Assembly (NCBI GenBank): GCA_018715665.1
Contig: DVLF01000107.1
Location: 1-26,871 of the forward strand
Direction: 5' to 3'
Length of the DNA: 26,871 nt
From: Candidatus Pelethenecus faecipullorum
Lineage (GTDB): Bacteria; Bacillota_I; Bacilli_A; Acholeplasmatales; Anaeroplasmataceae
Of the stretch, positions 1-26,871 are shown one piece after another. Within the stretch, counting starts at the first letter, position 1. Each line of letters begins with the position of its first letter. The notes under the pieces were generated by a model. It searched no databases and had not been told where the DNA came from. It was given only the letters and a program-made list of their open reading frames with translations. The position numbers were made by a program, and so were the translations under genes.

Positions 1-1461
1 TTTAAAATATTGATAACAAGCCACTCCGGAGGATTGATTTTTGCTTCGGGCATAAAGACCTACTTTCGCCCCGATCCAACGGCCGGCTGTGGCAATAAAA
101 CGTTTTTTGAAATAATGATCGTTGAATCCCAACTGATATTCCAATGTATAAATATCTTTATTGCGTGCCTTTAAACGCCAGGTGATTTGATTAGAAGGAT
201 AGAAAATCCGTTCCAAGACGGTTTCCGGTTGTTGAAATGATCCTTCTCTAAGTTCCACATAACAGCCGTCTTCTTCTTGATGCAATGCCAAATAAGCATA
301 CTGCTGCCCCATCATGACCAATCCCGTTTCATCCCCGGTTGAAAAATCACATAAAACGGATGTTTCAACGGTAAAATTCAAATACATGACCTTTTGAAGC
401 AAACTTTGCGGAACTAAATGAAGCGGAAGCGTTTCATCGGTTTGAACACAAGACAAATAAAGTCCGTTGTCCACTTTCCACCAATCCGGTTTGGGATTAG
501 CCGGTGTCTGCCATACCAAAGACAAGCGGTCCTGAAACAAATCGTAAGACGGAATGGCATCGTTTGATAAAACCGCAACCGGATAGTCAGACTCGCTGAC
601 CGGTGTTCCGCACAGTAACGGATCACTGACTTGTCCCATCAACGGCCAATCGTTATACCATAAGACCGGTTGTAAATGCACGATCCGACCATAAGCGCGC
701 ATATCCTGGAAATGGATAAAGGCCCAATGATCTTCATCATCTAAATCCACTAGCGCCCCCTGGTGCGGACCGTTAACCAGCGAATCACCTTGAAATAAAA
801 CGATTTTAGATTCGTAAGGTCCTTCGATGTTTTTACTTCTTAAAGCCGTCTGCCAGCCGCCTTTTACGCTTCCGGCCGGTGCCAAAATATAATAGTAGCC
901 GTTTCGCTCGTTGAATTTCGGTCCTTCGATCGTCGGATTTTGATCATGCCCGTCGTAAATGATCTGATAAGTAGGCGAGATGCTTCCACTTAAGTCCGGC
1001 TTGACTTCATATAGCCCCAAACAAGAATTGAAACCAGCTCGGCTCTTGGCAAACCCAATCACGACATAACATTTGCCGTTGGTCCAAATCGGGCACGGAT
1101 CTTCCAATCCTTTTCCCTCGATCAAAGGCCATAACGGACTCCATGTTCCAAACGGATCTCGTGTTTTGGAAACATAAATTCCTTCATCCGGAAACGGAAT
1201 CAAACAATAATACCATCCGTCATGAAAGCGAATGGACGGCGCCCAAGCCCCATCGCCGTGACAGACGCGGTCAAAGCGTTCAAACGGAATCCGATCAAAA
1301 ACATAATTGATCAGTTTCCAATTTACCAAATTTTTGGAATGAAGAACCGGAATGCCCGGTACATGGTTGAAACTGGATGCAACCATAAAAAAATCATCTT
1401 TGACCCGAATCACATCCGGATCGGAATAGTCGGCTTGAATAATTGGATTTGTATATCTCAT
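1..1461 (-). CDS. GH43 glycoside hydrolase (beta-xylosidase/arabinofuranosidase type) with C-terminal beta-sandwich; 3'-partial at window edge
   Basis: Translated by hand from ATG at 1461 (RBS GAGGT 8 nt upstream), open to base 1: MRYTNPIIQADYSDPDVIRV...HGDGAWAPSIRFH...GLEDPCPIW...TIEGPK...NGPHQGALV...HFQDMRAYGRIVHLQPV...GRWIGAKVGLY. All three GH43 carboxylates are present (SDPD, EDP, EGP). No signal peptide. Absent from the ORF track, probably because it has no stop inside the window. Confidence 0.93.
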   Translation of the reverse strand, partial: MRYTNPIIQADYSDPDVIRVKDDFFMVASSFNHVPGIPVLHSKNLVNWKLINYVFDRIPFERFDRVCHGDGAWAPSIRFHDGWYYCLIPFPDEGIYVSKTRDPFGTWSPLWPLIEGKGLEDPCPIWTNGKCYVVIGFAKSRAGFNSCLGLYEVKPDLSGSISPTYQIIYDGHDQNPTIEGPKFNERNGYYYILAPAGSVKGGWQTALRSKNIEGPYESKIVLFQGDSLVNGPHQGALVDLDDEDHWAFIHFQDMRAYGRIVHLQPVLWYNDWPLMGQVSDPLLCGTPVSESDYPVAVLSNDAIPSYDLFQDRLSLVWQTPANPKPDWWKVDNGLYLSCVQTDETLPLHLVPQSLLQKVMYLNFTVETSVLCDFSTGDETGLVMMGQQYAYLALHQEEDGCYVELREGSFQQPETVLERIFYPSNQITWRLKARNKDIYTLEYQLGFNDHYFKKRFIATAGRWIGAKVGLYARSKNQSSGVACYQYFK

Positions 1462-1483
1462 CTTTTTTTACCTCTTTGTATTG

Positions 1484-1512
1484 ATCTTACCACGAAACCG
1501 GAAAGAAAGCAA
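1484..1512 (-). promoter_or_regulatory. Putative sigma70/sigmaA promoter of the GH43 gene
   Basis: Minus strand TTGCTT-17 nt-TAAGAT with extended -10 TG-G, immediately downstream of the upstream operon terminator. Confidence 0.55.
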
Positions 1513-1522
1513 TTTGAACATC

Positions 1523-1551
1523 AAAAAGACGAGGGAAAATTCCCTCGTCTT
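1523..1551 (-). terminator. Intrinsic terminator ending the maltodextrin ABC operon
   Basis: Minus strand GACGAGGGA-ATTT-TCCCTCGTC followed by TTTTTG; the stem base overlaps the TAA of 1550..2290. Confidence 0.85.
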
Positions 1552-2290
1552 ATAATTGTTCCAAGCGTGAAATCACGCCATTGTAACAACATTCGATGAT
1601 CGTTTCCATTGCTGTTTGTTTTTCCCAGTTAATGGATTTAGAAGAAAGTTTCAACACCATTCCGTTGGTATTGACTTCAAAATAATGCATCGTTACGATT
1701 TCATATCCGTCTTCGTCATTGGCTGCCGTGTTAACTTGATATATCAGCGTTTGTTTGTCTTCGGAAAGCGAAAAACAAGGATAGTACCTTCCCGCATTGG
1801 CCAAAATATAATCGCCGTAATACAGACCGCCGCTGTGATAGCCCGCTTCCAATTCCAAATAAAAGAAATTTTTAATGGACGTCGTAACATCTTCGTCGTT
1901 ATACGACAACATCTCCACCCGATCATCACATTTTTGCTGGGCAAAAACCGAACCGTCCGATTCAAGATACGTTAAAATTTGCTGATTTTCATATAAATAC
2001 TGATCGCCGCCGTCGCCTAAGAACGTACCGGATGCATCCGTACTCTGATAATAGTATTTTTCTTTGGTACTTTGATCCAAACAAAACCGAGTACGGACAC
2101 TGCCGATCGCCTGTTCTTGTTCATAATACGTTTGCGTAATCGTTCCTTCGGCCGTTTTGGTTTCTTCGTAGGCTTCTTCGAAAGAAAACAAATCGACGAA
2201 ATCTTTGATCGGTCCTTCCGGAATCGCTTGGGTACAGCCGCAAAACAAAAACAACAAAACGACGATCAACAATCCGTTTATTTTTTTCAT
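1550..2290 (-). CDS. Uncharacterised lipoprotein (246 aa)
   Basis: MKK plus hydrophobic stretch plus lipobox-like FCGC; Tyr-rich mature region (21 Tyr by hand count); 10 nt downstream of the previous gene. Confidence 0.8.
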   Translation of the reverse strand: MKKINGLLIVVLLFLFCGCTQAIPEGPIKDFVDLFSFEEAYEETKTAEGTITQTYYEQEQAIGSVRTRFCLDQSTKEKYYYQSTDASGTFLGDGGDQYLYENQQILTYLESDGSVFAQQKCDDRVEMLSYNDEDVTTSIKNFFYLELEAGYHSGGLYYGDYILANAGRYYPCFSLSEDKQTLIYQVNTAANDEDGYEIVTMHYFEVNTNGMVLKLSSKSINWEKQTAMETIIECCYNGVISRLEQL

Positions 2291-2300
2291 CTTCTAAACT

Positions 2301-2933
2301 CTAGCGAAACGTGTACGTCGCCGATCCGTAACAACTCTTGCTGTCGGGATCGTGATGGGCATTGATCGTTTCAAAAAATTCGCTGACTAAATAGCCGTTT
2401 TTATCGTACTCGATCGTAATATTCCACTTCGCACGCATCGTAATATTATTGTTGTTTTTGTCAATGATCAACGGTTTGTTGACTGCAAATGCTTTGACAT
2501 AAAACCCGCCGTCTGTCCGTTCGTAATAATAAATTTCATCTAGTCCCAGTGTTCGGTGAATTTTATCCTGCAGCCGATACTTCGTAGAAGCCGGGAGTTT
2601 ATCATCGGCAACCGCTTCGGTAAACCAGTTTTCCGGTGTAATGTGAAGCGGTACTTGTAAATAGTATGAGGAACTGTCCACACTGTAAACATCCGTTGAA
2701 TCGGTAAAATCCACTTCATCATCGATCCGATCCGAAACGATCGCCAAAAAGTTCATACTGCCGGTATAGGCGACTTTTGAATAAGAACTTTGACTTTCAA
2801 ACAAAGAAATGATGTCATCTTCCAACTTCTCTTCGCTGATATATCCTTTTTCGGGCGCTTTTTGATCACCGCATCCGATCAACGCAAAAGACAAAAAAGC
2901 AAGGATCACCAAAAGAAAAGATTTCAATTTCAT
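2301..2933 (-). CDS. Uncharacterised lipoprotein (210 aa)
   Basis: MKLK plus hydrophobic stretch plus lipobox LIGC; AGGAGG RBS; 30 nt downstream of the ATPase gene. Confidence 0.82.
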   Translation of the reverse strand: MKLKSFLLVILAFLSFALIGCGDQKAPEKGYISEEKLEDDIISLFESQSSYSKVAYTGSMNFLAIVSDRIDDEVDFTDSTDVYSVDSSSYYLQVPLHITPENWFTEAVADDKLPASTKYRLQDKIHRTLGLDEIYYYERTDGGFYVKAFAVNKPLIIDKNNNNITMRAKWNITIEYDKNGYLVSEFFETINAHHDPDSKSCYGSATYTFR

Positions 2934-2963
2934 ATAATATCAACCTCCTTTAAGCAACACATA

Positions 2964-5507
2964 TCAATAAATTTTAATATCCATTGCTTTTTCGGTAATA
3001 TGAACTTTCTCGATATTGAAAGTTACTTTCAAACGGGTTTGATCCACTTGATTTTGATCCGTCAACAGATAAATTTCGTGCGAACCTTGACCGTCATCCA
3101 AAACGCATTTCAAATACTTTTTCGTTCCGTAATCCAGCAACTCCTTCACTTCCACATCCAATCCCATATCGGCATTTAAAACATACGCATCATGCGGTAC
3201 TTCGATCAAATATTGTTTCGTGAACACTTTAACGCCCAACGATTGGATCATTTTATTGGAAATCGCGTCATTGGAAAGAATCACCAAATCCTGAATTTTA
3301 AAGAAGAAAATAATATTGGCGCGCATCAACGCTTCGTCGTATTCTCCTTTTAATTTCTTCAACTGCGCTTTATACTCTTTGGTCAACTCTTTTGCCGGGA
3401 AAGCTTCCTTATTGCATTCTTTAACCAAATCGCCGTACTGTTTTTTAAGATTATCTTTGGTACGCTTGAAATTACCTTTTAAAGAATTGACTTCGCCTTC
3501 ATAACGAATCGCTTCCAAATTGGTTCGTTTTTCAAGTTCGTTGTGTTCTTCCAAATCATGATTTTCTTTAAATTCATGATACTCCTGCGCTCTTTTACGG
3601 TATGCATCGCGGTCTTTATTGATGGCTTTGAAGGCTTGGAACGCCTCTTGTTCTTCTTTGCGAATTTTAGAATAAGTTTCGGTAACCTCACGGGCAATCC
3701 GTTCGTTGTTTTGCAGATGAACTTTTTTCAACTCCGCCAATTCATCCTGCAATTGTTTTTTCAAACGGGCAAGACGTTCAGCCACATCTTTTTTCTTTTC
3801 CGCCAATTTCGATGCGTTTTTCTCCATAACGGCTTTTGAATCGACTTCCTGAGCGATGCTGAAATCTTTTTCGTATTGCGTCGTCAAGGCATCGATTTGC
3901 GGTTCGTATTTTTCTTTTACTTTTTCGACTCTTTCTTCGATTACCGTTTCATAGCGGTTTCCGACAAACGATTTGGCCGTCGCATAGTTCAAGAACATCG
4001 CATTGATTCGGTCATAGGCTTCAACAGCCGCTAAAACCGTTTTTCCGTTTTGTTGGAAAGAAAGCAACGTAAAATCCAAATCCAAATACCATACTTCTTT
4101 GGCATGAATCGTTTCCGTTGTGTTCGCAAACAAAAGGCTTTCGCTCAACTGGATATTGACCAGTTGCCGATCCGAGATCGTTTCAACCGAGTCGATCGTC
4201 ACTTCCACACCGGTTTGATGATTCAACCGAATGGCTTCGGTAGGAATCAGTACTTCGTAATTTCCGTTCGGAACCGCAACAGCCTTCGGAAGTTGGAAAG
4301 AAAGACCGCCGAAAGACATCATTCCGTCTTTGACAACCGCATCGACCAAATTGACAGAAGGAATTCTCGGATTGATCGTTTCTTCGGTTTCTTTATCAAA
4401 CATATGGACTTTGGTCATATCCAGTGCCGCTTTGACGATCTGACCTTTGGATAATCCGTAAGTCGATCTTCCTTTGATGATCACACGAGTCGACGTTTCG
4501 CCGAACCCGTCTCCTTGCATGTTGATGTCTCCGTAAATCAAGGTTTCGTTTCCGAGTTCTTCAAAATGGGAAATCCGAACATCCACCAACGTTTTGGATT
4601 TCTTAACCACATCCGGTTCTAAAGAAATATCTTCACAACGCAAGCCGACCAAAACCGTCTTACCGTTAAAGTATTGCGGCTGAACCTTGGCCAGCAGTTG
4701 CTGCGGTACCAACAAAGAGTTTTCACTCCAATTGAAATCCATGCGGATTTTATCTTTGACTTTGGTAAGCGTCGCTTGGAAGATGTTCATTTGCGGTGTG
4801 CCGATAAATCCGGCCACAAACAAATTGTTGGGGTAATCGTACAAATTTTTCGGTGTATCGATTTGCATGATTTTTCCCAAACGCATAACGACAACCCGTG
4901 TTCCCAGTGTCATCGCTTCGACTTGGTCATGGGTTACGTAAATGAATGTCGTTTTCAATTCTTCATGCAGTTTGGAAATTTCACTTCTCATCTGCGTTCT
5001 TAGTTTCGCATCCAAGTTCGAAAGCGGTTCATCCAGCAACATAACTTTCGGATTTCTTAAAATCGCCCGACCAAGCGCAACTCTTTGCCGCTGACCGCCG
5101 GACATCGCTCTTGGTTTGCGATCCAAATATTCCACCAAATCCAAAACATTGGCTGCCCACAATACTTTTTTATGAATTTCCGCATTCGGTACATGCCGCA
5201 ATTTCAAACCGAAAGCCATATTCTCGTAAACCGTCATATGCGGATAAAGGGCATAGTTTTGGAATACCATCGCAATATCGCGGTCTTTCGGTTCGACATC
5301 GTTTACGATTTTATCATCAATATACAGTTCTCCTGCACTGATATCTTCCAGACCTGCGATCATTCTTAAAGTGGTCGATTTGCCGCAGCCCGAAGGACCG
5401 ACAAAAACAATGAATTCCTGATCTTTGATATCCATCGTGAAGTCGGATACGGCTTTGGTGCCGTTAGGATAAACTTTATAAATATGTTCTAATCTTAATC
5501 CTGCCAT
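2964..5507 (-). CDS. msmX: Carbohydrate ABC transporter ATP-binding protein (MsmX/MalK family) with about 465-aa C-terminal extension
   Basis: Walker A GPSGCGKS, Q-loop VFQNYALYPH, signature MSGGQRQR, Walker B LLDEP, H-loop YVTHDQ, FVAGFIG and a TOBE region within aa 1-382; then extra modules and a charged helical segment. AAGGAG RBS. Confidence 0.93.
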   Translation of the reverse strand: MAGLRLEHIYKVYPNGTKAVSDFTMDIKDQEFIVFVGPSGCGKSTTLRMIAGLEDISAGELYIDDKIVNDVEPKDRDIAMVFQNYALYPHMTVYENMAFGLKLRHVPNAEIHKKVLWAANVLDLVEYLDRKPRAMSGGQRQRVALGRAILRNPKVMLLDEPLSNLDAKLRTQMRSEISKLHEELKTTFIYVTHDQVEAMTLGTRVVVMRLGKIMQIDTPKNLYDYPNNLFVAGFIGTPQMNIFQATLTKVKDKIRMDFNWSENSLLVPQQLLAKVQPQYFNGKTVLVGLRCEDISLEPDVVKKSKTLVDVRISHFEELGNETLIYGDINMQGDGFGETSTRVIIKGRSTYGLSKGQIVKAALDMTKVHMFDKETEETINPRIPSVNLVDAVVKDGMMSFGGLSFQLPKAVAVPNGNYEVLIPTEAIRLNHQTGVEVTIDSVETISDRQLVNIQLSESLLFANTTETIHAKEVWYLDLDFTLLSFQQNGKTVLAAVEAYDRINAMFLNYATAKSFVGNRYETVIEERVEKVKEKYEPQIDALTTQYEKDFSIAQEVDSKAVMEKNASKLAEKKKDVAERLARLKKQLQDELAELKKVHLQNNERIAREVTETYSKIRKEEQEAFQAFKAINKDRDAYRKRAQEYHEFKENHDLEEHNELEKRTNLEAIRYEGEVNSLKGNFKRTKDNLKKQYGDLVKECNKEAFPAKELTKEYKAQLKKLKGEYDEALMRANIIFFFKIQDLVILSNDAISNKMIQSLGVKVFTKQYLIEVPHDAYVLNADMGLDVEVKELLDYGTKKYLKCVLDDGQGSHEIYLLTDQNQVDQTRLKVTFNIEKVHITEKAMDIKIY

Positions 5508-5523
5508 AACTTCTTCTCCTTAC

Positions 5524-7146
5524 TCACTTAACTATAGCAATACTATAGGGGGGCAACAAAATACTGTTGTCCTTTTGCATACCGATGTATTTGTCTTGAT
5601 CCACAACGATTTGACCGACGACTTGTGTAAAGCCTTCCGTCTGGTATGCAACATTTAAGTCTTCTGTGGGCGAAAAATTAAAGATGATTCCGATTCTTTT
5701 TCCGCCGTATTCCTTTGCAATAAACAATTCTTTTTTCGTTTCTTTTTCCATTTCGATCAAAGAAACACTACCCCTTGCGATTTCCGGGTTTTGATTTCTG
5801 ATCAATAGAACTTTTTTATAAAAATGATAAATAGAAGCCCGATCTTCCATTTGTTCGGCAACCGTCGGATACGGGTACTGACTGCCGGTAATACCGGATA
5901 ACATGCTGCAATCACCGGTTCCGTCTTTTCCCCAACGAATCGGAATCCGAACATTTTCGTCTTTATTCGCACTGCCCGCATTCGTACCGAACAGCCCTAC
6001 TTCATCGCCGTAATACGTAAACGTCGTTCCGTTTAACATCTGCAACAAAGCGTATTGAAACTTGGTTTTGCGAACATCTCCTGCCGATGTAAACCGAGGT
6101 GTATCGTGATTATCGATAAACGGTGCCGGAATGCAATTAGAAGCCATTTCGATATTGGCCAGCATGCCGTCGAAATAACTTCCAAGAGCGGCTCCGTCCC
6201 GATTGATCGAATTCATGATAAATCCATTGGGACTGGAAATGCTGCCCGGGAAATTAAAGAACGAATCACACCCGCTTTGGTAATATTCTTCGATAACCTG
6301 CGCACTATCCCAACATTCCCCGACGATGTAGGCATCGGGATTTTTCTGTTTGGCCCATGAATTGAGTTTGGCGAGAAATTCGACATTTTTTGCCGTACTG
6401 CCCATATAATAGTATTTGACGGCATCCAAACGGAACCCATCTATGCCTTTGTCCAAATAAAAATCGATGATTTTTTGAATGTCTTCTTGAACCAAAGAAT
6501 TATCCAAATTCAATTCCGGCATCGACGAAGAAAAATTACATTCGTAATAAAAATCTCTTCCGGCTACTTTCTGATAGCCCACATTGCCCGGGATGTCTTC
6601 TTTCGTATCGTAAAACGAATAGTAATCATGCCACCGTTCTTCTTCTTCGGTCAAGGACTGACCGTTTAAATACTTTTGATGAATCGAAGCCGATTTATTG
6701 AAAGAAGGATGATTGATACCGGTATGATTCAACACCAAATCCAAAATAATTCGGATATTGCGTTTATGACATTCCTCAATCAATTCTTCCAAATCGTCCA
6801 TGGTGCCATAGGACGGATCCACAGCAAAATAATCGTTTACATCGTATTTGTGATAAGAATCCGACGGATGAATCGGCATGAGCCAAATTCCGTTAAAACC
6901 CAAATCGTCAATGTAATCGAGTTTTTCGATAATCCCCTGTAAATCGCCGATTCCATCACCGTCGCTATCGTAAAAACTGCGGACAAAGATTTCGTAATAA
7001 TTGCGATAATTGTCTTCTATCACGTTCGTGTTCACCAAATCTTCTTCTATTCTCACTCCGTATTTGCCTGTTTGACAGGAACACATCCCTATACAAAAAA
7101 GGATCAAACAAACAAACGATCGGATTCTAACCTTTGACTGCCCCAC
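5524..7146 (-). CDS. GH13 alpha-amylase-family lipoprotein (GH13_36-like)
   Basis: DSDGDGIGD loop, LDLVLNH, GFRLDAVKY (nucleophile), VGECWD (acid/base), FIDNHD, and MPELN (close to the MPDLN signature of GH13_36). Signal KVRIRSFVCLILFCIGMCSC. GTG at 7146 preferred over 7155 because AAGGTG lies 6 nt upstream; overlaps the permease stop. Confidence 0.88.
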   Translation of the reverse strand: MGQSKVRIRSFVCLILFCIGMCSCQTGKYGVRIEEDLVNTNVIEDNYRNYYEIFVRSFYDSDGDGIGDLQGIIEKLDYIDDLGFNGIWLMPIHPSDSYHKYDVNDYFAVDPSYGTMDDLEELIEECHKRNIRIILDLVLNHTGINHPSFNKSASIHQKYLNGQSLTEEEERWHDYYSFYDTKEDIPGNVGYQKVAGRDFYYECNFSSSMPELNLDNSLVQEDIQKIIDFYLDKGIDGFRLDAVKYYYMGSTAKNVEFLAKLNSWAKQKNPDAYIVGECWDSAQVIEEYYQSGCDSFFNFPGSISSPNGFIMNSINRDGAALGSYFDGMLANIEMASNCIPAPFIDNHDTPRFTSAGDVRKTKFQYALLQMLNGTTFTYYGDEVGLFGTNAGSANKDENVRIPIRWGKDGTGDCSMLSGITGSQYPYPTVAEQMEDRASIYHFYKKVLLIRNQNPEIARGSVSLIEMEKETKKELFIAKEYGGKRIGIIFNFSPTEDLNVAYQTEGFTQVVGQIVVDQDKYIGMQKDNSILLPPYSIAIVK

Positions 7147-8014
7147 CGGTAACACCTTCTACATAGTAGCCTTGCAACCAGAAGAACAACACCATGATCG
7201 GAATGGATACAACCACACCGGCCGCACAGAAAATCGGGAAAAAGGTTGTTCCTGCTTCTTTGGTCATCATCTGCTGTAAGCCGACCGCAACGTTAAACAA
7301 TTCGGCATGGCCGCCCGCGATAACCGATGCGAACATATAATCGCCCCAAGGTCCTGTAAAAGCCAATAAAACGGTATAAACGATAATCGGTTTGGATAGC
7401 GGCATGATGACACGCCAGAAAATGGTATTCTTATTGGCCCCGTCAATCATAGCCGCTTCATCAAGCGAATGAGAAATGGTATCGAAGAATCCTTTGGATA
7501 CGTAATAATTCATGGCACTGCCGGCAACATAGATTAAAATCAATCCGACAAGACCGTTGATACCCGAAACCAAATTAAGTTGTTTTAAAACAAAGTAATT
7601 GATGATCATTCCCAAAAAGCCCGGGAACATACCGATAACCAGAATCAATTTCATGTATTTGGTTCTGGTCGCAAACCGTAACCGTGAAAAAGAATACGAG
7701 GTCATCAGCGTTAAAACCGTCTGTAAAACCGATGAAATCAGCGCAATGACAAACGTATTCAACCACCAACGCCAAAACGGGTAAGTTTTGTTGGCGATCA
7801 ATTGAACATAGTTGTCGAATGTCCATTGTTTGGGAATCAGTAAAGAGGCCTGATACGTTTGGGCAAACGACTGTATAATCAAGTAAACAAACGGCAAAAT
7901 CCAACAAACGGACATGACGATCAAAAACGCATAAATCAATATTTTGCCGGTTGTATTCTTAAGTTTTCTGGTACTGATTCCGTGTACATTATAAATATCT
8001 AACTTTTTTGTCAT
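7127..8014 (-). CDS. malG: Maltodextrin ABC transporter permease (MalG/MalD type)
   Basis: Multiple TM segments, EAA loop SLDEAAMIDGANKNTIFWRVIMPLSKP, C-terminal GAVKG; ATGA overlap with the upstream permease. Confidence 0.9.
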   Translation of the reverse strand: MTKKLDIYNVHGISTRKLKNTTGKILIYAFLIVMSVCWILPFVYLIIQSFAQTYQASLLIPKQWTFDNYVQLIANKTYPFWRWWLNTFVIALISSVLQTVLTLMTSYSFSRLRFATRTKYMKLILVIGMFPGFLGMIINYFVLKQLNLVSGINGLVGLILIYVAGSAMNYYVSKGFFDTISHSLDEAAMIDGANKNTIFWRVIMPLSKPIIVYTVLLAFTGPWGDYMFASVIAGGHAELFNVAVGLQQMMTKEAGTTFFPIFCAAGVVVSIPIMVLFFWLQGYYVEGVTGGAVKG

Positions 8015-9549
8015 TGGAAATCACCTTCATTCTTAACCGCGTTGGACCGACTGTAGAAAATCAGCGAGAAGCCGGCAACAATGATGAAGACAAAAATACC
8101 GATAACCGAAGCCACACCGTAATCTTTGGATACCTGTGTCATCGCGATCTTATACAACCACGTAATCAAAAGGTCGGTTTCACCGGCACCGTAAATATTG
8201 GTTTTAATCAACACCCCATTGACATTGGTAAACATCGGATTACCGCCCGAAAGCAGGTAAATGACGTTAAAGTTGTTGATATTGCCGACAAATGTGGAAA
8301 TCAAATACGGACCTGTTACAAACAACATATACGGCAACGTGATCTTCATATACATTTTAATCGGACTGGCTCCGTCGATTCGCGCCGACTCATACAAATC
8401 TTGCGGAATATTCATCAGAAGTCCCGAACACATCAGCATCGTATACGGAATACCGATCCACATATTGACGACGATAATCGTGATTTTGGCAATCAGACCG
8501 TCTTCCAAAAATTTAATATTTTCACTGATCAGTCCGAGTTGTCTTAAAATAAAGTTGAATGCGCCGGAATCGGTGCTTAAAAATTTCGATAAGAACAACA
8601 AAGAAATGAACTGCGGAACGGCGATCGTCGTAATTAAAACCGTCCGCCAAAGTTTTTTCAGTCGAATTCCTTTTTTATTGATAATTAACGCAACGATCAT
8701 GCCTAAAAAGTAGTTGGTAAACGTTGCGAAAAAAGCCCAAATCAAAGTCCACAGTAAAATTTGACCGAAAACATACGTAAACTCAAAACCGCCACCGGTC
8801 ATACCGAACAGTTTTTTGAAATTATACATTCCGACCCAGTCAAACAATTCTTTCGGACTTTGATAATCGCTTGAATAATTGGTAAACGCAACGATAATAC
8901 TAAAAACAAGCGGGATAATCGTAAACATAACCAAACCGAACGTCGGGAAAGCAAGCAATACCTTATGGTAATTTTTTCCCGTCAAATCCCGGATTGTATC
9001 TCGGTCCGTTACTTTTTTACCGATGGCATTCAAATTTTGCAGGTTGGCGCTGTCGCTGATCTGCGAACACCACAAAACAAAATAAACGACCATCAATATA
9101 ATGGCAATAATCGAATTAAGTAAAATCAAAAAACTGTCATCATTAAACGACGACACTTCGATTCCCAAAACCGGATGAGTATAGGTAGCCTGAGCTACAT
9201 ACCCAAACGTTCCCAACTTGGCCAATGACGGCGCACCGATGGAAACGATGTAATAGATAAAGAAAATTTCATAAATCAAAACCAAAAAACCACGCAAATA
9301 CGATTTTCTGGTAATTTGGCCAAACCCCATTATCAAGTACGATAAGCGGGTTTTCCAATCTCCGTCCACAAAAATATTGTATATACCTACCAGTAATCCT
9401 GCAATTTTTCTATAAATTCTAACGAAAAAATTCGGTATTTTCTTCGTGAAAAAAACACCAAACCAATGAGGGATCGCCGCAAAAAAAGCGATAAATTTAT
9501 AGAAAACTCTCTTATACCCCGGGAGTGCAAGATATTCAATCGTTGTCAT
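8011..9549 (-). CDS. malF: Maltodextrin ABC transporter permease (MalF/MalC type)
   Basis: AFTNY, WVGMYNF, WIGIPY and EAA loop DLYESARIDGAS, FNNFN-like VGNINNFNVIYLL; RBS GAGGTG. Confidence 0.9.
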   Translation of the reverse strand: MTTIEYLALPGYKRVFYKFIAFFAAIPHWFGVFFTKKIPNFFVRIYRKIAGLLVGIYNIFVDGDWKTRLSYLIMGFGQITRKSYLRGFLVLIYEIFFIYYIVSIGAPSLAKLGTFGYVAQATYTHPVLGIEVSSFNDDSFLILLNSIIAIILMVVYFVLWCSQISDSANLQNLNAIGKKVTDRDTIRDLTGKNYHKVLLAFPTFGLVMFTIIPLVFSIIVAFTNYSSDYQSPKELFDWVGMYNFKKLFGMTGGGFEFTYVFGQILLWTLIWAFFATFTNYFLGMIVALIINKKGIRLKKLWRTVLITTIAVPQFISLLFLSKFLSTDSGAFNFILRQLGLISENIKFLEDGLIAKITIIVVNMWIGIPYTMLMCSGLLMNIPQDLYESARIDGASPIKMYMKITLPYMLFVTGPYLISTFVGNINNFNVIYLLSGGNPMFTNVNGVLIKTNIYGAGETDLLITWLYKIAMTQVSKDYGVASVIGIFVFIIVAGFSLIFYSRSNAVKNEGDFQ

Positions 9550-9569
9550 AAAATCACCTCTTTTTTTAA

Positions 9570-9606
9570 AATATATGGTACAGGCTCTCCTCCTGTACCA
9601 TATATT
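9570..9606 (-). other. Perfect 15-bp intergenic stem-loop between the solute-binding and permease genes (mRNA stabiliser or leaky terminator)
   Basis: AATATATGGTACAGG (9570-9584), 7-nt loop, CCTGTACCATATATT (9592-9606); only a short T run follows on the minus strand. Confidence 0.75.
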
Positions 9607-9618
9607 ATTTTAACCTTC

Positions 9619-10845
9619 CTAGCTCGATGCTTTTACAGTATCATTGAATGATTTACAAGCCGTAGCCAAATCTGCTTTGGTAATCGAACCATCGATCATA
9701 CCGTTGATCAAGGTACCAGGTGCTGTCCAGAAATTGCCGGGTACAGCATCTTGCGGATGAGCGAATTCCAATTGAGCCGCTAAAACAACTTGATTTTCAT
9801 CGGCTTTTACAGTCGCACTGTTCGCTACATTCTTATTACAAGGTCCGATACCGTTTTTCGTAAAACGTTCTAATTGACATTCTTCATTGGATAAGAATTT
9901 AGCCAATTCATGAGCGGCAACCAAACGATCGGTATCCATTTGAGAACGTTGCGGATTGACACCGAATAATTTACCACCTACGAAAGCACCCAAATTCTTC
10001 GTTTCTCCGTCAACGGTTACCGTCGGCATTACCGCACAACCATAATTAGAACCAAGTGCCGTTTTATAAGAAGCGATATCCCATGTACCGGCAATACAAG
10101 CAACGAAACCGGAATCTGCAGTCGGCGCAACCGTATCTTTTGACCAAGCCGGATGTTTTACGATATCGTAAATCGCACTGGCTGCTTTTTGACCTTTTTC
10201 ACCGTCGAAATCAGCTGTAACACTGGTAACCGCACCGTCGGAATTGTACGTTACTTCGTAATCCGCACCGAACGTAAACATAGCGGCACCACCCCAGAAT
10301 GCTTCCGGTAAGTTATATCCTACTTTCGCACCGATGGATTGCGCTTTATCCAAAAGACCCTGCATGGTTTTAACATCATCGGCCGTCAATCTGGATTTAT
10401 CGTATTGAACGTAATACGTATTGTCGCCTGTCCAAGGATAGCCGTAGTAATCGCCGGCAAACTTAGCCATTGTCTGACCGAAACTATTGGTTTCGCTCGT
10501 AATATAAGAAGCATTTGCTCCTGTGATCTTAGCCAACGCACCTTTTCCGTATAAAACACCGATTTTATCCGATGCGAATTCGTATACATCCGGACCGGTT
10601 GTCCAGTCTGTGATTTCAGAATCCACTTTATCCGGACCGTGTTCTACGTATTCAATAACGTATTCGTTGGTGTCTCCTGCTTCCTTTCTGGCTTCTTTGA
10701 ATTTTTCAAATAAGCTTTCGTTAAATTCTCTGTCCGAACCGGTACCGGAATAAACCAAGTGAATGGCATTTCCTTTCTTGTCCGTACAAGCGGCCATTCC
10801 CAACGCCAATGCGCCGATGGCCCCTAAAGCAAATAGTTTTTTCAT
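9619..10845 (-). CDS. malE: Sugar ABC transporter solute-binding lipoprotein (MalE/MalX type)
   Basis: Lipobox MAAC; GPDVYEFASD, YYGYPW, YYVQYDK, IAGTWD, GGKLFGVNP match the family-1 sugar-binding pattern; first gene of the ABC operon; AGGAGG RBS. Confidence 0.88.
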   Translation of the reverse strand: MKKLFALGAIGALALGMAACTDKKGNAIHLVYSGTGSDREFNESLFEKFKEARKEAGDTNEYVIEYVEHGPDKVDSEITDWTTGPDVYEFASDKIGVLYGKGALAKITGANASYITSETNSFGQTMAKFAGDYYGYPWTGDNTYYVQYDKSRLTADDVKTMQGLLDKAQSIGAKVGYNLPEAFWGGAAMFTFGADYEVTYNSDGAVTSVTADFDGEKGQKAASAIYDIVKHPAWSKDTVAPTADSGFVACIAGTWDIASYKTALGSNYGCAVMPTVTVDGETKNLGAFVGGKLFGVNPQRSQMDTDRLVAAHELAKFLSNEECQLERFTKNGIGPCNKNVANSATVKADENQVVLAAQLEFAHPQDAVPGNFWTAPGTLINGMIDGSITKADLATACKSFNDTVKASS

Positions 10846-10903
10846 TCTTCTTCCTCCTAATTTTTTATTTGCTTTATTCCTATTCTCCTTAAGAATAGAT
10901 GTT

Positions 10904-10917
10904 TAGAAGCGTTCCTT
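10904..10917. promoter_or_regulatory. Candidate LacI-family operator
   Basis: TAGAAG-CG-TTCCTT, 58 nt upstream of the malE start. Confidence 0.4.
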
Positions 10918-11000
10918 TTAAAACTTTTCATCTTCTTTTAGAAAAGTCATATCGCTTTACTTCTTCATTTTCGCAAAATCCAAATGAAACAATTGTCGAA

Positions 11001-11014
11001 TAAAAGCGCTTACT
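11001..11014. promoter_or_regulatory. Candidate LacI-family operator
   Basis: TAAAAG-CG-CTTACT (palindromic core AAGCGCTT), downstream of the predicted malE promoter. Confidence 0.55.
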
Positions 11015-11069
11015 TCCATAAAAATAATCTTATTCAGTTTTTAAAATGAACTCTTCCTTGTTTGAATAT

Positions 11070-11098
11070 ATTATACTATAATTTACAAAATCTTACAA
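11070..11098 (-). promoter_or_regulatory. Putative sigmaA promoter of the malE operon
   Basis: Minus strand TTGTAA-17 nt-TATAAT. Confidence 0.6.
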
Positions 11099-11195
11099 TA
11101 TTTTTGCAAAGAAATAAGCCGAATTGCAAATCAGATGATTTTTATAACGATAGTATAATCATTCTTTTCAATTTTTAAAATTGAATTTATATTAA

Positions 11196-11888
11196 TCAGA
11201 ATCCAAACGGTTCTGAATTAATAACAATTTGTTTATATATTGCTTTTGCCTGAAAATTTTTCATCGTTGAATGTTGATCGCAAGGCGGTGTTAAATTCGA
11301 TTCGATAAAAATACTGTTCAACCCTAATAAATGAGCCGGTTTGACATCGCATTCATAATCGTTTCCGATCATCCATATTTCCTGATCGTTTAAACCGAAT
11401 GTTTGAAGAGCTTGTTCGTAATAGTTCTTATTGGGCTTTTTTATACCATAGTCCGATGAAAGCGCGATACCGTTAAAAAAACGTTTGATTTTCAGTTTTT
11501 CCAACTCCGGCATCGTAAAAGATGCTTGCGCATTGGATAACACGTAAAGCGCGATGCCTTGTTTTTTAAGTTTTTTCAGCAACTTCAAAACACCCGGATA
11601 TAGTCGAATATAACTCGTCGAAAGCCTGCGGAACAGCCAGCAAACTTTGCTTGCCTGTTTTTCATCGATGTCAAACAACGCCTGAAAAACCGGAAGGACA
11701 TCGATCTCTTCTTTTTCTTCTTCCGCCAAACGGCAATATTTTTGATATATCTGTTTTAAATCGGTGGGATCATACGCTTTGATACGGCACATTTTTTTGG
11801 CAAAGCGTTGCCAGAACCGATTGCTTTCTTCATCGGTATGAATGTCGATCAACGTGCCGTATAAATCCCATAAGACCGCTTTTTCCAC
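11196..11888 (-). CDS. HAD-superfamily hydrolase
   Basis: Motif I WDLYGTL, motif II VLSN, motif III IKKP, motif IV MIGNDYECD; GTG start with GGGAG RBS 8 nt upstream. Confidence 0.88.
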   Translation of the reverse strand: MEKAVLWDLYGTLIDIHTDEESNRFWQRFAKKMCRIKAYDPTDLKQIYQKYCRLAEEEKEEIDVLPVFQALFDIDEKQASKVCWLFRRLSTSYIRLYPGVLKLLKKLKKQGIALYVLSNAQASFTMPELEKLKIKRFFNGIALSSDYGIKKPNKNYYEQALQTFGLNDQEIWMIGNDYECDVKPAHLLGLNSIFIESNLTPPCDQHSTMKNFQAKAIYKQIVINSEPFGF

Positions 11889-11903
11889 CGTTTCATCTCC
11901 CTT

Positions 11904-11917
11904 ATAAAACGCTTACA
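11904..11917. promoter_or_regulatory. Candidate LacI-family operator / cre-like site
   Basis: Minus strand TGTAAG-CG-TTTTAT, just upstream of the HAD RBS. Confidence 0.5.
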
Positions 11918-11931
11918 CAAAACAGGAAAGG

Positions 11932-11960
11932 CTATTCCCCACACCGTGTGCAGGGAATAG
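11932..11960 (-). terminator. Stem-loop after the phosphorylase gene (weak terminator or stabiliser)
   Basis: Minus strand CTATTCCC-TG-CACA-CGG-TGTG-GGGAATAG followed by an interrupted pyrimidine tract CCTTTCCTGTTTT. Confidence 0.5.
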
Positions 11961-11971
11961 TCAAGGAAAGA

Positions 11972-14254
11972 TTACTTCAAATGCCAAACCAAGGCATTGT
12001 AATCCAAAACAGAGCGATCGGATGAAAACTTCCCGCTTGCTTGCATATTGGCAACACATTTTCGATAATACATCGACGTGTCGTATTCGGCATTGGCTTT
12101 CAGTTTCGTTTCGATATACGACTTGAAATCCGCTAAAACCAAATAGTAGTCCGTCTGCAGCAAATGTTGGTAAATCGCCTGAAACATACCGCTGCCGTCA
12201 TCGGAAAGCGTACCGTCTATCAAACTCTCAACCACTTTTTTCAGTTTCGGTTGTTCGTCCAAAACAGCACTCGGAACGTAATGTTGTTTTACTTGCTCCA
12301 CTTCTTCGACCGTCAATCCGAAAATATAGTTGTTTTCAATACCGGCTTCTTCGGTAATTTCCACATTCGCGCCATCCAGTGTCCCGATGGTCGGCGTGCC
12401 GTTAATCATGAATTTCATATTTCCCGTACCGGACGCTTCCATACCTGCCATGGAAATCTGTTCGGATAAATCCGCCGCACAAACCAGTTTTTCGGCATAA
12501 CTGACATTGTAATTGGAAACAAACACGACCCTCAACTTGTCGCCAACAAGCGGATCGCCGTTGACTTTATGAGCGATCGTATTGATCAGTTTGATAATCG
12601 CTTTGGCCATATAGTATCCCGGGGCACTCTTGGCTCCGAAAATAAAGGCCGTCGGTTTAAAATCCGGTAAGTTTCCGCTCTTGATCTCATTGTATAAATA
12701 CAATATTCCAAGTGCATTGAGCAACTGTCTTTTATATTCATGGAGTCGTTTGATCTGAATGTCATACAAAAACTCCGTCGGTAAGAAAATCCCTTCTTGC
12801 TTTAAAATCGTTTCCTGCAGACGTTTTTTATTTTCCAATCTGATTTGCCTGAAACGCTTTAAAAAGACAGGATCGTCCACATAAGGTTTCATCAAATGAA
12901 GTTGCGATAGATCGTTGATCCAACCGTTTCCGATCCGATTGGTGATTTCTAAAGCCAACAACGGATTATTTAAAGCGAGCCAACGTCTCGGTGTCACACC
13001 GTTGGTGACATTCACAAACTTTTCCGGACAGATCGCATACCAATCTTTGAACGTTTCTTCTTTTAAAATATTGGTATGAATCTGAGCCACCCCGTTGACA
13101 TGACGGCATACGGCGATTGCCAAATCCGCCATATGGACCAAATTATCTTTGATAATAGCAACCGAAAACTCGTTTTGTTCCAAGTGATGTTGCAGTTGCT
13201 CGATTTGTTCGTACACATCCGGAATCAATTCTTTCAACTGAGCCACCGGCCATTTTTCAAGCGCTTCGGCTAAAATGGTATGGTTGGTAAAATTAAAAGA
13301 ACGATGACAAATTTCAAAGGCTTCTTCAAACGAAAGTCCTTCTTGTTTCAAAAGTCGCATCAATTCGGGAATGGCTAATGTCGGGTGTGTATCGTTTAAT
13401 TGGAAAATGAAATAATCCGGAAACGTATCCCACGGTAAGCCTTTTTGCCTAAACTTTTTCATAACATCCTGAATGGACGCGCTGACCATAAAATATTCTT
13501 GCCGAAGCCGTAAGGTTTTCCCTTTTTGTGTATTATCGTTCGGATAGAGGACCGCCGTAATCTCGGTTGCCTTATAATTGTTAAGGGCTGTCAACTGGCC
13601 TTCCATTTGATCGAAAAGCGCAAAATCAAACGACTCGATCGGCTCGCTTTGCCATAATCTTAACGTATTGACGGTCTTACTGTCATAACCGATCACCGGC
13701 ATATCGTAAGGAACCGCCCGTACATCCATATCGGCAAAATGAACGATTTGCGCATCTTCCAAAACCCGTCTGCTAAACGGATCGCCCCATTTGAGCCAAT
13801 CATCGGCTTCTTCATTTTGAAAGCCGTTGACAAAGGTTTGTTTGAATAGACCGAACCGATACCGCAACCCGTACCCATCTAACGGCAACCCACTCGTCGC
13901 CGCTGACTCTAAGAAACAAGCCGCCAACCGACCCAATCCGCCGTTTCCGAGTGCCGCATCTTCGATTTCTTCAAACACATTGATATCCACATCAAACGAA
14001 GCCAAAGCCTCTTTGACTTGCTGCATCAAATTCAAATTCAGCAAATTCGCATAAATCAACCGACCGATTAAAAATTCGGCCGATAAATAACCGCACCGCT
14101 TTTGATCGGCGTTTTTTGTTTTTTGCCAATCTTCTTCCACATGAAGCAGAATCGCTTTGGCCGTCGCATCGTATAATTGCCGAACGGAGGCTTCTTTTAC
14201 CTCTTTCCCGCAAGAAGCTTTCAGCAACAGCGCAATTTCCTTTGCTAATTCCAA
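11972..14254 (-). CDS. malP: Maltodextrin/glycogen phosphorylase (GT35)
   Basis: ALGNGGLGRLAACF, QLNDTHP, NHTILAEALEKW, TNGVTPRRW, QIKRLHEYKRQ, PLP-lysine motif EASGTGNMKF; TTG start behind AGGAGG. Confidence 0.96.
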   Translation of the reverse strand: MELAKEIALLLKASCGKEVKEASVRQLYDATAKAILLHVEEDWQKTKNADQKRCGYLSAEFLIGRLIYANLLNLNLMQQVKEALASFDVDINVFEEIEDAALGNGGLGRLAACFLESAATSGLPLDGYGLRYRFGLFKQTFVNGFQNEEADDWLKWGDPFSRRVLEDAQIVHFADMDVRAVPYDMPVIGYDSKTVNTLRLWQSEPIESFDFALFDQMEGQLTALNNYKATEITAVLYPNDNTQKGKTLRLRQEYFMVSASIQDVMKKFRQKGLPWDTFPDYFIFQLNDTHPTLAIPELMRLLKQEGLSFEEAFEICHRSFNFTNHTILAEALEKWPVAQLKELIPDVYEQIEQLQHHLEQNEFSVAIIKDNLVHMADLAIAVCRHVNGVAQIHTNILKEETFKDWYAICPEKFVNVTNGVTPRRWLALNNPLLALEITNRIGNGWINDLSQLHLMKPYVDDPVFLKRFRQIRLENKKRLQETILKQEGIFLPTEFLYDIQIKRLHEYKRQLLNALGILYLYNEIKSGNLPDFKPTAFIFGAKSAPGYYMAKAIIKLINTIAHKVNGDPLVGDKLRVVFVSNYNVSYAEKLVCAADLSEQISMAGMEASGTGNMKFMINGTPTIGTLDGANVEITEEAGIENNYIFGLTVEEVEQVKQHYVPSAVLDEQPKLKKVVESLIDGTLSDDGSGMFQAIYQHLLQTDYYLVLADFKSYIETKLKANAEYDTSMYYRKCVANMQASGKFSSDRSVLDYNALVWHLK

Positions 14255-14257
14255 GGT

Positions 14258-15760
14258 TCAATCCCTCCTATATTTTTCAACATATCGACGAATCCGATCC
14301 GCCAAACGTCTGGACAACTGACGCTTTAAAACGCGGTAACTCCAGTTGTTCACGGAAACCGTCGACGGAAAATTCATTCTGGATGTGCCGTCTTGCGCCA
14401 ATAAATCCTGCATCGGAATGATACAATAATCGGCTTTGGACGCAAATGCCAATTCCACGACCGTCTGCGTAATCATTCGATAACTGTACAAACGCGGCCG
14501 CACACCCGCCAAACGGCATTCTTCTTTTAATTGTTCCAAAAAGATTTTCAAAGCCGAAGGCGAAAGATCGAAAATAAACTGATACAACGGCAAATTGTCA
14601 TGCGTTCCCGTATATACCACGAAATTCGTTCCGTAATTCGACGGCAAATGTTCGTTTTCTTTCGATCCGTCCAGCGCAAACTGTAAAATCTTCATTCCCG
14701 GATACGTCGTTTGCCGCATCAATTCCCGAACGCCCGCATCGATGAAACCCAAATCTTCGGCAACGATTTTCAACTCCGTTTTATCTTTGAAAAAATCGAA
14801 TTTCGGTCCATCCAGCCAGCGACCGTTGCGCGCGGTCGTATCCTCAGCCGGAATCGCATAAAACCGATCGAATCCGCGAAAGTGATCGATCCGTAAAATA
14901 TCAAACAGTTCAAACGCTCTAGACAATCGGTCCTGCCACCAAGCGTAACGGTCTTTTTTCATGTAATCCCAATCGTAAATCGGATTGCCCCACAACTGTC
15001 CGTCTTCCGTAAACGCATCGGGCGGACAACCAGCCACCAATTTTTTACGGTGATCGGCACTTAAGACAAACAACTCGGGATGTTTCCATACCTCGACACT
15101 GTCATAAGCGACATACAAAGGCATATCCCCCATGATTTCGATCTGTTTGGTTTTGGCATATTGATGCAACGCATTCCATTGGTTTAAAAATTCAAATTGG
15201 GTCCAAAGCCAAAACAAATAGTCTTCACGATGTAAACTTACCACTTCTTCTTCCGTTTTTAAAGAATAGTTTCGGTAAGGTTTCTGCCAGCATTCCCAAG
15301 CCTGATAGTCATGCATGGCTTTCAGTGTCATAAAGACCGCGAAATCATGATATTTTTTCGAAACGACAAAATCTAAAAAGGCTTGATCGGTTGCATCAAA
15401 CCGTAAAAAAGCTTTCCGCAAAACCGGTACTTTATTTATAAACAGCAAATGGTAATCCACCCGATTGTCCTTTTTGGCAAAAGGGATATTCTGGTATTCT
15501 TTTTTTTGAAGCAGCCCTTTTTCCCTCAAAATATCCAAATCGATCAAATAGTAATTGAGGGCTGTGGAGGATACCGATTGATACGGTGAATCTCCGTAAT
15601 TCGTCGGTACCAAAGGAAGCACTTGCCAAAGATGCAAGTTGGCACTGTAAAGCCAATCGACAAAATCAAAGGCGGCTTTCCCTAATGTTCCCACACCGTA
15701 AGCAGAGGGAAGACTGGTAATATGAAGTAAAACACCGGCTTGTCTTTTACAAAAACCCAT
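14258..15760 (-). CDS. malQ: 4-alpha-glucanotransferase (amylomaltase, GH77)
   Basis: GVLLHITSLPS, WQVLPL, SPYQSVS, GQLWGNPIY, LRIDHFRG, IVAEDLG, YTGTHDN, RMNFPST; AGGAGA RBS. Confidence 0.96.
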   Translation of the reverse strand: MGFCKRQAGVLLHITSLPSAYGVGTLGKAAFDFVDWLYSANLHLWQVLPLVPTNYGDSPYQSVSSTALNYYLIDLDILREKGLLQKKEYQNIPFAKKDNRVDYHLLFINKVPVLRKAFLRFDATDQAFLDFVVSKKYHDFAVFMTLKAMHDYQAWECWQKPYRNYSLKTEEEVVSLHREDYLFWLWTQFEFLNQWNALHQYAKTKQIEIMGDMPLYVAYDSVEVWKHPELFVLSADHRKKLVAGCPPDAFTEDGQLWGNPIYDWDYMKKDRYAWWQDRLSRAFELFDILRIDHFRGFDRFYAIPAEDTTARNGRWLDGPKFDFFKDKTELKIVAEDLGFIDAGVRELMRQTTYPGMKILQFALDGSKENEHLPSNYGTNFVVYTGTHDNLPLYQFIFDLSPSALKIFLEQLKEECRLAGVRPRLYSYRMITQTVVELAFASKADYCIIPMQDLLAQDGTSRMNFPSTVSVNNWSYRVLKRQLSRRLADRIRRYVEKYRRD

Positions 15761-15813
15761 AACTATTCTCCTAACAATCTATATTCATCTATTATCGTTG
15801 CTATCCATTTGTC

Positions 15814-15841
15814 ATTGTATCATGATTTTGATCCATTGCAA
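15814..15841 (-). promoter_or_regulatory. Putative malQP promoter
   Basis: Minus strand TTGCAA-16 nt-TACAAT with extended -10 TG-A. Confidence 0.55.
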
Positions 15842-15850
15842 GCGTTTTTA
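15837..15850. promoter_or_regulatory. Candidate LacI-family operator overlapping the malQP -35
   Basis: TGCAAG-CG-TTTTTA; matches the 11904-11917 site (minus strand) at 11 of 14 positions. Confidence 0.55.
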
Positions 15851-15886
15851 TTTGATTTGACCGAAACTTTCAAAACAAAGAATTTA

Positions 15887-15918
15887 TTTTCGAAAAATTT
15901 TCGAAAACAAAGCGAAAA
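15887..15918. repeat. Phased palindromic repeats with 11-bp period
   Basis: TTTTCGAAAA at 15887-15896 and 15898-15907, degenerate AAAGCGAAAA at 15909-15918; CG centres at 15891, 15902 and 15913. Confidence 0.7.
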
Positions 15919-15921
15919 ATA

Positions 15922-15950
15922 TTGTTTTCAACGCTTAAAAACGGTACAAT
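15922..15950 (+). promoter_or_regulatory. Putative promoter of the LacI gene with operator-like site in its spacer
   Basis: TTGTTT-17 nt-TACAAT; 15926-15939 reads TTTAAG-CG-TTGAAA on the minus strand. Confidence 0.5.
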
Positions 15951-15972
15951 AACCTTGTGAGGTACCCTAACT

Positions 15973-16962
15973 ATGAAAATCAAAGACATTGCTCAAGCCC
16001 TTCATTTATCGGTTTCGACCGTTTCGAAAGCCTTAAACGGCGCGTTCGATGTATCCAAAGAAACCAAAGAAATGGTTTTAGCCTACGCCAAAGAACACGG
16101 CTACAAATTCAAAGACGAACGTCTGACCGTCAAATCCATGCGCAGACTGTGTGTTTTATACGACAATATCGAACCGACTTCCCAATCCAGTATCATTTTT
16201 CCACTGGCCATCGCCTTTTCCAAATATGCCAATGAAATGAACTTTGAGGTTATTCCCGCATCCATCGATGTCATTCATACGTCTTATGATGCGTTTATGA
16301 AAGAAAATAATTTCGATGGGGCATTTATTGCCGGTCTTAATTATCAAAGTCCGCTTTTAGAAGAACTGAAGCAGACAAAATTTCCGACCGTCCTTTACGA
16401 TCACGTCTTAGAAGGAAACAAAATCGCAACCATCAACAACGAAAACATCAATACCATTTCCAAACTCGTCTGTCTTTTGTATGAACAAGGCCATCGAAAC
16501 ATCGGATTTATCCACGGAGATAAAAATTCGTTTGTCAGCAACGAACGCTTTGCCGGATACATCATCGGCCAAATGATGAACGAATTGAACTATTGTCCCC
16601 GTTACGTTTATTTCGGAGAATTCAACGAACAATCCGGTTTTAAAGCCGCTTCCTACTTCGCTCAAACGGATGTGACGGCCATTATTTGTTCGGCTGATAT
16701 CATTGCTGTGGGACTGATCAAAGGATTGGAAAAAGAACACCTCTTTGTCCCGCAGGACATTTCCGTTACCGGCTATGACGATTTGGATATTGCCACCTAT
16801 TTAAAACCCAGTTTGACGACCGTTCGTCAAGATATCGATTTGATCGGTGAAAAAGCCTTATCTTTACTACTTTCGATGATGATGAACCGTTCTTCACAGC
16901 GTTTGGTCATCAACGGTGAAATCATCCAAAGAGAATCCACAGGACCGGCAAAAGAAAGATGA
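15973..16962 (+). CDS. LacI-family transcriptional regulator (probable maltodextrin regulon repressor, MalR-like)
   Basis: HTH IKDIAQALHLSVSTVSKALNG; C-terminal VPQDISVTGYDD, PSLTTVRQ, IIQREST; divergent from malQP. Confidence 0.93.
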   Translation: MKIKDIAQALHLSVSTVSKALNGAFDVSKETKEMVLAYAKEHGYKFKDERLTVKSMRRLCVLYDNIEPTSQSSIIFPLAIAFSKYANEMNFEVIPASIDVIHTSYDAFMKENNFDGAFIAGLNYQSPLLEELKQTKFPTVLYDHVLEGNKIATINNENINTISKLVCLLYEQGHRNIGFIHGDKNSFVSNERFAGYIIGQMMNELNYCPRYVYFGEFNEQSGFKAASYFAQTDVTAIICSADIIAVGLIKGLEKEHLFVPQDISVTGYDDLDIATYLKPSLTTVRQDIDLIGEKALSLLLSMMMNRSSQRLVINGEIIQRESTGPAKER

Positions 16963-16980
16963 TCCGATTAATCCGAAGAT

Positions 16981-17022
16981 AAAAAAACATCATCAACTTC
17001 CGTTCATGATGTTTTTTCTTTT
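16981..17022. terminator. Bidirectional intrinsic terminator between convergent lacI and GH13 genes
   Basis: AAAAAACATCAT (16982-16993) / ATGATGTTTTTT (17006-17017), with an A tract on the left and a T tract on the right. Confidence 0.75.
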
Positions 17023-17035
17023 ACCCGTTAAAACA

Positions 17036-18610
17036 TTAACGCGATCCTTTTTTCAAAATCGCAAAGCACTGTTCAGATACCGAACAACGCCCGTCTTGAA
17101 TATGAACATGCCCGATTTGATAAATCGGTTCGGCTTCTTCTTCCAACACAAAAGAGTTCGGTTCGAAAGACGGGTTGACAATCATCCAAAAATCACCGCG
17201 ACGATACACAAATAATTTGGAATGATCATCGGCATGGACGATTTTTATGTTGTTGACGGCTTTTAAATCATCGTACTGATGGCGTAAAGCGATCAATGTT
17301 TGAATATGATAGTACATCGAATCTTTTTGAGTCAACGCTTCTTCGACCGTTTTTGCATTTTTTCGATCGTCGACCGGTAAATAAAGCGGTCCGTCGGTAT
17401 CGGAAAAACCGAGGTTTTTGCCCTTGTTCCACTGCATCGGCGTCCGACTTCCGGTACGATGATAACCGCCTTCTTTGGTCGGTATCGGTAAATACCGCAT
17501 CATGATTTCATCGCCGTAATATAAATACGGTACACCCGGCATTGTGAAAATAAAGCCGTAAATGATCTTTTGTTCCAATTCATCGAAAAAGTATGACGTC
17601 CGAATCATATCGTGATTATCCGTCAAAAAGCAGATATAGCCCAACTCTTTGGTCTTTTCATACCAATCCAAATATTCTTTTAAGAATTTAGTCGGTGTTT
17701 GCTTAGAATCGGTCTTAAAATAAGAACAATCGCTTGTGATTTCGTATGTATCGTAATCCAGATCCTGATCTCTTAACAAATGATGATAGCCGTTTCCGCC
17801 ATCCCAGCCGTGATCCAAATAAAAATCCATATCGAATCCGCAGGCAAGCGCCCGGTCCGGTGTTCCCCATTCGGAAACAAAAGCGGCATTCGGATATTCT
17901 TCTCGAATGATCTTAAACATCCGTTTCCATACTTCCTGCGTTCCGCGCTCATCGACATCGTTTTTAACCAAACAAGCCGCCATATCGACTCTAAATCCGT
18001 CCACCCCTTTGGATAACCAGAAACGCATCACATCCAACATCGCTTCCTGTGTTTTTTTCGATGCTTCGGAATCGATTTTATGCTGCCACGGTTCCTTTAC
18101 TTCGTAAAACCCGTAATTGAGGGACGGCTGACAGTTGAAAAAGGAAATCACGTATGTTCCGTTGCGTTCTTTTTCGCCGCCCACCGCCGTTAAATTGTTC
18201 GGTTTGTTAAAGGCTCCTTTGGTCCAAATATAGCGATCGCTGTACTGGTTTTTTTCCTGTTTGGATGAAGCCAAAAACCATTCATGTTCTTCACTGGTAT
18301 GGCACGGTACCAAATCCAGTAACAGATGCATCTTGCGCCAATGCATTTCTTCGATCAGTCGGTATAAATCATCGTTGGTTCCGTATCTTGGCGCTACTTT
18401 CAGATAATTTCTGACATCGTAACCGGCATCTTTAAACGGCGAATCGAAACAAGGATTCATCCAGATCGCATTGCATCCCAACGAGCAAATATAATCCAAT
18501 TTGGCAATAATGCCCGGGATATCGCCGATTCCATCCGCATTCGAATCATAGAAAGACTGCGGATAAATTTCGTAAAATACGGCATCGTTTAACCATTTTT
18601 GTGCTTTCAT
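17036..18610 (-). CDS. Cytoplasmic GH13 alpha-glucosidase/oligo-1,6-glucosidase-like enzyme
   Basis: FYEIYPQSFYDSNADGIGD, DAGYDV, LDLVPCHTS, QPSLN, GFRVDMA, SEWG, TDNHD, YYGDEI, RTPMQW. Start moved from 18649 to ATG 18610 (MKAQKW), which has an AGGAGA RBS. Confidence 0.88.
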   Translation of the reverse strand: MKAQKWLNDAVFYEIYPQSFYDSNADGIGDIPGIIAKLDYICSLGCNAIWMNPCFDSPFKDAGYDVRNYLKVAPRYGTNDDLYRLIEEMHWRKMHLLLDLVPCHTSEEHEWFLASSKQEKNQYSDRYIWTKGAFNKPNNLTAVGGEKERNGTYVISFFNCQPSLNYGFYEVKEPWQHKIDSEASKKTQEAMLDVMRFWLSKGVDGFRVDMAACLVKNDVDERGTQEVWKRMFKIIREEYPNAAFVSEWGTPDRALACGFDMDFYLDHGWDGGNGYHHLLRDQDLDYDTYEITSDCSYFKTDSKQTPTKFLKEYLDWYEKTKELGYICFLTDNHDMIRTSYFFDELEQKIIYGFIFTMPGVPYLYYGDEIMMRYLPIPTKEGGYHRTGSRTPMQWNKGKNLGFSDTDGPLYLPVDDRKNAKTVEEALTQKDSMYYHIQTLIALRHQYDDLKAVNNIKIVHADDHSKLFVYRRGDFWMIVNPSFEPNSFVLEEEAEPIYQIGHVHIQDGRCSVSEQCFAILKKGSR

Positions 18611-18658
18611 ATAGTCTCCTTTTATTCTGTTGGTCTTTTTTGTTTTCATTTCAACTTC

Positions 18659-18686
18659 ATTCTACCACGTTTTTTGGGGAAGTCAA
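18659..18686 (-). promoter_or_regulatory. Putative promoter of the second GH13 gene
   Basis: Minus strand TTGACT-16 nt-TAGAAT with extended -10 TG-G. Confidence 0.65.
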
Positions 18687-18732
18687 CGAAAAAATTGAGG
18701 GAGTTTTTATTTTTCAAAAAACAAAGAAAGAC

Positions 18733-18764
18733 AAAAAAATCCCGTTTCCAATTTCGGAAACGGG
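18733..18764 (-). terminator. Intrinsic terminator after the hypothetical gene pair
   Basis: Minus strand CCCGTTTCC-GAAATT-GGAAACGGG-A-TTTTTTT, 6 nt after the TGA at 18771. Confidence 0.85.
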
Positions 18765-18770
18765 CATTGT

Positions 18771-19418
18771 TCAAAAAGAGGATTCGGACTGTTCTTCCAT
18801 CTTCAAATCACCGACTAATCCATTGAATAAAGGCGCCAATCCTTCTTTGGCATCTTCATGATTGGGGCAAATCAAAACGGTTTGATCGTAATAAAAGGCT
18901 GCATAATAAACGTTTTCTCCCTGAATACAAAAATCCGGCAGTTTTCGCAGCACTTCCTCATCCCAATCCAAAAATATCTCGAATCCGATAAATTTACGAC
19001 ATTTTTCAAGGGCTTTGTTGGAAGAAGGGCGGGCATTGTTTTGTTGTTCTTGGTTGAAATACTTCTCTTTGTTTTTAACCAGAACCACTTTATAAGCATG
19101 CTCTTTTTCCACTTTCAAATAACTTTGTCCGTAAGGTGTGTTGCGTTGCTGATAGCCCATTGCGGTCAACTTATTTTCGACGGAAGGATCAAATACGTAT
19201 TTTTTCTGCGGATATTTTTTCGGTTTCATGCGGTAACGAAACGTTCTGGTCGAGGCAAACTGAATCGCGATGGTCATATAAATAAAATCAATGGCCAACA
19301 AGACAATCACGACATTGGTCCAAGCGCCTTTGGTCTGCGTCACCCCGACAATCAAACCGACGGCAAGTATAAAACTGATCAAGACACTGATCCATATGGT
19401 TCTGGTTTTAATTTTCAT
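18771..19418 (-). CDS. Hypothetical membrane protein (two N-terminal TM helices plus soluble domain)
   Basis: AGGAGA RBS; hydrophobic aa 8-27 and 34-55; followed by a terminator. Confidence 0.78.
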   Translation of the reverse strand: MKIKTRTIWISVLISFILAVGLIVGVTQTKGAWTNVVIVLLAIDFIYMTIAIQFASTRTFRYRMKPKKYPQKKYVFDPSVENKLTAMGYQQRNTPYGQSYLKVEKEHAYKVVLVKNKEKYFNQEQQNNARPSSNKALEKCRKFIGFEIFLDWDEEVLRKLPDFCIQGENVYYAAFYYDQTVLICPNHEDAKEGLAPLFNGLVGDLKMEEQSESSF

Positions 19419-19427
19419 AACAATCTC

Positions 19428-19925
19428 CTATCTAAGCGGATCAATAGCCGTCAAATCGTAATAAATGGCTTCGGCATAATGATCGTATAATTTATAAAAT
19501 TTCGGAACAGGCCGCCAATATTCCAACCGAACTTCTCGGTAATTGAAAATCAGAACCTGATTGAACTGTGTTTTCGTATTGGTTCTTGCGACTTTGGCAA
19601 TCGCTCTGGTTTGTTCGTTATCGTGTTGGAAAACCCATAAATGAATGACCGAATCGCCTTCTTCGATTCCTTTTTCTTTTAAAGCGTCTTTCAGTGTTTC
19701 GTATCGATACCGATCCACATCCACTCCGGTTTCCTCATCGATCAACACAATAATAAAAACGGTTTTTTTATAATTTCTGGCATAAACGTGCACCTTGTCT
19801 TCGTCTTTGATCAGCGTTTGACCGGCATAAACCAATGCATAAGAAAACGAATCATACGGTTTGGTATCGTAAAAGCCTAAACAACCAGTCGATTCTTTTT
19901 TTCTTTTCCATCTTTCAAACATCAT
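19428..19925 (-). CDS. Hypothetical protein (165 aa)
   Basis: Host-like codon usage; its stop overlaps the RBS of the next gene; extended -10 upstream. Confidence 0.72.
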   Translation of the reverse strand: MMFERWKRKKESTGCLGFYDTKPYDSFSYALVYAGQTLIKDEDKVHVYARNYKKTVFIIVLIDEETGVDVDRYRYETLKDALKEKGIEEGDSVIHLWVFQHDNEQTRAIAKVARTNTKTQFNQVLIFNYREVRLEYWRPVPKFYKLYDHYAEAIYYDLTAIDPLR

Positions 19926-19936
19926 TCATCCATCCA

Positions 19937-19956
19937 TTCTAACGCTTATTATACCA
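19937..19956 (-). promoter_or_regulatory. Extended -10 promoter with overlapping operator-like site
   Basis: Minus strand TGGTATAAT (19956-19948) followed by AAGCGTT (AATAAG-CG-TTAGAA, 19937-19950). Confidence 0.45.
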
Positions 19957-19990
19957 TGTTTCAAATAGAAAAAAAAGGATTCGAAGCCAA

Positions 19991-20015
19991 TGTCAACACC
20001 AGATAAGGAAGTATT
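19991..20015. repeat. Left junction (candidate att site downstream of the recombinase)
   Basis: Host arm TGTCAACACCAGA, dinucleotide TA (GA at 20002-20003 is the alternative), element arm AGGAAGTATT. Confidence 0.6.
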
Positions 20016-20024
20016 TATGTAAGG

Positions 20025-20067
20025 GGTACGGTGTAACTCAGAAAAATGGGTTACGCCGTACCTTTTT
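20025..20067 (+). terminator. Plus-strand intrinsic terminator just inside the left end
   Basis: GGTACGGTGTAACTC / GGGTTACGCCGTACC, 15 bp with two G-U pairs on the plus strand (C-A mismatches on minus), followed by TTTTT. Confidence 0.65.
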
Positions 20068-20068
20068 G

Positions 20069-21769
20069 TTATGCTACGAAGCGGAAGTCCTGCGGGTTTT
20101 CCCGTATTTCCTGCATCATAGCAAGGATTTCCTGCTCGGTGGGAATGTCGATCATTCCCGCCGCCGTGAAGTAAATATCCACCTTCAAATAACAGTGGCC
20201 GCTCGACTTGTCGTTGTTGTGGACTTCAATGCGCTCAATCAGAGAGTTTACAAGCGCCGGGGTAAGCTTTGCAATATCCGTCAGTTCACGAAGCGTTCGG
20301 AGCAGCAGCCTTAAATCCGTAACCTTCTGCTTCGCTTCCTGCAAGGTCTTTTGACTGTCGGAAACCTCCCGCATCAGCGCTTTCTGCTCTTTTTCGTAGT
20401 TTTGAAGCATTTTGGAAAAGCGTTCATCAGAAAGTATGCCGCTTGCGTTCTGCTCGAACACCTTTTCAATCAGCCTGTCGATTTCGGCAATTCTCTTTGT
20501 GCCCTGTTCCACCGTCTGCTCCAGCCTTTTGTGTTCCTTCTGCCGCATGGCGTTTGTTTTCTTCGCCAGCATATACAGAAATACTGTTTCGTGGCACTTC
20601 ACAAACTCCGATAAACCGCTGATGGCTTCAAACACAAGCTTTTCCAGCACAACATCCCGGATATAGTGGATTTGGCAAGTTCCTCTGCCGTCCTTGTAGT
20701 TGGAACACCGCCAAAATTCCTGATTGCGTTTCAGGCTTTTTGCAGCGCAGAAATGCAGCTTTGCGCCGCAATCGGGGCAGTACACCAATCCCGAAAACAG
20801 ACTTGCTCTGCCTGTGGCGGTCGGTCTGCGGCGGTGTTTGCGAAGTTCCTGCACCCTCAGCCATTGTTCCTCCGAGATAATCGGCTCCTGCATATTCGGG
20901 ATAACCTGATGTTCCTCCGCCGGTTTGTAAATGGTTTTATGCACCTTGTAGCTGACGGTGGTGGTCTTGAAATTCACCGCACAGCCGGTGTACTGCCTGT
21001 TTTCAAGAATACCGACAACGGTTTTCTGGTCCCAACAGTACGGATTAGCCGGTACTTTCTGTGCGTGACTTCTGCCGATAGATTCATAGTAAGCAGAGGG
21101 AACAAGGATTTGTTCTTTCTCCAACTGCCTCGCAATCTGCGACGGGCCACGCCCTGCAAGGCAAAGCGCATAGATTTTGCGTACCACTTCGGCGGCCGGT
21201 TCGTCAATCAGCCATTTCTCCTTATCATTCGGGTCTTTCCTGTACCCAAACGGAACAGAAGAAGATACCCGTTTGCCGTTATCTGCTTTTGACTGCCATA
21301 CCGCACGGATTTTCTTGGAGGTCTGCGCCGCATACCACTCGTTGAAAATATTGTGGAACGGCATCATCTCCACGCCATCGCCGGTCAAAGTATCTACTCG
21401 CTCCTGTATGGCGATAAAGCGGATACCCAGCGACGGATACACCACCTGCGTCAATCTTCCCATTTCCACCTGTTCACGCCCGAAACGGGATAGGTCTTTC
21501 ACAATAATGGTGCCGATTTCTCCGTTCTCCGCCATACGCTCCATACGCATAAAATCCGGTCTTTGGAAGGTGGTGCCCGATACGCCGTCATCCACGAAAA
21601 ACATGGTGTTGGTGTATCCCTCTTTTCGGGCGAAGTCCTGCAAAATCTGCTTTTGATTCGTGATGGAGTTTGACTCCTCGTCCTTGTTGTCATCGTCTAC
21701 GGAAAGTCTACAGTAAAGCGCCGTGATTTTTTCATCTGCCTGCCCGTTTGGTTTCGTTGCTGTTGTCAT
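20069..21769 (-). CDS. Large serine recombinase, TnpX/TndX-like
   Basis: Catalytic LYCRLS, DDGVSGT, IVKDLSRFGR, PFGY recombinase domain, zinc-ribbon cysteines CPDCG and WRC...TC, coiled coil, C-terminal LIERIEVH typical of TnpX-like (DUF4368-type) proteins; AAGGAG RBS. Confidence 0.95.
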   Translation of the reverse strand: MTTATKPNGQADEKITALYCRLSVDDDNKDEESNSITNQKQILQDFARKEGYTNTMFFVDDGVSGTTFQRPDFMRMERMAENGEIGTIIVKDLSRFGREQVEMGRLTQVVYPSLGIRFIAIQERVDTLTGDGVEMMPFHNIFNEWYAAQTSKKIRAVWQSKADNGKRVSSSVPFGYRKDPNDKEKWLIDEPAAEVVRKIYALCLAGRGPSQIARQLEKEQILVPSAYYESIGRSHAQKVPANPYCWDQKTVVGILENRQYTGCAVNFKTTTVSYKVHKTIYKPAEEHQVIPNMQEPIISEEQWLRVQELRKHRRRPTATGRASLFSGLVYCPDCGAKLHFCAAKSLKRNQEFWRCSNYKDGRGTCQIHYIRDVVLEKLVFEAISGLSEFVKCHETVFLYMLAKKTNAMRQKEHKRLEQTVEQGTKRIAEIDRLIEKVFEQNASGILSDERFSKMLQNYEKEQKALMREVSDSQKTLQEAKQKVTDLRLLLRTLRELTDIAKLTPALVNSLIERIEVHNNDKSSGHCYLKVDIYFTAAGMIDIPTEQEILAMMQEIRENPQDFRFVA

Positions 21770-21855
21770 AAATCAATTCTCCTTTCCGACAACAGGGCAT
21801 AGCAAAGGCATATTCATCCTACTATACCCTATTGCCTTTTTCTATTGTGCGATGG

Positions 21856-22134
21856 TTAAATCAGGTTTTCGGACAGAATCAGTTCCTTAAATTGCTCCAT
21901 TACGCATTGCCTGCCTTTGGGATTAAAATGCGTGGAGATTTCGTAGGTTGTCCCGCCGATTTTCAGCTTGAAATCGTCCTCCCCGAAGCGGCGCAGCCTG
22001 CTGTAATCCAGACTGCGTTCTCCGCTTCGAGGCAGCATATAATCCACAAGACAAACCGGCTCGGTTTCGTCGATCGGCTCAGGCGGCAGAGCATATATAA
22101 CTTCGTTATTCGGGTAAATCTGCGTTTTCTTCAT
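21856..22134 (-). CDS. Transposon-encoded TnpW-family protein
   Basis: C-terminal KIGGTTYEISTHFNPKGRQCVMEQFKELIL matches the TnpW pattern; position directly upstream of the recombinase fits. Confidence 0.72.
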   Translation of the reverse strand: MKKTQIYPNNEVIYALPPEPIDETEPVCLVDYMLPRSGERSLDYSRLRRFGEDDFKLKIGGTTYEISTHFNPKGRQCVMEQFKELILSENLI

Positions 22135-22143
22135 ACTGCCACC

Positions 22144-23028
22144 TTACCTTTCATCACGGCTGTTTCGCTTGCGTTCAAGCCGGCGCTGATGTTCATACAG
22201 CAGTTTCAGAATGGTATCGGTCATCTGCTTCTGCGTGTAGTTCTTTGGGAAAAACGCCTTCAAATCCTGCACCTTAAAGCTGATACGCTCGGCCTGATTG
22301 GCTTTTTCCTCCGCCATAATCTCATAGATGCTGTCCGAGGAAAGCGTACCCTGCTGCGCCGCCTTTTTCATACGGATGCTCTGTGCGTGGGAAGGGGTGC
22401 AGTCGTTCAGGCTTATAGCGTCCAGCAGGATGTTCTGCTGTTCTTCGGACAGATAGGAAAGCTCAACGGCGGGGCTGAGGGCAATCACGCCCTCGTCTAC
22501 CTTTTGGAGCAGTTCGGGAACGAGATAGGTTAAGCGGATATACCGGAACACCTGGTCCCGGCTTTCATTCCGTGCTTTGCCGATTTCAGCGGCGGTGTCC
22601 GACTTTGTCGCAGCTTGCGACAAAGTTAAATCCGTCCGCTTGCCCTGCGCTTTCATTGCCTCCATTTTCATTTTGTAAGCAAAAGCTTTTTCGCTTGGGA
22701 GTATCCGTTCACGGTGGAGATTGCTGTCTACCACCGCAATCATCGCTTCGTTTCGGTCAAGGGGATAGATCAAAACAGGCACTTCGGAAAGTCCTGCTTT
22801 TATAGCGGCGTGTAGTCTGCGGTGTCCGCTAACCACTTCATATTCGTCCGTATTTTCAATCGGGCGGACGATCAGCGGACAAAGTATGCCTTGTTCTTTG
22901 ATACTTTCGGTCAGCACCTCCATATCCTCATCGTCCAGCACCTGAAAGGGATGTCCCTCAAAGGTGCGGAGCTTATCCACCCCGATATTCGCCGCCTTTT
23001 TCTTCGGCGGGTTGATTGTATTTATCAT
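22144..23028 (-). CDS. parB: ParB/RepB/Spo0J-family protein
   Basis: HPFQV, LTESIKEQGILCPLIVRP, arginine patch YEVVSGHRRLHA, DSNLHRE; ATGA overlap with the relaxase stop. Confidence 0.9.
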   Translation of the reverse strand: MINTINPPKKKAANIGVDKLRTFEGHPFQVLDDEDMEVLTESIKEQGILCPLIVRPIENTDEYEVVSGHRRLHAAIKAGLSEVPVLIYPLDRNEAMIAVVDSNLHRERILPSEKAFAYKMKMEAMKAQGKRTDLTLSQAATKSDTAAEIGKARNESRDQVFRYIRLTYLVPELLQKVDEGVIALSPAVELSYLSEEQQNILLDAISLNDCTPSHAQSIRMKKAAQQGTLSSDSIYEIMAEEKANQAERISFKVQDLKAFFPKNYTQKQMTDTILKLLYEHQRRLERKRNSRDER

Positions 23029-24377
23029 CGTTCATACCTTCTTTCTTTGTGCTTCATTGTTACGGCAATTTCCATCTGCCGCTCGGTTTCGAGCAGTTTT
23101 TCAAATCTCGGTATCTTTTCGAGAATTGCCCGTGCGATGGACAGTTCTTTTCGCAAAGGCTTGATTTTTGCGGTAATATCCCTCGCTTCGGTGTTCAGCG
23201 ATTCGCTTTTCTTATGGCGGTTTCGGTTATATATTGACTGCCTTTCCTTTTCCAAAGCGGAGATTTGCGCCCGTGTTTCGCTGATAAAAAAGGCAAGCTC
23301 CTGCGGAGAATCAATCTGCTTCTCGCACAGGAATCTGTATTCTTCAAGGGTTTTATCCAGTTTGGCAACCTCCCGCCGCATTTCGGGCGAAAGCAGGCGG
23401 GGAGCGGCAGGAGCAATATTGTTGCCTGTGATCAGCTTGCATAATTCGATAATCAGTTCAAACAATACCTGTATGCCGTCCATCTTTTTCATTTTGCGGT
23501 ACTCGATTTCAAGCAGAAGCAGCGGTGTATATTTCGGCTTATGGAACGGAACATAGCCGACATATCGTTGATTATCCAAGAGTCGTTCACGGATAGCGGC
23601 AGGCATATATTCCTTGCCCAAGCGGTCTAAGCGGACTGCCCTCTGCCAGCTCGGCGCTTTGACGGAATAGTGGGCAAAGTGTTCGTCACGCCGTATCTCG
23701 TAGCCCATATCTTTGAGGCGTATCTCAAAGGCTTTGAAGTTGGTGGACTGGGCAAGAGCGGTGTCAATATCCGCCTTTAACAGTTCACGGTGCGACACAC
23801 CGCCGCTCTGCTTCAGCCGGTATTCCTTTTTCTTCCCGCCATAAAATTCAGCTTCTTTTAAAATGCTTTTGCCGTATTCCAGACATACGGCGTCGGAGAT
23901 TTCACGGAGCCTGTGGTGATCGGAGATATGGTTTTCAAACTTCCTGCCGGTCTTAAAGGATACGGAGTTTACCACAAAATGGTTATGGAGATTATCGGTA
24001 TTGAGGTGGGTGGTAACAACAATTTCATATTCCTTGCCCCACATACGCCTTGCGGTTTCCAAGCCGATTTTGTGTGCTTCTTCGGGAGTTACTTCTCCCG
24101 TCTGAAAGCTCTGATACCCGTGATACGCCACATTGCCCCCTGTTTTACCGAAGCGCTTTTTTGTTGCTGTCATACGCTCATAGGCTCTTTTAGCGTTGCA
24201 GTTGATACCGCTGACATGCATACGCTCATCGGTCTTTCTATCATTGGAAACATACTGCAAGGCGGCGTAGAGATCGCTGTCCACATACCTTTTGTCGATG
24301 GTTTTATCGGGGTTTTCCGCATAGTCGATCACTTCCTTCAGCCTGCTTTTCACAGGCCAGTATCCCGTTGTCGCCAC
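23025..24377 (-). CDS. MOBP-family relaxase
   Basis: IDYAENPDKT (catalytic Tyr region), AYHGYQSF...EVTPEEAHKIG, 3-His motif THLNTDNLHNHFVVNSV; GTG start 1 nt after the mobC stop. Confidence 0.92.
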   Translation of the reverse strand: MATTGYWPVKSRLKEVIDYAENPDKTIDKRYVDSDLYAALQYVSNDRKTDERMHVSGINCNAKRAYERMTATKKRFGKTGGNVAYHGYQSFQTGEVTPEEAHKIGLETARRMWGKEYEIVVTTHLNTDNLHNHFVVNSVSFKTGRKFENHISDHHRLREISDAVCLEYGKSILKEAEFYGGKKKEYRLKQSGGVSHRELLKADIDTALAQSTNFKAFEIRLKDMGYEIRRDEHFAHYSVKAPSWQRAVRLDRLGKEYMPAAIRERLLDNQRYVGYVPFHKPKYTPLLLLEIEYRKMKKMDGIQVLFELIIELCKLITGNNIAPAAPRLLSPEMRREVAKLDKTLEEYRFLCEKQIDSPQELAFFISETRAQISALEKERQSIYNRNRHKKSESLNTEARDITAKIKPLRKELSIARAILEKIPRFEKLLETERQMEIAVTMKHKERRYER

Positions 24378-24378
24378 A

Positions 24379-24681
24379 TCATACCACTATCCTTTCCTTT
24401 TGCGGTAAGATAAGTTCGGCGGTTATCTCATCAATCAAAGAGATAATTTTTTCTTCCGTGTCTGCTGAGATTTTGCCTTCGCATACCACACAAAGCTCAT
24501 CTAATTTATCATTGAAAGAGAAGAATATTTCGGGTAAAACAGCTCTCGGCATATATCCCAAAGCTCGCTGCCTGAGATATTCTGATACAGAGAGACCGCA
24601 CCTTTCAGCGTTATGCTCAATCATATTTTTCTCTTTTTCGCTGACACGGATAAACAGATTTTTATTTTTAACTTCGTTCAT
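24379..24681 (-). CDS. mobC: MobC-type ribbon-helix-helix relaxosome accessory protein
   Basis: LFIRVSEKEKNMIEHNAERCGLSVSEYLRQRALG; immediately upstream of the relaxase; AAAGGA RBS. Confidence 0.85.
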   Translation of the reverse strand: MNEVKNKNLFIRVSEKEKNMIEHNAERCGLSVSEYLRQRALGYMPRAVLPEIFFSFNDKLDELCVVCEGKISADTEEKIISLIDEITAELILPQKERIVV

Positions 24682-24715
24682 AACATCAGTCCTTTCTTTG
24701 ATTTTTCAAGGGGTA

Positions 24716-24790
24716 TTAGGGGTGCCCCCTAAAGTGAAATCGGCTCTCAAAGCCGATTGGGAGGGAAACTGTCAATACAGTTTCCCTGCT
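24716..24790. other. Putative oriT region: three adjacent inverted repeats
   Basis: TTAGGGG/CCCCTAA (24716-24732), AATCGGCT/AGCCGATT (24738-24758) and GGGAAACTGT/ACAGTTTCCC (24763-24786), directly upstream of mobC. Confidence 0.6.
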
Positions 24791-24980
24791 TGTTACAGCA
24801 TACGACATCTCTGCTGTCTTTCCCGTGGGTGTTTTGCCGGTCTGCCTGAATGTCGTTTTTCTATTCCTGCCCCGGAGTCTCACCGCAGCGTTGTTTCGCT
24901 CTCTCTGCTCACACAAGAGGTCTTGGCAAAATCATATCCCATCCAGCCGGTCATTCAGTTGTAACCGGCTTTCGGGTAAC

Positions 24981-25011
24981 AAAAAAAGCCGGCACACAAA
25001 TGCGTACCGAC
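24981..25011 (-). terminator. Intrinsic terminator (attenuator) inside the mob operon leader
   Basis: Minus strand GTCGGTACGC-ATTT-GTGTGCCGGC-TTTTTTT; 10-bp stem whose three G-U pairs form only on the minus strand. Confidence 0.75.
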
Positions 25012-25247
25012 TTACCGCCAAAAGGATAAACTTATCCCTTGCGGTAGTGGCTTCACATTCATGTAACCGGCTTTGAAATTCAAAGTCGAAACTGTCCTTT
25101 ACGCTTTTCTTACTGCCGACAGTCCAAAGCAGTTTCAGAAGCGGCGGCATTTTCTCTTAGCATACCGCAGGCATTATCCGGCTCACAGCCGTCATCCCAA
25201 ATCTGTGAAGAAAGATATTCAGTTGTCGCTCTCTTTTGATATTTTTT

Positions 25248-25277
25248 ATTATACACCACAGAACAAATGTTTGTCAA
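25248..25277 (-). promoter_or_regulatory. Consensus sigmaA promoter reading into the element
   Basis: Minus strand TTGACA-18 nt-TATAAT (both hexamers perfect). Confidence 0.85.
25260..25273. promoter_or_regulatory. Candidate LexA/DinR (SOS) box
   Basis: AGAAC-AAAT-GTTTG fits the Firmicutes core GAAC-N4-GTTY with an RNRY spacer; lies in the promoter spacer, touching the -35. Confidence 0.6.
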
Positions 25278-25300
25278 TACTTCCTGAATAAGTTTTTGAA
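25272..25300. repeat. Right junction (candidate att site)
   Basis: Element arm TGTCAATACTTCCT, dinucleotide GA (25286-25287), flank ATAAGTTTTTGAA. Confidence 0.55.
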
Positions 25301-25565
25301 TATTTTTCAAAAAAGCGGAGATACTATTTTGTTTTATGCCTTGCGTAGTGAAATAGAAACCGATTCACATTTTATAATGTCGTTAAAACCTCTAATTACA
25401 ACATATAAGAATCGAAAATTAGAGGTTGAAAAAGCCTGATTTCAAGCCATTTCTAAAGCATAAACTTTGAGGGATAAGGTATAAACACCTTACCCCTCCA
25501 TTTTGCATTTGAAAGCGTTACAGGATCATTTCCTCCATTTTACCCTAGCCGCATCAATGCGGCTA
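25293..25565. repeat. Cluster of inverted and direct repeats in a gene-free spacer
   Basis: TTTTTGAA/TTCAAAAA (25293-25313), AACCTCTAATT/AATTAGAGGTT (25387-25427), GAGGGATAAGGT/ACCTTACCCCTC (25469-25498), TAGCCGCAT/ATGCGGCTA (25546-25565); direct repeat CCTCCATTTT (25495, 25532). Confidence 0.65.
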
Positions 25566-25645
25566 TATTCGTTCCTTCATAATCTAATTTATTGCGACTA
25601 AGAAAGAAGATCGCAGAAAATATCCCTCCGATAAAATGATGTTTT

Positions 25646-26317
25646 CTACTCTTTCGCACCAAATATCCGGTTCAGTTCCTCCACGGCCGCCTCGTCTGCA
25701 AAAGCCAGAATATACTGGCCGGCACGAATAACGGTTTCACCATGGGGAATAAGCATCGCATCATCTTCATAAATAGCAATCAAGAGGGCGTGCGAAGGAA
25801 GTTTGATCTCAGCGATGGTTTTATTGACATTCGGAGAATGATAGTCGACATGGATACGGACAATCGAGTAGTCGCCTTTGGACAGCCGCATCAAGGTCAT
25901 AATGGACTGATAGTTCATTTCATCTGCAATCATATGACCGATCATGTCGGCCTGATTGATCTTTACATCCACACCCATACCTGCATTAAAAAGCCATGCG
26001 TTTTTGGGATTATTAACTCTCGCAATTACCTTTGGCACATCGTATTCAAATTTTGCCATCATTGCCACGGCCAAATTAGTTTCATCATTGCCCGTAGTAC
26101 AAACCAAGGCGTTACATCTGCGCACTCCGGCTTTTTCCAGCAACAGAGCGTCCGTTCCATCGCCTGTCAGGACATTTTCTTTTTTTAGGCCGTTTTTCTT
26201 TAATGCCTGAAGGGCCTTTTCTTTATTTTCAATGACGATAGCATTGTTTCCGTTTTCTATTAGCAATCCAGCGATATATCCTCCGACTTGGCCGCCGCCA
26301 ACAATAATCACATTCAT
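25646..26317 (-). CDS. trkA: TrkA/KtrA-family RCK protein (potassium-uptake regulatory subunit)
   Basis: Rossmann motif IIVGGGQVG, GDGTDALLLEKAG, TGNDETNL, IARVNNP, RCK_C region with PHGETVI; AAGGAG RBS. Confidence 0.92.
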   Translation of the reverse strand: MNVIIVGGGQVGGYIAGLLIENGNNAIVIENKEKALQALKKNGLKKENVLTGDGTDALLLEKAGVRRCNALVCTTGNDETNLAVAMMAKFEYDVPKVIARVNNPKNAWLFNAGMGVDVKINQADMIGHMIADEMNYQSIMTLMRLSKGDYSIVRIHVDYHSPNVNKTIAEIKLPSHALLIAIYEDDAMLIPHGETVIRAGQYILAFADEAAVEELNRIFGAKE

Positions 26318-26338
26318 CGTACACCGCTCCTTTCCACT

Positions 26339-26871
26339 TTATAATTGCAACATATCCCTGGCCCGCTCCATGCAATCTGAACAAACCGACAAATACAAGA
26401 TATCGTTATATTCGCAACACATATCTCTTTCCGGCACAAAGGATCGTCCATGACGTTCTACAGCAATCAGACTTATCTTTCCTGCCACATCAAACTCGGA
26501 ATACTTTTTCCCCTCCAAGCTGGCAGGAATTCGTACCTTTACAAGCTGGACATCGTTTCCCAATTTGCGAATGACACGCCAGCTTCTGTTTCCTTCAAGG
26601 TATTCCATGACATTATCCAGTCCAAGGCGGGTAATGGATACTGTATATATCCCCATGGATTCAAACATTCTCGCCCGTATAGGGTCATACATACGAGCGA
26701 TAACTGTGGGAACATGAAATACATTTTTCGCAATGTTAGCAACCACTGCATTCAGCGAATCGCTGCTGGTACAGCCAATCACTACATCCGCCGAAGCAAT
26801 TCCCGCCTGTTTCAACACGTCTTTGTCATATCCGACTCCGCAGATTGTTCGTCCTGTAAATTCCTCGCTCA
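26339..26871 (-). CDS. trkA: Second TrkA/KtrA-family RCK protein; 5'-partial at window edge
   Basis: Frame stays open upstream of 26818 to the edge (SEEFTGRTICGVGYDKDVLKQAGIASAD), VPTVIARMYDP, RCK_C region. Confidence 0.88.
   Translation of the reverse strand, partial: SEEFTGRTICGVGYDKDVLKQAGIASADVVIGCTSSDSLNAVVANIAKNVFHVPTVIARMYDPIRARMFESMGIYTVSITRLGLDNVMEYLEGNRSWRVIRKLGNDVQLVKVRIPASLEGKKYSEFDVAGKISLIAVERHGRSFVPERDMCCEYNDILYLSVCSDCMERARDMLQL

Follow-up and report, generated by a model that had tools for sequence, protein, structure and literature searches.

We find that a stretch of Candidatus Pelethenecus faecipullorum DNA 26,871 nt in length (hereafter the window) carries a promoter-plus-RNA cassette of ~440 nt (25277-24832) that is probably a default-off attenuator or insulator, one that would keep the mobilization and excision genes behind it at a low level. 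This reading combines a promoter, structure selected at the RNA level, conservation among homologs, and the lack of a conserved promoter close to mobC, from which we infer termination, read-through, low expression, and a role as insulator. The cassette lies at the right end of an integrative mobilizable element of 5.3 kb (about 20043-25336, minus strand) and would serve as its 5' control region. Homology with related elements starts at 25334-25336 and stops at 20043-20063, and the promoter therefore lies ~60 bp inside the element. The downstream genes encode, in order, a NikA-like MobC, a PF03432 relaxase, a ParB_N protein, a TnpW-like protein, and a large serine recombinase with a DUF4368 domain; mobC, the first gene of the operon (24681-24379, minus strand; Pfam PF21983, E 1.4e-15), is preceded by the Shine-Dalgarno sequence GAAAGGA (24696-24690, minus strand). 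Judged by its relaxase and MobC sequences, the element is placed among the MOBP7 mobilizable elements (PMC12084326).

The element is present in one copy in this 86%-complete genome and was not found in the 60 relatives searched within its own genus and order. A relaxase-based scan of species genomes yielded 80 loci; in 36 of them a complete or almost complete leader is present at 73-100% identity, corresponding to 31 distinct sequences. At L002, from the cultured strain Solibaculum intestinale CLA-JM-H44, the leader is 99.7% identical, and a pattern scan recovered the leader region in at least 120 metagenome contigs among the matches listed. The leader region had no match in PLSDB plasmids or INPHARED phages when searched by BLAST, and none in IMG/VR viral contigs when searched by pattern scan. 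Several genomes contain two or more elements (for example, L021/L022 and L024/L038). At one locus in a chicken-gut metagenome-assembled genome (L003:897-2069), ~1.17 kb is inserted beside the promoter, and the segment corresponding to window 25307-25279 is present on both flanks.

Transcription of the cassette is expected from a sigma-70-type promoter on the minus strand (25248-25277), with TTGACA at -35 (25277-25272), an 18-nt spacer, and TATAAT at -10 (25253-25248). The promoter had been called perfect in a first-pass annotation of the window, and this was confirmed: it matches the consensus at 12 of 12 positions, and both hexamers are near-invariant across 62 homologous cassettes. The transcription start is predicted at ~25241. 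Across elements, three different promoter types stand in front of the same RNA at the same distance. The promoter region also includes a palindrome on the minus strand, AAACATTTGTTC (25261-25272, in the spacer), which is conserved as AAACAYTTGTTY in most cassettes; AAACAYTTGTTY is retained in the second promoter type with different spacing, and the third promoter type has a related ACAAATGTT just past the -10. The spacer palindrome looks like an operator. LexA was considered as the input and is unlikely in this host: the box here reads AAAC-N4-GTTC against an expected GAAC-N4-GTTC, a search for a LexA domain in this 86%-complete genome and in eight genomes of the same genus came up empty, and no such box occurs near recA, leaving LexA control unsupported.

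The ~560 nt from promoter to mobC had been described as holding no convincing gene, and the homologs confirm this, as neither the start nor the frame of the open reading frame there is conserved. A 72-aa ORF (25150-24932) retains its ATG (25150) in only 11 of 62 homologous sequences, and the lengths of 420 of 475 indel runs (88%) are not multiples of three; on this basis we rejected the 72-aa ORF, other small ORFs, and a leader peptide. We also rejected the leader as the remnant of a recombinase gene, its similarity being no greater than chance. The Rfam comparison proposed by the first-pass annotation was run on the leader and matched no family of Rfam 15: no hit over the window reached the gathering score, and with E up to 10 the best match scored 17.6 bits against a cut-off of 35, with no riboswitch or T-box among the matches.

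Several lines of evidence indicate that the leader is under selection as RNA. First, the sense strand folds better than the antisense strand, both as a single sequence (-89.5 kcal/mol, z -3.9, versus -69.3, z -2.3) and as an alignment (-167.7 versus -142.4). Second, the main helix contains 108 G-U cells and 0 A-C cells across 56 sequences, which bears out the earlier observation that pairing relies on G-U pairs specific to one strand. Third, compensatory changes accompany this bias of G-U over A-C, and the two together support the proposed selection at the RNA level. With regard to conservation and covariation, which the first-pass annotation had named as a check, the region is conserved in the 36 genome loci and the long helix described below covaries, and the local hairpin next to it shows no covariation beyond shuffles.

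The first part of the RNA is a 5' domain (25090-25191, minus strand) in which 93.4% of cells are paired, nine pairs are changed on both sides, and 0 of 500 shuffles are as good. It comprises two hairpins (25191-25179 and 25168-25144) and a stem (25143-25139 with 25106-25102), all with compensatory changes, together with a further stem (25132-25129 with 25116-25113), all on the minus strand. The loop of this last stem (25124-25118) is paired to 25096-25090 in an H-type pseudoknot; the pseudoknot helix is 96.4% paired and has three compensated pairs. The alternative helices previously noted at 25088-25136 are thus real and form this pseudoknot. The linker that follows (25089-25075) is invariant in aligned homologs. 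A long-range pairing predicted by RNAalifold between 25092-25075 and 24854-24840 was rejected, having no covariation and 213 of 300 shuffles as good.

The 3' part of the RNA is a predicted long-stem intrinsic terminator (24985-25074, minus strand) whose structure is supported by covariation, in which a 22-bp lower helix (25074-25049 with 25008-24985) encloses an apical hairpin (25040-25021). In the lower helix 99.4% of cells are paired, six pairs have changed in both partners, one such case being 25060/24998 with G-U replaced by C-G, and 0 of 500 shuffles are as good. Applied to 27 homologs, RNAalifold pairs 25074-25049 with 25008-24985 and not the local hairpin, and the minimum free energy fold of the single sequence also gives the 22-bp helix. 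Five G-C pairs (25071-25067 with 24988-24992), retained at 99-100%, abut a U7 tract (24981-24987, minus strand) that is present as a run of 6-8 T in 27 of 27 aligned homologs. The A3 tract at 25074-25072 pairs with the first three U residues of U7, and the whole 3' stem plus three U residues lies inside the zipped helix in 24 of 24 distinct sequences. As the zipped helix ends directly at U7, it is itself a long-stem intrinsic terminator, with a GC-rich stem set directly against a U tract on the transcribed strand. Termination is predicted at this stem, with the RNA 3' end at ~24982-24980, and the RNA of ~260 nt that had been proposed to run from promoter to terminator is supported. Enclosed by this helix is the long hairpin described earlier at 25013-25046, which is upheld for its inner 8 bp (25040-25033 with 25028-25021; 96% paired across homologs), its outer TACCGC/GCGGTA stem being specific to the lineage of the window.

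The length of the stem resembles that of TerR of pLS20 (PMC10325885). Both stems far exceed the 7-9 bp that are customary, both are preceded by an A tract and followed by a U tract, and both belong to a transfer operon of a Bacillota mobile element; stems of at least 15 bp are functional, efficient terminators that are resistant to processive antitermination (PMC10325885). TerR differs in being a simple hairpin of 15 bp that closes its operon, whereas the stem here is branched (22 bp plus 8 bp), stands at the operon start, and forms the 3' terminus of a conserved RNA of greater size.

The first-pass annotation had instead assigned termination to a local hairpin (24986-25013, minus strand) and had read the pairing of 25066-25074 with 24985-24993 as an antiterminator, so that the two together would form a switch. 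A pattern scan does find the terminator-like hairpin with its T run, as an alternative partner of the same 3' arm; 88.9% of its cells are paired, with no covariation beyond shuffles (280 of 500 as good). The supposed antiterminator is the base of the 22-bp helix, abutting the U tract and part of a helix that is 99.4% paired. For 25100-24981 the calculated energies are -48.3 kcal/mol for the zipped fold, -42.4 when the local hairpin is forced, and -33.7 when the 3' arm is left free; the local hairpin is thus ~6 kcal/mol less stable than the zipped fold, and a free 3' arm costs 14.6 kcal/mol over it. Both folds set a GC-rich stem against the same U7, and therefore both predict termination; according to these models there is no competitive read-through fold for the terminator region. 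Co-transcriptional folding had been another suggested check; in prefix folds the long helix lengthens one pair at a time while its 3' strand emerges, a progressive zipping. A switch between terminator and antiterminator is therefore unsupported, the zipped fold being the minimum free energy structure and both folds resting on the same U7. The alternative local fold may still matter, given that GUC 25011-25009, which is paired only in the local hairpin, is conserved.

The overall layout is that of the zipper attenuator cATT of pLS20 (PMC13401043). In both, a long leader, of 456 nt in pLS20 and 560 nt here, extends from a strong promoter to the first transfer gene. It contains a weak hairpin on the upstream side, a central stem-loop that is long and imperfect, an intrinsic terminator, and complementary flanks that extend the central stem; the counterparts here are the weak hairpin 25086-25074, the central stem-loop 25046-25013, the terminator 25013-24986, and the pairing flanks. 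The difference lies in the reach of the zipping, which in pLS20 goes no further than the terminator's 5' stem and loop, so that the 3' stem stays unpaired and antitermination is the default, a precedent that weighs against reading a zipped form as a terminator. Here it covers the whole terminator and the zipped fold is predicted not to free the 3' stem. Moreover, no conAn1/conAn2 genes for processive antitermination lie downstream here, where the NikA-like, relaxase, ParB_N, TnpW-like, and serine recombinase genes are found, and no sequence similarity is detectable.

This mirrored layout of weak hairpin, long stem-loop, terminator, and complementary flanks (PMC13401043) argues for a conditional attenuator of the zipper or riboswitch type, in which a factor would bind the pseudoknotted 5' domain or the linker 25089-25075, block both terminator folds, and thereby switch the operon on. 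The factor could be a protein of the element, a helper conjugative element of the Tn1549 type, a host factor, or a small ligand, and such a mechanism would fit the complexity and covariation of the 5' domain, the invariance of the linker, and the lack of another promoter for the operon. Nevertheless, the complementarity spans the whole 3' arm up to the U tract, so zipping rebuilds the terminator; the 3' arm has no alternative partner upstream, the only extra copy lying downstream; the element encodes no RNA-binding protein; and the Rfam search returned no riboswitch or T-box even with E up to 10. We therefore regard conditional attenuation as unlikely.

Under the default-off reading that we prefer, the consensus promoter would produce a structured, pseudoknotted RNA of ~260 nt, the 3' part of which would zip onto the upstream strand as it emerges to form a very long hairpin ending at U7. 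Most transcripts, whether from the cassette's own promoter or from host genes upstream, would stop at this hairpin, and only those reading through would cross a second domain and then oriT to reach mobC and the genes behind it (relaxase, parB, tnpW, and serine recombinase), so that the mobilization and recombinase genes would be fed by low read-through. The terminated RNA would probably be plentiful, either as a by-product or as a product itself. Regulation would more likely take place at the promoter, through the operator-like palindrome, or via a factor, and not by rearrangement of the RNA. The complex 5' pseudoknot and the second domain, which a plain terminator would not need, hint at an unrecognised input, and the conserved palindrome together with both domains shows that inputs remain to be found.

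Insulation against the host has a precedent in Tn916, where a terminator near the element end insulates the element from host transcription (PMC11658703). The cassette resembles the T1 terminator and the cis-acting antiterminator RNA canT of that element in that a terminator near the end can block host transcription and that transfer genes are controlled at the RNA level; it differs in having a strong element promoter upstream of the terminator within the same cassette, with no processive antiterminator identified. Beyond the right end of the element described here lie host trkA genes, which are co-oriented with it. A 12-bp hairpin at window 25466-25497 (GAGGGGTAAGGT ... ACCTTATCCCTC), between trkA and the element end, has no T run, and host transcription may therefore enter the element.

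Conservation continues past the terminator into a second structured RNA domain (24832-24975, minus strand), which would be present in read-through transcripts only. It contains three helices on the minus strand (24934-24926 with 24899-24892, a variable hairpin at 24919-24903, and 24890-24884 with 24874-24867), and for each of them all of 300 shuffles score worse and 1-3 pairs are compensated. The domain also includes a second copy of the terminator 5' strand (AAAGCCGGUUACA-AC-UGAAUG, 24952-24972, minus strand), with a local alignment score of 31 against 16.9 +/- 2.3 for shuffles. This copy lies downstream of the U tract and is therefore transcribed too late to prevent termination. The two direct repeats reported earlier, a 13-mer (24960-24972 and 25062-25074) and a 10-mer (24953-24962 and 25217-25226), are both exact, with a chance expectation below 0.1, and overall a 13- to 21-nt sequence has two direct occurrences and one inverted occurrence. 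We rejected the second domain as a duplicate of the first, as only the 21-nt repeat aligns. Several smaller features were observed in this part of the cassette. An open frame of eight codons (AUG AUU UUG ...) follows a GGAUGGGA stretch at window 24933-24907, just past the terminator; in most homologs it has only four codons, and CCC at 24976-24974 is able to pair with the GGG. At two loci, L109 and L194, homology to the cassette stops exactly at the terminator end (window 24982), TTAC follows the T run, and an IS200-like transposase gene (PF01797) lies 168 nt past the T run.

Between the second domain and mobC, ~45 nt of the sequence that the first-pass annotation had included in the leader are the core of an oriT, which it overlooked. 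This core (24763-24806, strand not assigned) consists of a conserved flank, GTCGTATGCTGTAACAAGCA (24806-24787), and an inverted repeat, GGGAAACTGT-ATTG-ACAGTTTCCC (24786-24763), whose 10-bp stem is invariant among close homologs. The same motif occurs in 34 loci with a relaxase only 53-59% identical, where the flank is retained and both arms are altered to GGGAACTTGT/CAAGTTCC, mostly 80-110 bp upstream of mobC. An inverted repeat with an adjacent flank near the accessory and relaxase genes is thus found clade-wide, as expected for the MOBP7 type, and we take 24806-24763 to be the oriT core, a site acting at the DNA level with a putative nick site and nicked strand. In L037 the 4-nt loop of the repeat and neighbouring bases are inverted (CTGTCAATACAG instead of CTGTATTGACAG), with the stem unchanged. 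The arrangement agrees with that of MOBP7 (PF03432) elements and the Tn1549-family oriT (PMC12084326), in which a NikA/MobC-like gene is followed by a PF03432 relaxase gene and an inverted repeat with its flank lies ~80 nt upstream of mobC. In contrast to those systems, only 24806-24763 fits here, and the 430 nt upstream are the RNA cassette, which is missing from more distant MOBP7 loci. An nhmmer profile of the leader RNA found no copy in the loci with a 53-59% identical relaxase, which have protein genes upstream of the oriT instead.

The proximity of an oriT raises the question of whether the whole region acts as DNA and not as RNA, through binding sites for the relaxosome or recombinase or as a single-strand origin for synthesis of the complementary strand after transfer. 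Single-strand origins consist of DNA that folds in a strand-specific manner beside a nick site, and a DNA-level role would be consistent with the fact that part of the region is oriT and that the 13- to 21-nt sequence recurs twice direct and once inverted. Other observations argue against it. G-T-compatible changes are found only on the mRNA-sense strand (108:0), and the conserved promoter and conserved T run frame the structure exactly. In addition, the conserved oriT flank is 3' of the repeat on the plus strand, opposite to the RNA-sense strand. Read with the nick-site layout of RSF1010/RP4, this suggests transfer of the strand complementary to the RNA-sense strand, and so of the template for the leader RNA, a putative polarity that speaks against a single-stranded-DNA role of the sense-strand structure. 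Taken together, we consider a DNA-level explanation highly improbable.

For the cassette to limit expression of the operon, mobC should have no promoter of its own, and the first-pass annotation had pointed to a separate promoter next to mobC as a possible refutation. In a scan and in the homolog alignment, no conserved promoter was found on the minus strand of 24975-24690. The best conserved candidate in this interval, CTGAAT-16-TATGAT, matches at 8 of 12 positions and is only weakly sigma-70-like, the promoter itself not being conserved, and for the TTGACA within the loop of oriT, which L037 carries in inverted form, there is no conserved -10. As no conserved promoter adjoins mobC, the operon probably depends on terminator read-through. 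The position of the cassette, with no conserved promoter from terminator to mobC, thus supports the earlier proposal that the leader gates expression of mobC, relaxase, parB, tnpW, and recombinase. Two variable hairpins with Watson-Crick-only compensated stems (24755-24741 and 24730-24718, within 24715-24756, minus strand) lie between oriT and mobC.

The cassette also appears to move independently of the genes that it precedes. In a second family of intact elements, set apart by another NikA-like protein and by identities of ~32% in the relaxase and ~42% in the recombinase, the cassette 25277-24832 is 85-90% identical, and the homology stops at 24832; the flank upstream of the promoter differs between the families. 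Conversely, some elements with a relaxase 91-94% identical have a leader that is only 76-79% identical. Cassette identity is thus decoupled from relaxase and recombinase identity, which argues for a portable functional module, and these comparisons indicate that the promoter-plus-RNA unit is exchanged in gut Clostridia among elements whose backbones are unrelated. A role of the bridge-RNA type, in RNA-guided recombination, was rejected: the RNA is near-constant while the recombinases differ, and the flank upstream of the promoter varies by family.

The exchange of promoter and RNA as one unit between backbones is also relevant to a different view of the cassette, in which the terminated RNA of ~260 nt is itself the functional product, either a trans-acting riboregulator (for example, in cross-talk or immunity among co-resident elements) or a leading-region RNA expressed early in a new host, and gating of the operon is secondary. 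Small-RNA genes are built in this way, from a consensus promoter and a strong terminator, the genomes with two or more elements (L021/L022, L024/L038) would be compatible with such a role, and the transferred strand, if its polarity is as proposed, would be the template for the RNA. We nonetheless judge this view to be decidedly unlikely, as no target was found, the links between the RNA and the rest of the element amount to no more than chance-level repeats, and conservation extends 150 nt past the terminator into sequence present in read-through transcripts only. Contigs assembled from RNA runs, which show no ends, strand, or level, cover 25019-25247 and not mobC or relaxase in studies X6 and X9; one X6 contig of this kind, equally uninformative on ends, strand, and level, also spans the promoter. 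In X4 the summed depth of such contigs, which again give no ends, strand, or level, is 2-3x higher on the RNA than on the genes.

Gut Clostridia harbour small mobilizable elements in great numbers, and little is known of how the excision and transfer genes of these elements stay quiet. The analysis defines a widespread non-coding cassette that matches no Rfam 15 family, occurs in 36 related genome loci and at least 120 metagenome contigs, and is located at the very end of the element, where it is crossed to express every element gene. Its exchange among mobilization and recombinase backbones that are unrelated to one another argues for a self-contained control device. The contrast with the pLS20 zipper attenuator, in which the same architecture has the opposite predicted outcome, makes testable the rule by which zipping terminates in one case and antiterminates in the other. 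It is also conceivable, although we find it doubtful, that the cassette 25277-24832 represents a new class of portable regulatory RNA of gut-Clostridia mobile elements, either as a pseudoknotted ~440-nt sensor whose 5' domain would read a signal (for instance, a factor from a helper conjugative element or from a co-resident sibling) that settles the passage of RNA polymerase through an otherwise fail-safe terminator, or through a 260-nt product acting in trans between elements.

Some loci in the collection depart from the intact arrangement. Several metagenome loci were initially read as having the leader directly before recombinase genes, a reading that was rejected: these are decayed elements (L125, L133, L091, L128, L119, L138, and L184) whose leader has become joined to truncated, internal pieces of serine recombinase genes (aa 244-397, 296-538, and 499-566). 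Several of their left junctions are clustered at window 24929-24940, and the junction in L184 has the microhomology CAGGCAGA. In other elements cargo lies right behind the leader, such as an HTH and AbiEii toxin-antitoxin-like pair (L117:3110-4523) and a 1240-aa YobI-like P-loop NTPase (L197:3681-7403).
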